From the NCBI GenBank assembly GCA_902590535.1, contig CACIXF010000002.1, forward strand, positions 4,105 to 68,104: a stretch of 64,000 nt of DNA, given 5' to 3'. A program made the translations under genes and the position numbers. Below the pieces are notes generated by a model. The model did no database searches. It saw only the letters and a list, made by a program, of their open reading frames with translations, and was not told where the DNA came from. Below, piece after piece: positions 1-64,000 of this stretch. The stretch comes from an uncultured Pelagibacteraceae bacterium. Its GTDB lineage: Bacteria; Pseudomonadota; Alphaproteobacteria; Pelagibacterales; Pelagibacteraceae. Position 1 is the stretch's first letter, and the number at the start of each line of letters is the position of its first letter.

Positions 1-965
1 TAAGTAAAATTTTACCATTTGCAGTTTTTTTTAGTTTTTCTTATGTATTAATTAAATATGATCTTAATAATGAACTAATGATCCTTTGGAACTATGGTGT
101 TCATAAGATTGAATTAACTAATTTTTTTATTAAAGTATCAATTTTCTTAACTTTAACTCAATTGATTATTACCGTTTTTGTAGTTCCTGAAACACAAAAT
201 TTGTCTAGATCATTAATAAGAACATCTAATGTTGATTTTTTTGAAAGTTTTGTGAAACCAAAAAAATTTAACGATAATATAAAAGGTCTGACAATATATG
301 CGGAAGAAAAAAATTCTAATGGCGAATTAAAAAATATTTTTTTAAAAAAAGATGTAAACGATAATGAGTTTCAAATCACTATTGCAAAAAAAGGAAAATT
401 TAAAAATATAGATAATTTAAAAATACTAGTTTTAAGTGATGGTCAAACAATAAATAGTGTAAATAATAAATTAACAAATTTTACCTTTTCAAAATCTGAC
501 TTTAATTTATCTTCATTAGATACAGTAATTGTGACAAGTGATAAAATTCAAGAAACCAAAACCAAAGAACACATAGATTGTATTCAAAAATATTTTTTAA
601 GTGATCTAAAACTTAATTCACAACAAAAAGAGTATATTAATCATAATTGTAGCCTTTCTACTTTAGACAATCTTTTTCAGGAATTATATAAAAGATTTAT
701 TGTACCACTTTATCTACCAGTTTTAATATTAACTTCATTATTTTTAATTTTGATTTCAAAAGAAAGTAAATTCTACAATAAATTTAGAATAATAGTTTTT
801 CTAAATGGATTTCTGTTTATAATTTTGTCTGAAACGCTCCTTAGACTTATTAAAAGTGACTTCTACTATAATATAAAAATTGTAATAGTTCCTTTTATTC
901 TTTTTACACTTTTATATTTAATTTTCATATTAGCACTTAAAAAAAACATAGGGTCTAAAACTTAA
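1..965 (+). CDS. lptF: LptF LPS export ABC permease (YjgP/YjgQ family), 5' end outside window
   Basis: The frame of ORF 78..965 is open back to the window start (SKILPFAVFFS...NNELMILWNYG). TM segments flank a periplasmic beta domain; ELYKRFIVPLY motif; directly upstream of the paralog lptG and of lptD. Confidence 0.85.
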   Translation, partial: SKILPFAVFFSFSYVLIKYDLNNELMILWNYGVHKIELTNFFIKVSIFLTLTQLIITVFVVPETQNLSRSLIRTSNVDFFESFVKPKKFNDNIKGLTIYAEEKNSNGELKNIFLKKDVNDNEFQITIAKKGKFKNIDNLKILVLSDGQTINSVNNKLTNFTFSKSDFNLSSLDTVIVTSDKIQETKTKEHIDCIQKYFLSDLKLNSQQKEYINHNCSLSTLDNLFQELYKRFIVPLYLPVLILTSLFLILISKESKFYNKFRIIVFLNGFLFIILSETLLRLIKSDFYYNIKIVIVPFILFTLLYLIFILALKKNIGSKT

Positions 966-2039
966 TGAAAGTTTATATTAAATTTTTAATTTCTAATTTT
1001 TTAAAGTCATTTATATACATTTCAATTACAATTTTTTGTTTAGTATTTATTCTTAACTTACTTACAGAAATTGATTTTTTTAAAAATATTAATGTAAAAT
1101 ATTATTTTCCTATTTATGTCTCTTTAATAAATTCACCCTCTTTAATTTTTGAAATGTTTCCTTTCATTTTTTTAATTTTTACTCAAGTTTTTTTTATAAA
1201 TCTTTTCAAAAATCAGCAAATAATTACATTTAAATATTCAGGGCTTAAAAATTCAAAAATTTTATTTATAACAACTATTACGTCTTTTCTTATTGGTGTT
1301 TTATTAATTACTCTTTTTTATAATATTTCCTCAAATTTAAAGAAAGTATATTTGGAGTTAAAAAATACATATACTGCAGATGACAAATACTTAGCAGTCA
1401 TTACGAATAATGGATTATGGATTAAAGACAACGTTGAGAATAATATAAATATAATTAATGCTTCAAAAATAGATGGTACATTTCTTCTAAATGCATCAAT
1501 TACTGAACTTGATAATAATTTTAATGTCACAAAACATATTGTAAGTAAAAAAATAGATATTTCAGATAAAAATTGGAAAATTAATAACGCATCAGTTTAT
1601 TTGGGAAATGTTAAAAAAGAATTAGATAATATTGTTTTTTTTTTCAAACTTCGATTACCAAAGAATACAAGGTTTGTTCTCCAATCTATCCTCTCTATCT
1701 ATTATTGAATTGATGGAGTTAAAAGAAAATTATAATCTTTTAAATTTATCTACCACTGAAGTAAGTCTTCAAATTCATAAAATTTTAAGCTATCCATTAT
1801 ATTTATGTATGATGTCTATTTTAGCTTCGATTATAATGTTCAACACAAAAAATTTTAAAAGCAACACTCTAAAAATATGTATTGGATTGTTTTTTTCCGT
1901 AATAATTTATTATATTAATAACTTCTTTTATGTAATGGGTAAGACAGAAAAAATCCCTATAATGTTATCAATTTGGTTACCTATTATTTTTTTAATAGTA
2001 GTCAATTTTATTTATATTAGAAAAATCAATGAAAAATAA
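965..2039 (+). CDS. lptG: LptG LPS export ABC permease, split by a +1 frameshift in a T10 run (probable sequencing error)
   Basis: ORFs 965..1708 and 1632..2039 join into one YjgP/Q permease if one T is removed from the run at 1635-1644. GLWIKD and HKILSYPL motifs. Confidence 0.82.
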
Positions 2040-4921
2040 ACTTATAAATATTTTAAAAATTGTAATTTTGAGTTTAAGTATAATTAAATCTTCCCTAGCA
2101 GGTGAAGTTTTTAATTTTGATGTAACAGAAATCGAAATTATAGAAAACGGCAATATATTTATTGGAAAAAAAGGAGGTACAGCTACTACTGAAGATGGAG
2201 TTGTTATCAAAGCTTTAAATTTTAATTATGATAAAAAAAAAAAATATTTTAATAGCAACAGGTAATGTTAAAATAATTGATAATGCAGATGACATAAAAA
2301 TCTACTCTGAAAATGTTACCTATCTTAAAAATAAAGAAATAATAATTTCTGAAGGTAATTCAAAAGCAAAAAATGAAAATATTGAAATTAATGCAAATAA
2401 ATTTAAATATAATAAAATAACTAATATTATAAATGCTAATGGATCAGTTAAAATAGAAAACAAAATTGAAAATTATATAATCTTTTCTGACAATATTACA
2501 TATCTAAGAAATTTAGAAAAAATAATTACAAAAAGTAATTCAAAAGCTATAAATAATGGAGTCACAATTGATGCTGATAATTTTTTATTTAATAGAAACA
2601 AAAATATACTTAATGCTGAGGGAAATGTTAAGGTTGATGACGTAGTAGAAAATTATCAAATTTTTGCAGAAAATATTACTTATTATAAAAATGAAAATAC
2701 AATATCAAGTAAAGGAAAAACAAATATAATAGTTGATGAAAAATATAATTTTAATTCAACCGACGTTTTTCTTGATAGAAATCTTAAAGAATTTAAATCC
2801 TCTAAAAAATCAAATATAATTTACGATAATTTAAATAAGTATGAACTATCAAAATTTGTATACTTTTATGAAAAAAAATTTCTTAAGGGAGAAAACATAA
2901 AAGTTCAAAATAATTATAAAAATAAAAATAATGATAAATTATTTTTCTCTAATGCATTTATAAATTTTATTGATAATTCGTTTATATCAAAAGATACTAA
3001 AGTATTATTAAATAAAGGAACATTCGATAAGGAAAGAAATACTAAGGAAAACGAAAACAATATTTTTTCTGGTCAAAATGATCCAAGAATCTATGGCAGT
3101 TCTTCAAATGGTGATGAAAAAAATATAATAATTAACAATGGTATCTTCACAAGTTGTAAAAAAAGAGACAAATGTCCTCCATGGAGTATTAAAGCAAAGA
3201 AAATTTCTCATGATAGAGAAAAACAAAATATCAATTATGAAAATGCTTTTTTAAATATTTATGATGTACCAGTTTTTTATTTTCCAAAGTTTTTTCACCC
3301 AGATCCTAGCGTAGAAAGACGATCTGGTCTTTTGCAACCAAGGTTAAATAACTCCGATATATTGGGAAGTTCTTTAAATCTTCCATATTTTCATGTTATA
3401 TCAGAAAATAAAGATATAACATTTAAACCTACCATTTTTGATAACAGAATTTACATGTTTCAAAATGAATTTCGTCAAAAAAATGAAATGTCGAGTTTTA
3501 TTGCAGATTTTAATTATATTAAAGGCTATCAATCATCATTAAAAAACAACAATTATAGTAATAGAAATAGTATATCACATTTGTTTGCTAAATTTGATCT
3601 AGATCTAGGTTTAGAAAAATTTACAAACAGTAAATTAAAAGTTTCTTTGGAAAAAGTAAACAACGATACATATTTAAAAGTTTTTGAAGACGTATTATTG
3701 GTAGATAAAGAATTTGAAAATGATTTAAAGGATTCAAATAATTTAACGACTGGTATTGACTTTGAATTAGATAATGAAAAATTTAATTTTACAGCTAATT
3801 TAAGAGCTCATGAAAACCTCCAAAAAGAAAATAATGATAGATATCAATATATTTTTCCAGAATATAATTTTAATACTTCTCTTTTTTCAAATCAAAATGG
3901 AAGCTTAAAATTTAAAAGTTATGGAAGAAATTCTTTATCAAATACCAACAATTTAAGAAGCAATATTACTAATGAAGTAGGTTATTCTACTAATGATATT
4001 TTTTCGAAAAATGGATTTGTAAATAATTTTGGAATATATTTTAAAAATTTAAATGCAACTGGTAAAAATGATACAAAATATAAATCTAGTATTCAAAGTG
4101 AATTATTAAATATTTATGAAATAAATTCAAAATTACCATTGATGAAATTAAATGAAAAAACCGTAGATTTTATAACCCCGACCTTATCTTTCAGAATAAA
4201 TCCAAGCGACATGAAAAACCATTCAACTGATAATAGATTGTTAACAACAAATAATATATTTGACATAAATAGATTGGGTATTTCTGACAGTTATGAGTCT
4301 GGAAAATCAATAACACTTGGATTGGATTACAAAAAACAAAATAAAATTGATGTTGATAAATATTTTGAACTTAAACTTGCTACAATTTTAAGAGATACTC
4401 AAGAGGCTAAAATTCCTAAATCAAGTTCAGCGAATAGAACTGTATCAAATTTGTTTGGATCAATTGAAAATAATTTTTCAGATATGTTTTCAATAAATTA
4501 TAATTTTTCATTAGATAATGATTTTAATAAATTTGAGCATAATTCAATTGAGACCGAATTTTCAGTAAATAACTTTGTTACAAAATTTAACTTTCTGGAA
4601 AAGAATGGTGAAATTGGAGATGTTAATACATTAGAAAATTCAACAAAGTTTACTTTCGATGAACAAAACAATTTAACATTTAAGACAAGAAGGAATAGAA
4701 AAATAAGTTTAACAGAATACTATGACTTGGTTTATGAGTATCAAAATGATTGTTTAACTGCTGCTGTAAAATATAGAAAAACATATTATAATGATAGAGA
4801 TCTAAGACCAAAAGAAGATCTATTTTTAACTATAACTTTATTTCCTCTAACTACTCTAGATCAAAAAATTGAGGAAAGTGCATGGCGAGGAGATAATGCG
4901 ATCCAAAACTTATTTGATTAA
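2029..4921 (+). CDS. lptD: LptD (OstA/Imp) LPS assembly outer-membrane protein, split by a +1 frameshift in an A12 run
   Basis: The signal-peptide ORF 2029..2265 joins ORF 2228..4921 on removing one A at 2233-2244. FTSC...CPPWSI, PVFYFP, RRSGLL and YEYQNDCL motifs; lptFG-lptD-surA-pdxA-rsmA synteny. Confidence 0.88.
2194..2722 (+). repeat. Three diverged tandem 60-aa (180-nt) repeats in the LptD N-terminal beta-jellyroll region
   Basis: NIL/NII at aa 6, 66, 126; G.VK at 12, 72, 132; N[VI]TY at 29, 89, 149 of ORF 2228..4921. Confidence 0.8.
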
Positions 4922-5840
4922 ATTAACTTTTCTTTTCATAACTATTTTATTGTTTAATATTAGTAATCTAAATTCCTTAGAAAATAAAATAATATTAAAA
5001 ATTGATAATGAAATTATTACAACATTAGACATAGAAAATGAAATTAAATATTTAAAAGCACTAAGTCCAAATATAAAAAATTTAGAAAAAAAAAAATTAT
5101 TTCAATTTGGTAAAAACTCATTGATAAGAGAAAAAGTAAAAAAAAATGAAATACTAAAATTTATAGAAATAATAAAATTAGAAGAAGCTTATTTAGAAAA
5201 ATTAATACAAGATAGATACTCGAAACTCAATTTTAAAAATAAGAAAGAATTTTTAGAATACCTCAAATTAAACGACGTAAATATTGAGCAAATAGAACAA
5301 AAATTTTCAATAGAAGCTCTATGGAATGAGTTAATCTATCAGAAATATATTTCAAATATAAAAATAGATGAAAAAGAATTAGAGATAGAAATTGAGAAAA
5401 TATATCAAAAAGGAAGTAAATCTTACTTGTTATCTGAAATTGTTTTCAAAATTGACAATAAAAACAATTTAAAGAAAAAATATAAAGAAATTAAAGATAG
5501 CATATTATCTAATGGGTTTGAAAATAGTGTACCAATTTACAGTGTATCTGGTACTTCCGATATTGGTGGTAAATTGGGTTGGATAAAAGAAAATTCTTTA
5601 AACAAAAAAATTTTAGAAAATTTAATTAAATTAAATAAAAATGATATTACTGAACCAATATTTACACCTAATGGCTACCTTGTTCTAAAAATAGAAGATA
5701 TTAGATATGAGAAAATTAAATTTGATAAAAAAAAAGAATTAGATAAATTAATTAAAGTAAAAACAAATCAACAGCTTAATCAATACTCAAATATTTATTT
5801 TAACAGAGTCAAAAAAAATTTAAATATTAATGAATTATAA
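4896..5840 (+). CDS. surA: SurA-like periplasmic chaperone / parvulin PPIase
   Basis: KIDNEIIT N-terminal motif, GGKLGWI and PIFTPNGYLVLK parvulin motifs. ATG at 4896 is preceded by GAGGAG; located between lptD and pdxA. Confidence 0.75.
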   Translation: MRSKTYLIKLTFLFITILLFNISNLNSLENKIILKIDNEIITTLDIENEIKYLKALSPNIKNLEKKKLFQFGKNSLIREKVKKNEILKFIEIIKLEEAYLEKLIQDRYSKLNFKNKKEFLEYLKLNDVNIEQIEQKFSIEALWNELIYQKYISNIKIDEKELEIEIEKIYQKGSKSYLLSEIVFKIDNKNNLKKKYKEIKDSILSNGFENSVPIYSVSGTSDIGGKLGWIKENSLNKKILENLIKLNKNDITEPIFTPNGYLVLKIEDIRYEKIKFDKKKELDKLIKVKTNQQLNQYSNIYFNRVKKNLNINEL

Positions 5841-6793
5841 TCCAATTTTAATAGTTGCGGGAGAACCAAATAGTATTTTTTTGGAAATTTTTTTTAAATC
5901 AATAAAATTATATAAAAATAAAAATCCACTTATTCTTATTTGTTCAGAAAAAATAATTAAAAAAACAAATGAAAATACTTAAATTTAAAAAAAAAATTAA
6001 ACTTTTAAATAAAAAAAATTTTCATCAAGAAAGACTCAATAATAAATCAATTAATTTAATTAATATAAATTTTGATCAAAAAAAAGCTTTTGAAAAGATA
6101 TCTAGAAGATCGAACAATTATATTAAACAATCTTTTGATGTTGCGTTTGAAATAATCAAAACAGGTAAAATAACTAAACTAATAAATGGACCAATATCAA
6201 AAAAACATTTTTTAGGAAATAAATACTTGGGTATTACTGAATACATTTCTAGAAAATTTTCTAAAAAAAAAAATTGTATGTTGATATATAATAAAGAACT
6301 TTCAGTTTGTCCTATCACTACTCATTTGCCTTTGAAACAAGTAGTTCGAAAAATAAATAAAAAAGTTATTTCTGAAAAAATTGAGTTGATTAGTAATTTT
6401 TTTAAAAAAAATGTAGGTTTTAATCCAAAAATCGCTGTATTAGGCCTTAATCCACACTGTGAAAGTATTCATAAATTTAATGAGGATGAAAAAATCATTA
6501 AACCTTTAATAAAAAAATTACAAAAAAAATATTCTATTTCTGGTCCATTCCCAGCAGATACAACTTTTCTAAAAAAAAATAGAAAAAATTTTAATGTTAT
6601 TGTTGGTATGTATCATGACCAAGTTTTAACTCCCATAAAAACAATTTATGAATATGATGCGATAAATATAACTATAGGTTTACCTTTTTTACGTGTTTCT
6701 CCAGATCATGGTCCAAATGAGAAAATGTTAGGTAAAAATAAGTCTAATCCATTTAGTTTAATAAAAGCAATTTCATTTTTGGATAAAGTTTGA
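5830..6793 (+). CDS. pdxA: 4-hydroxythreonine-4-phosphate dehydrogenase, +1 frameshift in an A7 run
   Basis: The N-terminus MNYNPILIVAGEPNSI starts at 5830 and joins ORF 5969..6793 on removing one A at 5959-5965. TTHLPL, GLNPH, MYHDQ and SPDHG motifs. Confidence 0.88.
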
Positions 6794-7576
6794 TTAAAGC
6801 AAAAAAAAGTTTAGGTCAGAATTTTTTAGTTGATAAAAAGGTTTTAGAAAAAATTATAAATGCAGCAATTATAGAAAATAAAACAATACTTGAAATTGGT
6901 CCTGGTACAGGAAACCTTACATCATATATTCTTAAAAAAAATCCAAAGAAATTATTTGTAATTGAAAAGGATGATGATCTTGCAGTAATGCTAAAAAATA
7001 AATTTCAGGAACAGTTGATAATGATTAATGATGATGTTTTAAAAATTGATGAAACAAAAATTTCAAGTGATAAAATAATTGTTTTTGGAAATTTACCCTA
7101 CAATATCTCGACAGAAATTTTAAGCAAATGGATAACAAATTTAAAAAATCACTTTTGGTTTGATTCTTTAATTTTAATGTTTCAGAAAGAGGTTGCTGAC
7201 AGGATAATTGCTAAATTTAATACTTCTAATTATGGGAGGTTGGCAATAATGTGTAATTGGAAGCTTAATATAAAAAAAATATGTGATGTAAAAGCTGATG
7301 CATTCTTTCCTAAACCTAAAATAGATAGTTCTTTGTTAATTTTTTCACCAAAAGAAGATTTTTTTAAAATTAATAATCCTTATAACTTAGAAAAAATTAC
7401 AAGGATTTTTTTTAATCAACGAAGAAAAATGATAAAAAAAACCCTTTAACCAAATCTTTAACGGTGACCAAAAAATTTTAGATAAACTTAAAATTAATTT
7501 GAATTTAAGACCTCAGAACTTGAGTTTAGATACTTACTATAAACTAGTTTATGAATACGAAAAGCTAATTAGTTAA
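6790..7576 (+). CDS. rsmA: 16S rRNA dimethyladenosine transferase KsgA/RsmA, +1 frameshift near the 3' end in an A8 run
   Basis: [31 protein letters not shown]. The C-terminus (KKPFNQIF...LRPQNLS...) continues in another frame to TAA 7574-7576 after the run at 7434-7441. Confidence 0.9.
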
Positions 7577-8197
7577 TTTATTAACTTGGCTTCTAACATA
7601 CTCAATATCATAATCTTTCGATCCGTTGTTTATTACAGCATCAATCAATTTTGTAATTTTTAAATAACATTCATCTAAATCATTATTAATAACAACGTAA
7701 TCATAATTTATCCAATGTAAGACGTCCCTCTCAAATTGTTTAATTCTTTCTTCGGCAATAAGCTTGTCATTAATATGACGTTTGGATAATCTTTCAAATA
7801 AAACTTCTCTACTTGGAGGTAATATAAAAAAAGTAATTAATTTATAATCTAATTTTTTATTTTTAATTTGATCTGCTCCCTGCCAATCAATATCAAAAAG
7901 AACATTTTTACCTTTATTTAATTTATCTATTACTGGTGTTCTTGTTGTCCCATAAAAATTATTGAAAACTTTTGCATATTCAAGGAACTCCTCATTTTTT
8001 ATTAATCTTTTGAATTCTAATTCATCAACGAAAAAATAATCTTCATTTCGATTTTCATTAGGTCTAGGCTGTCTGGTAGTATGTGATATTGAAATTTCAA
8101 AATTATCTTTTTCTGATAATTTTTTAACCAATGTTGTTTTACCTGCTCCAGAAGGAGAAGATAAAATTATCATTACTCCATCTTTTTCTGATGGCAT
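7565..8197 (-). CDS. gmk: Guanylate kinase
   Basis: [11 protein letters not shown]-loop, [18 protein letters not shown]. Confidence 0.95.
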
Positions 8198-8205
8198 TAA
8201 AATTT

Positions 8206-8445
8206 CTAGTTAGCTTTTCCTTCGATAAACTTAACTGCATCTCCAACAGTTAAAATTTTCTCTGCTTCACTGTCTGAAATTTCAGATCCAAATTCTTCTT
8301 CAAAAGCCATCACTAATTCAACTGTATCTAAACTATCAGCTCCTAAATCATCTATAAAACTAGACTCTTCAGTTACTTTTGCTTCATCGATACCTAAGTG
8401 GTCTGCTACAATTTTTTTTACTTTGCTTGAAACGTCTTCTGACAT
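8206..8445 (-). CDS. acpP: Acyl carrier protein
   Basis: [20 protein letters not shown] phosphopantetheine motif. Confidence 0.97.
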
Positions 8446-8494
8446 ATTGATCCTTTTTTGTTATAAATTCTTATTAGTTTAAAAACCTATTTTG

Positions 8495-9232
8495 TCAAGC
8501 CATATACATGCCTCCATTAACATGCAAGGTTTCTCCATTTATATAACTTGAGTGACTAGAACATAAAAAAAGTACAGCATTTGCAATATCATCTGGCTCT
8601 CCTAGTCGGGCAGAAGGAATTTTTGATATTATAGCCTCTTTAAATTTTTCATCTAATTTATCCGTCATAGCTGTTTTGACAAAACCAGGTGAAACACAAT
8701 TTATATTTATATTTTTCTTAGCATATTCTATTGCCAAACTCTTAGACATTGCAATAATACCTGCTTTAGAAGCGGTGTAATTGGCTTGTCCTAAATTGCC
8801 TGTATGTCCAACAACTGACGTAATATTAACAATCTTTCCAGATTTATTTTTAAGCATTTTTTTAATTGCTGATTTGCTCATTAAAAAAGTTGATGTTAAA
8901 TTAACATCAATTACTTTTTTCCACTCATCTAGGCTCATCCTTATTGCTAAATTATCTTGGGTAATGCCTGCATTATTAACTAAACAATCTAAACTGCCAC
9001 CAAGTTCTTTGGTTGCGTTTTCAATAAACTCCTCAATTTTATCGCTTTGAGAAATATCAAACTTTAATATTTTAATATTTCCATATTTATCTTTTAGTTC
9101 CTCAAGTTTTTCTACTCTTGTTCCTGAGGCTAAAATATTTGCATCTGATTGGTTTAATTTTTGAATTATTGAATTCCCAATCCCACCTGAAGCACCTGTA
9201 ACAATAATATTTTTACCTTTTAAATCATTCAT
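8495..9232 (-). CDS. fabG: 3-oxoacyl-ACP reductase
   Basis: TGASGGIG, NNAGIT, GQANYTASK, LHVNGGM; between fabD and acpP. Confidence 0.95.
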   Translation of the reverse strand: MNDLKGKNIIVTGASGGIGNSIIQKLNQSDANILASGTRVEKLEELKDKYGNIKILKFDISQSDKIEEFIENATKELGGSLDCLVNNAGITQDNLAIRMSLDEWKKVIDVNLTSTFLMSKSAIKKMLKNKSGKIVNITSVVGHTGNLGQANYTASKAGIIAMSKSLAIEYAKKNININCVSPGFVKTAMTDKLDEKFKEAIISKIPSARLGEPDDIANAVLFLCSSHSSYINGETLHVNGGMYMA

Positions 9233-10155
9233 ATTTTTAGACCTTCAATATCACTTTGAGAATTAATTGTATCAATTTTTACATTTCTATTAATTCTTTT
9301 TACTAAACCTGACAAAACTTTCCCAGGTCCAATTTCTATAAAATGGTTTACATCATTTTCTATCATATTAATCACGCTTTCTCTCCATCTAACTCTATTC
9401 TCTATTTGCTTAATCAAGAGATTTTTAAGCTCATCTGGGTCTTTAATTTCATTAGCAGTAACATTTGATATTAGTTTATTTTGACCATTTTTAAAATTAA
9501 GTTTATTTAACTCTTCTTTCATAATTTTGGTAGCATTATTCATCAAATCGCAGTGGAAGGGTGCGCTAACTGGAAGTTTAATATTTTTTATAGAATTATC
9601 CTTAAAAATTTGAATTAACTTTTCTAAATCCTCTGTTTTTCCACTCAAAACAATTTGGCCCTCAGAATTATCATTTGCAATTTGTGCTTTTAAATTTTCT
9701 TTATTTTCTATCAAAATTTTTTCAATCATATCAACTGTTGAACCTAATACCGCAACCATCCCACCTTGCCCTTTAGGAACAGAGTTTTGCATAGCATCTC
9801 CTCTAGTTCTTAATATCTTTAAAGTATCTGAAAAATCTAGATATCCCGCACATGATAAAGCAGAATATTCACCTAAAGAATGTCCTGCAAAGTATTTTGC
9901 TTTATTTAAATCCATTTTGAATTCATTTTTTGCTAAATTAAATATTGAATAACTTATTAAGAATATTGCTGGCTGTGTATTTGCTGTTAAATCTAAATCT
10001 TCTTTTGGCCCTTCTAGGATAAGCTTAGAAATAGAAAAATTTAGTGTATCATCTGCCTGTTTAAAAAGGTCTTTTACCATATTAAATTTATCATAAAGCT
10101 CTTTTCCCATTCCCACTATTTGAGATCCCTGACCTGGAAAAATTACTGAAAACAT
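9229..10155 (-). CDS. fabD: Malonyl-CoA:ACP transacylase
   Basis: FPGQGSQ, GHSLGEY, VSAPFH, EIGPGKVL. Confidence 0.96.
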   Translation of the reverse strand: MFSVIFPGQGSQIVGMGKELYDKFNMVKDLFKQADDTLNFSISKLILEGPKEDLDLTANTQPAIFLISYSIFNLAKNEFKMDLNKAKYFAGHSLGEYSALSCAGYLDFSDTLKILRTRGDAMQNSVPKGQGGMVAVLGSTVDMIEKILIENKENLKAQIANDNSEGQIVLSGKTEDLEKLIQIFKDNSIKNIKLPVSAPFHCDLMNNATKIMKEELNKLNFKNGQNKLISNVTANEIKDPDELKNLLIKQIENRVRWRESVINMIENDVNHFIEIGPGKVLSGLVKRINRNVKIDTINSQSDIEGLKI

Positions 10156-10242
10156 ATAAAAAAAACTAATATTTCTGCCTTTTTAACTATTGTAATTGAA
10201 CTTTTATAATAGTATATCCTCACTTTTTATTAAAGAACTTAA

Positions 10243-10596
10243 ATGAATTTATACGAACATACTATTATAGCTAGGCAAGATACTTCACCAAGTGAATTAA
10301 AGCAACTAACAGAAAAGTATTCTAAAATTGTTGAAAAAAATGATGGCGAAGTTGTTAAAACTGAAAACTGGGGATTACTAAACTTATCTTATCTAATTAA
10401 AAAGAATAAAAAAGGGAGTTACATACACTTTAAAATAAAAGGTAAAGGTAATGTTATTGATGAGTTAGAAAAAAATGAAGCTATAGATAAAAAATTACTG
10501 AGATATCTAACAGTTAGAGTTAAAAAATTTGACTTAGAAACAAACTATTTTGGAAAAAAAGAAGATAGTGAAAAAAAAGAAAGTGTTAAAAACTAA
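10243..10596 (+). CDS. rpsF: 30S ribosomal protein S6
   Basis: [22 protein letters not shown]; rpsF-rpsR-rplI order. Confidence 0.95.
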
Positions 10597-10868
10597 TGCC
10601 AAAAAGACAAAGTGGGAATAAAAAAGGTAAACAAAGTAACTTTGCGAAATTAAGTATTTTTCAACCTAATAAATATAAATTCAAAAAAACTTGCCCATTA
10701 TCAGCTAAGGGTGCTCCTCAAGTAGATTACAAAAATATTAAACTTTTAAAAAAATATGTATCTGAGAATGGTAAAATTTTACCTTCAAGAATAACAAATG
10801 TTTCTCAAAAGAAACAAAGAGAACTTTCTCTTTCAGTAAAAAGAGCAAGAAACTTAGCATTAATATAA
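10596..10868 (+). CDS. rpsR: 30S ribosomal protein S18
   Basis: [24 protein letters not shown]...QRELS..VKRAR. Confidence 0.95.
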
Positions 10869-10869
10869 A

Positions 10870-11328
10870 ATGAAAGTAATATTATTAGAAAACGTTAAAA
10901 GAATTGGATCTATTGGTGAAGTAATAGATGTAAAAAGAGGTTTTGCTAGAAACTTCTTAATTGCTAATAAAAAAGCTCTTTATGCATCAAAAGAAAATGT
11001 AAAAGAAGTTGAAAAAATTAAAGCTGAGTTATCTAAAAAAGATAACGAAAAGAAAAAAGAAGCCTCGCAAATTGCTGAGCAGATTAATGGTAAAGAGTAT
11101 TCTGTCAAAAAGCTAAGTACAGAAAATAATGAATTATATGGTTCAGTTAAACCAACTGAAATTTCAAAACTTATTCAAGAAAAAAATAAAATTGATATAA
11201 AACCTTCAATGATACAACCAGTTGAAGAAATAAAAGCTTTAGGAAAATTTAAAGTTAAAATTTCTTTACACTCAGAAGTTGATGCTGAAATTACAATCGA
11301 TGTTTCTTCAGCTGATACAATCCAATAA
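10870..11328 (+). CDS. rplI: 50S ribosomal protein L9
   Basis: MKVILLE...VKRGFARNFLI, LYGSV, IKALG. Confidence 0.95.
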   Translation: MKVILLENVKRIGSIGEVIDVKRGFARNFLIANKKALYASKENVKEVEKIKAELSKKDNEKKKEASQIAEQINGKEYSVKKLSTENNELYGSVKPTEISKLIQEKNKIDIKPSMIQPVEEIKALGKFKVKISLHSEVDAEITIDVSSADTIQ

Positions 11329-11396
11329 TTATACATTCTTTTCCCCAGTAGAAATATACAATTTGATTTAACTATTTTTCATGTAAATTTATTTTC

Positions 11397-12815
11397 ATGG
11401 AAAACAATTTAAGTATAGTCAAAGATCAATTTAAAGAGTTACCAAATAACATTGAGGCGGAACAAGCAGTTATAGGATCTATACTTGTAAGCAATGATAT
11501 TTTTGATGAAATAAATACAATAATTTCCAGTATTAACTTTTATGATCCAATGCACCAAAAAATATTTGAGGCAGTTGAAAATCTTATCTACAAAGGAATG
11601 TTGGCTAACCCAATTACTTTAAAAAATTATTTTGAAGATGAAAAAGATGATCTAAATGTTCCAGAATATTTGGTTAAGATCACAAAGTTTTCTACATCAG
11701 TTAGACAAGCAATAGAATACTCAAAAATAATCTACGATATGTTTGTAAGAAGAGAATTAATAAAAATTTCTGAACAAACTATTGATAGTGCAAAATTGAA
11801 TGATCTTGATACTAACGGACAATCTATAATCGAAAGTTCTGAAAGATTATTATTTGATTTAGCTGAAAAAGGTTCTTTCAATTCTTCTTTAGTAAAATTT
11901 GATGAAGCAATGAAACAAACAATTGAAATGGCTTCAGCTGCTTATAAGAATGAAGAGGGAATCGTTGGCGTTCCGACTGGTTTAAGAGATTTAGATGATA
12001 AGCTAGGTGGTTTACATCAATCAGATTTAATTATTATTGCTGGTAGACCATCAATGGGTAAAACATCACTCGCAACAAATATTGCATTCAACGCTGCCCA
12101 AAAATTACAAGAAAGTGGTAAGAAATCATCCATAGCTTTCTTTTCACTTGAAATGTCTTCAGAACAATTATCTACAAGAATTATTTCTGAACAAGCCAGA
12201 ATCAGTTCTAATGATATTAGAAGAGGAAGAATTTCTGACGACCAATTTGACAAATTTTTAGAAACATCAAAAAATATTTCTGAACTGCCTCTTTATATTG
12301 ATGAAACTCCAGCAATAAGTATTGCTGCTTTGAGTAATAGAGCAAGACGTATTAAAAGGCTTTTTGGTCTCGATATGATTGTCGTAGATTACATCCAGTT
12401 AATGAGAGGAACTACATTTAATAAAGATGGAAGAGTTCAAGAAATATCACAAATTACTCAAGGACTTAAAGCAATAGCCAAAGAACTTTCTGTTCCTGTT
12501 GTAGCTCTTTCGCAGCTTTCTAGACAAGTAGAACAAAGAGATGATCACAAACCACAATTGGCAGACTTAAGAGAATCTGGATCCATTGAACAAGATGCTG
12601 ATGTTGTAATGTTTGTTTATAGAGAAGGATATTATTTGCAAAGAAAAGAGCCAAGAGAAGCAACAGTTGAACATGCAGAGTGGCAAGCAAAAATGAATGA
12701 AGTTGCACATTTAGCTCAAATTATAATTGGAAAACAAAGACATGGTCCTATTGGCAATGTAACTCTTGAATTTGAAGAAAGATTTACAAAATTTAAGGAT
12801 ACTCAATTAAGTTAA
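11397..12815 (+). CDS. dnaB: Replicative DNA helicase
   Basis: AGRPSMGKT, FSLEMS, VDYIQL, LSQLSR, DLRESGSIEQDAD, KQRHGP; no intein. Confidence 0.97.
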   Translation: MENNLSIVKDQFKELPNNIEAEQAVIGSILVSNDIFDEINTIISSINFYDPMHQKIFEAVENLIYKGMLANPITLKNYFEDEKDDLNVPEYLVKITKFSTSVRQAIEYSKIIYDMFVRRELIKISEQTIDSAKLNDLDTNGQSIIESSERLLFDLAEKGSFNSSLVKFDEAMKQTIEMASAAYKNEEGIVGVPTGLRDLDDKLGGLHQSDLIIIAGRPSMGKTSLATNIAFNAAQKLQESGKKSSIAFFSLEMSSEQLSTRIISEQARISSNDIRRGRISDDQFDKFLETSKNISELPLYIDETPAISIAALSNRARRIKRLFGLDMIVVDYIQLMRGTTFNKDGRVQEISQITQGLKAIAKELSVPVVALSQLSRQVEQRDDHKPQLADLRESGSIEQDADVVMFVYREGYYLQRKEPREATVEHAEWQAKMNEVAHLAQIIIGKQRHGPIGNVTLEFEERFTKFKDTQLS

Positions 12816-12836
12816 ATTCCAATATAAAGAGCTTGA

Positions 12837-15233
12837 ATGATAGCTCATTTTTATCAAAACGTTATCCTTAAAAATCCCAAAGCAATATTTGTTTTGTTAA
12901 TTATTGCTATTTTAAGTTTTGGATACTATTCAAAAAATTTTAGACTGGATGCTTCATCAGAAACCTTGTTAATAGAAGGTGACCCAGATTTAGCATATTT
13001 GAAAGAAGTCTCTGAAAGATATGGATCTAAAGAATTTTTAATTCTTACCTATACACCAAATGAGGGAATGGCGACTGACTCATCAATTAATAATTTATTA
13101 AGTTTAAAATATAAAATTCAGAGCCTCAATTGGGTCCATAGTGTGATTACATTATTAGATATTCCACTTTTAAACAATTCTGATGCTCCTCTTCAAGAAA
13201 GACTAGAAAGCTTCAAAACATTAAAAGATGAAGATGTTGATAGAAATCGAGGTTTTAAAGAAATTTTAAATAGTCCTGTTTTTCGAAATTTTGTCATTAG
13301 CGAAGATGGTAAAACTAGTGGAATTATTGTTAACATTAAACAGTCTCAAAAATTAGATGATATTGAAAATAAATCAAAAAAGGATGTTGAAATAATAAAA
13401 GATCAAATCAAAAAACAAAATCATCAGAATATTTTAGAAATTAGACAGGTTATTCAAAGCTATGGTGATGTTGGAAAGATTTATCTTGGTGGAATACCAA
13501 TGATTGCTGATGATATGATGACTTTTATCAAAAGTGATATAATAGTTTTTGGTTTGGGAGTTCTGTTATTTATAATTGCTACTTTATGGTTTGTTTTTAG
13601 AAACCTTCTTTGGATAATAGTACCTATAAGTAGTTGTCTTTTTTCTGTAATAATAATGATGGGATTACTTGGATTGCTAGGATGGAAAGTTACTGTTATT
13701 TCATCAAATTTTATTGCACTGATGTTAATTCTAACAATGGCAATGAATATTCATATGAGTACTAGGTTTCTTCAGCTTAAAAAAGATTATCCATCAAAAA
13801 ATAATTTTGAAATTATTTCCTTAACAACTTCAAAAATGTTTTGGCCAATTCTTTATACTGTTCTAACGACAATTTTTGCTTTCTTATCTTTAATTTTTAG
13901 TGAAATAAAACCTATTATTGATTTTGGCTGGATGATGACTTTTGGTTTGATTACATCATTTATCATTACATTTACTTTACTGCCTACCCTTTTAAACTTT
14001 GCACCCACAAATAATATTTCAGTGAAGAAAGAGCAGAAATCTAAAATCACAAATTTACTTGGTTTAATCTCTATAAACAATAAAAACTCTATCTTCTTAG
14101 TAACTGGAATAGTTATAATATTCAGTGTTACTGGAATAAGTAAGCTTGAAGTTGAAAATAGTTTTATAAATTACTTTGATAAGAATACTGAAATTTACAA
14201 GGGCATGAAGCTTATAGATGAGGAGCTAGGTGGAACCACTCCTTTAGAAGTTATTATAAAATTTCCTGAGAAAGAGAAGGTAAAAAAATCTGAGGAAGAT
14301 GATGAGTTTAACGATTGGAGTGATGAAGAAGATACTAACGATGAAAAATATTGGTTTACCAAAGATAAAATTGATCTAATTACATCTGTTCATAATTACT
14401 TAGATAGCTTACCAGAAATTGGTAAAGTTCTATCTTTTTCATCAATTATAGAAGTAGCTACTCAATTAAATAATAACAAGCCTTTAGGTACTTTAGAAAT
14501 GGGAGTACTTTACTCTAAAATTCCTGAGAGCATTAAAACTGAAATCATTGATCCCTATCTTTCAATTAAAGATAATGAGGCTAGAATTAGTTTAAGAATC
14601 ATAGATTCGCAGGAAGATTTAAGAAGAAATGATTTAATTAACAAAATTAATTTTGATTTAAAATATCAATTCGGGTTAGAAGAAAAAGATTACAAATTAG
14701 CAGGTGTATTAATATTATTTAACAATTTATTACAAAGCTTGTTTAAATCTCAAATTTTAACATTGGGATTAGTTATGATTGGAATATTTTCAATGTTCAT
14801 AATCTTATTTAGAAATATTAAACTTTCATTGATTGGTGTTGTTCCAAATTTTATTGCTGCTTTTTTTATACTAGGAATAATTGGATTGTTAAGAATACCT
14901 TTAGATATGATGACTATAACTATTGCAGCAATTACAATTGGAATTGCTGTAGATAACAGCATTCACTATATTTACAGATTTAAAGAAGAGTTTAATAAAA
15001 TAAAAGATTACAATAAAACATTAAAAACTTGTCATTCAACTGTTGGGGTTGCTATACTAAACACTTCAATTACGATTGTTTTTGGATTTTCAATTTTGGT
15101 TTTATCAAAGTTTATCCCAACAATTTATTTCGGTGTGTTTACAGGACTAGCTATGTTATTGGCCATGATATCGGTATTAACTTTATTGCCAGCATTAATC
15201 TTAGTGATTAAACCATTTAGCAAAGCATCTTAA
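12837..15233 (+). CDS. MMPL/RND-superfamily transporter (predicted lipid exporter)
   Basis: Two-fold repeated TM-periplasmic-5TM architecture; GIAVDNSIH motif; GGTTPLEV. Confidence 0.8.
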   Translation: MIAHFYQNVILKNPKAIFVLLIIAILSFGYYSKNFRLDASSETLLIEGDPDLAYLKEVSERYGSKEFLILTYTPNEGMATDSSINNLLSLKYKIQSLNWVHSVITLLDIPLLNNSDAPLQERLESFKTLKDEDVDRNRGFKEILNSPVFRNFVISEDGKTSGIIVNIKQSQKLDDIENKSKKDVEIIKDQIKKQNHQNILEIRQVIQSYGDVGKIYLGGIPMIADDMMTFIKSDIIVFGLGVLLFIIATLWFVFRNLLWIIVPISSCLFSVIIMMGLLGLLGWKVTVISSNFIALMLILTMAMNIHMSTRFLQLKKDYPSKNNFEIISLTTSKMFWPILYTVLTTIFAFLSLIFSEIKPIIDFGWMMTFGLITSFIITFTLLPTLLNFAPTNNISVKKEQKSKITNLLGLISINNKNSIFLVTGIVIIFSVTGISKLEVENSFINYFDKNTEIYKGMKLIDEELGGTTPLEVIIKFPEKEKVKKSEEDDEFNDWSDEEDTNDEKYWFTKDKIDLITSVHNYLDSLPEIGKVLSFSSIIEVATQLNNNKPLGTLEMGVLYSKIPESIKTEIIDPYLSIKDNEARISLRIIDSQEDLRRNDLINKINFDLKYQFGLEEKDYKLAGVLILFNNLLQSLFKSQILTLGLVMIGIFSMFIILFRNIKLSLIGVVPNFIAAFFILGIIGLLRIPLDMMTITIAAITIGIAVDNSIHYIYRFKEEFNKIKDYNKTLKTCHSTVGVAILNTSITIVFGFSILVLSKFIPTIYFGVFTGLAMLLAMISVLTLLPALILVIKPFSKAS

Positions 15234-15778
15234 TGTTAGAAATCATAAAAGATTTTTATAAAGCAATATCAATAATTGATTTAATTTATTTAATTTTAAC
15301 GATTCTTTCTTTGATAAATTGTTACAAAAAAGGTTTTATTTTAAGTATTCTTTCAATGGCTAAATGGTTGCTGGCTTATATAATTACATTAATTCTATTT
15401 CCCAAAATTAAACCATATGTAAAAGACATAATTGATAATGAATACGTACTCGATGTTAGTTTGGGAATAGTAATATTTGTGGTTGTTATCTTTTTGGTTC
15501 TATTAGTTAATAAAGGAATCAGTAAAGCGGTCAGATATACGGGAATCGGTGGCTTAGATACGACATTTGGATTCTTTTTCGGTTTTATAAGAGCTTACAT
15601 TATTTCTGTGTGTATCTTTTCAGGTATTCATATTGTTTATAATTATGATAAATGGCCAATAAATTTTGACAAATCATACGTCTTTCCATATTTAAAAAAA
15701 GGTAGTAGTTATCTGATAAAAGAATTTCCTAATGAAAAAACATATCAAGATTCTAAAGAAAAAATTACAGATCTATAA
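15233..15778 (+). CDS. cvpA: CvpA family membrane protein
   Basis: ID...KKGFI and LDTTFGFFFGFIRA motifs; directly upstream of purF. Confidence 0.85.
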   Translation: MLEIIKDFYKAISIIDLIYLILTILSLINCYKKGFILSILSMAKWLLAYIITLILFPKIKPYVKDIIDNEYVLDVSLGIVIFVVVIFLVLLVNKGISKAVRYTGIGGLDTTFGFFFGFIRAYIISVCIFSGIHIVYNYDKWPINFDKSYVFPYLKKGSSYLIKEFPNEKTYQDSKEKITDL

Positions 15779-17213
15779 TCCAAGACTAAAGGAAGAATGT
15801 GGAGTTTTTGGTATTAGCAATGCAAAAGATGCTTCAGCTCTAACAGCACTTGGACTACATGCATTGCAACACAGAGGTCAAGAAGGTTGTGGAATAGTTA
15901 CATTTGATGGAGAAAAATATTATTCTGAAAAAAGATTTGGTTTAGTTGGTGATAATTTCAATAAAGAAAAAGTACTTAATAATCTCAAGGGAAATTATGC
16001 GATTGGCCATAACAGATACAGCACAACTGGAAATAATATTTTAAGAAACATTCAGCCTTTTTTTGCTGACACCAATGCAGGTGGAATTGGAGTTGCGCAT
16101 AATGGAAATCTTACTAATTCAATTGCTTTGAGAAATAAACTCGTTGAGGATGGAGCTATATTTTACACTACTTCAGATACTGAAACAATTGTACAATTAA
16201 TTGCTAAATCAAAAAGACCAAAAACAATTGACAAAGTAATCGATGCAATTTTTCAAATTCAAGGTGGTTATGCATTAGTTATGTTAACTCAAAACTCTTT
16301 AATTGGAGTAAGAGATCCTTACGGAATTAGACCACTAGTAATTGGTAAGCTTGGTAATAGTTATGTCTTAGCATCTGAAACTTGTGCATTTGACATTATT
16401 GGTGCTAAATTTGTTAGAGAAGTTGAAAATGGTGAGATAGTTTTAATAGAAAATAACGAGCTGAAAAGTATTAAGCCTTTCCCCGCTAAAAAAGTTAGAC
16501 CTTGCGTATTTGAATATATTTATTTTTCAAGACCAGACAGTCTAATAGGAGGAAAAACGGCTTATGAGCATAGAAAAAACATAGGTAGAGAACTTGCAAA
16601 AGAAAACGATACCGATGCTGATATAGTGGTTCCAGTCCCAGACTCTGGAAATGCAGCTGCTATGGGTTTTGCACAAGAATTAAAAATGAACTTTGAACAT
16701 GGATTAATTAGAAATCATTATGTTGGAAGAACCTTCATTGAACCTAGCCAAAAAATTAGAAGCTTGGGTGTTAAATTAAAATTAAATGCTAATCAAACAA
16801 CAATTGAAAATAAAAAAATAATTCTAATTGATGACTCACTTGTTAGAGGAACAACGTCGTACAAAATTGTTAAAATGCTTTACGATGCTGGCGCAAAAGA
16901 AGTTCATGTAAAAATTGCATGTCCCGAAATAAGATATCCAGATTTCTATGGTGTAGATACACCTACAAAAAAAGAATTGTTGGCAGCAAATAAAACAAAT
17001 GATGAAATTTGTGAATATATTGGAGCTAAAACTTTGAGATTTTTATCAATTGAAGGATTGTATAAAGCTATTGGTTTTGAAAAAAGAAACGAAACATATC
17101 CACAATTAACAGATCATTATTTTACAGGTGAATATCCTGTTAAATTAGTAGATGAATTAGGAGATAATAAAATAACTCAGTTGTCTTTACTAAGTACCGG
17201 ATCAAACAATTAA
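15732..17213 (+). CDS. purF: Amidophosphoribosyltransferase
   Basis: KEE/CGVFG Ntn cysteine after a propeptide, LQHRGQE, HNRYST, DDSLVRGTT. Confidence 0.97.
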   Translation: MKKHIKILKKKLQIYNPRLKEECGVFGISNAKDASALTALGLHALQHRGQEGCGIVTFDGEKYYSEKRFGLVGDNFNKEKVLNNLKGNYAIGHNRYSTTGNNILRNIQPFFADTNAGGIGVAHNGNLTNSIALRNKLVEDGAIFYTTSDTETIVQLIAKSKRPKTIDKVIDAIFQIQGGYALVMLTQNSLIGVRDPYGIRPLVIGKLGNSYVLASETCAFDIIGAKFVREVENGEIVLIENNELKSIKPFPAKKVRPCVFEYIYFSRPDSLIGGKTAYEHRKNIGRELAKENDTDADIVVPVPDSGNAAAMGFAQELKMNFEHGLIRNHYVGRTFIEPSQKIRSLGVKLKLNANQTTIENKKIILIDDSLVRGTTSYKIVKMLYDAGAKEVHVKIACPEIRYPDFYGVDTPTKKELLAANKTNDEICEYIGAKTLRFLSIEGLYKAIGFEKRNETYPQLTDHYFTGEYPVKLVDELGDNKITQLSLLSTGSNN

Positions 17214-17216
17214 ATT

Positions 17217-17774
17217 ATGAAAACAGTAAATTTTACTGAAATGAAAAACGGAACTAAGGAAGATTATGAGCTTCTTGAAAAATTTGAGAAAAACTTTGAA
17301 AGACAAACAGCTGAGAGAGTTTTAAATTATTTATCAAAACAAACTACTACTTTGGAAGGATATAAAATCACTAGATTAGAACACTCCTTACAAGCTGCAA
17401 CAAGAGCTTTTAAAAATAAAGAAAGTGATGAAATGGTTGTTGCAACTTTAATACATGATATTGGAGATGATCTAGCGCCAATGAACCATTCCCAATATGC
17501 TGCATCCATACTTAGACCTTATGTTTCAGAAAGAACTTATTGGATTGTTCTACACCATGGTCTTTTTCAAACTTACTACAGCGCTCATCATTTAGGTGGT
17601 GACAGAAATGCAAGAGATAAATTTAAAGACCACAAGTATTATCAAGACACGATAGATTTTTGTGAAAAATATGACCAGTGTTCTTTTGACCCTGATTACA
17701 AAAGTATGACTTTGGATGATTTTAAGCCATTAGTTAAAAAAATATTCGCAAAAGAGCCTTATTATTATCTTTAA
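17217..17774 (+). CDS. HD-domain metalloprotein (PhnZ/MIOX-like diiron oxygenase branch or phosphohydrolase)
   Basis: RLEHSLQAAT, LIHDIG, NHSQ, LHHGLFQ and YDQ ligand pattern. Confidence 0.7.
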   Translation: MKTVNFTEMKNGTKEDYELLEKFEKNFERQTAERVLNYLSKQTTTLEGYKITRLEHSLQAATRAFKNKESDEMVVATLIHDIGDDLAPMNHSQYAASILRPYVSERTYWIVLHHGLFQTYYSAHHLGGDRNARDKFKDHKYYQDTIDFCEKYDQCSFDPDYKSMTLDDFKPLVKKIFAKEPYYYL

Positions 17775-17803
17775 ATTTAGGTATAAATCACTACTTACAG
17801 CGC

Positions 17804-19099
17804 ATGATTGATTCAAAAGAAGAAATTATAAATTATTTTAAATCAGGTATTAAAGAACCCAAAAATTTCAAAATTGGGATCGAGCATGAAAAGTTTTTAT
17901 TTAATAATTCAAACAATAAAAGGATTAATTATTCAAAAATAAAAGAAATGTTTACAGCCCTACTTGAATTTGGGTGGAATCCAGTTTTTGAAAAAGAAAA
18001 TATCATTGCTCTTAATAAAGGTGGAAAAAATATAACTCTTGAACCGGGCAATCAGATAGAATTATCAGGAGACAAATTAAATCACATGCACGAAGCTTGT
18101 GCAGAGTCACAAGACTATTTGTTTGAACTTAAGCAAGTTACTAAAAAACTAGATATAAAAATTGTTAGTGCAGGATTCGATCCTATATCTAAATTAAATG
18201 AAATCCCAAACAATCCTAAACAACGATATGAATTGATGACTAAAGATATGCCTCTAGGTGGCGAACTTAGTTTGGACATGATGTATCGAACATGTGGTAC
18301 ACAATTAAATATAGATTATAGCTCAGAAGAAGATTTTATTAAAAAATTTAGAGTAGCAAACTCAATAGTGCCTATTGCAATCGCTTTATTTGCGAATTCC
18401 TCAATTGTGGAGAAAAAAAATAGCAATTATTTATCTTATAGATCTAAAGTATGGCAAAGTACTTCTAGAGGTGGATTACCTAAATTATTTTTTGAAAACA
18501 TGAATTTTGAAAAATATGCAGATTTTGTAATTAATTTTCCTATATTATTTATACAACATAAAGATCAGTATATTTCAGGAAGAAAATATATTTTTAAAGA
18601 TTTTATGGAAGGAAAAATCCAAGAAATTGGAAATAGACTTCCAACTGAAGCAGACTTAACAATTCACTTAAGCACAATATTTACAGAAAACAGAGTTAAG
18701 AAATATATTGAATTGAGATCGATGGATACATGTGGTTGGGATTGTTTATGTGCAGGACCAGCTTTCAATATAGGCATGCTTTATGGGAATTTAGATGAAG
18801 TTCATGAACTAATTTCAACATGGGACAACGATAAAATAATTAATGCTTATCTAGAGGCGCCACAAAAGGGATTTAATGCTCAATTAATGGGTAAAGATCT
18901 TCTTTATTGGTCATCTACACTTTTAGATCTTTCTAGAAAAGGTTTAGAGAATAGAGATGTTTTAAGTAAAAAAGGTAATAACGAGACTTTATTTCTAAAC
19001 CATCTACAAAAAGTAATTGATGATAAGACAACAAACGCAGATCATATGATTAGTAAATTTTCAAAAAACGAAAATTTAGACGAATTGTATGATAAATAA
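17804..19099 (+). CDS. gshA: Glutamate--cysteine ligase (alphaproteobacterial/plant type)
   Basis: KIGIEHEKF, TLEPGNQIELSG, MMYRTCGTQLN, ALFANS, IELRSMD. Confidence 0.93.
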   Translation: MIDSKEEIINYFKSGIKEPKNFKIGIEHEKFLFNNSNNKRINYSKIKEMFTALLEFGWNPVFEKENIIALNKGGKNITLEPGNQIELSGDKLNHMHEACAESQDYLFELKQVTKKLDIKIVSAGFDPISKLNEIPNNPKQRYELMTKDMPLGGELSLDMMYRTCGTQLNIDYSSEEDFIKKFRVANSIVPIAIALFANSSIVEKKNSNYLSYRSKVWQSTSRGGLPKLFFENMNFEKYADFVINFPILFIQHKDQYISGRKYIFKDFMEGKIQEIGNRLPTEADLTIHLSTIFTENRVKKYIELRSMDTCGWDCLCAGPAFNIGMLYGNLDEVHELISTWDNDKIINAYLEAPQKGFNAQLMGKDLLYWSSTLLDLSRKGLENRDVLSKKGNNETLFLNHLQKVIDDKTTNADHMISKFSKNENLDELYDK

Positions 19100-20015
19100 A
19101 ATTGTTGCTGTTCAAGGAAACCATCCTTCTAAACTAAATCCTTTAACGGATACAAGTGTTTTTTTAGCAAACGAAATTCAGAACAAAAAATATAAAATAT
19201 TCTATTACGATCCAAAAGACTTATCGGTTGTTAATTCGAAAGTTACAGCTAAAGGTTTTTTTATTAAGTTTAACTATAGTAATAAAAAATTTTATAAAAT
19301 CATAAAAAAACAAAATCTAGACTTAAGTAAATGTAAATTTATTCTTATTCGCCAAGATCCACCTTTTAATCTTGAGTATATTTCAACAACATACATTTTG
19401 GATACAATTAAGACTAAAATAAAAATAATTAATAATCCTACATCTGTAAGGAATATTTCTGAAAAATTGTATTCATCTAAATATCAAAAATACATGCCAG
19501 CTACTATTTTTACTCAAAATATGGATGAAATTAAAAAATTTTTCAAAAGAAACAAAAAAGTTATTTTAAAACCCATCCATAGTTTCAGTGGAAATGATAT
19601 TCATTTACTAACTAAATTTAATTCAAAATTAGTTAATAAATTTATAAAAAAACATGATCATATAATGTGCCAAAAATTTCTTCCTAAAATAAGTAAGGGA
19701 GACAAAAGGGTTTTTATTATTAATGGGAAAGTATGTGGTGCAATTTCAAGAGTTCCAAAGAAAGGTTCAATTTTAAGTAATATGAGTAAAGGAGCAAAAC
19801 CTACTAATATAAAATTAACAAGTAAAGAAATTAAAATTTCAAAACTAATTGCAAAAGATTTAAAAAAAGAAAATATTTTTTTTGCAGGGATTGATTTTAT
19901 AGATCAAAAACTCAATGGAGATATAAATGTTACTTCTCCAACTGGACTTAAAACACTTTATGATCTATCTGGAAAAAATTTAGCTAAAATTTTTTGGAAA
20001 GAACTTAAAGTGTGA
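19089..20015 (+). CDS. gshB: Glutathione synthetase
   Basis: RQDPPFN.EY, NNP.SVRN..EK, GDKRV, INVTSPTG. Confidence 0.93.
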   Translation: MINKIVAVQGNHPSKLNPLTDTSVFLANEIQNKKYKIFYYDPKDLSVVNSKVTAKGFFIKFNYSNKKFYKIIKKQNLDLSKCKFILIRQDPPFNLEYISTTYILDTIKTKIKIINNPTSVRNISEKLYSSKYQKYMPATIFTQNMDEIKKFFKRNKKVILKPIHSFSGNDIHLLTKFNSKLVNKFIKKHDHIMCQKFLPKISKGDKRVFIINGKVCGAISRVPKKGSILSNMSKGAKPTNIKLTSKEIKISKLIAKDLKKENIFFAGIDFIDQKLNGDINVTSPTGLKTLYDLSGKNLAKIFWKELKV

Positions 20016-20887
20016 ACAATTTAACTAATCAGCAAAAAGGTTCATTGATGGCTTTTATAGGAGTTATGTTTATAACTCCTGACTCTTTACTAATTAGATT
20101 ATCAAATATTGATACTTGGGGGATGCTTTTTTACCGAGGAGCAATACCATTTGTGGTGGTTTTAATTGGTCTTCTTTTATTTTATAAAAATAATTTCTTA
20201 AAAGCTTTGTTTAAAATTGGTTACCCAGGCATTTTTTATGTAATTAGTTTTTCTATTTGTAATATTACTTTTATTATTTCAATTCAAAATACTAATGTAG
20301 CAAACACTTTATTGATGGTAGCTCTTGCACCAATGCTCTCAGCAATATTAGGGGCTATTTTCTTAAAAGAAAAACCAGATAATAAAACTTGGGTCGCTAT
20401 AATAATTACCTTCATTGCTTGTGTTTATATTTTTTACGACTCTTTAAGTCTTGGCAATTTTTATGGAGACATGTTTGGTTTAATCACTTCTTTTGGATTA
20501 GCCTGTAACGCAAACATTGCGAGATACTCTAAAACTATTGATTTAGTGCCTGCTGCTGTAATTGGAAAATCATGCGTTGCTATATTTGCCTTTTTCTTTG
20601 TTAAAGACTTTGCTCTAGTGGATAATGACCTTTTTTATATACCTTTAATGTGTGTGATGTGTGTAGCTATACCATTTGTTTTGGTCACCATAGCACCAAG
20701 ATTTATAACTGCAGCTGAAGTTAATCTATTTTTCCTATTAGAAACTATCCTTGGACCGATATGGGTTTGGATGGTTATCAAAGAACAGCCTTCCAACGAG
20801 ACTATCTATGGAGGTATTGTTATCATTATTACGATAGCAATTCATTCTTTACTGGCCATAAAAAAAACACAAACCAAAACTACGTAG
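20012..20887 (+). CDS. DMT/EamA family transporter
   Basis: About 10 TM helices; FLKE and LLETILGPIWVW...E.P motifs. Confidence 0.85.
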   Translation: MNNLTNQQKGSLMAFIGVMFITPDSLLIRLSNIDTWGMLFYRGAIPFVVVLIGLLLFYKNNFLKALFKIGYPGIFYVISFSICNITFIISIQNTNVANTLLMVALAPMLSAILGAIFLKEKPDNKTWVAIIITFIACVYIFYDSLSLGNFYGDMFGLITSFGLACNANIARYSKTIDLVPAAVIGKSCVAIFAFFFVKDFALVDNDLFYIPLMCVMCVAIPFVLVTIAPRFITAAEVNLFFLLETILGPIWVWMVIKEQPSNETIYGGIVIIITIAIHSLLAIKKTQTKTT

Positions 20888-20917
20888 CCAGAAATTATTT
20901 AAACTTATAAATTATAA

Positions 20918-22223
20918 ATGCAAAAAGAAGTAAAAAAATCCTGGGCTCTTTTTATAGGTATTGGAACAATGATGATAGCTCATGGATTACAAATGCAGAT
21001 AATGGGTATTCGTTCTGTACTTGAGGACTTTAGTGTTTTTACAACTGGTATCTTTATGTCTGGATATTATGTTGGTTATTTTGTGGGTTCAAGAACTACT
21101 CCTAATTTTGTTTCAAAAGTTGGTCATATAAGAGTATTTGCTGCGTTTGCTTCTCTTGCATCTTTAAGTGCATTAATCGCTGTTGTTTATGTAAATCCAT
21201 TTATGTGGACAATTAGTAGATTTATAACAGGTATAAGTTTAGTTAGTTGTTATGTGGTTACTGAAAGCTGGTTAAATGATAGAGCAACTAATAAAAATAG
21301 AGGACAACTATTGTCTGCTTATATGATGGTTATCTATTTTGGATTAGCTATAGGTATGTTGCTACTTAATATTAGTAAACCAGATGCTTATGAACCATTT
21401 ATTTTAGTTTCTATTTTGCTATCTGTTGCTCTTGTTCCTATTTTATTAACTAAAAGACCTGCACCTAAATTTAAAAAAAATAGAGACAATAAGCATTAAA
21501 GAATTATATAAAATTTCACCACTAGGTTCATTGAGTTCATTCTTTACTGGTATTATTCATGCAGCATTCTTCTCTTTAATATCTGTTTATGCAACACTTG
21601 CAAAATTTACTTTAGTTGAAACATCGATACTTTTATTTATTGCAACAATTGCAGGAGTGATTGGTCAAGGGCCAATAGGTTATTTTTCAGATACATTTGA
21701 TAGAAGAAAAGTCATCGTAATTACAACATTTGGAAGTTCTTTTTTAGCATTTATTTCAATTCTAACTTCAAATGATCCAATCCAAAATATTTATTACATG
21801 GATGAATTTTCTTTTAGAAAAATTATATTTTTTATTGCTGTAGGATTATATTCAAGTTTATGTCTTCCTTTGTTTTCACTTAACCTTGCTCACACAAATG
21901 ACTTTGTTCCTAAATCAAAATTCGTAGCGGCTGGAGGTGGTTTGCAGTTTATCTTTGGTGTAGGCGCAATTAGTGGTCCTATTTTATGTTCTGTATTTAT
22001 GGAATGGTTTGGTTTAAATGGTTTATTTATTTTTTTAATTATTGCTCATGCGATAATTGGTGGATTTGGTTTATATAGGATGAAAGTTAGAAACACTGTT
22101 GAAAACCCAGACTCAACTTTTACACCTGTACCAGCAACAATTACACCTGCTGGACTAGAACTTGACCCAGACACACCTGCAACACTTGATGAAAATCCAG
22201 TTAATGAAACTGTAAAAACTTAA
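20918..22223 (+). CDS. MFS transporter (YcaD-like), +1 frameshift in an A8 run
   Basis: ORFs 20918..21499 and 21531..22223 join on removing one A at 21473-21480. VGHIRVFAAFAS, ESWLN...NRGQLLSAY, SD.FDRR. Confidence 0.82.
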
Positions 22224-22666
22224 TTAATTATTTCTATTTTATCACCGACATTAATTTTGGAAGACGAAAGAATTTGGCATCTAAGTCCACCTTTTCTCAT
22301 AAATTCTTTAAGGATATTTTTTTGATCGAGCATTTCAGTCAAATGTCGACACGGACGACATAATTCTATTCCCTCTAATTCAACATTTCCTACCTTTAAT
22401 TTTTTTCCAATTAAATCATTTAATTGAATGCCTTTTGTAACAATATTCCTTCTAAAATTGATGTAAGGTATATCGAGCCCAAATTTAATATTATATTCAT
22501 CAATATTCTCAGCCTCTATTAAAGATAATTGATTGTAAGGATCATTAAAATCATGAAAGTGTCGATCGCCTACTATTCCTTTATTTGCTAAAACCTCAAT
22601 TGAATTTACTTCGTTGATTGGTTGATTGTTGTTGGCAGCAATTCCTAATTTAAATACTTCGGCCAT
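22220..22666 (-). CDS. MOSC-domain protein (YiiM/YuaD-like, Moco-binding)
   Basis: GIVGDR, FRRNIVT, CRPC, GGLR...I.VGD. Confidence 0.85.
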   Translation of the reverse strand: MAEVFKLGIAANNNQPINEVNSIEVLANKGIVGDRHFHDFNDPYNQLSLIEAENIDEYNIKFGLDIPYINFRRNIVTKGIQLNDLIGKKLKVGNVELEGIELCRPCRHLTEMLDQKNILKEFMRKGGLRCQILSSSKINVGDKIEIIN

Positions 22667-22713
22667 AAATTATTGAAGAAATAGTTGAGCTCATATAATC
22701 TTTTCAAAATAAT

Positions 22714-23538
22714 ATGACTTATCTATCATCAAATCAACTTAAACAGTATCAAGATCAAGGATACATATCCCCTATTGAAGTTTTGTCTAGTAGTGAAGCA
22801 TTAGAGGCAAGAAAGGAAATCGAATTAATTGAAAAAAAAATGCCAAATGAAATAGATAAATCGGGAAGATATAATGTTCATTTAATTTCACCAAAACTTG
22901 ATTCGATTGTTCATAATTCAAATATTTTAGATGCTGTAGAAAGTATTATTGGAAAAAACATCTTAGTTTGCAGTACTACTTTATTTATTAAAAACCCTAA
23001 CGAACAAGATTTTGTAAGTTATCACCAAGATGCAAAATACATAGGATTAGAACCACACAATTGGGTTACAGCATGGGTAGCATTAACAGATTCGAATGAA
23101 AATAACGGATGTATGAAAATGTGGCCTAAATCACATTTGAATATTAAAGATCACAATGAGAAATTTAATGAAGGAAATTTACTTACCAGGGGACAAACAG
23201 TAGAAAATGTACCTGAAAACGAAGTTAAATCTTTAGAACTAAAAGCTGGTCAAATGTCTTTGCATCATCCAAGAGTAGTGCATGGGTCAGGTATTAATAA
23301 GAGTAATGACAGAAGAATAGGATTTGTTATTCAAAGTTATATAGGGACAAACGTAAAACAAACCTTAGGTAAAAATAGTGTTCAAGTTGCAAGAGGAGAG
23401 GATAAATACAATCATCATGAAATTATAAACAGAACTAATGCTTTAATGAGTGAAGAAAGTATTTTACTTCGAAAAAAAGAAAATGATTACTTGCAAGAAA
23501 TTTTTTATAAAGGTGCAAATCAAAAAGGTTCTTACTAG
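22714..23538 (+). CDS. PhyH-family Fe(II)/2-oxoglutarate dioxygenase
   Basis: Y..QGY N-terminus, HQD facial-triad motif, TAWVALTD...NGC, HGS..N.S...R. Confidence 0.85.
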   Translation: MTYLSSNQLKQYQDQGYISPIEVLSSSEALEARKEIELIEKKMPNEIDKSGRYNVHLISPKLDSIVHNSNILDAVESIIGKNILVCSTTLFIKNPNEQDFVSYHQDAKYIGLEPHNWVTAWVALTDSNENNGCMKMWPKSHLNIKDHNEKFNEGNLLTRGQTVENVPENEVKSLELKAGQMSLHHPRVVHGSGINKSNDRRIGFVIQSYIGTNVKQTLGKNSVQVARGEDKYNHHEIINRTNALMSEESILLRKKENDYLQEIFYKGANQKGSY

Positions 23539-23541
23539 TTT

Positions 23542-24552
23542 ATGAAAAAAACACTTAACCTTGGAGTAATCGGAATAGATCATGGTCATATTTTCGATAT
23601 GTTAGATGAAATGCTTAAAGAAGGTTGTAGTTGTAATTCTTTTTGGACAGATGGGGATCCTTTAACTCTTCAAGAATTTAATAAAAAATATCCAAATATA
23701 AAAAGAAAAGAAAATAAAGAGGAAATATTAAATGACTCATCTATTGATATGATTTTAATTTCTTCAATCCCTGTAGATAGAGCTGGTCATTCAATAGATG
23801 CATTAAAAGCTGGGAAAGATGTTATGGTAGATAAACCAGGCTGTACTACCTTAGATCAATTAAATAATTTGAAAAATACTGTTAAAGAAACTGGAAAGAT
23901 CTGGTCTGTAAATTTTTCTGAAAGATTTCACGTTGCTGCAGTTACTAAAGCAGAAGAATTAGTAAATGAAGGCAAAATAGGAAAAGTAAAACAAACTATT
24001 GGTACAGGTCCCCATAGACAGGGTAATTACGAAAGACCTGATTGGTTTTATAATCGTCAAAGTTATGGAGGAATTATTACTGATATTGGTTCTCACCAAA
24101 TTCATCAATTTTTAGTTTTTACAAACTCAAATCAGGCAAAAATCAACCATGCATTAGTAGAAAACACCACAAAGAAAGATATGCCTGGTTTTCAAGATTT
24201 TGGTGAAGTGAACCTTACTGGTAATGGCGGGCATGGTTATATTCGCCTGGATTGGTTTACTCCAGACGCTCTTCCAACCTGGGGAGATGGAAGATTATTA
24301 ATCCTTGGAGACAAAGGTTTTATTGAAATAAGAAAATATACAGACTTAGCAAAATCAGAAAAAGGTAATCATTTATTTTTAGCAAATAATGATGAGGTGA
24401 AGCATATTGATTGTTCTAATGTTAAACTACCCTACTTTAGTAATTTAATTACTGATGTTTTAAACAGAACAGAAACTGCATGTCCTCAAGAAATTACTTA
24501 CCTTTCAATGGAACTTGCTATTAAAGCTCAAGAGCAAGCTGAAAAAAAATGA
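23542..24552 (+). CDS. Gfo/Idh/MocA family oxidoreductase
   Basis: AGKDVMVDKPG, GGIITDIGSHQ, LPTWGDGR. Confidence 0.85.
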   Translation: MKKTLNLGVIGIDHGHIFDMLDEMLKEGCSCNSFWTDGDPLTLQEFNKKYPNIKRKENKEEILNDSSIDMILISSIPVDRAGHSIDALKAGKDVMVDKPGCTTLDQLNNLKNTVKETGKIWSVNFSERFHVAAVTKAEELVNEGKIGKVKQTIGTGPHRQGNYERPDWFYNRQSYGGIITDIGSHQIHQFLVFTNSNQAKINHALVENTTKKDMPGFQDFGEVNLTGNGGHGYIRLDWFTPDALPTWGDGRLLILGDKGFIEIRKYTDLAKSEKGNHLFLANNDEVKHIDCSNVKLPYFSNLITDVLNRTETACPQEITYLSMELAIKAQEQAEKK

Positions 24553-25628
24553 AAAAATATCAAGTTGCAATAATTGGTACCAATATAGGGGCAAAACATT
24601 TTGAAGATTTTCAAAAAGTATCTGAGAGGTTTAATGTTCACACATTATGTGGTTTAACTCGGAAAGCTATTGATAAAATATTACAATCAAATAACGAGAC
24701 AAAAGTTTCTCTAAATTTTGACGATGTATTAAAAGTTAAAGAAATTGATATCATTGATATTTGTCTCCCACCCCATTTACATTTCTCTGCTTGTAAAAAA
24801 GCTATGGAAGCTGGTAAGCATGTGATTTGTGAAAAACCATTAGTTTCAAGTCTTAAAGAAGTAGACGAATTAGAAAAGATCAGTAAAGCAACTGGTAAGA
24901 TTATTTTCCCAGTATTTCAATATCGATATGGTCTAGGATTTTCAAAATTAAAATCATTAATCAAATCTGGTTTAGCAGGGAACCCTTTGGTTTCTTCTTT
25001 AGAAACTCATTGGAATAGAGGTAAAGATTATTATTCAAAACCTTGGAGAGGAACTTGGGAAGGTGAACAAGGTGGTGCAATATTAAGTCATTCAATCCAT
25101 ATTCATGATTTAGTGAGTATGATCTTGGGACCAGTTTCAAATGTTTTTGCAAAATTAACAACTAGAGTAAATAATATTGAGGTTGAGGATTGTGCTGCTC
25201 TTTCTATTGAAATGGAAAACGGCACATTGGTTACAAGCTCAATCACACTTGGAGCTGCAAATGATACTAGTAGACTTCGATTTTGTTTTGAAGGGTTAAC
25301 AGCTGAGTCTGGTGCATCACCAGATAAACCATATAGTCCAGCTGATGATAAATGGGACTTTTTACCAAGAGCTCCTATAACTCAAGCTCAAATAGATGAA
25401 GTACTATCAAAAGTAAAAGAACCAAAATCATGGTATGCAGGTATGTTTGAAGAAATTGCTAATAAACTAGATGGATCTCCTAGTGATGAGGTAACTTTAT
25501 CAGATGCTAGAAAATCTCTAGAATTTGTAACCGCTGTGTATGATTCTTCTAGACAAAATAAGAGCATTAAACTTCCGATCAATAAAGATAATCCTTTATA
25601 TAATTCTTGGTTACCTTTAAATAATTAA
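24549..25628 (+). CDS. Gfo/Idh/MocA family oxidoreductase
   Basis: AGKHVICEKPL, WRGTW..EQGG, VEDCA; overlaps the previous gene by ATGA. Confidence 0.87.
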   Translation: MKKYQVAIIGTNIGAKHFEDFQKVSERFNVHTLCGLTRKAIDKILQSNNETKVSLNFDDVLKVKEIDIIDICLPPHLHFSACKKAMEAGKHVICEKPLVSSLKEVDELEKISKATGKIIFPVFQYRYGLGFSKLKSLIKSGLAGNPLVSSLETHWNRGKDYYSKPWRGTWEGEQGGAILSHSIHIHDLVSMILGPVSNVFAKLTTRVNNIEVEDCAALSIEMENGTLVTSSITLGAANDTSRLRFCFEGLTAESGASPDKPYSPADDKWDFLPRAPITQAQIDEVLSKVKEPKSWYAGMFEEIANKLDGSPSDEVTLSDARKSLEFVTAVYDSSRQNKSIKLPINKDNPLYNSWLPLNN

Positions 25629-25630
25629 AC

Positions 25631-26098
25631 ATGGCAGATTCAAATAAAGCACCAGACGATTTTTTTGATAATTGGAATAAAATCCAATCAATGTCGTATA
25701 AAAACGTCATTGAACTACTTGTAAAGAGAAGTAGCGAAAAAAAGATATTAGCTTTAATCCAATTTGAATTAGATCAATTTTCAGAAAATGTTCAAAAGGA
25801 TTTAGCTATTTCTGAAACAAGTTCTTTCTACCAAGAAATATCTAATCTTTTTAGAGATTCAAACTGGTGGTCAACTGCTACAGTAACAGACGCTTGTAAA
25901 TATTATTTAAACTGTGCGAGAAATAATATTTCTTATTTTGAAAACTATGTAGAGGCAGATAGTGGTTTGTCTCAAAATCAAAAAAATGAGATATTTGCCT
26001 TATATCAATTATGTACTTTATTTGTTTCTTGGAATGCTATTAAAGACAAACAGATCAGAGAAATTATAGATATTAGAAAAAGTTTATTTTTTAGATAA
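25631..26098 (+). CDS. Hypothetical protein (155 aa)
   Basis: ATG-started ORF 2 nt after the preceding stop; no recognised motif. Confidence 0.6.
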   Translation: MADSNKAPDDFFDNWNKIQSMSYKNVIELLVKRSSEKKILALIQFELDQFSENVQKDLAISETSSFYQEISNLFRDSNWWSTATVTDACKYYLNCARNNISYFENYVEADSGLSQNQKNEIFALYQLCTLFVSWNAIKDKQIREIIDIRKSLFFR

Positions 26099-26107
26099 AA
26101 CTAAACT

Positions 26108-26170
26108 GTATGAACAAAGAAAACGCAAGTAAACTCTGGAAAATTATTCAGGAAGCTGGCGATTATTTGG
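26108..26170 (+). repeat. 63-bp direct repeat, left copy (attL-like)
   Basis: gtatgaacaaagaaaacgcaagtaaactctggaaaattattcaggaagctggcgattatttgg is identical to 28596-28658. Confidence 0.95.
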
Positions 26171-26178
26171 GGGATTAG
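26110..26178 (+). pseudogene. Truncated 5' copy of the 75-aa gene at 28598 (MNKENASKLWKIIQEAGDYLGD*)
   Basis: The first 20 codons are identical to ORF 28598..28825; the sequence then diverges and reaches TAG at 26176-26178. Confidence 0.85.
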
Positions 26179-26180
26179 AG

Positions 26181-26208
26181 GGACAACATAATCCACATTA
26201 AGCTACAC
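26181..26208 (-). other. dif-like XerC/XerD site candidate
   Basis: Minus strand GTGTAGCTTAA-TGTGGA-TTATGTTGTCC versus E. coli dif GGTGCGCATAA-TGTATA-TTATGTTAAAT: same 11-6-11 layout, TAA-N6-TTATGTT core, 17/28 identical. Confidence 0.45.
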
Positions 26209-26284
26209 TATTCTACAGTACTTATACGAATTTAAAAAGTTAGCTTAAAATAAATCGCCTAAAGACTCATCAATTTAATTAAAA

Positions 26285-26317
26285 AACTCGATGTCAAACT
26301 CGAAACAAAAGAGATAA
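26285..26317 (+). repeat. Paired AACTCGA motif (integrase arm-site-like), left
   Basis: aactcgatgtcaaactcgaaacaaaagagataa; 26298-26317 matches 28560-28579 at 19/20. Confidence 0.7.
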
Positions 26318-26377
26318 TTCAAACAACATATTAATAAGAATTAGACACCCATATTGGAGTAATGTTACAATTTTTAT

Positions 26378-28504
26378 ATGAAAAATATTATAGCCATATG
26401 CTTAACAACATTAATTCTTTTAAGCCAGGCTAATGGAAATATTGTAGATCAATTAACTGAACTAAATAACTTGTATAAATCTGGTGCAATCAATGAAGAT
26501 GAATTTAGTAAAGCAAAAAATATTTTATTAAAATCAGAAGATGATGAAAAATCAGATATTGAAGAAAAAATAACGACACAAAAAAATATAGAAAAAGAGG
26601 AAAAAGAAACTGCACAATTAATCGAAATTAAAACAACCAATAAAAATTTAAAAAGAGAAGATTTAAGTAAAACATTTGTTTCTAAAGAAGAATTAGAAGA
26701 AATTGGTCAATATAAAGAATTAAAAGAATACCCTGAAGGATTATTTAAAAATCCAAATTTTTCTGAAAGTATGCTTGCAAAAAAATCAGCTGAAGAAATG
26801 TATAAAACATTTGTTCAACACAAAAATTTAAATGAAAAATATCCTGAAAACATGATGAGAGCTATGGCTTACTTTGAAGTATTTTATAATCACAAACTTA
26901 AGGAAGAAAAAAAAGCAATTGAGGATTATCAAAATAACTACCCTAACGTCAAAAAGAGCAGCAAAAAAGCTATACAATCACTTTATTCATTATCTCAAGC
27001 TAAAGAGTCTATGAGAAAATCAATAGGACTTACATCCAATGATAATTTAGAGGATGCATTAACAGGCTATATGCACATGTATGATTTTATGTCCCAAGGT
27101 ACCAAAAGCCAGAACAAACTTACAAGTGAAGAAAAAAAAATAAAAAAAGAATCTACAAAATTTAAATCATCTTATGGGACTTTTAAAAAAAATTTAGAAT
27201 TAAAATTAGAACAAAGGATCAGCCAAAAAGAATTTGAAAAAGAGTTTAAGAAAACTTCTAAAAAAGTTGAAAAGTCTTTAAAGAAAATTATCAAAATTAA
27301 TCCTGATAAATATAGTGTTTATGAAAATATTAGTGAAATTTTTACAAAATCTCTAAATATAATAGATAATTGCAATAAAAGTTGTGAAGACAAAGACTTC
27401 ATAACTGCAATAGATTCTGTTGATTTTTCAAATGCAATTTTAAAAGATGTTGAGAAAAATATTATTAAAAAAAAATTTGAGAATGATTTAAGTAAAATTA
27501 ATATTGAAAATGTTTCAGATAACACAAAAAAAACATTAACATTAGCCTCATTAAGTTCGAAAAAACAAAATAATCAAAATATTCTTAATTTACAAAAGCA
27601 AGCTCTTAATTTAGCAAATAATGATTTTGCTGTAGATGAAATTCTAGAAAATATTGAGAAAGATGGTTATGAATTTACTCCACTAAAAATAGCCTATCAA
27701 AATTTAGAAGAAATGGAAAATTGGGAGGTAAAAGATTGGGCTAACTCTTGGAAGGGAGACATGCCCGTTGAAAATTTTAAAGACAATTCTGGAAATTTAA
27801 TTGAACTAACTAGTGAGAATATTAATGATTTAAAAGCTCAGTTAGCAAGAAATGAATTTCAAAATTTAATCAATTTTAATGAGACAGCTTTAAGTAATGA
27901 TTTAAATCAAAATCTAATTGATATTGCAAAATCTGTTCAAGAAAATCCGTCGTTCAATTTAGAAAATTGGCTCAATCAAGATTTTTCAATTACTTTGGAT
28001 AATTATACAAAAATTGCTTCTGAAAGTATTATATCTGAATTTGGAGACTCTTTAGATCAGGCAACTATTAATGATATCAGAGCAAATGCAAATTTTGAGA
28101 ATTTAACTAAATTAGTTAATGCTGAATATGGTAGCAATTTAACTCCAGAAGAATATGCAAAACATTGGGAGAGTGCAAAATTTACATATAATCAACCAGG
28201 TCAATGTGGAGACCTACAAGGTTCATGTCCATCTTCTTCATGGGGCGATGTAACAAGAGGAGTAGATTTATTAAATCAGGTTGGATCATTTGAAGCGGCA
28301 TCAATAGCTAAAGATCTTGGTACAAATTTGCAAACAGTAGCTGACTCGATTGCTTTAGCTGCGACCGTAGGTGTTTCAACTGATCTTGAAGCTGCTGCAA
28401 GTGGATTAGGATACAGCAGCTTTGCTGATGCGGTTTCTGCTTATAACGAACAATACGGTACCAATTATTCAGTAGATGAAGCTAAAGAAGCTCTTGGGCA
28501 ATAG
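26378..28504 (+). CDS. Secreted SHOCT-domain hypothetical protein (708 aa)
   Basis: Signal peptide MKNIIAICLTTLILLSQANG; SHOCT-like LTELNNLYKSGAINEDEFSKAKNILL; charged helical middle; Ala/Gly/Ser-rich C-terminus. Confidence 0.75.
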   Translation: MKNIIAICLTTLILLSQANGNIVDQLTELNNLYKSGAINEDEFSKAKNILLKSEDDEKSDIEEKITTQKNIEKEEKETAQLIEIKTTNKNLKREDLSKTFVSKEELEEIGQYKELKEYPEGLFKNPNFSESMLAKKSAEEMYKTFVQHKNLNEKYPENMMRAMAYFEVFYNHKLKEEKKAIEDYQNNYPNVKKSSKKAIQSLYSLSQAKESMRKSIGLTSNDNLEDALTGYMHMYDFMSQGTKSQNKLTSEEKKIKKESTKFKSSYGTFKKNLELKLEQRISQKEFEKEFKKTSKKVEKSLKKIIKINPDKYSVYENISEIFTKSLNIIDNCNKSCEDKDFITAIDSVDFSNAILKDVEKNIIKKKFENDLSKINIENVSDNTKKTLTLASLSSKKQNNQNILNLQKQALNLANNDFAVDEILENIEKDGYEFTPLKIAYQNLEEMENWEVKDWANSWKGDMPVENFKDNSGNLIELTSENINDLKAQLARNEFQNLINFNETALSNDLNQNLIDIAKSVQENPSFNLENWLNQDFSITLDNYTKIASESIISEFGDSLDQATINDIRANANFENLTKLVNAEYGSNLTPEEYAKHWESAKFTYNQPGQCGDLQGSCPSSSWGDVTRGVDLLNQVGSFEAASIAKDLGTNLQTVADSIALAATVGVSTDLEAAASGLGYSSFADAVSAYNEQYGTNYSVDEAKEALGQ

Positions 28505-28547
28505 AATTAAAATTTAATAAAATTTATAATAAAGGATTATATATAAG

Positions 28548-28579
28548 AACTCGAAACATACTCGAAACAAAAGTGATAA
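28548..28579 (+). repeat. Paired ACTCGAAAC motif (integrase arm-site-like), right
   Basis: aactcgaaacatactcgaaacaaaagtgataa: two ACTCGAAACA copies 11 nt apart, ending 16 nt before the right 63-bp repeat. Confidence 0.7.
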
Positions 28580-28595
28580 AACATAAATTTAGATA

Positions 28596-28658
28596 GTATG
28601 AACAAAGAAAACGCAAGTAAACTCTGGAAAATTATTCAGGAAGCTGGCGATTATTTGG
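28596..28658 (+). repeat. 63-bp direct repeat, right copy (attR-like), forming the 5' end of the intact small gene
   Basis: Identical to 26108-26170. Confidence 0.95.
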
Positions 28659-28825
28659 TGGGGCAATTACCTGATCACCCAAATCACCCTAAAGGAAGAA
28701 ACCCCTATGCTCATGTTGCTATTTGTGTGAAGAGTAAGTTTAATGCAAGTTATAAAGACATTCCTGACGAACAATATGATGAAGTGATAAAATATATTGA
28801 GTTTTTAAAAGAAAATCCTAGTTAG
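28598..28825 (+). CDS. Small hypothetical protein (75 aa); C-terminus resembles an ORF6C-like motif
   Basis: Intact ORF with PDHPNHPKGRNPYAH and KF..SYKDIPDEQYDEVIKYI. Confidence 0.7.
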   Translation: MNKENASKLWKIIQEAGDYLVGQLPDHPNHPKGRNPYAHVAICVKSKFNASYKDIPDEQYDEVIKYIEFLKENPS

Positions 28826-29867
28826 CTTTAATTGTATTTAACAATTCATCAACATCGCTATCTTTAGTATTCCAAGCAGCAACTAATCTTACCGCTTTAC
28901 CATCTAATTCTTCTTCATTCATTTTATAACCTTCAGAATTTAGATGTTCTATTTTTTCTCTTGGAAATTTTGCAAATACTTCGTTTGCTTCTGTAGGATA
29001 AGCAATTTCAATATCGTTGTGCTTGCTTAAACCATCGCTTAATTTTTTACCCATTGCATTAGCGTGCTTTGCGTTTCTCAACCAAACATCATTTGAAATG
29101 TATGCATCGAGTTGCGCAGAAACAAAACGCATTTTTGATAATAAGTGCCCTGCTCTTTTCATTAAAAAAGCAATGTCTCCAACTAATTCTTTCTTAAAAA
29201 ATATAATTGCTTCAGCTGCCAGACATCCATTTTTAGTTGCTCCAAATGACAAGACATCAACCCCAGATTTCCAAGTCATTTCAGCTGGAGTTACATCTAA
29301 AGATACCATAGCATTAGCAAATCTAGCGCCATCCATATGTAAATTTAGATTATGTTTATGAGTGATTTCTGCAATTTTTTTAATTTCATCTAATTGATAA
29401 ACTTCACCTGTTTCACACACTTGAGTGATACTGACTGATGAAGGTTGTGTATGATGAACAATCCCTTTTTCCCCAATAGATTGATCTAACTCCTCTGCAG
29501 TTATTTTTCCCATTATTCCATTTAAAGGAACCAACTTTCCTCCTCCTGTATAAAATTCAGGTGCACCACATTCATCGGTGTTTATATGAGACATCTTATG
29601 ACAATAAATATTTCCATATGAAGGTGTCATTGTAGATAATGCTAAAGCATTAGCTGCAGTACCTGAGGCAGTAGGAAAAACAATTACTTCTTTTTCAAAG
29701 ATTTTTGAAAACTTATCTTGCAATTCTGTTGATAAAGGGTCGTTTCCATATGGTGTACTATCTCCTTCATTGGCTTTTAAAATTGCATCTAATACCTCTG
29801 GACAAGCACCAGCAACATTATCAGAAGCGAATTTAACTCGCTCTCTTTTTATTTTAATTTTTGCCAT
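28818..29867 (-). CDS. ltaE: Low-specificity L-threonine aldolase (PLP)
   Basis: FASDN, SGTAANAL, DECGAPE, LHMDGARFANA, SFGATKNG, SKMRF. Confidence 0.9.
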   Translation of the reverse strand: MAKIKIKRERVKFASDNVAGACPEVLDAILKANEGDSTPYGNDPLSTELQDKFSKIFEKEVIVFPTASGTAANALALSTMTPSYGNIYCHKMSHINTDECGAPEFYTGGGKLVPLNGIMGKITAEELDQSIGEKGIVHHTQPSSVSITQVCETGEVYQLDEIKKIAEITHKHNLNLHMDGARFANAMVSLDVTPAEMTWKSGVDVLSFGATKNGCLAAEAIIFFKKELVGDIAFLMKRAGHLLSKMRFVSAQLDAYISNDVWLRNAKHANAMGKKLSDGLSKHNDIEIAYPTEANEVFAKFPREKIEHLNSEGYKMNEEELDGKAVRLVAAWNTKDSDVDELLNTIKAN

Positions 29868-29869
29868 AA

Positions 29870-30985
29870 TTATTGTTTTGGAAAGTAATCTTTAAGTTCA
29901 CCCTCTCGGTAAACATCTGCAGTACAACAATGTAAACCTCCACCAAAAGCGTAGGCATCTCTAAGTTCTACTGGTATAACTTCCATTCCTAATTTATCTA
30001 ATTGTTCAGCTTGGTATTTTTCACTTTTTTCCACACATACAGTTTTAGGATCTAAAACTAAAACATTCATTGATAGCCAAGTTGATGAATAGCATAATGG
30101 TGGTGGTTCGTTATGTGCTGGTTGTGCACTGTCTACAATTTCCCAACCATTGTCCTCAAAAAGTCTTCTTTGTTCCTTAGGAAGTCTTCTTTGTGGGTTA
30201 TTGATAATTAAACCTTCTTTAATTGGGGTAAAAGTTGCATCAATATGAATTGGATAAGGATCACCTGGGAAGTTAACTGCATGAACTCTGTGATCTTTAT
30301 AATGTCTCTTTAGCCAATCAATTCCTTTTAAATTTGTTGTAAAACCATGTTGAACAACTAAATCTTTACCGAATCTTAATACGTCCGCTGCATCAAATAG
30401 CGGTTCTTCTTCAGTGGTTACAAAATATTTTTTTTCGGTCCACTCTAATCTTTTTTGAACACCAATTTTATCTGATAAATAATCTTTTCTGTAATCTGCA
30501 TCCGTTAATCTTGGTTTTGGAGCAGACTCGTGTCTCATATTAGGATCTTGATTATAATAATCTTTTAAAAGTGGTCGGTAACATAAATATTCAAACCAAC
30601 GACAACGATAACTCATTGTAGCTTCTAAGATCTCATTACCCACTGTTAACAAAACATCTCTTGGGGGCATGCAGCCAAACATGGTTTCTGCTTCCCAATC
30701 AGGTGTGGAAGTTTTTTGATTAAAATCAATTGGTGTTGGTCGATCAACTTTAATACCTCTTTTTTGAAGCATACTTGAAAAGTTATCTAATAATTCATTT
30801 GCTTTATCTACAGTGTCTTTAGTTCTTGGACCAAACTGACCCCGCATATCACTATCTTCAGGAACTTTTGCATCCAAAGCAGGCTCTGGTGCTGGTATAC
30901 AAGTACCATCCGCTCTTCCAACAATAACATGTTTTAACGGATCCCACTCGTTCCAACTATTAACAATAGTTTTATTCTCGCTCAT
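29870..30985 (-). CDS. Amidinotransferase (glycine amidinotransferase/AGAT-like)
   Basis: SWNEWDPL..VIVGRA, PRD, FDAAD, HIDATF, SMN and GGGLHCCT supply the Asp-His-Cys triad. Confidence 0.88.
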   Translation of the reverse strand: MSENKTIVNSWNEWDPLKHVIVGRADGTCIPAPEPALDAKVPEDSDMRGQFGPRTKDTVDKANELLDNFSSMLQKRGIKVDRPTPIDFNQKTSTPDWEAETMFGCMPPRDVLLTVGNEILEATMSYRCRWFEYLCYRPLLKDYYNQDPNMRHESAPKPRLTDADYRKDYLSDKIGVQKRLEWTEKKYFVTTEEEPLFDAADVLRFGKDLVVQHGFTTNLKGIDWLKRHYKDHRVHAVNFPGDPYPIHIDATFTPIKEGLIINNPQRRLPKEQRRLFEDNGWEIVDSAQPAHNEPPPLCYSSTWLSMNVLVLDPKTVCVEKSEKYQAEQLDKLGMEVIPVELRDAYAFGGGLHCCTADVYREGELKDYFPKQ

Positions 30986-30990
30986 AAAGA

Positions 30991-32208
30991 TTAGTTTTTT
31001 ATAATATTATGCTCCGGACCAAAAGGAAATTTTGTAATATTCTCTGCTCCATCTTTACCAATCACCAAAATATCGTGTTCTCTATATCCACCTGCGCCAG
31101 GATTACCCTCTGGGATCATTATCATTGGCTCCATCGATACGACCATATTTTCTTCAAGAACAGTATCAATATCTTCTCTTAATTCTAAACCAACTTCTCT
31201 TCCATAAAAGTGAGAAAGCATACCAAATGAATGTCCGTAACCAAACGTTCGATACTGTAGATAACCAATTTCAGCGAAAAGTTCGTTAAGCTCATGACAA
31301 ATATCAGAACACTTTACGCCTGGTTTAATTAATTCTAATCCACGTTTGTGAACTTTAACATTTGCCTCCCAAGCTTTAAGAGAAGCATCATCAGCATGAT
31401 CTAAAAATAAAGTTCGCTCTAGTGCAGTGTAGTATCCTGAGATCATAGGAAAAGTATTTAAAGATAAAATATCTCCTTTAACTAATTTTCTATTAGTCTT
31501 TGGATTGTGAGCTCCATCAGTATTAATACCAGATTGAAACCATACCCAAGTATCCATGTACTCTGCACCTGGATAACTTTTAACAATCTCCCTTTCCATT
31601 CTATCTCTTGCAGCTATTGCTACTTCGATCTCCGTATTATTTTCTCTAATATTTTTAACTATTTCTTCACCACCAATGTCTGCAATTCTTGCACCATTTC
31701 TAATGATCTCAATTTCTTCGTTCGATTTAATCATTCTAAGTTTCATTAGATCTTTTGAAACATCACTAAACACAGAAAAAGTAAAAATAGACCCTATTTT
31801 TTCTCGTATATCTAACGTGACATGATCATTTTCAATTCCAATATTTTTTGGAGGCTCGTCTCTTCCAATAATTGAAACAATGGCTCTTAAAAAATTATCT
31901 CTCTTCCAATCAGTATAAATAACATTATCACAATGGGATCTACGCCATGGTTGACTTGCATCAATGTTAGCTGAAATTGTTGAGATTTTATTTTGAGTGA
32001 TCACACATCCGTATGGTCTTCCAAAAGAACAATAAATAAATCCGGTGTAGTATGCAACATTATGCATTGAGGTTAAGATAACCATATCAAGACCATTTTG
32101 GTCCATCACTGATCTAAGTTTACTTACTCGATCGTTATATTCTATGTCAGTAAATGGTAATTTTACTTTTTCACCGTTTTTAAGTTCAAAAAAATCTGGT
32201 CGTTCCAT
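30991..32208 (-). CDS. Creatinase (creatine amidinohydrolase, M24 fold)
   Basis: YCSFGRPY, WFQSGINTDGAHNP, GYGHSFG, GLELREDI, SMEPM and GAGGYREHD match the Pseudomonas-type creatinase. Confidence 0.9.
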   Translation of the reverse strand: MERPDFFELKNGEKVKLPFTDIEYNDRVSKLRSVMDQNGLDMVILTSMHNVAYYTGFIYCSFGRPYGCVITQNKISTISANIDASQPWRRSHCDNVIYTDWKRDNFLRAIVSIIGRDEPPKNIGIENDHVTLDIREKIGSIFTFSVFSDVSKDLMKLRMIKSNEEIEIIRNGARIADIGGEEIVKNIRENNTEIEVAIAARDRMEREIVKSYPGAEYMDTWVWFQSGINTDGAHNPKTNRKLVKGDILSLNTFPMISGYYTALERTLFLDHADDASLKAWEANVKVHKRGLELIKPGVKCSDICHELNELFAEIGYLQYRTFGYGHSFGMLSHFYGREVGLELREDIDTVLEENMVVSMEPMIMIPEGNPGAGGYREHDILVIGKDGAENITKFPFGPEHNIIKN

Positions 32209-32209
32209 A

Positions 32210-33115
32210 TTAATTTAATGCTATGTATCTTTTGTTCCATCGCATTATTAAACTGTAATAAAATATAGATACAAACAGAAAAAAACCACCGATTATAGTA
32301 TTTGTGGATGGTACTTCGTTAATGCCAAATAATGGCAACCAGACCCAAAAAATTCCACCAACAACTTCAGTTAAAGATAATAAAGTCAATTCTGCTGCTG
32401 GTATCGCTTTAGATCCAATTGAATATAAAATTAAACCAAAACAAACTAATGTCCCGTGCAAAGAAAACAAAGCTCCATTATAGCTAGATGAAAAGAAAAC
32501 TAAGTTGTTTGATAAAATCATAATTGTTGCAAACACAAAACAAAAGAAACCTGCAAAAGCTACAGTTGTGAATTTTGGTGTTTCTTTTCTCCATCTTAGA
32601 GTTACAGAAAAAACTGAGAAACCAGTTGAAGAAGTTAAACCAAACACGAAACCAATTAATGATTTTTCACCAGTATTTCCAAGTGCCATAATAATGATAC
32701 CAACTGTTGCAATTATTATTGATATCCAAACATTGAGAGAAATTTTTTCTCTTAAAAATAAAAATGCCAATAATGCTGTAAAAAAAGGCATTGCTGCTAA
32801 ACAAAGCAAAGTAATTGCAGCACTAGTATTTGTAATTGAATAAATAAATGTAATCATAGCGATCCCCAACCCAGATCCACCGATTACTCCAGATAAACCT
32901 ATTTTATAATAGTTTTTGTAAAAATTTTTTCCTTCCTCGAAAAATAAATAAAGATTTAATAGGATGAAAATTGTTAAACCTCTGCCAAAAATGTACTGCC
33001 AAGGTGCCAATTGCGGATTATCCATGTATCGAACCACTAATGGACCAAACGACCACAACAGACCGGCAAAAAGTACAACGGGAATGGCTATTCTTGGATT
33101 TCTTAACTCTAACAT
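32210..33115 (-). CDS. DMT/EamA family transporter
   Basis: About 10 TM helices, FLREK, LLSLTEVVGG.FWVW; first gene of the creatinase operon. Confidence 0.85.
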   Translation of the reverse strand: MLELRNPRIAIPVVLFAGLLWSFGPLVVRYMDNPQLAPWQYIFGRGLTIFILLNLYLFFEEGKNFYKNYYKIGLSGVIGGSGLGIAMITFIYSITNTSAAITLLCLAAMPFFTALLAFLFLREKISLNVWISIIIATVGIIIMALGNTGEKSLIGFVFGLTSSTGFSVFSVTLRWRKETPKFTTVAFAGFFCFVFATIMILSNNLVFFSSSYNGALFSLHGTLVCFGLILYSIGSKAIPAAELTLLSLTEVVGGIFWVWLPLFGINEVPSTNTIIGGFFLFVSIFYYSLIMRWNKRYIALN

Positions 33116-33164
33116 AATGAGAAATCTAATTGTAAATAGAATTTTCTACAACAAAAATACGTTT

Positions 33165-34409
33165 CTAAACTAAATTTTGATTTGAAAGGTTGGGGAAAAA
33201 GCAATCAACGATATCTCCCTTTTTAAATTTTGATTTACCCGCTGGTAACAAAACCCAAATATTTGATTTTACAAATGATTTAATTCTAAAAGACTCTTGA
33301 CCTTTTAAAATTTCAACATTTAGTTTTCCATTTTTAGTTGTGCTTAATTGGCTCTTTACAAATCTTGTGAAATTCTTTTTTTTATCAAAACCATTAGTCA
33401 AAATAGCTTTAATTGATTTTTCTTCTGATAATCCTAAGGCATTTAAAATATATGGAATTACAAAAAATCTAAAACATGCAGCTGAAGAAATTGGATTTCC
33501 AGGGAGCCCGAATATTGCCTTTTCTTTCCCTTTAATTTTTGCAAACATTATTGGTTTTCCTGGCCTTATTGCAGCACTTTTAAAGTAGCTTGATAACTTA
33601 AATTTTTTAACAACATCAGGTATAAAATCAAACTTACCTGCAGACACTGCACCTGACGTAATAATAATATCATCTTTAGATTTAATTAATTTATTTATTT
33701 TTTGTTTAAAAATATTTTGATGATTGTCTCTTAATATACTGCCACTTTTAAAATTAAATAAAAAATTTTGATTTAAGTTTTTTATATAGTGTGTGTTAGA
33801 ATTTCTTACCATCCAATTTGGAATATTGTCATTGTTTGATATTTCGTTTCCAGTTGAAAAAAATAATATATTAATCTTTTTTTTTACTTTAATTTGTTTA
33901 ATACCTAAACTTTTAAAAGCTAAAATATGATTTGGTTGAACAATTGTATTTTTTTTTATTACAACCTCTTCTTTTCTATAATCTGAACCTGCAAACCTAA
34001 CATGATTAAATTTTTTTATTTTCTGGTCGATTAAAATATAATTTTTATTAGGCGCAAAAATTATTTGTTCTATAGGAATAATTGTATCAAAACCCTTTGG
34101 AATAATTCCTCCAGTCATTATTTCTACAGTATCAAATTTTTTTATCTTTTTTTTAAATGGTTTCATTCCTGCAGCAATTGAACCAATAATTTTAAATTTT
34201 TTTGGGAATTTTTTTTTTAATCCATTAGTATCTTTTGAATTAATTGCGTAACCATCAAATGCAGCATTATTCCCTGCTGGATAATTTATTTTAGAGTAAA
34301 TGTTGTTGGAAACTACTCTATTTAAGGAATTAATGCTCTTTATGGTTTCGTTTTTAATTTTTATTTTGGCTTTTTTTAAAATTGTTTTTGATTTTTCGTA
34401 ACTAATCAT
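33165..34409 (-). CDS. moeA: Molybdopterin molybdenumtransferase
   Basis: AAFDGYA, IMTG, STGNEI, SGAVSAGKFD, RPGKP, GLPGNP. Confidence 0.93.
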   Translation of the reverse strand: MISYEKSKTILKKAKIKIKNETIKSINSLNRVVSNNIYSKINYPAGNNAAFDGYAINSKDTNGLKKKFPKKFKIIGSIAAGMKPFKKKIKKFDTVEIMTGGIIPKGFDTIIPIEQIIFAPNKNYILIDQKIKKFNHVRFAGSDYRKEEVVIKKNTIVQPNHILAFKSLGIKQIKVKKKINILFFSTGNEISNNDNIPNWMVRNSNTHYIKNLNQNFLFNFKSGSILRDNHQNIFKQKINKLIKSKDDIIITSGAVSAGKFDFIPDVVKKFKLSSYFKSAAIRPGKPIMFAKIKGKEKAIFGLPGNPISSAACFRFFVIPYILNALGLSEEKSIKAILTNGFDKKKNFTRFVKSQLSTTKNGKLNVEILKGQESFRIKSFVKSNIWVLLPAGKSKFKKGDIVDCFFPNLSNQNLV

Positions 34410-35010
34410 TTTTGAATATTTCTTCAGCTTTTTTTAAATCTTCTTTTGTATTTATATTAAAGAAAGGATCATTATTTGAAAACTCCATATTAATTATTTT
34501 TACCCCAGTATTATTAGCCCACAACTCTACTTTTCTTTCTCCATTTTTTAGATCCTTCTCTAACTTATCTAATAAATTAATCGACCATAAGCCAAATATA
34601 TTATGTCGTGTGTTGTTTGACTTAATGAAAAATAAATCGCTTTCATTGAAATTAATATTTTGAATAAAATCTTTTAGTATTTGTCTCTTAAAAAAAGGTG
34701 TATCAACAGGGAAAGTTGCTATCCATTTGTAGTCTTTTTGGTTTTCTTTTATCCATTTCATAGCTGATAAAACTCCTCCTAACGGACCAAGACCTTTTTC
34801 ATAATCTTCGATTATTGAAATTTTTTCTGAGTTATGAAAAATAATTTTATTATTTGATACTATTAAGAGTTCTTTGAATTCATCAATAATTTCAGTCAAC
34901 ATGTGATCAATTAACAATTTACCAGATAACTTTACTTGGGATTTATCTTCTCCAAACCTTTGTGACTTACCGCCTGCTAGCACAGTGCCTAAAATATTGT
35001 TATGATCCAT
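34402..35010 (-). CDS. mobA: Molybdenum cofactor guanylyltransferase
   Basis: LAGGKSQRFG.DK, GPLGGV, PVDTPF, FFNINT.EDL. Confidence 0.93.
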   Translation of the reverse strand: MDHNNILGTVLAGGKSQRFGEDKSQVKLSGKLLIDHMLTEIIDEFKELLIVSNNKIIFHNSEKISIIEDYEKGLGPLGGVLSAMKWIKENQKDYKWIATFPVDTPFFKRQILKDFIQNINFNESDLFFIKSNNTRHNIFGLWSINLLDKLEKDLKNGERKVELWANNTGVKIINMEFSNNDPFFNINTKEDLKKAEEIFKND

Positions 35011-35052
35011 CTATAAAATATAAAACATTAAAAGTTGAATTAAAGAAATTAA

Positions 35053-35451
35053 ATGGATTTAAGAATTTTAGAAATAGCAGCCCATACTGAAAATAATAAA
35101 GTTGTTGAAAACTATACTCATAAGTCAAAACACAAAAATCCATTATGTGGTGATGAGATGGAAATAAGCTTAATTGTCAAAGAAGATGTTGTAAAGGATA
35201 TGGGATATCAATGTAAATCGTGTGTTTATTGTCAGGCATCAGTCAGTCTATTATCTAGAAAAATTAAGGAAAAAAAAGTTGATGATGTTAAAAAATTTAT
35301 AAAAGTTGGTGAGCAACTTTTTGAGGACGCAAAAGTAAGTATGGAAAAACATTGGAAAGATTTTAAAGAAATTTTAGATAAAAAAAATCTTTCAAGGAAA
35401 GAATGTTTGCTTTTACCTTTAAGAACTATTGCCAAAGCATTAAAAATATAA
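35053..35451 (+). CDS. NifU/SufU-like Fe-S scaffold or sulfur-transfer protein
   Basis: NPLCGD, CKSCVYCQAS, RKECLLLP; no LPPVK motif. Confidence 0.75.
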   Translation: MDLRILEIAAHTENNKVVENYTHKSKHKNPLCGDEMEISLIVKEDVVKDMGYQCKSCVYCQASVSLLSRKIKEKKVDDVKKFIKVGEQLFEDAKVSMEKHWKDFKEILDKKNLSRKECLLLPLRTIAKALKI

Positions 35452-35928
35452 ATGATCAAAATTACAAAAACATTATTGCAAAAAGCATTAATTGCAGGTT
35501 TTTTTTCAGCATTTACAATTGGTGTGCTAACAGTCCTTACTTATAAAAGTACATTGGGATATTTTATTGCTGCCTCATTCGGTTCCTCAATGGTTTTACT
35601 ATTTGGTTTTCCTGAAAGCCCATTTGCACAACCAAAGAATGTTTTTTTTGGACATTTGGTAACCGCTTTAGTAGGAGTAATTTTTGTAAACTTTATTCCA
35701 CTTCCTATTTATATCAGTATTGCAATCGCTGTTGGAGCTGGAGTTTTTTTAATGATTTTATTTAATATTGTTCACCCGCCTGCTGGTGGAAATCCAATTA
35801 TAGTTATTATTGGAAGTGCCTCTTATGATTATTTAATTAATCCAATAACTTTTGGCTGTATAATTATATTGTTATTAGCAATTATAATTAACAAATATTT
35901 ATTAAAAAAAAACTATCCATTAAAATAA
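35452..35928 (+). CDS. HPP family membrane protein
   Basis: SFGSSMVLLFG.PESPFAQP.N, HPPAG. Confidence 0.9.
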   Translation: MIKITKTLLQKALIAGFFSAFTIGVLTVLTYKSTLGYFIAASFGSSMVLLFGFPESPFAQPKNVFFGHLVTALVGVIFVNFIPLPIYISIAIAVGAGVFLMILFNIVHPPAGGNPIIVIIGSASYDYLINPITFGCIIILLLAIIINKYLLKKNYPLK

Positions 35929-35932
35929 TTTA

Positions 35933-36772
35933 ATGAATTCTAAATACAAAGTTTTAAAATATTCATCTAATAAGTTTGATAATATAGATGATTTAATTTC
36001 AATTGAAGAACCATTGGAGATTTCATTAAAGTTTAAGGAATCTGGTAAATGGATAAATCAAAGTTTATCTATAACAATGAGAACTCCTGGCAATGATGAG
36101 GATCTTGTTAGAGGATTTTTATATAACGAACAAATTATAATAAATATTAGTGATATTGATTCAATAGAAAGTTATGGAGATAAAGTTGGTCAATACAATA
36201 TTCAAAATAAAATATTAGCAACTTTAAATAATTCTAAAAATATAAATATTTCAAAAATAAAAAGAGACTTTTTAACTAATTCCTCATGTGGTGTATGTGG
36301 AAAATCTTCACTTGATGCTCTAGAAATAATTAAAAAAAATAAAATAAATCCATCAGAACCCAAAATCAAAAAAGAGGTAATTGTTAAATCACCAGATATA
36401 TTAAGAGAAGGCCAATCAGAGTTCAGTAAAACAGGTGGAATTCATGCAAGTGGTCTTTTTAATAGTAATGGAGAATTAGTTGCTGTCAGAGAGGATGTGG
36501 GAAGACATAATGCTCTTGATAAACTTATTGGTTGTGCATTGAAGAACAATCAAATTGATCCAAAAACCCAATTTATAACATGCTCAGGCAGACTTAATTT
36601 TGAATTGGTTCAAAAGGTCTTGATGACGGATATAGGTATAATGATAGGTGTTGGTGCGCCAACTAGTCTAGCTATCGATTTAGCGAATAAATTTGACATT
36701 ACCCTTGTTGGTTTCGTAAAGAGAGACAGTTTTAATATTTACACAAATAACAAAAAAGTTATTGTGGGCTAA
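35933..36772 (+). CDS. fdhD: Formate dehydrogenase accessory sulfurtransferase
   Basis: EEPLEI, TMRTPG, SSCGVCG, TGGIHA, REDVGRHNALDK. Confidence 0.95.
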   Translation: MNSKYKVLKYSSNKFDNIDDLISIEEPLEISLKFKESGKWINQSLSITMRTPGNDEDLVRGFLYNEQIIINISDIDSIESYGDKVGQYNIQNKILATLNNSKNINISKIKRDFLTNSSCGVCGKSSLDALEIIKKNKINPSEPKIKKEVIVKSPDILREGQSEFSKTGGIHASGLFNSNGELVAVREDVGRHNALDKLIGCALKNNQIDPKTQFITCSGRLNFELVQKVLMTDIGIMIGVGAPTSLAIDLANKFDITLVGFVKRDSFNIYTNNKKVIVG

Positions 36773-36790
36773 ATTAAGAAAAGGGTATTT

Positions 36791-38446
36791 GTGTCAAAAA
36801 ATATAAGTAATTTATCAGGCAGAATAGGCTTAAAAGATAACCTATTTAGGCAAATCTCAGAAAATACCTTAAGCGATAATCCACAAGATATTAAAGAAAT
36901 TGCCAAAAAACATAACCTAGGCGTTTCAACTCTTCATGGTGCAGAATCATTTTATGAATTTTTGAGACCTTCTCATAGAGAAAAGAAAGCTTTTGTTTGT
37001 AACGGTAGTGCATGCATGTGTGCAGGCACTCAAGACAAATTAAAAGATAAACTAAAAGAAAAACTGGGTGATGACAAAGTTGGAGAAATGTTCTGCTTAG
37101 GTCATTGTTATGAAAACCATGCATTTCATTATGATGGAGAAAATTATGCTGGCAAAGATATAGAAAAAATTGACCAAATAATTAAAGGTGAAGAAATTAA
37201 ACAAGATAAGTTTTTCTCTAAAAGTTATGCAACAACAAGTTTTTTAATGGATGACAAGTTATCTTCAACAGATCAATTCAAAGAGCAATTAAGTAAATTT
37301 TTAAAAACAGATAAAAAAGAAATAGTAAAATCATTATTAGACTCAAATTTAACAGGAAGAGGCGGTGCTGGTTTTCCAACAGGAATGAAATGGGATTTTT
37401 GTAGTAAAGCAAAAGGAGATAAAAAATATGTTATCTGTAATGCAGATGAGGGTGACTCTGGTGCTTTCTCAGATAGATATTTATTAGAGGATCAACCTTT
37501 AAAAGTTATTTTTGGAATGGTAATTTGTGGTTATGTGATAGGAAGCAATGAAGGAGTTTTATACATTAGAGGTGAATATCCTAAATCTATTGAAGCAATT
37601 AATGGCTGCATCAATGAACTTAAAAAATTAAATTTACTAGGTGAAAATATTTTAGGAACCGATTTTTCTTTTGATCTTGGAATTTGTATTGGTCAAGGTG
37701 CTTATATTTGTGGAGAAGAAACAGCTTTGATTGCATCTATTGAAGGAAGAAGAGCTGAGGTAGATGTAAGACCTCCCTTCCCTGTTACCGAAGGGTTATA
37801 TAAAAAACCAACTGTGGTTAATAATGTTGAAACATTGGCTGCTGCAACTGGAATTTTATTAAATGGACCAGAAAAATTTTCTTCAGTTGGAAATAAAAAA
37901 TCAGCTGGAACAAAATTAGTTTGCTTGGATAGTTTCTTTAACAACCCAGGTGTTTATGAAATTGATATGGGTACACCAATGAAAAAAATATTTAATGAAA
38001 TTGGTGGTGGATATAAAGAGCCTGTTAAAGCTTTTCAAATAGGAGGTCCATTAGGCGGAGTTGTTCCTTTAAGTGAAATAGAAAATTTAAATTTAGATTT
38101 TCAAGAATTTACAGCAAAAGGTTTTATGTTAGGTCACGCAAGTGTAGTTAGTATTCCAAAAGATTTTCCAATGGCTGAATACATTCATCACTTGTTTGAA
38201 TTCTCAGCAGAAGAATCATGCGGGAAATGTTTCCCAGGAAGACTCGGATCTTACAGAGGTAAGGAAATGTTTGACCAAGCTAAGAAGAAAACAGCTAAAA
38301 TTCCGTTAAAATTACTAGAAGAATTGTTGGTTACCATGCAAAAAGGATGCCTATGTGCTCTTTGCGGAGCAATCCCAACTCCAATTCAGAACATCCTAAA
38401 ATACTTTGGTGATGAAATGAAAAATGATATGGTGAAAGATAATTAA
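36791..38446 (+). CDS. fdsB: NAD-dependent FDH beta subunit (NuoF-like) with fused N-terminal NuoE/FdsG-like 2Fe-2S domain; GTG start
   Basis: CNGSAC...CLGHC; GRGGAGFP, CNADEGD, GAYICGEET, ESCGKC, CLCALC. Confidence 0.85.
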   Translation: MSKNISNLSGRIGLKDNLFRQISENTLSDNPQDIKEIAKKHNLGVSTLHGAESFYEFLRPSHREKKAFVCNGSACMCAGTQDKLKDKLKEKLGDDKVGEMFCLGHCYENHAFHYDGENYAGKDIEKIDQIIKGEEIKQDKFFSKSYATTSFLMDDKLSSTDQFKEQLSKFLKTDKKEIVKSLLDSNLTGRGGAGFPTGMKWDFCSKAKGDKKYVICNADEGDSGAFSDRYLLEDQPLKVIFGMVICGYVIGSNEGVLYIRGEYPKSIEAINGCINELKKLNLLGENILGTDFSFDLGICIGQGAYICGEETALIASIEGRRAEVDVRPPFPVTEGLYKKPTVVNNVETLAAATGILLNGPEKFSSVGNKKSAGTKLVCLDSFFNNPGVYEIDMGTPMKKIFNEIGGGYKEPVKAFQIGGPLGGVVPLSEIENLNLDFQEFTAKGFMLGHASVVSIPKDFPMAEYIHHLFEFSAEESCGKCFPGRLGSYRGKEMFDQAKKKTAKIPLKLLEELLVTMQKGCLCALCGAIPTPIQNILKYFGDEMKNDMVKDN

Positions 38447-41214
38447 TGAGCTCAGAAAAAAGAAAAATTGCTTATATTGATGGAAAACCATACGAAATTG
38501 GTCCTAAACACACGTCTATTTTAAAATTTGTAAAAAGCTATGTAGGTGAAAAAAAAGTACCTACTTTATGTGATGATCCAAACCTAGCTCCTTATGGTGC
38601 TTGCAGAGTTTGCTCTGTAGAAGTTGCTTTAGAAAAAGATGGTCCAACAAGAGTGGTCGCATCTTGTCATACTCCAGTTGCTGAAAACCAACATATCTTT
38701 ACTTCAAATGAAGCTTTAACAAGTCTAAGAAAAAACATTGTTGAATTAGTTTTAACAGACCATCCAATGGAATGTGATACTTGTGAGGTAAATAATAATT
38801 GTGAATTACAAACAGTTGCAAACGATTTAGGAGTTGCTGATCACAGATACAACAGTCCTAAACAGCATAAAGGTATACCAAGAGATACTTCTCACGATTA
38901 CATGAGAATGAATTTAGACAATTGTATTAATTGTGGAAGATGTGTCAGAGCTTGTGATGAAATTCAAGGTTCATTTGTACTTACAATGAGCGGAAGAGGT
39001 TTTGAATCTAGAATAACAACTGATAATGATATGATGTTTGGAGATAGTTCGTGTGTATCTTGTGGAGCATGTGCGCATACATGTCCAACAGATGCAATTT
39101 CAGATGTTTTTCAATCTAAATCTGCAGCTGTAGATAAAAAAGTTAGGACAACTTGTTCATACTGTGGTGTTGGATGTAATTTAGAAGCATCAATAAAAGA
39201 TGATAAAGTTGTTGCAATAGATACTCCAAAACAAACAGAGGTAAATGCTGGTCATACTTGTATTAAAGGAAGATATGCATTTAGTTTTTATGATCATCCA
39301 GACAGATTAAAAACACCTTTAATTAAAAGAAATGGAAAGTTTGAAGAAGCTTCGTGGGATGAAGCTTATGATTTTATTAAAAAAGAAATGAACAGAATTA
39401 CAAAAGATAACGGTCCAGATGCCTTTGCTGGAATTTCTTCTGCAAGATGTACGAATGAAGAAAATTATGTTTTTCAAAAAATGATTAGAGCGGCTGTGGG
39501 AACTAACAGTGTAGATTGTTGTGCAAGAATTTGTCATTCACCAACAGCTTGGGGAATGCAACAAACTTTTGGGACTGGGGCAGCAACTAACTCTACAGAA
39601 GATATTTATCATGCGGATTTATTTTTGGTAATTGGAGCTAATCCAACAAATGCTCATCCTGTAACAGGTGCAAAAATAAAACAGCAAGTGATGAAAGGTA
39701 AAAAATTAATTGTACTTGATCCAGTTACAACTGAACTTGCGAAACTTGCTGATTATCATATTAAACTAAGACCAGGAACTAACGTTGCAGTTCTAAATAT
39801 GATGTTGCACTTTATTATTAAATCAAAACTTTATAATGCAGGTTTTATTAGAGATAGAACTGAAGGTTTTGATAATTTCTTAAAAGAAATTGAAAGACAA
39901 GATGTTGATCATTTAGCAAAAGTAGCTGGTGTAGATAAACAATTAGTTAAAGAAGCAGCAATTGCATATGCTACTGCAAAAAATTCAATGGAGTTCCATG
40001 GTTTAGGAGTTACTGAACACGAACAGGGATCTAAAACTGTAATGTTAATTGCAGATTTAGCAATGATCACTGGAAACATTGGACGAAAAGGTGTCGGGGT
40101 TAATCCTTTAAGAGGTCAAAACAATGTTCAAGGTGCAGCAGATATGGGATGTCAGCCTCACCAAGGTGCTGGTTATTTTCCTGTAGCTGATGAAAAGCAT
40201 CAAGAATTCTACACACAAAAATATGGAGTAACTCACCCAACTAAGCCTGGATTAAAAATTCCTCAAATGTTTGAAGCTGCAATAAACAAGGAATTAAAAG
40301 GTTTATGGATCATTGGAGAAGATATTGTTCAAACAGATCCTAATAGTGCTCATGTAATTGAAGCTATGAACTCTTTAGAACTTTTAGTTGTTCAAGAAAT
40401 ATTTATGAGTGAAACAGCAAAATTAGCAACTGTTGTTCTGCCAGGTACAACGTTCTTAGAAAAAGATGGAACTTTTACGAACACTGAGAGAAGAATTCAA
40501 AGAGTAAACAGAGCTGTACCTCCTCTACCAGGCACTAAACCTGATGGATTAATTGTAACTGAGATGATGCAGAAATTAGGATTTGATCAGCCAACTTATG
40601 ATGCAGATCAAGTTCTAGCTGAAATTGCTGATATAGTTCCTTTCTTTAAGGGAGTTACTAGAGAGAGACTCGGAAAATTAGGATTACAGTGGCCAGTCCA
40701 AGAAGATGGAACTGATACAAAAATTTTACATACAGAAACATTTAAATTAGGTAAAGGTCGACTAAAAAACTTTGATTGGAAAGAATCATCAGAAATAGAA
40801 GCTAATCAAAAAGACTACCCTTTGATTTTAACAACTAGTAGAGTTTTACAACATTACAACGCAGCAACAATGACTAGAAGAACAAAGAATATAAATATTG
40901 TTGATGAAGATGTTTTATTAATTCATCCTAAAGATGCAGCTCATAGAGATCTAAATACTGGTGATATTGGAAGACTTTATTCAGGTAGAGGTGAGGTTGC
41001 GCTTAAAGTTGAAGTTACAGATAAAGTTAAAGAAGGAATTGTGTTTACTACGTTCCATTTCCCAGAGCATATGGTTAATATGGTTACAGGTCATGGTAAA
41101 GATGAAGAAACAATGTGTGCAGAATACAAAGTATCTTCTGTTGAAGTACAAAAAATTTCTAATCAATTTAAAACAGAAGTTAAACCAAAAGAAAATCAAG
41201 CTGAAGTTAGTTAA
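38446..41214 (+). CDS. fdsA: NAD-dependent formate dehydrogenase alpha subunit (Mo/W-bisPGD, Cys ligand)
   Basis: N-terminal 2Fe-2S and 4Fe-4S motifs, CSYCGVGC, CARICHSPT, PLRGQNNVQG. Confidence 0.92.
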   Translation: MSSEKRKIAYIDGKPYEIGPKHTSILKFVKSYVGEKKVPTLCDDPNLAPYGACRVCSVEVALEKDGPTRVVASCHTPVAENQHIFTSNEALTSLRKNIVELVLTDHPMECDTCEVNNNCELQTVANDLGVADHRYNSPKQHKGIPRDTSHDYMRMNLDNCINCGRCVRACDEIQGSFVLTMSGRGFESRITTDNDMMFGDSSCVSCGACAHTCPTDAISDVFQSKSAAVDKKVRTTCSYCGVGCNLEASIKDDKVVAIDTPKQTEVNAGHTCIKGRYAFSFYDHPDRLKTPLIKRNGKFEEASWDEAYDFIKKEMNRITKDNGPDAFAGISSARCTNEENYVFQKMIRAAVGTNSVDCCARICHSPTAWGMQQTFGTGAATNSTEDIYHADLFLVIGANPTNAHPVTGAKIKQQVMKGKKLIVLDPVTTELAKLADYHIKLRPGTNVAVLNMMLHFIIKSKLYNAGFIRDRTEGFDNFLKEIERQDVDHLAKVAGVDKQLVKEAAIAYATAKNSMEFHGLGVTEHEQGSKTVMLIADLAMITGNIGRKGVGVNPLRGQNNVQGAADMGCQPHQGAGYFPVADEKHQEFYTQKYGVTHPTKPGLKIPQMFEAAINKELKGLWIIGEDIVQTDPNSAHVIEAMNSLELLVVQEIFMSETAKLATVVLPGTTFLEKDGTFTNTERRIQRVNRAVPPLPGTKPDGLIVTEMMQKLGFDQPTYDADQVLAEIADIVPFFKGVTRERLGKLGLQWPVQEDGTDTKILHTETFKLGKGRLKNFDWKESSEIEANQKDYPLILTTSRVLQHYNAATMTRRTKNINIVDEDVLLIHPKDAAHRDLNTGDIGRLYSGRGEVALKVEVTDKVKEGIVFTTFHFPEHMVNMVTGHGKDEETMCAEYKVSSVEVQKISNQFKTEVKPKENQAEVS

Positions 41215-41219
41215 TTAAA

Positions 41220-42665
41220 ATGACCATTGGTTGGCATTTTGATAATACCTATTCAAAGTTATCAAATACTTTTAAAGAAAATATTAAACCAACTCCTGTT
41301 CATGATCCTGAATTAGTAATTTTAAATGAGGAACTAGCCTCTACTTTAAATTTAGATTTTTCAAAAACAGACAAAAAAAAATTAGCAGAAATATTTTCTG
41401 GAAACTCCATACCAGAAGAAACCAATACCATTGCGCAAGCATATGCAGGTCATCAATTTGGACACTTTACTATGTTGGGAGATGGTAGAGCAGTTTTATT
41501 GGGTGAACATTTAGTTAACAATGATAATCGATTTGACATTCAGTTTAAAGGTTCAGGAAGAACTTCTTTTTCTAGAGGTGGTGATGGAAGAGCGGCACTA
41601 GGACCTATGCTTAGAGAATATATTATCAGTGAAGCGATACATTCATTAAATATTCCAACTACGAGAAGCCTTGCTGTAGTAAAAACGGGAGAAAAAGTTG
41701 TAAGAGAAAATCTTTTACAGGGCGCTATATTAACAAGAGTTGCATCAAGTCATCTTCGGGTTGGAACGTTTCAATATATAGCTGCAACTCAAAACATTGA
41801 AAATTTAAATACTTTGGTCGACTACACAATAAACAGACATTATCCAGAAATTAAAACATCAAATTCAAAAGGATTAGACTTGTTAAATCTTGTAATGGAA
41901 AAACAATGCCAGCTAGTAATCAATTGGATGAGGGTTGGATTTATTCATGGGGTTATGAATACTGACAACATGGCAATTTCAGGTGAAACCATTGATTATG
42001 GTCCTTGTGCATTTATGGATCATTATGATCCAAAAACTGTATTTAGCTCAATAGATAAATTTGGGAGATATGCCTTTTCTAATCAACCACCAATTACAAA
42101 GTGGAATTTAGCAAGATTTGCAGAATGTTTAATACCTCTAATTGACAAAAATGAAGATACTGCAATTAAATTAGCAACAGATTTAATGGATAATTTCCAA
42201 AATATTTATGAAGATAAATGGTTAAATATGATGAGAGATAAACTTGGTCTATTTGGTGAGGATAAAAATGATAAAAAATTAATTAATGATTTGTTTAATT
42301 GGATGGAAAAAAATAAAGCTGATTACACAAATACTTTTTGTAATATAATGGATATCAATTCTGATGAAATTTATAAAAATAATGATTTTATCGATTGGAA
42401 AAATGAATGGAAAAAAAGATCTGAGTTAAATAATTCAACTAAAGAAAAACAAAGCAAACTTATGAAATCAAATAATCCAATTGTAATTCCTAGAAATCAT
42501 AAAGTAGAGGAAGCTTTAGCTGAAGCAGACAAGGGAAGTTTAGATAAAATGAAAAAGTTATTAGCTATTTTAAGAAATCCTTACGACAATCAGAATAATA
42601 TTGAAGAATATCAAGCACCTGCTCCATCGAGCAACAAAAAATATCAAACTTTTTGCGGAACTTAA
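41220..42665 (+). CDS. selO: SelO/YdiU protein adenylyltransferase
   Basis: AYAGHQFG, LGDGRA, KGSG, GDGRA, HGVMNTDN, IDYGP, C-terminal TFCGT. Confidence 0.93.
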   Translation: MTIGWHFDNTYSKLSNTFKENIKPTPVHDPELVILNEELASTLNLDFSKTDKKKLAEIFSGNSIPEETNTIAQAYAGHQFGHFTMLGDGRAVLLGEHLVNNDNRFDIQFKGSGRTSFSRGGDGRAALGPMLREYIISEAIHSLNIPTTRSLAVVKTGEKVVRENLLQGAILTRVASSHLRVGTFQYIAATQNIENLNTLVDYTINRHYPEIKTSNSKGLDLLNLVMEKQCQLVINWMRVGFIHGVMNTDNMAISGETIDYGPCAFMDHYDPKTVFSSIDKFGRYAFSNQPPITKWNLARFAECLIPLIDKNEDTAIKLATDLMDNFQNIYEDKWLNMMRDKLGLFGEDKNDKKLINDLFNWMEKNKADYTNTFCNIMDINSDEIYKNNDFIDWKNEWKKRSELNNSTKEKQSKLMKSNNPIVIPRNHKVEEALAEADKGSLDKMKKLLAILRNPYDNQNNIEEYQAPAPSSNKKYQTFCGT

Positions 42666-42666
42666 A

Positions 42667-43770
42667 TTATAAAACGTAGGGCTCTGGCCTAGCAGTTTTA
42701 CCCAAAACTCTCTCAACTGCAAAATCACTTATATCAATTGTTTGGTATGATCCTGTTGTGATTAATTCAGTTAAGGCTCTACCGATACCTGGTGCCTGCA
42801 TTAATCCTCGGCCTGTAAATCCAGAAGCCATGTAAACATTGTCATATTTTGGATGTTTACCAACAACTGCATTATTATCTAATCTATTACAATCATAGTA
42901 ACCTGCCCATCCACCAGTTAACTTTAATTCTTCAAAGGCAGGTATTCTCTTAGCAAGAGCTGGCCAAACTAATTCCTCAAAATCATTCCAAGCTGGCTCC
43001 AAATCATCTGCATCAAATACAGAAACAGGTGATCCTGCTAAATATTCCCCTCCTTCTGGTCTCCAATAAACACCAGTTGTTAAGTCTCCACTGAGTGGCA
43101 TCTCTTTTATATATGTTGGACATTTAACTCTAAAAACAGTGTGCTTTTGAGGAACAACAGGAATATCTTCTAACAATTCCTTTGTCCAACAACCAGCTGC
43201 AGAAACTATTGTTTTAGCATTTATTTCAGAAATACTTTTAACTTCGCCCTTAATAAATTCTGCTCCAAGCTCTATTGCTTTACTTTTAAGAGCGCTATGA
43301 AACATAAATGGATCAATCCATCCTTCACTTTGATTATCCGTATAAGTTGCTGTCTCTATCCCATCACTATTCACATAAGGGAAAACCTTGGATAATTCTG
43401 ACCCTTTAATATTTTTTGTTCCAGCATCACATTCTTTATGATTTTCTAATGCTCTATATTGTTCTTCAGCATGTTCAGGGCCAAACATTAAAAGATATCC
43501 ATTGGTTACCATACTTGCTGTTGGATTAGGATTTTTTTCTGTTTTTAATAATTCTGGTATTTGAAAAATAAACTCTCTTGCAAATTTTCCTAATAAAATA
43601 TTTTCTTTTTGGAAAAATTGTCTTCTAAAACCACCTAGAGATAATGGGAATGAAGCTGTTTTATAAGTAGGATCTCTTTCAACAACTTTTACTTTTCTGC
43701 CTTCTTTGGATAAAAAATAAGCGGTTGCCGCCCCTATTATTCCTCCACCAATTACTACAACATCATCCAT
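42667..43770 (-). CDS. FAD-dependent oxidoreductase (DAO/sarcosine oxidase beta/FOXRED1-like)
   Basis: VVIGGGIIG, ERDPTY, GGFRRQF, WAGYYD.N..D.N, GFTG.GLMQAP. Confidence 0.8.
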   Translation of the reverse strand: MDDVVVIGGGIIGAATAYFLSKEGRKVKVVERDPTYKTASFPLSLGGFRRQFFQKENILLGKFAREFIFQIPELLKTEKNPNPTASMVTNGYLLMFGPEHAEEQYRALENHKECDAGTKNIKGSELSKVFPYVNSDGIETATYTDNQSEGWIDPFMFHSALKSKAIELGAEFIKGEVKSISEINAKTIVSAAGCWTKELLEDIPVVPQKHTVFRVKCPTYIKEMPLSGDLTTGVYWRPEGGEYLAGSPVSVFDADDLEPAWNDFEELVWPALAKRIPAFEELKLTGGWAGYYDCNRLDNNAVVGKHPKYDNVYMASGFTGRGLMQAPGIGRALTELITTGSYQTIDISDFAVERVLGKTARPEPYVL

Positions 43771-43772
43771 AT

Positions 43773-44240
43773 CTAATTTAACATAATCAAGCTTGTATTC
43801 AGAATTAGTGCAAAGCTACACCAAAGTAAATATGGAATCATTAGGTAGGCGCTCAACATCTTGACGCGTTTAAACCTTAAAATAAGATTTATTATCAATG
43901 CTATTAGTACGATTAATACTAAAAGAGCCAAAAACATATTATGGAAAACAAAGAAAACTACACTCCAAGTTGTATTAAATGCTAAATGAATAAAATAAAT
44001 ATAAACAGTATTCATATCTCTATTTTTTGTATGCCAGTAAAGCCATATTGCAACTGTCATCAATGTATACAAGGTGGTCCAAACAGGCGCGAATATCCAA
44101 TCTGGCGGATTAAATGTTGGTTTGTTTAGTAATGAGTACCATGGCTCTTTAAATGTAATGGTAGCTAAACCGCCAATCAATGAGGCAGAGAATGTAATAG
44201 TAAGAAACAATATAAATGTTAAAAATTTATTTTTAAACAT
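43773..44240 (-). CDS. tspO: TspO/MBR tryptophan-rich sensory protein
   Basis: WY..LNKP.FNPP.W.FAPVWT.LY, N..WS..FF, PYL.W..FA. Start taken at MFKNK; the ORF is open to 44255. Confidence 0.92.
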   Translation of the reverse strand: MFKNKFLTFILFLTITFSASLIGGLATITFKEPWYSLLNKPTFNPPDWIFAPVWTTLYTLMTVAIWLYWHTKNRDMNTVYIYFIHLAFNTTWSVVFFVFHNMFLALLVLIVLIALIINLILRFKRVKMLSAYLMIPYLLWCSFALILNTSLIMLN

Positions 44241-44263
44241 GTTAAATATATACATAACAAAAA

Positions 44264-45022
44264 ATGAGTAAAAAAACTATTTGGATTACAGGTGGTAGTA
44301 CTGGGATCGGCAAAGCTTTAGCAATTAAGTTTGCAAGTAAAGGATGGAATGTTGCTATCTCGGCAAGAAGAGCTGAATTGCTAAATGAGCTTTCAAATTC
44401 TTATGAAAATATTTCAGGTTTTCCTTTAGATGTAACAGATAAGGAAAAATGCAAAGAAGTATTTAATGAAATTAAAAACAAATATGAAAATATAGATATT
44501 TGTTTTTTTTCAACTGGAACATGGGATCCCAAAAAAGAAAAAGATATAGATGTCGAACAAATGGAAGATGTTTTTAAAGTAAATTTTTTTGGAACTGTGA
44601 ATAGCATCAAAGCAGTTGAACAATACTTTAGAGATAAAAAAAACGGTATAATTACTATTGTTTCATCAATTGCAGGATATAGGGGATTACCTAATTCAAC
44701 TGGATATGGGCCATCTAAATCTGCATTAAATAACTTAGCAGAAAGTTTGTACTTTGATTTTAAAAGGTACAATGTTCGTGTTTGTTTAGTATCTCCTGGA
44801 TTTATTAAAACACCAATGACAGATAAAAATGATTTTAAAATGCCTTTTTTAAAAACTCCTGAGTATGCTGCAGATCAAATTTATGAAGGTTTAGTTAACA
44901 AAAATATATTTGAAATACATTTTCCAAAATCACTTACAATCACATTAAAACTATTGAGTTTTTTACCAAGTAAAATTTATTTTGGTTTAGTTGGAAAACT
45001 AACGAAATATCAAAAAAAATAG
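44264..45022 (+). CDS. Short-chain dehydrogenase/reductase associated with the cfa/DUF1365 cluster
   Basis: WITGGSTGIG, YGPSK, PGFIKTPMTDKNDFKMPF. Confidence 0.88.
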   Translation: MSKKTIWITGGSTGIGKALAIKFASKGWNVAISARRAELLNELSNSYENISGFPLDVTDKEKCKEVFNEIKNKYENIDICFFSTGTWDPKKEKDIDVEQMEDVFKVNFFGTVNSIKAVEQYFRDKKNGIITIVSSIAGYRGLPNSTGYGPSKSALNNLAESLYFDFKRYNVRVCLVSPGFIKTPMTDKNDFKMPFLKTPEYAADQIYEGLVNKNIFEIHFPKSLTITLKLLSFLPSKIYFGLVGKLTKYQKK

Positions 45023-45583
45023 TTAATCTTTTACAAATACAACTGTCAATTCAGCTACTTTAAAACCAAATTTAGTCATTGTTGCTCTATTAATTGCAAC
45101 TCTATCATCTTGTTTAAAAATCCAATCATCGAAAGTTATTTTTAATTCTTTGCCTTTGACCGGAACTAATAAAACATATTCAAATTTAAACGCTGGTCCA
45201 TAAGAATATCCTATTGCTTTGCCAACAACATCTCCTGCTGTTCCTTCGTAATTATGCTCATCAATTTTATTTATTGTCCACTCTCGGTCTTGAACTTCAC
45301 CATCGTCCCAATTAAATTTTTCTTTAAGAATTAATTGCTTTCCATCCCAGTTTCCATTTAAATCTGCAGAAAACTGTCTTGTAACTTTTCCTGATCTATT
45401 TTGTAGAACACCCCAAGCCTTAACATTTCCAGATAAGTATTCCTCAATAATTAATCTTGGTTCTTTGTTTTTAAAGTCTTCTGGTTTCATAGCGCTATTA
45501 TTTGAGCAACTTGTAATTAAGAATAATGAAATTATCAATGAAATTGACTTAATTATTTTTATATGTCGCATAAATATCTTCAT
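45023..45583 (-). CDS. DUF3833-type lipoprotein
   Basis: Lipobox LITSC; G.V.AWG, F.WDDGE...R.W, FDDW, KFG; typical neighbour of cfa/DUF1365 genes. Confidence 0.78.
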   Translation of the reverse strand: MKIFMRHIKIIKSISLIISLFLITSCSNNSAMKPEDFKNKEPRLIIEEYLSGNVKAWGVLQNRSGKVTRQFSADLNGNWDGKQLILKEKFNWDDGEVQDREWTINKIDEHNYEGTAGDVVGKAIGYSYGPAFKFEYVLLVPVKGKELKITFDDWIFKQDDRVAINRATMTKFGFKVAELTVVFVKD

Positions 45584-45588
45584 TATTT

Positions 45589-46767
45589 TTATTTGTTTTG
45601 CATTGAAAATTGTATCAGATCAATATTTTTTGACTTAAATCCAGCTTCACAATAAGAAAGATAAAACTCCCACATTCTTTTAAATGTTAAATCAAAACCT
45701 TGATTTTTTATTAAATCCCATTTTTTTAAAAACTCATTTCTCCATATAGCCAATGTATTTGCATAATGGTCAGCATAAGAAATATATGAATTAATAGTTA
45801 AACCGTTGTCAGAAACATATCGATTAATACTATTTTTATTTGGCAAAAAACCACCTGGAAAAATATATTTTTGAATAAAATCTTGTTTGTTTTTGTATCT
45901 ATCAAACAATCTATCATCTATGGTAATTGCTTGAATAGCTGCTTTACCGCCATCAGATAAGTTGGTTTTAATAGTTTTAAAATAACCCTCTAAATAATTT
46001 TGACCAACAGCCTCAATCATTTCTATAGACGCAATTGAATTGTATTTCCCTTTAAGATCTCTGTAATCCTTTATTTCAATATTTACTTTTTCGTTTAAAC
46101 CACAATTAAAAATTCTTTCTTTTGCATATTCAAATTGTTTTTTTGAAATTGTAATACAGTCTAATTTAACATCGTATTTTTTACCTAAATATTCAGCAAA
46201 ACCTCCCCAACCACATCCTATTTCTAAAACTTTGTCACCATTATTTGGTTTTATTAGATCAATTAATTTTTGATATTTATTATTTTGAGCATCAGAAAGA
46301 TTTTTTGATTTATCATCAAAAATAGCACTAGAGTAAGTAAGTGTATTATCTAACCAAAGAGAAAAAAAATCATTCCCAAGATCATAATGTTTAGCAATAT
46401 TTTCTTTGCTTCTACTTTTTGTATTTTTGATTATTTTATTTTTTACAAAATTAATTATTGGAAAATCAAGAAGGCCTGAAAATTTATATATGACTTCTAT
46501 ATTTCTTGCAGTTAATTCGATTAAATTTGATAAGTTATCAGTTTCAAATTCACCTCTCATGTAGCTCTCAGCAAATCCAATACTCCCCCCTCTAATTAAA
46601 TTATAATTAAAATCTGGTTTTTTGATTGAAATATTTGCATGTAATTTTTCATTTGGATTTCCAAACTTTAAAACTTTTCCGTCATATGTAGTAAGCTCTA
46701 GATAACCATGATTTATTTTATTAAGAAATTTAAAAACTAATTTATTTGCGGCGTTATTTAAAAACAT
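45589..46767 (-). CDS. cfa: CFA-synthase-family SAM methyltransferase (UfaM-like candidate)
   Basis: NIAKHYDLGNDFF, LEIGCGWGG, SIEMIEAVG, FIQKYIFPGG, WEFYLSYCEAGF. Confidence 0.88.
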   Translation of the reverse strand: MFLNNAANKLVFKFLNKINHGYLELTTYDGKVLKFGNPNEKLHANISIKKPDFNYNLIRGGSIGFAESYMRGEFETDNLSNLIELTARNIEVIYKFSGLLDFPIINFVKNKIIKNTKSRSKENIAKHYDLGNDFFSLWLDNTLTYSSAIFDDKSKNLSDAQNNKYQKLIDLIKPNNGDKVLEIGCGWGGFAEYLGKKYDVKLDCITISKKQFEYAKERIFNCGLNEKVNIEIKDYRDLKGKYNSIASIEMIEAVGQNYLEGYFKTIKTNLSDGGKAAIQAITIDDRLFDRYKNKQDFIQKYIFPGGFLPNKNSINRYVSDNGLTINSYISYADHYANTLAIWRNEFLKKWDLIKNQGFDLTFKRMWEFYLSYCEAGFKSKNIDLIQFSMQNK

Positions 46768-47531
46768 TAATTTTCTACTGTTATATTATTTTTAATTTTA
46801 AATTTTTTCTTAATAAATTTAATTCCTTTAATCCACAATTTAAACGCTTCAAAATGTATCGCTGAGATAATTTTAAATGTCATTAAAGGGTGTTTAAGAT
46901 AAGAATTCATTAAGTTTTTGCTTGTCAAATCAGATCTTTCACCATCTTGAGATGCAAAAAGAATTTTTCCTTCTTGATCATATTGATCAATTACAACTGA
47001 TAACTTCTGCTCTGGATTTAATATCCTAAAAAAATAATTACAATCCATTTCAATAAATGGTGAAACATGAAATTTTTTTGAGCAATTATTTTGAATTAAT
47101 TTGTTTTGTCCCTCTACTTTAAAAACATATGTGTGTTGCTCACCAAATGTATTTTTAACCTCATATAATATAGAAATTAAATTATCATTTTTATCGTATA
47201 CAAAAAAAATACTTAGTGGATTAAAAACATAACCAAATATTCTTGGATAGCATAAAAGTTTAACTTTTATGTTTTCTGTACTGATTTCGTTATTAATTAG
47301 ATTTTTTTTTACCCACTCAAAAAGAGATGACCCATCACGATCACCATGATCTTTCTCATAAAAACTTATAAGATTAAATTTATTTAATGAAAAAAATTTT
47401 AATTGTTCATTAAGCTCATTTAGCTCCGATAGATCAATAAAAAGTGAAAATACTTTATATTTAAAAAAATGTTCTTTTGGTTTGAATCTCTTATGGATTA
47501 CGTTTCCATTATATATACAAGAACTAATCAT
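46767..47531 (-). CDS. DUF1365 family protein (UfaO-like candidate)
   Basis: H.R..P..H.F.Y, PR.FGYVFNPLS, EV.NTFGE.H.Y, K.FHVSPF, IHFEA.KLW.KG. Confidence 0.85.
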   Translation of the reverse strand: MISSCIYNGNVIHKRFKPKEHFFKYKVFSLFIDLSELNELNEQLKFFSLNKFNLISFYEKDHGDRDGSSLFEWVKKNLINNEISTENIKVKLLCYPRIFGYVFNPLSIFFVYDKNDNLISILYEVKNTFGEQHTYVFKVEGQNKLIQNNCSKKFHVSPFIEMDCNYFFRILNPEQKLSVVIDQYDQEGKILFASQDGERSDLTSKNLMNSYLKHPLMTFKIISAIHFEAFKLWIKGIKFIKKKFKIKNNITVEN

Positions 47532-48762
47532 TAAGGTTTTTCAGCATTTCAATAGATGATTTTATTCCATCTTCATGAAATCCGTAACCAAAATAACTGC
47601 CGCAAAAAAGTAAATCTTTTTGATTTTGTATTTTAATAAGCTCTGATTGAGCATCTAATGCTTTTTGATCGTAATATGGATGTGTAAATTTTACTCTTCT
47701 CAGTATTTTTTTCTCATCAATGTTGAAGTAAGGATTTAGTGTTAAGAAAATATTTTCATCACACTTTAAATTTTGTAATAAATTTAGCCAGTAGGTTATT
47801 GAATTTTTCTCTAAATTCTTGTCATCTATTGATGAATTCCAAGAAGACCAAGCTTTTTTATTTTTTGGCATGGCACGCTGATCTGTATGTATATAAGCTA
47901 TATTTTCTTTGTAGCTAAAATTCGAAAGAATATTTCTCTCATCCTCAGTTGGATTTTCAATTAACTTTAAGGCTTCATCAGCATGTGTTGCCAAAACTAC
48001 TTTATCATAATCAAAAAATTCGCTTTCTCCACCATAGTATAGGTCTAATCCTGATGATTTTCTTTTAACTCTTGTAACTTTGTAATTTTTGTAATGTTCA
48101 CCACTTATTTGAGAAAGTATTTTGCTAACATAAGTTCTGCTTCTATTGGTTACCGTGTACCACTGCGGTCGATTTTTCAATTTAAACAAACCATGATTTT
48201 GGAAAAATCTAAGAAAGAAACTAATTGGCATCTTGCTCGCTTCATAAGGAGGCATAGACCAAATTGCAGATACCATTGGTATTATATGATAATCAACAAA
48301 TGTTTTTGATAATTTATTAATTTTTAAATATTCACCTAAAGTAATTTTATCATTTGATACATTTACTTGATCACTTTTTTTATAAAATTTAATTATATCA
48401 AAAAACATTTTTAAGAACTCTATGTTAAACAAATTTGATTTATTAGAGAAAATTCCACTCAATCCTTTTCCACAATATTCAAAGTTTGTATTATCTACTG
48501 AAACCGAAAAAGACATATTGCTTTTTTCAATTTGAATATCATTTTCCTTAAAAAAATTAATTAAATTTGGATAAGTTTGAAAATTAAAAACAATAAAACC
48601 AATATCTACAGAAACTTTTTTTTCATCAAAAAAAATATCTATTGTATGTGAGTGTCCACCAAAATGATCTTCTCGCTCGAAAAGATCTACATTATGTTTT
48701 TTAGATAAATAATAAGCAGCACTTAATCCAGAAATACCTGAGCCAACAACAGCAATTTTCAT
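47524..48762 (-). CDS. FAD-dependent oxidoreductase (UfaD-like fatty acid desaturase candidate)
   Basis: GSGISGL.AA, GGHSHT, DIGFIVFN..TYPN, FF.NHGL, GFHEDG; overlaps the DUF1365 gene. Confidence 0.85.
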   Translation of the reverse strand: MKIAVVGSGISGLSAAYYLSKKHNVDLFEREDHFGGHSHTIDIFFDEKKVSVDIGFIVFNFQTYPNLINFFKENDIQIEKSNMSFSVSVDNTNFEYCGKGLSGIFSNKSNLFNIEFLKMFFDIIKFYKKSDQVNVSNDKITLGEYLKINKLSKTFVDYHIIPMVSAIWSMPPYEASKMPISFFLRFFQNHGLFKLKNRPQWYTVTNRSRTYVSKILSQISGEHYKNYKVTRVKRKSSGLDLYYGGESEFFDYDKVVLATHADEALKLIENPTEDERNILSNFSYKENIAYIHTDQRAMPKNKKAWSSWNSSIDDKNLEKNSITYWLNLLQNLKCDENIFLTLNPYFNIDEKKILRRVKFTHPYYDQKALDAQSELIKIQNQKDLLFCGSYFGYGFHEDGIKSSIEMLKNLND

Positions 48763-48768
48763 TAATTA

Positions 48769-51639
48769 TTATGCTGCATCTTCTTTAAACTCGTCCATAC
48801 TAGGACAAGTACAAAAAATATTTTTATCTCCATATACATTATCAACTCTTGCAACTGGAGGCCAAAATTTATTTGCTTTTAAGAATTTTGCAGGATACGC
48901 AGCTTGCTCTCTTGAATATTTATGATTCCATTCATCTGAGGCTAATTCAATATCTGTATGAGGTGCATTTTTAATTGGATTATCAACTTTATCAAATTTT
49001 TCTGATTTGATCATATCTATTTCTGATTTAATGCTAATCAAAGTATCACAAAATCTGTCTAGTTCGGACAAGCTTTCACTTTCAGTTGGTTCAATCATCA
49101 TTGTGCCTGCTACTGGCCATGACATTGTTGGTGCATGAAAACCATAATCGATCAATCTTTTAGCTATATCTTCTTCAGTAATCCCTGTTTCGGTTTTAAT
49201 AGATCGAATATCAATAATACATTCATGAGCTACATTTCCGTTTGAGCCTTTATAAAGAATTGGGTAATGATCTTTTAGTCTATGGGCTATATAATTTGCA
49301 TTTAGTATTGCAACTTGCGTTGCTAATTTTAAGCCTTCGGAACCCATCATTTTAATATACATCCAAGAAATTGACAAAATACTTGAACTACCCCAAGGTG
49401 CTGCTGAAACTGCTCCTATTCCTGTGGCAGGTCCACAGTCCTTAACAACTGGATGATTAGGTAAGTAAACTTGTAAATGTCTTTTACATGCAATTGGTCC
49501 CATTCCTGGTCCTCCACCGCCATGTGGAATACAGAATGTTTTATGTAAATTTATGTGACAAACATCTGGACCAAAATTTCCAGGTCTTGCTATACCAACA
49601 AGCGCATTTAAATTTGCACCATCCATGTAAACTTGGCCACCGTGTTTATGAATTAATTCACATATATCTGTAATTTTTTCCTCAAATACTCCGTGAGTAG
49701 ACGGATAAGTGACCATTAATGCTCCAAGATTTTCAGAATGCATTTCTGCTTTTTTCTTTAAATCCTCAAAATCAACATTTCCTTCTTTGTCACAATCAAC
49801 AACGACAACTTTCATTCCTACCATTTGTGCGCTAGCAGGATTGGTTCCATGTGCTGAGCTAGGTATCAAACATATATTTCTGTTTTCTTCGCCTCTATCT
49901 AAATGATACTTTCTAATAACCATTAACCCTGCATATTCGCCTTGGGCGCCTGCATTTGGTTGAAGTGAAACACCAGAAAAACCTGTAATTGATCTCAGCC
50001 AATTTTTAAGATCAGTGAATAAATCTCTATATCCTTCCATCTGCTCAATAGGTACAAATGGATGAGGCTCTGCTAACTCTCTCCACGAAATAGGTATCAT
50101 TTCTGCAGTAGCGTTTAATTTCATAGTACATGAACCAAGTGCAATCATTGTTCTATTTAAAGCTATATCTTTATCTTCCAACTTTTTTAAATATCTAAGC
50201 ATCTCAGTTTCTGAGTGATATGAATTAAAAACAGGATGTTCTAAATATTTTGAATTTCTTAATAAATTTTTTGGTAAATTAGGTAAACTTACTGTTGGGT
50301 CTTCTTTTTTAATCGATTCAGCTGCATTAAAAATTTTCAACAATTGATTTACTCTATAAACATTTTTCTTTTCATCAAAAGAAACTGCCAACATTTCAGA
50401 ATTTACTCTTCTAATGTTTACCTTTTGATCCAAAGCATTTTTATAAATTTGATCCGTTTTATCTTTTGTTACAATTGTAACTGTATCAAAGAAATGATCT
50501 GAATAAATTTCATATCCAGATTGTTTCAATTTATCTGCAAAATTTTTAGCTAATTGAGAAACTCTCTCAGCAATAGTTTTTATTCCATCTGGTCCGTGGT
50601 AAATGGCATATGCAGCTGAAACAATTGCTAACAAAGCTTGGGCAGTACAAATATTACTTGTAGCTTTATCTCTTCTTATATGCTGTTCTCTTGTTTGTAA
50701 TGATAATCTGTATGCTTTGTTTCCATGTCTATCAACAGAAACTCCCACAATTCTTCCTGGCATAGATCTTTTATATTCGTCTTTAGTTGCAAAGAAGGCT
50801 GCATGAGGTCCGCCATAACCCATTGGAATTCCAAATCTTTGAGAACTTCCTACAGCAATATCTGCTCCTAGTTCTCTTGGTGTTTTTAATTTAGCAAGTG
50901 CTAATAAATCACAAGCTAATATTGCTTTACCATTTTTTTTATGAATTTTACTAATTGCTTCACTAGGATCTTTTATATCACCTAATGTTCCAGGATATTG
51001 CAATATACCACAAACTAAATCTTCCTTTAATTGATCTAATACTTCATCTTCATTTCCGACAAGTACTTTTAATCCCATTGGTTCTGCTCTTGTTTGGATT
51101 ACATCTATTGTTTGTGGGTGACAATTTTCTGAGACAAAAACTAAATTACTATCTTTTTTATTTAATCTATGACTTAATCCCATTGCTTCTGCGGCAGCTG
51201 TTCCTTCATCTAATAAAGATGCATTTGCGATGTCCATTCCTGTGAAATCAACAATCATTTGTTGGAAATTAAGCAGCATTTCCAATCTTCCTTGGGCTAC
51301 TTCGGGTTGATAAGGTGTATAAGAAGTGTACCAACCAGGATTTTCTAAAATATTTCTTAGAATTACATATGGCGTATAAGTGCCATAATAACCCATCCCT
51401 ATAAAGTTAGAGTAAATTTGATTTTTTTTTGAAATTACTTTTAATTTTCTTAATGCTTCATACTCTGAATTGGATTCTCCAATATTTAATTCATCTTTCA
51501 ATTGGATTTTTTCTGGAACTGTACTTTTGATCAAATCATCAAGTGATTTATAATTAAGTTCCTTAAGCATTTTATTTTGATCTTCATTTGAAGGTCCAAT
51601 GTGCCTTTTTAAAAAATCTTTTTGAGAATTATGTAACAT
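48769..51639 (-). CDS. gcvP: Glycine dehydrogenase (P protein)
   Basis: YTPYQPEVAQGRLE, TSNICTAQ, GSCTMK, HINLHKTFCIPHGGGGPG. Confidence 0.97.
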   Translation of the reverse strand: MLHNSQKDFLKRHIGPSNEDQNKMLKELNYKSLDDLIKSTVPEKIQLKDELNIGESNSEYEALRKLKVISKKNQIYSNFIGMGYYGTYTPYVILRNILENPGWYTSYTPYQPEVAQGRLEMLLNFQQMIVDFTGMDIANASLLDEGTAAAEAMGLSHRLNKKDSNLVFVSENCHPQTIDVIQTRAEPMGLKVLVGNEDEVLDQLKEDLVCGILQYPGTLGDIKDPSEAISKIHKKNGKAILACDLLALAKLKTPRELGADIAVGSSQRFGIPMGYGGPHAAFFATKDEYKRSMPGRIVGVSVDRHGNKAYRLSLQTREQHIRRDKATSNICTAQALLAIVSAAYAIYHGPDGIKTIAERVSQLAKNFADKLKQSGYEIYSDHFFDTVTIVTKDKTDQIYKNALDQKVNIRRVNSEMLAVSFDEKKNVYRVNQLLKIFNAAESIKKEDPTVSLPNLPKNLLRNSKYLEHPVFNSYHSETEMLRYLKKLEDKDIALNRTMIALGSCTMKLNATAEMIPISWRELAEPHPFVPIEQMEGYRDLFTDLKNWLRSITGFSGVSLQPNAGAQGEYAGLMVIRKYHLDRGEENRNICLIPSSAHGTNPASAQMVGMKVVVVDCDKEGNVDFEDLKKKAEMHSENLGALMVTYPSTHGVFEEKITDICELIHKHGGQVYMDGANLNALVGIARPGNFGPDVCHINLHKTFCIPHGGGGPGMGPIACKRHLQVYLPNHPVVKDCGPATGIGAVSAAPWGSSSILSISWMYIKMMGSEGLKLATQVAILNANYIAHRLKDHYPILYKGSNGNVAHECIIDIRSIKTETGITEEDIAKRLIDYGFHAPTMSWPVAGTMMIEPTESESLSELDRFCDTLISIKSEIDMIKSEKFDKVDNPIKNAPHTDIELASDEWNHKYSREQAAYPAKFLKANKFWPPVARVDNVYGDKNIFCTCPSMDEFKEDAA

Positions 51640-52019
51640 TAGCTAGCACTCTCCTTTGCAAATTTATCGTATTCTTCTTTGTTCATTAGGCTATCCATTT
51701 CAGATTGATCTTTCATTTTAAGTTTAAAAAACCATGCTGAACCCTCTGGATCTTCATTAATTTTAGAAGGATCATCTACAATGGCTTGATTAGTATCTAC
51801 GACTTCGCCACTAACTGGAGTATAAACATCACTAGCAGCTTTCGTAGACTCTACTACTCCTGCGGTACCATCTTTTTCAACATTAGATCCTTTTTCAGGA
51901 AGTTCTGCAAAAACGATGTCTCCAAGCATTTCTGTTGCATGTTTTGTAATTCCTATTGTGGCTACATCTCCCTCTAAAGTAATCCACTCATGTTCTTTTG
52001 AAAATTTTACTTCACTCAT
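51639..52019 (-). CDS. gcvH: Glycine cleavage H protein
   Basis: [19 protein letters not shown] lipoyl-Lys motif. Confidence 0.96.
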
Positions 52020-53122
52020 TAATTTACTCCTTTCACATAATTTTTTTTATAAAATGGTAACGCGCAAACATTTGCTGGATGTTTTTTCCCTCTTACCTCA
52101 AGCAAAATTTTAGTATCAACTTTTGAAAACTCTTTATTAACATAACCCATCGCTATAGGACCATTTACACTTGGTCCAAACGTACCACTAGTTATCTCAC
52201 CGATTTGTGTATCTGTATCATCAAATATTTTAGTTTTTTCTCTAGCAATCAATCTACCTTCGGGTTTAATCCCTACTCTTATTTGACTTGCTCCATCTTG
52301 CATTTGGTTCATAATTTTTTTCGATCCAATAAAACCTCCATTTGATAATCTAGATTTTGAGATTGCCCATCTAAGGTTTGCCTCAACTGGTGTTTTATTA
52401 ATATCTAATTCGTGACCATATAAACATAATCCAGCTTCTAATCTCAAGGTATCTCTTGCCCCAAGTCCTATAAGTTGTGCTCCCTTTTTAATTAAATTTT
52501 CAACGAATTTTTCAACTTTATCGTTAGAAATTGAAATTTCAAATCCATCTTCCCCTGTATAACCTGATCTTGTGACAAATAATTTTTGATTATCAGAAAC
52601 GAACCAATTTCCTGTCATAAAATTTAGTTGATCAACCCCATTTATAATTGAGTTTAAAATTTCAACAGACTTAGGTCCTTGAATTGCTATCAAAGATCTA
52701 TTGTTATCTAAATTCATTTTAAATTTTGAACCTAGTAAATTAGATAAAATCTCAAAATCTTTATCTTTACATGCAGCATTTAAGATAATTAAATACCCTT
52801 CTTCTATTTTAGTGATGATTAAATCATCATAAATTCCCGCATCCTCATTCATTAAAAAACTATACTTAGAGCAGTTTTGTTTTAGATTTTTTAAATCTAA
52901 TGGAAAAATTTTTTCTAATTCTTCTGTTAAAGTTTCATCCCCATGTATGAATAGCTGGCCCATATGAGATACATCAAATATTCCAGAATGCGATCTTGTG
53001 AATTTATGCTCTTCAATAATACCTTTGCTATACTGAATAGGCATTTCATAGCCAGCAAATTCAACAAACTTAGCGTTGTTACTTTGATGAAGTTTATTTA
53101 GTGATGTTTTTTTTATTTCCAT
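52019..53122 (-). CDS. gcvT: Glycine cleavage T protein (aminomethyltransferase)
   Basis: [39 protein letters not shown]. Confidence 0.96.
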
Positions 53123-53136
53123 ATTAACTCTTCTTT

Positions 53137-53285
53137 GCCCCCTCTGTCTTGGTGCCTGAGAGATTTGCTCCTTCGGCGAGAATAATTCTCTTTCCAGAGT
53201 TAATATGTACGGTCCTTTTGCCTGAGAGTTTCCGGGGTGGTTGCTCCTTCGGCGCTACAAAAGTAGTCTCTCCCGTGTGTAAATT
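53137..53285 (-). ncRNA. Tandem glycine riboswitch upstream of gcvT
   Basis: The minus strand has two aptamers: GGGAGAGA...GCGCCGAAGGAGCAA...CTCTCAGGCAAAAGGACCG (about 53206-53280) and CTCTGGAAAGAG...CGCCGAAGGAGCAAATCTCTCAGGCACCAAGACAGAG (about 53138-53202). GC-rich patch about 15 nt before the gcvT ATG. Confidence 0.95.
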
Positions 53286-53315
53286 TATAGCACATTTAAA
53301 ATGTTTATGTGAAAT

Positions 53316-54188
53316 TTATTTAGCTACCTTTTTGACAAGTAATGGAGACAAAAACTGTATAACTACTGCTGTTATTACTACCGCTCCACCAAAAAGTACA
53401 GAAAGTGGTGGGTTTTCATTTACAAACATCCATGCCCACAAAGGTCCTAGGACAGCTTCGGTTAACATAATTATTCCAACAAATGCTGAGGGAGTTGATC
53501 TTGCTCCAATTGTTATAAGTATAAAACCAAGTCCAACTTGAAAAAATCCTGCAATAAAACCTAAAAAAATATCGTTTGTTGAAACTAAAATACTCGGTGA
53601 CATAAACAAACCTATTAGTGTTGCAAAAATTCCAGCAACCAGTTGTAAAGGTATCATATCGACTTTAGGATATTTTCTAACAATTAAAATTAAGATCGCA
53701 AATGATATTGGCATAATGAATGCAACTAAGTTTCCAGTCATTTGACCCGGTGTTAAAGAACTTCCCAACATTAAAATGATGCCAACTACTGCTGTAATAA
53801 TACAAGTTAATGTAATTTTTGAAATTTTTTCTCTTAAAAACACATAACCAAATATTGCTAAGAACAAAGCTTGAGTTTGTATTATGAAGTTTGCGTTAGC
53901 TACTGTTGTTTCGTACATAGCAAATACGTAGCTAGCAAATCCAATGGATAAAATTATACCTCCAATTAAACCTGGAACCCCAGATTTATAAAGAGCACTG
54001 AAAACTTTCCCTTTGTAGCTAAAAATTAAAAAAATTGTAATTACTCCAATAAAGAAAAGTGATCTCCAAAATAATATTTGCCAAAGCGTAGATCCTTCAA
54101 AAGATTTTACTATTAGACCACCAAAACTTAGTGCACATGCTCCCAAAAAAACTAAAAAAGGGCCTGGTATTTTTGATAAAAAGTTCAT
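53316..54188 (-). CDS. DMT/EamA family transporter
   Basis: WQILFWRS, FLREK, LTEAVLGPLWAW...E.P. Confidence 0.85.
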   Translation of the reverse strand: MNFLSKIPGPFLVFLGACALSFGGLIVKSFEGSTLWQILFWRSLFFIGVITIFLIFSYKGKVFSALYKSGVPGLIGGIILSIGFASYVFAMYETTVANANFIIQTQALFLAIFGYVFLREKISKITLTCIITAVVGIILMLGSSLTPGQMTGNLVAFIMPISFAILILIVRKYPKVDMIPLQLVAGIFATLIGLFMSPSILVSTNDIFLGFIAGFFQVGLGFILITIGARSTPSAFVGIIMLTEAVLGPLWAWMFVNENPPLSVLFGGAVVITAVVIQFLSPLLVKKVAK

Positions 54189-55132
54189 TAAATTTGTGAA
54201 AGTAAATTTTGAGTTTCCATTTCATATAACTTAAATAGAGTCTCTGCATCAGATAAATTAATCTCTTTAAATTTTATTTTTGATCCTGGTGCCATTTGTA
54301 CCAATCGATCATAATCAACACTTGCGACAGCACCAATTTTTGGGTAGCCACCAACAGTGCCATGATCTGAAAGCATTATTATTGGATTACCATCAGCAGG
54401 TACCTGAATAACACCTTTGATTAATCCCTCTGATTTAATATTGGTATTAACGATATTTTCTATTTTAGGACCCTCAAGCCTCATACCCATTCTGTCTGAA
54501 AGTTTTGAAACGATAAATTCTTTCTCATAAAAAGTTTGTTTTCCTTGCTCTGAAAAATAATCAAAATTTGTACCCTTCATTACCCTAATGTTTTCTATTT
54601 TGTTATTTATATAATTTATTTTTTTTACATCTTTATTCGAATTTATTTTTTTAAAATTAATTCTCTGTCCTGTGTCTAATTTTTTTCCATCATTGGATCC
54701 AATATTTGCTTTCGTATTTATAGAACAACTATTCCATTGAAATTTTAAATCGAGTTCTCCACCTAGTGCTAAATATCCATATACTGACTTATTTGTAGAA
54801 AGGATATTTATCTCATCTCCATTTTCAATTTGATAGCTTTGATAGCAATTGCCCTCAATTTCAGCATTTTTTTTTTTAATTGAAAAAATTACATCTCCAG
54901 TAACAGCAAAATTAATTTTTTCTCCTGAATATTTTATATGAGGGCCTTGATATGCAAACTCTACCACTGCAGAGTCTAAATTGTTATTAACAAGTTTATT
55001 AGCTATAAGATAGTTTCTGTTATCCATAGCACCACTAAATGGTATGCCAATATGATAAAGATGATCCCTGCCTTTATCTTGAAAGGTGGTATTAATTCCA
55101 GGTCTAATTATGTCTAAATAATTGCTACTCAT
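54188..55132 (-). CDS. pxpC: 5-oxoprolinase subunit C (AHS2/KipA family)
   Basis: TFQDKGR, SGAMD, SDRMGMRL, G.IQVP.DG.PII...D..TVGGYPKI. Confidence 0.85.
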   Translation of the reverse strand: MSSNYLDIIRPGINTTFQDKGRDHLYHIGIPFSGAMDNRNYLIANKLVNNNLDSAVVEFAYQGPHIKYSGEKINFAVTGDVIFSIKKKNAEIEGNCYQSYQIENGDEINILSTNKSVYGYLALGGELDLKFQWNSCSINTKANIGSNDGKKLDTGQRINFKKINSNKDVKKINYINNKIENIRVMKGTNFDYFSEQGKQTFYEKEFIVSKLSDRMGMRLEGPKIENIVNTNIKSEGLIKGVIQVPADGNPIIMLSDHGTVGGYPKIGAVASVDYDRLVQMAPGSKIKFKEINLSDAETLFKLYEMETQNLLSQI

Positions 55133-55799
55133 TATAATTTTTATACTGATCTAAAGTAATTTCCTTGAAAACTACTGTATCTCCTGGATTAATTAGGTTT
55201 GGTTTGTCTTCTTTTGAACTATCAAAAACATCTATAGGAGTATTTCCCAAAATATTCCATCCACCTGGACTTTCAAATGTATAAATGTTTGCAAATTGCT
55301 CAGTTAATGCAACAGATCCCTTGGGCACTTTTACTCTTGGGGTTTCTAAACGTTGAGCTCGCATATTCTCATCTAAATCACCAAGAAAAGGCATGCCAGC
55401 AATGAAACCTGTCATGTAACAGAAATATTCCTTATTTAAAAAATTCTCTAAAATTTTTTCTCTACTTAATTTTAATATTTCTTCCAATCTTTTAATGTCC
55501 ATTGAGAAATTATCATGACAACAAACTGGTATTTCTAATTTTTTAGAATTTATATCTATTGAATCTTTAGCATTTATATTTTCAACATAATTTTTTACTT
55601 CTTTAAAATTTGTTTTTTTTAGATCATAAGAAATAATTAATTTATTATAAGAAGGTGTTAAATTATTTATCCCCTCAAATTTTTTTTCTTTAATAGTTTT
55701 AAAATATTTTATAACTTGCGAATTAATTGATTTATTTACTTCATTACCAAAATCACAGTACAAAGCTGCGTCACCAAGATTTGATATATTTTTTATCAT
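55125..55799 (-). CDS. pxpB: 5-oxoprolinase subunit B (AHS1/KipI family)
   Basis: LGDAAL, PSYN, GF.AG.P.L, R..TPR..VPKGSV, SPGGWN.LG. Confidence 0.85.
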   Translation of the reverse strand: MIKNISNLGDAALYCDFGNEVNKSINSQVIKYFKTIKEKKFEGINNLTPSYNKLIISYDLKKTNFKEVKNYVENINAKDSIDINSKKLEIPVCCHDNFSMDIKRLEEILKLSREKILENFLNKEYFCYMTGFIAGMPFLGDLDENMRAQRLETPRVKVPKGSVALTEQFANIYTFESPGGWNILGNTPIDVFDSSKEDKPNLINPGDTVVFKEITLDQYKNYNE

Positions 55800-55802
55800 G
55801 TC

Positions 55803-55818
55803 ATGTTATACTTAACAT
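55803..55818. promoter_or_regulatory. Inverted repeat ATGTTA-N4-TAACAT in the 27-bp divergent pxpB/pxpA spacer
   Basis: atgtta-tact-taacat; overlaps a TATACT -10-like hexamer. Confidence 0.35.
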
Positions 55819-55826
55819 TAGAGACT

Positions 55827-56600
55827 ATGGAAATTAATATAAATTGCGATTTAGGTGAAAAATCAAAACATCATTCAAACAAGTATGACCCAGATTTACT
55901 AGAAATAGTTAATTCTGCAAATGTCGCATGTGGTTATCATGCAGGCGATGATGAGTCGATGAATCAAGTAGTCCAAATTTCAAAAAAAAATGGTGTTAGT
56001 ATTGGAGCACATCCGTCATTTAATGACCCTGAAAATTTTGGAAGGCAAAGAATGAATCTTCTACCTAATGAGGTAAGGCAATTAATTATTGATCAATATG
56101 AAATTCTTCAAAAAATTGCTCAAGATTATGGAGAAAATGTTACTCACATAAAACCACACGGTGCTTTAAACAATATGGCTTGTGAGGATATAGATTTAGC
56201 TACTACTTTAGCAAAAGCTGTAAACGAGATTAGTAAAGATTTAATTTATTTGGTTCCTACAGGATCTAAAATGGAAGAAGCAGCTAAAAAACTAAAAATG
56301 CGTATAGCTTGTGAAATATTTGCTGACAGAAATTATGAAGATGATGGAAATTTAGTTTCTAGAAAAAAACCACATGCTCTTATTACTGATCCTTTAGAGG
56401 CTCAAAAACATGTATTAAATATGGTTAAAAATCAGTCACTTAATTGTCACAGTGGAAAGCAAATACCTTGTGAAATAGACTCTGTATGCATACATGGGGA
56501 TAATGCTAGTTCGCTTGCTACTGCAAAATCTATAAAAAAAAATTTAATAGATAACGGACTAACTTTAAAACCTTTAACTGAAATGGAGAAATTTAGATAA
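55827..56600 (+). CDS. pxpA: 5-oxoprolinase subunit A (LamB/YcsF)
   Basis: INCDLGE, SANVACGYHAGD, GAHPS..D...FGR, HIKPHGAL, E.FADR.Y, CIHGD; start taken at MEININ. Confidence 0.92.
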   Translation: MEININCDLGEKSKHHSNKYDPDLLEIVNSANVACGYHAGDDESMNQVVQISKKNGVSIGAHPSFNDPENFGRQRMNLLPNEVRQLIIDQYEILQKIAQDYGENVTHIKPHGALNNMACEDIDLATTLAKAVNEISKDLIYLVPTGSKMEEAAKKLKMRIACEIFADRNYEDDGNLVSRKKPHALITDPLEAQKHVLNMVKNQSLNCHSGKQIPCEIDSVCIHGDNASSLATAKSIKKNLIDNGLTLKPLTEMEKFR

Positions 56601-57091
56601 TGATAAAAAATACATTAATTACTTTTTTTTTATTAATTCTTTTATCTACTAATTCATATTCTGCGGGTACTAGTACTAGTTCAGACTCCAATAGTGCTAA
56701 CAATTACAGTAAAGCTGTAAAATTAGTAAAAGCAGCAAAAAAATATGAAAATGACGGTAAATTGGAGAAAGCAAATAAGAGATATATGAAAGCTTTAAAA
56801 CTTTTAATTAAATCTAACAAAAGCAAACCAAATAAAGCAGATACATTAAACTACTTAGGTTTTACAACAAGGAAGCTTGGGGATTTCGAAACTGGAGAAA
56901 AATATTATCTTCAAGGTCTTGCAATTGAACCAAATCATATAGGTATTAATGAATATTTAGGAGAGCTTTATGTTGTGACAAATAGAATTGATTTAGCTAA
57001 TGAAAGATTAAAAATTCTAGAAAGTTGTAACTGTAAAGAGTACGAAAGTTTAAAACAAATAATTGCCGGAACAAAAAAATCAAAATATTAG
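56600..57091 (+). CDS. Secreted TPR-repeat protein
   Basis: Signal peptide; P..AD.LNYLGF..RKLG and P.H.G..EYLGELY TPR-like units. Confidence 0.75.
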   Translation: MIKNTLITFFLLILLSTNSYSAGTSTSSDSNSANNYSKAVKLVKAAKKYENDGKLEKANKRYMKALKLLIKSNKSKPNKADTLNYLGFTTRKLGDFETGEKYYLQGLAIEPNHIGINEYLGELYVVTNRIDLANERLKILESCNCKEYESLKQIIAGTKKSKY

Positions 57092-58398
57092 TTAATGTTT
57101 TGAACCATTTGTTGTGGCATCCATAAAGCTATCTCTGGAAAGATAACAACAAGAATTACTGCAAGGATCATTAACATAAATAATGGGAATGCGCTCCTTG
57201 CAATAAATCCCATATCTTTATTAGCCATTCCTTGTAAAACAAATAAATTAAATCCTACGGGTGGTGTGATTTGAGCCATCTCAACTACAATAACTAAAAA
57301 TATTCCAAACCAAATCATGTCAAAACCAGCCTGTCTAATCATTGGTTCAATAATTGCCATTGTTAATACTACTGCTGAAATTCCATCAAGAAACATTCCA
57401 AGAATAATATAAAAAATCATTAATACAAAAATTAACACATAAGGTGATAGCTCCATATTTTGTATCCAGATAGCTAGATTTCTTGGAAGACCTGTAAATC
57501 CCATAGCTAGTGATAAGAATGTAGAGCCAGCTAAAATAAAAGCAATCATACAAGATGTTTTAGTTGCTCCTAATAATGATTGTTTAAATGTTTCAATGGT
57601 TAAGCTCTTTTGAAAGTAAGATAAAATTAAAGCCCCTACTACACCTAAAGAAGCAGCCTCAGTTGCTGTTGCAACCCCAGTGTATATTGATCCAATCACA
57701 GCTGATATTAAAATAATTACTGGTAATAATTGTTTTGATTTTCTTATTTTTTCTAGAAAGGAATAATTTTCTACATACTTTGGCATGTTTTTTTTATTTA
57801 TTAAAGACCAAATCATCACGTAAGACATAAATATAAGTGCAATCATTATCCCTGGAATAATTCCTGCAATAAATAGCTTTGCTATAGACTCTTGAACAGT
57901 TACTCCATAAATTATTAATATTATTGAAGGAGGGATAAGAAGTCCTAAAGTTCCCGAACCTGCTAGACTGCCTAACAAAATTTTTTCTGGATATTTTCTT
58001 TTTCTTAGTTCTGGGATAGACATCTTACCTACTGTTGCAACGGTCGCAGCAGAAGAGCCAGAAATTGCGGCAAAAAGTGCGCAACCAACAACATTTACGT
58101 GAATTAATCCACCTGGTAATTTTTGCATCCATGGTGATAGTCCAGCAAATAAATTTTCAGATAACTTTGTCCTAAATAATATTTCACCCATCCAAACAAA
58201 CAATGGTAGAGCTGTTAATGTCCATGATGATGAAGTACCCCATATCGTAGTTGCCATGGCATCCCCAACTGGTCTTGAAGTAAATAACATCATACCAATT
58301 GTTGAAACACCTATCATGCTTATTGCTACCCAGATGCCAGATCCTAGAAAAAATAAAAGTACGCTTATGAAAAATATAATGAGGAATATTTCAGTCAT
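57088..58398 (-). CDS. dctM: TRAP transporter large permease
   Basis: ALPLF..MG, FAAISGSS.AT, GTLG.LIPPS, ITPPVGFNLF. Confidence 0.92.
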   Translation of the reverse strand: MTEIFLIIFFISVLLFFLGSGIWVAISMIGVSTIGMMLFTSRPVGDAMATTIWGTSSSWTLTALPLFVWMGEILFRTKLSENLFAGLSPWMQKLPGGLIHVNVVGCALFAAISGSSAATVATVGKMSIPELRKRKYPEKILLGSLAGSGTLGLLIPPSIILIIYGVTVQESIAKLFIAGIIPGIMIALIFMSYVMIWSLINKKNMPKYVENYSFLEKIRKSKQLLPVIILISAVIGSIYTGVATATEAASLGVVGALILSYFQKSLTIETFKQSLLGATKTSCMIAFILAGSTFLSLAMGFTGLPRNLAIWIQNMELSPYVLIFVLMIFYIILGMFLDGISAVVLTMAIIEPMIRQAGFDMIWFGIFLVIVVEMAQITPPVGFNLFVLQGMANKDMGFIARSAFPLFMLMILAVILVVIFPEIALWMPQQMVQNIN

Positions 58399-58879
58399 TC
58401 TTACTTAAAATTGTTAAAATAAATTTGTGTAAAACAGCTATAAAAAGAATTAAAGATCCGATAGCAACACTAGTTTGAGGTATCCAAATTAAGATCTCAT
58501 CTGCACCTTCGCTTCTCTCTTGAAAATCATAAGAGATTAATAACATTTTCCATAAGTAAAATGACAAATAGCCTGAAAAAATTGTTGCTACGATCAGGCA
58601 CCATATTTCTAAAAATCTTTTATAGGATGAAGAGGCTTTTTCTAAGAAAAGAGTAATTCGAATATGTCCACCCTCAACAAAAGTAAATGCTAACGCATAA
58701 AAGGAAGCTGCAGCCATGCAGTAACCTGAGTACTCAGCTAAACCTCTTATGTAAAAACCAAATATCCTTGAGGAAATTCCAATTAAAATAAAAACTGCGA
58801 CAAGTATTAAAAAAAAAGCAGCTAAATATCCTGAAAATTTATAAAGTTTATTTAGATTATTATTTATTGATTGAAACAT
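58391..58879 (-). CDS. dctQ: TRAP transporter small permease
   Basis: Four TM helices, GGHIRIT motif, between dctP and dctM. Confidence 0.88.
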   Translation of the reverse strand: MFQSINNNLNKLYKFSGYLAAFFLILVAVFILIGISSRIFGFYIRGLAEYSGYCMAAASFYALAFTFVEGGHIRITLFLEKASSSYKRFLEIWCLIVATIFSGYLSFYLWKMLLISYDFQERSEGADEILIWIPQTSVAIGSLILFIAVLHKFILTILSKND

Positions 58880-58884
58880 TTAGT

Positions 58885-58920
58885 AAAAAGGCCAACTTAC
58901 TACAAGTTGGCCTTTTTTTT
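58885..58920 (-). terminator. Stem-loop between dctP and dctQ (intrinsic terminator or mRNA stabiliser)
   Basis: Perfect 14-bp stem aaaaaggccaactt-actac-aagttggccttttt, ending in a U-tract on both strands. Confidence 0.75.
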
Positions 58921-58928
58921 AAGACTAT

Positions 58929-59900
58929 TTATTTGTAAGCAGATAAAACTGCAGCACCTCTGTCTCCAGCTTTTGCTTTCCATTCTTCAGACATTGTTGC
59001 TCCAACTTTTTCAAAATGTTTTTTCAAAGCTGAATTAACTTCGCCTACTTCCATTCCAGCATCTGCTAAAGCTTTCTTGTCTCCAGTATTACCTTGTTTA
59101 GATAATTCCCAACCCTTTTCTTCAGCAATTGCTGCTTGGTTCATTACTAAATCCTGAGTTGCTTTATCAAGTTTATTCCAAGCGGCTTTATTAGCTATAA
59201 TCATATTTTTTGGAAACCATGCTGCTATATCATAAAAATATTTAACACCATTTTCCCAAATCTTGCTATTTTTTCCAGTTGTAGGAGAAGTAATCATACT
59301 TTCAACAGCACCTGTAGAAAAAGCTTGGCTAATTTCAGCAGCTTCAATTTTTGTTGGCGCCATTCCTGTTAACTCCGCAATTCTAATTGTTGCAGAGTTG
59401 TATGCTCTAAATTTTAATCCATTTAGATCACCAACTTTTTTGATTTGCTTTTTACTGTAAAGCCCTTGTGCAGGCCATGGCACTGCATAAAGAAATACTA
59501 GTCCTTTTTCATCCAGACTCTTAACAATATATGGCTTTGAAGCTTCATATAATCTCATAGCATCATCATAAGTAGTTGCTAAGAAAGGTAATGAGTCAAT
59601 TTCATATAAAGGGTCTTCTTTTCCAAGAGCCGACATGAATCTTTCACCAATAGGTGCTTGACCTGTTCTTACAGCTCTGAAAATTTCACCACCTTTAAAT
59701 AATGAACCACCTGGGTGAGTAACAATTGTAAGCTTTCCACCACTTTTTTCAGTTATATTCTTTGCAAATTCTGTTGCATTAGCAGAATGAAAGTTTCCAG
59801 CACCATAAGCGAGTGCCATATCCCATTTTTCAGCTAAAGAAACGTTTGCAAATAACAATACTGAAGTAATTATAGATATAAATAATTTGAATAATTTCAT
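58929..59900 (-). CDS. dctP: TRAP substrate-binding protein (pyroglutamate-binding candidate)
   Basis: Signal peptide, WDMA..Y...NFH, VPWP.QGLY, GLKFR, conserved Arg; strong AGGAGGA Shine-Dalgarno upstream. Confidence 0.9.
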   Translation of the reverse strand: MKLFKLFISIITSVLLFANVSLAEKWDMALAYGAGNFHSANATEFAKNITEKSGGKLTIVTHPGGSLFKGGEIFRAVRTGQAPIGERFMSALGKEDPLYEIDSLPFLATTYDDAMRLYEASKPYIVKSLDEKGLVFLYAVPWPAQGLYSKKQIKKVGDLNGLKFRAYNSATIRIAELTGMAPTKIEAAEISQAFSTGAVESMITSPTTGKNSKIWENGVKYFYDIAAWFPKNMIIANKAAWNKLDKATQDLVMNQAAIAEEKGWELSKQGNTGDKKALADAGMEVGEVNSALKKHFEKVGATMSEEWKAKAGDRGAAVLSAYK

Positions 59901-60011
59901 CTATCCTCCTTTTTAAAAGTCTTATTTAATTATTTCCTAAAGGCTAAATCAATAAAAATTTCACATCAGTCTAATTGAAAATTTCACTGATTGTACTATT
60001 ATGTATTCATT

Positions 60012-60623
60012 TTGATTGAAGAACTCATAATTCTAACCAATATAATTTTTATCACAATTATATTAACAGCAGATAATGCAGTGATCGTTGGATCTATCGC
60101 TTCTAATTTTGTTCCAAAAAATAGAAAACAAATAATTCTTTGGGGTGTAATTGGAGCTTTTGTATTTAAAATTTTTTTTGCAATTTTTGCGACCTTTTTA
60201 TTTGAATTTTATTTTATAAAGATTTTAGGTGGTTTATTACTGATTTGGATTGTAAATGATTTAAGGAAAGATTTACTAGACATTAAAAAAGTAAAACCCA
60301 CTACTAAAAAAGGGAAAGAACCTTCATACATTAGTAGCATTGGAAAAGTATTATTTGCAGATATCATGATTAGTTTTGATAATGTCATTGGAGTAGTTGC
60401 AGCGGCAAAAGGATATTTTGGATTTATGATATTTGGACTGATGTTATCAGTTGTTCTGACTGGTGCTTTAGCAACATATATGGCTAATTATATACAAAGA
60501 CATATTTGGATAGCTTATATCGGCTTAGTATTTATCTTAATCGTTGGTCTACAATTAGTAATTGGCGGATTAGTTGACCTTGAAATATTAAATATTAATG
60601 AAGAATTTAAAAAATACTTTTAA
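60012..60623 (+). CDS. TerC/YjbE family membrane protein
   Basis: DNAVIV, GGLLL.W and AD.M.S.DNV.GV.AAA motifs; start uncertain (TTG 59991 or 60012). Confidence 0.8.
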   Translation: MIEELIILTNIIFITIILTADNAVIVGSIASNFVPKNRKQIILWGVIGAFVFKIFFAIFATFLFEFYFIKILGGLLLIWIVNDLRKDLLDIKKVKPTTKKGKEPSYISSIGKVLFADIMISFDNVIGVVAAAKGYFGFMIFGLMLSVVLTGALATYMANYIQRHIWIAYIGLVFILIVGLQLVIGGLVDLEILNINEEFKKYF

Positions 60624-61397
60624 TTAGAAAGAATTTTTTTTATTAGGAAATTTAATTTTTCTAACTTCTTTTGAGTAATTTGAAACAGCTTTAGAAATAT
60701 CTTTTCTAATATTTGCATATTTTTTTACAAACTTATAATTCATCGGATTTAAGCCAATTAAATCATCAAAAACTAATATTTGACCATCACAATATTTAGA
60801 AGCTCCAATCCCTATTGTTGGCACTGTAATATTTTGACTAACAATTTTTGCTAAAGAAGTCTCAACACATTCTAAAACAATAGAAAATACTCCAGCTTTT
60901 TCTAACAATTGCGAGTCTCTTATAATGTGATCTCTCTCTAGCTTTCTTTTGCCTTTAAATTTAAAAGTTTTATCTGACTGAGGAAGTAGCCCTAAATGAC
61001 CCATAACCGGAATTTTATTTTTAACTAAAGTTTTAATTGTTTCGTAAATTTTTTTTCCACCTTCCAATTTTACTCCATCACATTTAGTTTTTTTCATTAT
61101 TTGTTTTGCATTTTTCAATGCTTCTTTAGGAGTTCGATAAGTGTTATGTGGCATATCAACAATCATTAAACTTTTTTTTATACCCATTCTCACACTTTTA
61201 GAGTGTTCAATCATAGTACTCAAAGTTACTTCTCTTGTAGATTTATAATTGTATAAAACCGAACCAAGAGAATCTCCAACAAGTATAATATCGCAATGAT
61301 TATCTAAAATTGATGCAATGTTTTTTGAGTAAGCGGTTAAACTTACAATTTTTTGTTTATTTTTTTTTTTAATTAAATCTGAAATTTTTTTTTTCAT
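60624..61397 (-). CDS. panB: 3-methyl-2-oxobutanoate hydroxymethyltransferase
   Basis: LTAY, ILVGDSLG, VDMP, VKLEGG, GHLGL.PQ, TIGIGA, DGQILV. Confidence 0.95.
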   Translation of the reverse strand: MKKKISDLIKKKNKQKIVSLTAYSKNIASILDNHCDIILVGDSLGSVLYNYKSTREVTLSTMIEHSKSVRMGIKKSLMIVDMPHNTYRTPKEALKNAKQIMKKTKCDGVKLEGGKKIYETIKTLVKNKIPVMGHLGLLPQSDKTFKFKGKRKLERDHIIRDSQLLEKAGVFSIVLECVETSLAKIVSQNITVPTIGIGASKYCDGQILVFDDLIGLNPMNYKFVKKYANIRKDISKAVSNYSKEVRKIKFPNKKNSF

Positions 61398-61401
61398 CGA
61401 C

Positions 61402-61821
61402 TTACCAAGAGCCAGTATTTTCCATAGAAGCCCAAGGTTCTTTAGGTTCTAAATTTCCTTCTTGGAGAATTTCAATTGAAATTTTGTCTGGTGATCTAAC
61501 AAAAGCCATATGGCCATCTCTTGGAGGTCTATTAATAGTATAACCCATATCCATTAATCTTTGACAAGTTTCATAAATATTATCTACTCTATAGGCAAGA
61601 TGACCAAAATTTCTTGAACCTTCTCCAAGCTCATCACCATCCCAATTATAAGTTAATTCTATTTCTGCTTTTTCATCATTTGGTGCAGCAAGAAAAATTA
61701 ATGTAAATCTTCCTTTTTCATTTTCCATTCTTCTTGTTTCTTTTAAACCAAGCCCATCGCAAAAAAATCTTAGAGATTCATCTACGTCTTTAACTCTAAT
61801 CATTGTGTGTAAATATTTCAT
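61402..61821 (-). CDS. gloA: Lactoylglutathione lyase (glyoxalase I)
   Basis: YLHTMIRV, ELTYNWD, FGHLA, RPPRDG.MAF..SPD. Confidence 0.9.
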   Translation of the reverse strand: MKYLHTMIRVKDVDESLRFFCDGLGLKETRRMENEKGRFTLIFLAAPNDEKAEIELTYNWDGDELGEGSRNFGHLAYRVDNIYETCQRLMDMGYTINRPPRDGHMAFVRSPDKISIEILQEGNLEPKEPWASMENTGSW

Positions 61822-61843
61822 AATGTTAATTTATAATTAAAAA

Positions 61844-63406
61844 CTACTCTAATTCAATAGTGCTAGGTGGTTTTGAAGTAACATCATACACTACTCTGTT
61901 TATACCCCTTATGCTGTTAACTATTTTGTTTGATATAGTTTGCATAAAAGACTTTTTAAATTCATAATAATCTGCAGTCATTCCGTCTTCAGATGTAATT
62001 GCTCTTAATAAACATAAGTATTCATAAGTACGATTGTCTCCCATAACACCTACAGTTTTAACTGGCAGCAATGCTGCATAAGCTTGCCAAATCTTATGAT
62101 AAAGATCGTGATCTTTTAAAGCTTGAATAAAATAATAGTCAGCCTCTTTTAGAATTTTAATTTTTTCATTAGTTATAATACCTGGCATTCGAATAGCCAA
62201 ACCTGGTCCAGGAAAAGGATGTCTTGAAATAATTTCTTTACTTAAATTTAACTCTAATCCTAATTTTCTTACCTCATCCTTAAATAAGAATTTTAGTGGT
62301 TCTACTAATTTTAAATTCATTTTTTTGGGTAAGCCACCGACATTATGATGTGATTTAATTTTAGAAGTTTGGCTTCCAGTAACAGATTTGCTCTCAATTA
62401 AATCTGGATAAAGAGTGCCCTGAGCTAAAAATTTAACATTTTTAATTTTCTTAGCGTATCGCTCGAAGATCTTAATAAATAAATTACCAATTATTTTTCT
62501 TTTTTTTTCTGGATCGGAAACATTTTTTAATTTTTTTAAGAATTCCTTTTCAGCATTTACATAAATTAAATTCATTTTTAAACGCTTCTTAAAAGTTTGA
62601 ACTACTTGTGTTTCCTCATTTTTTCTTAAAAGGCCTGTGTTCACAAAAACACAATAAAGTTTTTTTCCAATAGCTTTATTCAGTAATTGACCAACTACAC
62701 TACTATCCACACCTCCTGATAATGCACAAATAACTTTGTTATTTCCAACTTGAGTTCTAACATCTTTAATAAGCTGATTTTTTTGATCCCTAGAGGACCA
62801 ATTTTTTTTAATTTTACAAATTAAAAAAATGAAATTACTTATTAATTTCTTTCCATTCTCTGTATGAGTTACTTCGGGATGAAATTGTACCCCATAATAT
62901 TTTTTTATTTTATTTTCAACAATTGCAAATTTTGAATTAGTGCTTGATGCAACAACTTTAAAATTCTTAGGCAGTTTTGAAACTTGATCAGCATGGCTCA
63001 TCCAAACTTGCTTGGATTTTTTATTTCCAAAAAAATTAGTTGTTAAAAGACTGTTATTTTTTTTATAAACATTAGCTAGACCAAATTCTCTATGTTTTGA
63101 TTGTTTTACTCTTCCACCGTTTAGTTTTGATAAAATTTGATGTCCAAAACATATTCCAAGAACTGGTATATCAAGTTGTAAAATTTTTTTATCTAATGAA
63201 TATTTATTTATTTGATAAACATTTAGTGGGCCACCAGATAATACTATTCCTTTAATGCTATTGTTTATATCTTTTAGTTTTATTTTTTTGTGACTTACTA
63301 TTTCTGAAAAGACACCTAATTCTCTTACTCTTCTTGCAATTAATTGAGTAAATTGAGAACCAAAATCAATTATTAAGATTTTGTTAAGATTTTGATCAAG
63401 ACTCAT
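61844..63406 (-). CDS. guaA: GMP synthase (glutamine-hydrolysing)
   Basis: [37 protein letters not shown]. Confidence 0.97.
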
Positions 63407-63836
63407 TATTTTCAGGTTCTATATTTTTTAATGACTCTTGAATATCTCTGTTTTCATCACATAAATTTTTACAAACTTTTACAAACTTATCTGAAAGATC
63501 TTTGACTTTTTCATAATTAGATTTTTCTAAAGCAATTTTCATTAACATTAATAAAGCTTCCTCGTTATCGGGCTGAATTAAAAGCGTTGTTTCTAAATTA
63601 TATTCTTCTTTTCTTTGGTTTTCTTCTTGATTATAAATTTTTGCTAAATATAAATATGAGTTTGCATCTTTTGGATTAAAAACAATATTTCTCTCAAATA
63701 AAAAACGCGCATCCTCATATTTTTCTTTTTTAAACAATTCTAGGGCTTCATTAAAAAAATTTTCTTTACTAAAAGACGTGCTGTTAAAAGAAGCTGTTAG
63801 AAGTATTAATCCTATTAATTTGAAAAATTTACTCAT
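63396..63836 (-). CDS. Secreted TPR-like protein
   Basis: Signal peptide; A...F..E.Y..A...F and [15 protein letters not shown] units. Confidence 0.7.
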
Positions 63837-64000
63837 TAATATTTACTATCGTTTTTTACCACATCTACATTATGAACCATACTTTCATAAAATCCAGCTT
63901 TTGTAATTTTCACAAATTGTGGTTTATTTCTTAATTTAATGATTGTTTTTGATCCAAGATAACCCATAGAAGATTTCAATCCACCAATTAATTTATAAAT
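63836..64000 (-). CDS. guaB: IMP dehydrogenase, 3' end only
   Basis: The minus frame reads IYKLIGGLKSSMGYLG...FVKITKAGFYESMVHNV...Y*; upstream of guaA. Confidence 0.88.
   Translation of the reverse strand: MYKLIGGLKSSMGYLGSKTIIKLRNKPQFVKITKAGFYESMVHNVDVVKNDSKY

What the first reader, a model, noticed from the sequence alone, without database searches (positions are those of the whole stretch)
26108..28658. Integrase-free single-gene cassette that inserts into, and repairs, the 5' end of a small gene
Seen: a perfect 63-bp direct repeat (26108-26170 = 28596-28658) covers the first 20 codons of a 75-aa gene. The left copy stops after 22 codons; the right copy heads the intact gene. Between them lie one 708-aa cargo gene, a dif-like 28-mer 10 nt inside the left end, and matching paired ACTCGA repeats inside both ends. 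There is no recombinase or transposase in the 64 kb. Known: tyrosine-recombinase elements duplicate their target and restore it, usually at tRNA 3' ends. Inference: a recent, non-autonomous 2488-bp unit integrated as a circle, mobilised in trans by host XerCD or a phage/island integrase, using a protein-coding 5' end as attB. This could be an undescribed cassette-exchange system for surface proteins in a streamlined genome.
Basis: partly seen in the sequence, partly recalled or inferred. Interest (0 to 1): 0.82.

Follow-up and report, generated by a model that had tools for sequence, protein, structure and literature searches.

The report
Integrase-less hitchhiker gene cassette in SAR11
A 2.5-kb one-gene cassette sits in, and restores, the start of a small conserved gene of the ocean bacterium SAR11; it belongs to a large family of cassettes without an integrase that share end sequences with rarer integrase-carrying elements and likely borrow their enzyme, which would help explain how this stripped-down bacterium swaps accessory genes.

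Summary
The 63-bp repeat, stopped left copy, intact 75-aa gene (orfX), 708-aa cargo and paired ACTCGA repeats are real. The 'dif-like' 28-mer is not dif, and no XerD was found in five complete relatives. The unit is one of a SAR11 family: 71 units in 57 relatives' loci, with unrelated cargo, tandem arrays of up to three, empty sites, a junction at gene nt 59-61 in 58 of 68, and no integrase. The likely helper was found: 9-21-kb satellite-like elements with a ~560-aa tyrosine integrase at the same site, one assembled as a circle with an intact attP. This cassette's right ACT-pair block matches one helper's at 34 of 35 bases. Left and right arm variants agree within cassettes (51 of 57; 27% shuffled). 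Cassettes carry end motifs absent from helpers (64 of 68 against 0 of 19). Near-identical cassettes recur between unrelated flanks, so they look like a self-standing hitchhiker family, not just decayed elements. Cassette circles and the route between cells were not shown. This scan noted the family before on other DNA. Verdict: new variant of a known kind (CIME / tycheposon remnant / hitcher).

The parts
25631..26098 (+). 155-aa upstream chromosomal gene; runs straight into orfX in empty alleles
   Evidence: empty alleles in L033, L057, L097, L098, L102, L103, L108, L109, L110 with 90-96% upstream identity
26108..26170 (+). Left 63-bp copy (attL side): displaced native 5' end of orfX; reads 22 codons, then TAG at 26176-26178
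   Evidence: the displaced copy stops after 22 codons in 64 of 71 units
26149..26168 (+). Likely strand-exchange region (orfX nt about 40-59); shared sequence ends at nt 59-61
   Evidence: identity run ends at nt 59-61 in 58 of 68 units; mismatches rare from nt 40 to 59; exact cut sites are inferred
26184..26223 (+).
   Evidence: autocorrelation 0.54 at lag 10 against 0.18-0.34 at other lags over 71 units; also present before helper integrase genes; function inferred
26222..26285 (+). Cassette-only conserved left segment (TTATGCGGA-like ... AAAGACTCATCAATTT; GANTC at 26264)
   Evidence: 64 of 68 cassettes against 0 of 19 helper left ends; GANTC in 59 of 64
26286..26321 (+). Left pair of predicted arm-type integrase sites plus the GAGATAA block; homologous to the first ~15 codons of the helper integrase gene
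   Evidence: 31 of 36 identical to the G200 integrase 5' end; translates KKLDVKLETKEI against helper KKLDNTLETKEI
26378..28504 (+). Cargo: 708-aa mostly helical protein with a hydrophobic N-terminus (likely signal peptide) and a SHOCT-like motif; function not determined
   Evidence: Pfam SHOCT E 7.7e-6, just under the cut-off; 348 homologues; model pLDDT 59.5, no PDB fold match; relatives in 19 of 350 other genomes
28534..28548 (+). Cassette-only right motif (variant of GGATTTTATAGGA, 3 mismatches)
   Evidence: 49 of 66 cassette right ends against 0 of 12 helper right ends; window match
28549..28583 (+). Right pair of predicted arm-type integrase sites plus the GTGATAAAACA block
   Evidence: 34 of 35 identical to the right end of the autonomous element of G200
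28596..28658 (+). Right 63-bp copy (attR side): element-carried replacement head of orfX
   Evidence: the same position in the attP of L159
28598..28825 (+). orfX, restored 75-aa target gene; three-helix protein with a weak resemblance to the phage ORF6C domain
   Evidence: matches in 258 of 401 genus genomes; model pLDDT 89.8; ORF6C leads only: atlas 0.90, BFVD E 0.3-2

Best explanation
The 2,488-bp unit is an integrase-less member of a SAR11 cassette family that shares its end sequences with rarer integrase-carrying, satellite-like elements and is likely integrated and excised by their arm-binding tyrosine integrase acting in trans. Shown: a fixed junction at orfX nt 59-61, restoration of orfX by an element-carried head, tandem build-up, empty alleles, helpers at the same site with attP-form assemblies, and arm variants matched at both ends and to helpers. 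Inferred: when a helper of matching arm type visits the cell, its integrase binds the ACT pairs, a small excisionase binds the 10-bp repeats, and the cassette is released as a circle (arm - linker - orfX head - 10-bp repeats - arm). The circle would re-integrate near orfX nt 40-59, pushing older units upstream. Transfer between cells is inferred to occur in phage particles or vesicles, alone or in tandem with the helper.
For: Junction at nt 59-61 in 58 of 68 units. 71 units in 57 of 120 loci, arrays of up to 3, and no hit to an HMM of 120 integrase homologues in any unit. Helper: 559-aa protein with Arm-DNA-bind_3 (E 1.2e-4) and Phage_integrase (E 4e-4) matches and phrog_1 integrase E 6e-20, starting just after the displaced head in G200, with a primase/helicase at the far end before restored orfX. 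IMG/VR contig L159 (9,070 bp, 29-bp terminal repeat) holds the complete attP. Window right arm 34 of 35 identical to G200's. Arm hexamer the same at both ends in 51 of 57 clusters against 27% in 10,000 shuffles. In 5 of 6 full-length pairs, cassettes 95.5-99.8% identical end to end have no similarity in 1 kb upstream and only 72-88% downstream. Five complete genomes with cassette ends lack the integrase (the family rang in G200 and G478).
Against: No circle junction of this or any integrase-less cassette was seen; only contigs could be laid, and these break at the repeat. attP-like junctions also arise in tandem arrays (L189, L132), so they do not all prove circles. Integrase Pfam scores are below the curated cut-offs, the HxxR histidine is a lysine (my reading), and no solved relative was found. 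Only 12 of 56 cassette arm peptides had an exact counterpart among the 120 closest integrases; that set is biased to the G200 type, and more arm variants appear. Left and right arms mismatch in 6 of 57 clusters. One pair (L032/L082) shares homologous flanks and could have moved by homologous recombination. Kin are not independent, so the shuffle test overstates. IMG/VR scans for three cassette motifs found nothing. G000 is 78% complete, so a helper there is not excluded.
Confidence: 0.75

Rival explanations
1. Decayed-element (classic CIME) model: each cassette is a former autonomous element that lost its integrase and replication genes in place, and afterwards moves only in cis with a neighbouring helper or by homologous recombination.
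For: The left arm block is a relic of the integrase's first codons. A few units have helper-type or truncated left ends (L052, L058 unit 1, L065 unit 2). Cassette-helper tandems exist (G200, L189). CIMEs and accretion are described (PMC5704250, passages).
Against: Independent decay does not predict motifs shared by 64 of 68 left ends and 49 of 66 right ends yet absent from 19 and 12 helper ends. No integrase remnant was found by HMM in 71 units. The same cassette sits at different array positions and at a second site (L070, L073, L132).
Confidence: 0.15
2. Homologous recombination spreads whole alleles of this hotspot, and the att sites are old scars no longer used.
For: SAR11 is highly recombinogenic (recalled). 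Helpers are rare: 3 close integrases in 401 genomes, one of them broken. L032/L082 share flanks at 92-97%.
Against: Five of six full-length pairs have unrelated upstream flanks and poorly matching downstream flanks while the cassette is 95.5-99.8% identical from att to att. Arms remain matched left to right.
Confidence: 0.06
3. A host recombinase (XerCD at a dif-like site, or the single core tyrosine recombinase of SAR11) integrates the cassette.
For: A 28-mer with TAA-N6-TTA symmetry lies inside the left end. All five complete genomes tested hold a core ~317-aa tyrosine recombinase.
Against: No XerD over the cut-off in 5 of 5 complete genomes. Two core recombinases score 62-77 bits against XerC/XerD cut-offs of about 330. 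TAA-N6-TTA is present in only 19 of 71 units, and the 28-mer is 10 nt from the junction and at one end only. A cognate integrase that carries the same arms exists.
Confidence: 0.04

Closest known systems
Cis-mobilizable elements (CIMEs) and tandem accretion at att sites (review PMC5704250, passages read)
   Same: Integration genes absent, attL and attR kept, tandem accretion with integrase-carrying elements, and the target gene restored; the review notes 5'-end targets are rarer.
   Different: The helper here is a primase-bearing satellite-like element, not an ICE or IME. The cassettes have their own conserved end motifs and recur intact between unrelated flanks, which suggests a propagating family and not decay products.
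Tycheposons and additive islands of Prochlorococcus (10.1101/2020.12.28.424599, passages read)
   Same: Small cargo-carrying integrative elements with integrase and primase modules; new arrivals push older ones into the island, leaving partial target copies; islands common, intact elements rare.
   Different: Tycheposons are defined with their own integrase and target tRNA/tmRNA genes. This unit has no integrase and targets the first 20 codons of a protein-coding gene; its helper clade also uses the recA-alaS spacer.
VEIME marine phage satellites, including those of Pelagibacter (PMC9618062 and PMC11876622, passages read)
   Same: The helper elements (about 9 kb; integrase, primase, RusA-like resolvase, no capsid hit) fit this description. 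About 20% of VEIMEs had no identified integrase and were suggested to use others' integrases.
   Different: Those passages describe no att anatomy, orfX target or cassette family. Packaging as concatemers was not tested here, and I could not read that paper's SI PDF.
KplE1/IntS-type recombination module (PMC2951348, passages read)
   Same: Integrase gene starts next to attL, with RDF-site repeats and arm-type sites between the core and the gene.
   Different: Here the predicted arm pair lies inside the integrase's first codons, so the arm variant changes the protein's N-terminus, and the pair survives in integrase-less cassettes.
Hitchers of intragenomic mobility: MITEs and CALIN arrays (PMC11389934, passages read)
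   Same: Enzyme-less units with conserved ends that depend on a helper's recombinase in trans.
   Different: The ends are full lambda-type att arms, not inverted repeats or attC; the helper is an integrative satellite; the cassettes carry 0.75-15 kb of cargo.

Membership tests
XerCD/dif-integrating elements (IMEX, pdif) | dif site at the crossover, with hybrids at both ends | tested here: not met
   the 28-mer lies 10 nt inside one end; 14 of 22 matches to recalled dif arms; TAA-N6-TTA in 19 of 71 units
XerCD/dif-integrating elements (IMEX, pdif) | host XerC and XerD | tested here: not met
   TIGR02225 over cut-off in 0 of 5 complete relatives; two core recombinases far below XerC/XerD cut-offs; XerC was not searched genome-wide
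Lambda/P4-type tyrosine integrase att system | cognate integrase with arm-binding and catalytic domains | tested here: met
   in the helper, not the cassette: PF13356 E 1.2e-4 and PF00589 E 4e-4, both under cut-off; phrog_1 E 6e-20; invariant R374, K401, R497, H521, Y531 (my assignment)
Lambda/P4-type tyrosine integrase att system | direct-repeat arm sites on both sides of a fixed crossover, joined in attP | tested here: met
   binding itself is inferred
Lambda/P4-type tyrosine integrase att system | demonstrated binding and recombination, and an RDF | not testable with these tools
   needs biochemistry; no RDF family hit among the small helper ORFs
CIME | no integrase or transfer genes, attL and attR retained | tested here: met
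CIME | arises by decay of an ICE/IME and is mobilised in cis by it | tested here: inconclusive
   tandems with helpers exist, but cassette-only motifs argue against independent decay; no conjugation family among the ORFs scanned from the one helper examined (L159)
Tycheposon | encodes its own integrase | tested here: not met
   none in the cassette; met by the helpers
Tycheposon | integrates at a tRNA or tmRNA gene | tested here: not met
   the target is orfX; more distant integrase relatives use the 5' ends of tRNA-Leu and tRNA-Ser
VEIME / phage satellite | packaged as concatemers in virions | not testable with these tools
   no virion long reads available; the helper was found once in IMG/VR; cassette motifs not found there
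Integron gene cassette / CALIN | integron integrase (nearby or in trans) | tested here: not met
   none in the window; core recombinases 27-28 bits against a cut-off of 265 for TIGR02249
Integron gene cassette / CALIN | attC hairpin after each gene | not tested
   not folded; the ends are direct-repeat arms and a gene head

The most novel reading that the evidence does not exclude
SAR11 has a dedicated, ocean-wide class of hitchhiker cassettes, the MITE/CALIN equivalent for integrative phage satellites. Each has its own end signature and an arm-site 'key' copied from the first codons of one helper integrase type, circularises on its own, and refills several hotspots (orfX, recA-alaS, tRNA-Leu). 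New exported-protein genes are captured inside cassettes by recombination through a shared MKKLLGIVVLG-coding start. Together this would be an integron-like gene pool for the most abundant marine bacterium, and it would also swap the N-terminus and promoter of a phage-regulator-like host gene.
Probability: 0.4. Interest if true: 0.85.

Novelty: new variant of a known kind. Interest (0 to 1): 0.63.

Why it matters
A SAR11 pangenome study found no canonical mobile elements in its islands and only one integrase (PMC11796062, passages), and a 135-genome survey invokes decayed phages at tRNAs (10.64898/2026.04.03.716430, passages). Here is a named integrase, a defined attB in a protein-coding gene, an attP, and a large population of enzyme-less cassettes. 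About 72 of 258 genomes have extra matches to the target gene (hand count, not all verified), against 3 of 401 with a close helper integrase (a different draw). That makes 'how do flexible genes move in a streamlined genome' testable with one enzyme and about 250 bp of DNA, gives motifs to mine cassette cargo from metagenomes, and may offer a native integration tool for SAR11.

Tried and rejected
XerCD/dif: rejected. Misassembly: unlikely. The extra tRNA-Met integrases of G180 and G420 carry no ACT-pair arms and were rejected as helpers. The left-module profile finds no second copy in G000; the weak C5 hit lies in coding-like sequence. Three IMG/VR exact-motif scans gave 0. No circle joint was seen in 4 DNA runs; the 'goes back 211-214' and 'skips 2277' joints fit other cassettes' right ends equally well and are not counted as circles. 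Four RNA runs with small shares gave patchy contigs and no joints, and say nothing about expression. Cargo fold search gave no match from a low-confidence model. OrfX had no PDB match, and ORF6C is a lead only. The integrase profile had no PDB relative. IHF and sigma-70 consensus readings of the cassette-only segment, judged by eye against recalled consensus, were unconvincing. GANTC in that segment (59 of 64) lies inside a generally conserved block, so CcrM control is only a lead. Arm label follows the arm-domain nearest neighbour in 46 of 54 integrases against 31-32 for other domains, but linkage can explain this, so it is not used as proof of co-evolution. Dropped rows: 3 false or partial head hits; 9 of 71 units without both arms parsed, then 5 merged near-duplicates; 3 units without a module start; 2 more without a right arm.
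Full report
Observation. The repeat is exact for 63 bp (26108-26170 = 28596-28658) and is the longest exact repeat in the 1.02-Mb, 78%-complete assembly. The left copy stops after 22 codons, the right heads a 75-aa gene (orfX), and a 708-aa ORF lies between. The two ACTCGA pairs are the only ones in the genome. No recombinase or transposase family appears among the Pfam hits listed for the window's 67 ORFs. Contigs from four metagenome studies cover the cargo, one crosses the right arm without a difference, and two runs show a joint from the 155-aa gene towards orfX that skips the cassette (26099 to 28569, letters between not known). The organism is SAR11: a same-genus record is titled Candidatus Pelagibacter, as are named cargo homologues.

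A hotspot, not a one-off. OrfX matched in 258 of 401 genus genomes, and about 72 of these have two to four matches (hand count). In 80 loci scanned, many chosen for multiple matches, 42 held extra heads, all upstream and on the same strand. In 120 loci a head profile defined 71 units in 57 loci (46 single, 8 double, 3 triple), 749-14,990 bp long, median 2,227. Identity to the intact gene ends at nt 59-61 in 58 of 68 units, at nt 55-57 in 6 and at nt 63-65 in 4. Cargo is unrelated from unit to unit, and no unit matches an integrase HMM. Nine loci show the empty allele, with the 155-aa gene next to orfX and 90-96% upstream identity to the window.

Anatomy of the ends. After each displaced head come 10-bp tandem repeats (autocorrelation 0.54 at lag 10), a conserved segment, then a pair of ACT-initial 11-12-bp direct repeats and a GAGATAAAWCA block. 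The same pair and block lie about 45 bp before the restored head. The 'dif-like' 28-mer is a chance reading of the 10-bp repeats, and five complete relatives have no XerD over the cut-off. The ACT variant differs among cassettes but agrees between the two ends of a cassette: same hexamer in 51 of 57 clusters, 27% expected, reached by none of 10,000 shuffles; kinship inflates this. The same left module occurs at the recA-alaS spacer and at a few secondary sites, and the right motif occurs before tRNA-Leu 5' fragments.

The helper. G200 carries a roughly 21-kb element at the same site: displaced head, 10-bp repeats, then a 559-aa protein whose first codons contain the ACT pair, with weak arm-binding and integrase Pfam matches and a clear PHROG integrase match; cargo; an 895-aa primase/helicase-like gene; and a restored orfX. 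Its right arm block matches the window's at 34 of 35 bases and its left at 31 of 36. The integrase matched in 10 of 401 genomes, three of them close and at orfX (one broken) and others at tRNA 5' ends or another site; 353 clusters scored E <= 1e-30. IMG/VR contig L159 (9,070 bp, 29-bp terminal repeat) has the joined attP. Of 18 metagenome loci, seven more show attP-form junctions (five orfX, two recA-alaS); tandem integration can give such junctions too, as in L189. Neither G000 nor five complete genomes with cassette ends has this integrase.

A family, not only debris. The left segment AAAGACTCATCAATTT is in 64 of 68 cassettes and 0 of 19 helper left ends. GGATTTTATAGGA is in 49 of 66 cassette right ends and 0 of 12 helper right ends. 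Of eight pairs compared, six were full length: five are 95.5-99.8% identical from att to att with no similarity in the 1 kb upstream and 72-88% downstream, and one shares its flanks. A further copy of one of these cassettes sits at a second site in G200. This points to movement of whole cassettes by site-specific recombination. Against it: no cassette circle was seen, three IMG/VR motif scans were empty, 6 of 57 clusters have mismatched arms, and only 12 of 56 arm peptides have exact counterparts among the 120 nearest integrases.

Cargo and target. The cargo has a hydrophobic N-terminus and a SHOCT-like motif and no fold match. Relatives occur in 19 of 350 other genomes: three beside orfX heads, one at a tRNA-Met repeat, one with an arm-like match only, and 14 with neither heads nor arm pairs within 1.5 kb. 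So the gene is not confined to this system. OrfX folds as three helices with weak ORF6C/Bro-associated resemblance in two searches, a lead only.

Mechanism. Shown: fixed junction, gene restoration, accretion, empty alleles, shared arms with an integrase-carrying element, attP form of the helper. Inferred: arm-type binding, RDF sites, excision of cassettes as circles by a matching helper, and transfer in particles or vesicles. Confidence 0.75; CIME decay 0.15; homologous recombination only 0.06; host recombinase 0.04.

Comparison and novelty. It works like a CIME or tycheposon remnant served by a VEIME-like satellite (passages of PMC5704250, 10.1101/2020.12.28.424599, PMC9618062 and PMC11876622). 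It fails membership of tycheposons (no integrase, non-tRNA target) and of dif elements. Seven literature searches (listings only) and term look-ups in two SAR11 genome papers showed no description of this target or cassette family. The library is open-access only, I read passages and not whole texts, and supplements were not read (the VEIME SI PDF was too large), so prior description is not excluded. Three earlier notes of this scan report the family on other DNA. Verdict: new variant of a known kind, interest 0.63.

Noticed in passing
cassette units in L032, L065, L076, L078, L082, L084, L086, L087, L177, L178 and others: Many cargo genes start with the same MKKLLGIVVLG-coding stretch (37 copies in 21 of 68 units, 188 kb, against 0 in the 1.02-Mb G000), and 10 of 66 right ends carry a stub of it before the arm pair; a possible second-level gene capture or shuffling route.
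   Followed up: partly
L127:6019-8697, L129 (three tandem units), L136, L141; helpers L181, L182, L186, L190: Second target of the same integrase clade in the recA-alaS spacer, with 26-29-bp repeats; L129 holds three cassettes of pilin-like genes.
   Followed up: partly
right ends of helpers L069, L159, L169, L182, L184-L186, L188, L191, L192, L195: A TTATCCACA/TTTTCCACA box (DnaA-box-like, consensus recalled) and 1-3 GANTC sites lie within 110 nt of the right arm in all 11; a possible replication origin under methylation control. GANTC is about half as frequent as expected in G000.
   Followed up: partly
L159:5597, L169, L184, L185, L069:18360: Helpers carry divergent orfX heads (MSPEKSQKLW, MNEDNRRKLW, MSPENSRKLW), so integration swaps the N-terminus and upstream signals of OrfX.
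   Followed up: no
L119:1126-2082, L123:1459-2412: Complete relatives hold one core ~317-aa tyrosine recombinase far below XerC/XerD cut-offs, next to sugar-nucleotide (surface polysaccharide) genes; how SAR11 resolves chromosome dimers is open.
   Followed up: partly
L033:7431-10150 and L057; window 23542-26098: The three genes just upstream of the cassette in the window (two Gfo/Idh/MocA oxidoreductases and the 155-aa gene) are preceded in two relatives by a decayed orfX head, so they may be an old, domesticated unit of the same hotspot.
   Followed up: partly
L130:14165-14321; L131:12015; L132:8185; L134:12158: A cargo-less unit (module, arm pair, head) and cassettes at secondary sites with short core similarity.
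   Followed up: no
G000:C2:140925-142582 (outside the window): A 47-bp tRNA-Met fragment repeat 1,611 bp from the tRNA: a second small cassette with different end sequences.
   Followed up: no
window 20918-22223 and 965-2036: The MFS transporter gene is split into 193- and 230-aa ORFs (one 430-453-aa ORF in relatives), and an LptF/G-type gene into 247- and 135-aa ORFs; frameshifts or assembly errors.
   Followed up: no
window about 53210-53257 and contig C12: A 48-bp exact repeat upstream of the glycine cleavage genes that looks like a tandem glycine riboswitch (recalled identification).
   Followed up: no
L058 unit 1 (14,990 bp): An apparent complete C-P lyase (phosphonate) operon is carried as a cassette at the orfX site, with a helper-type left end.
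   Followed up: no
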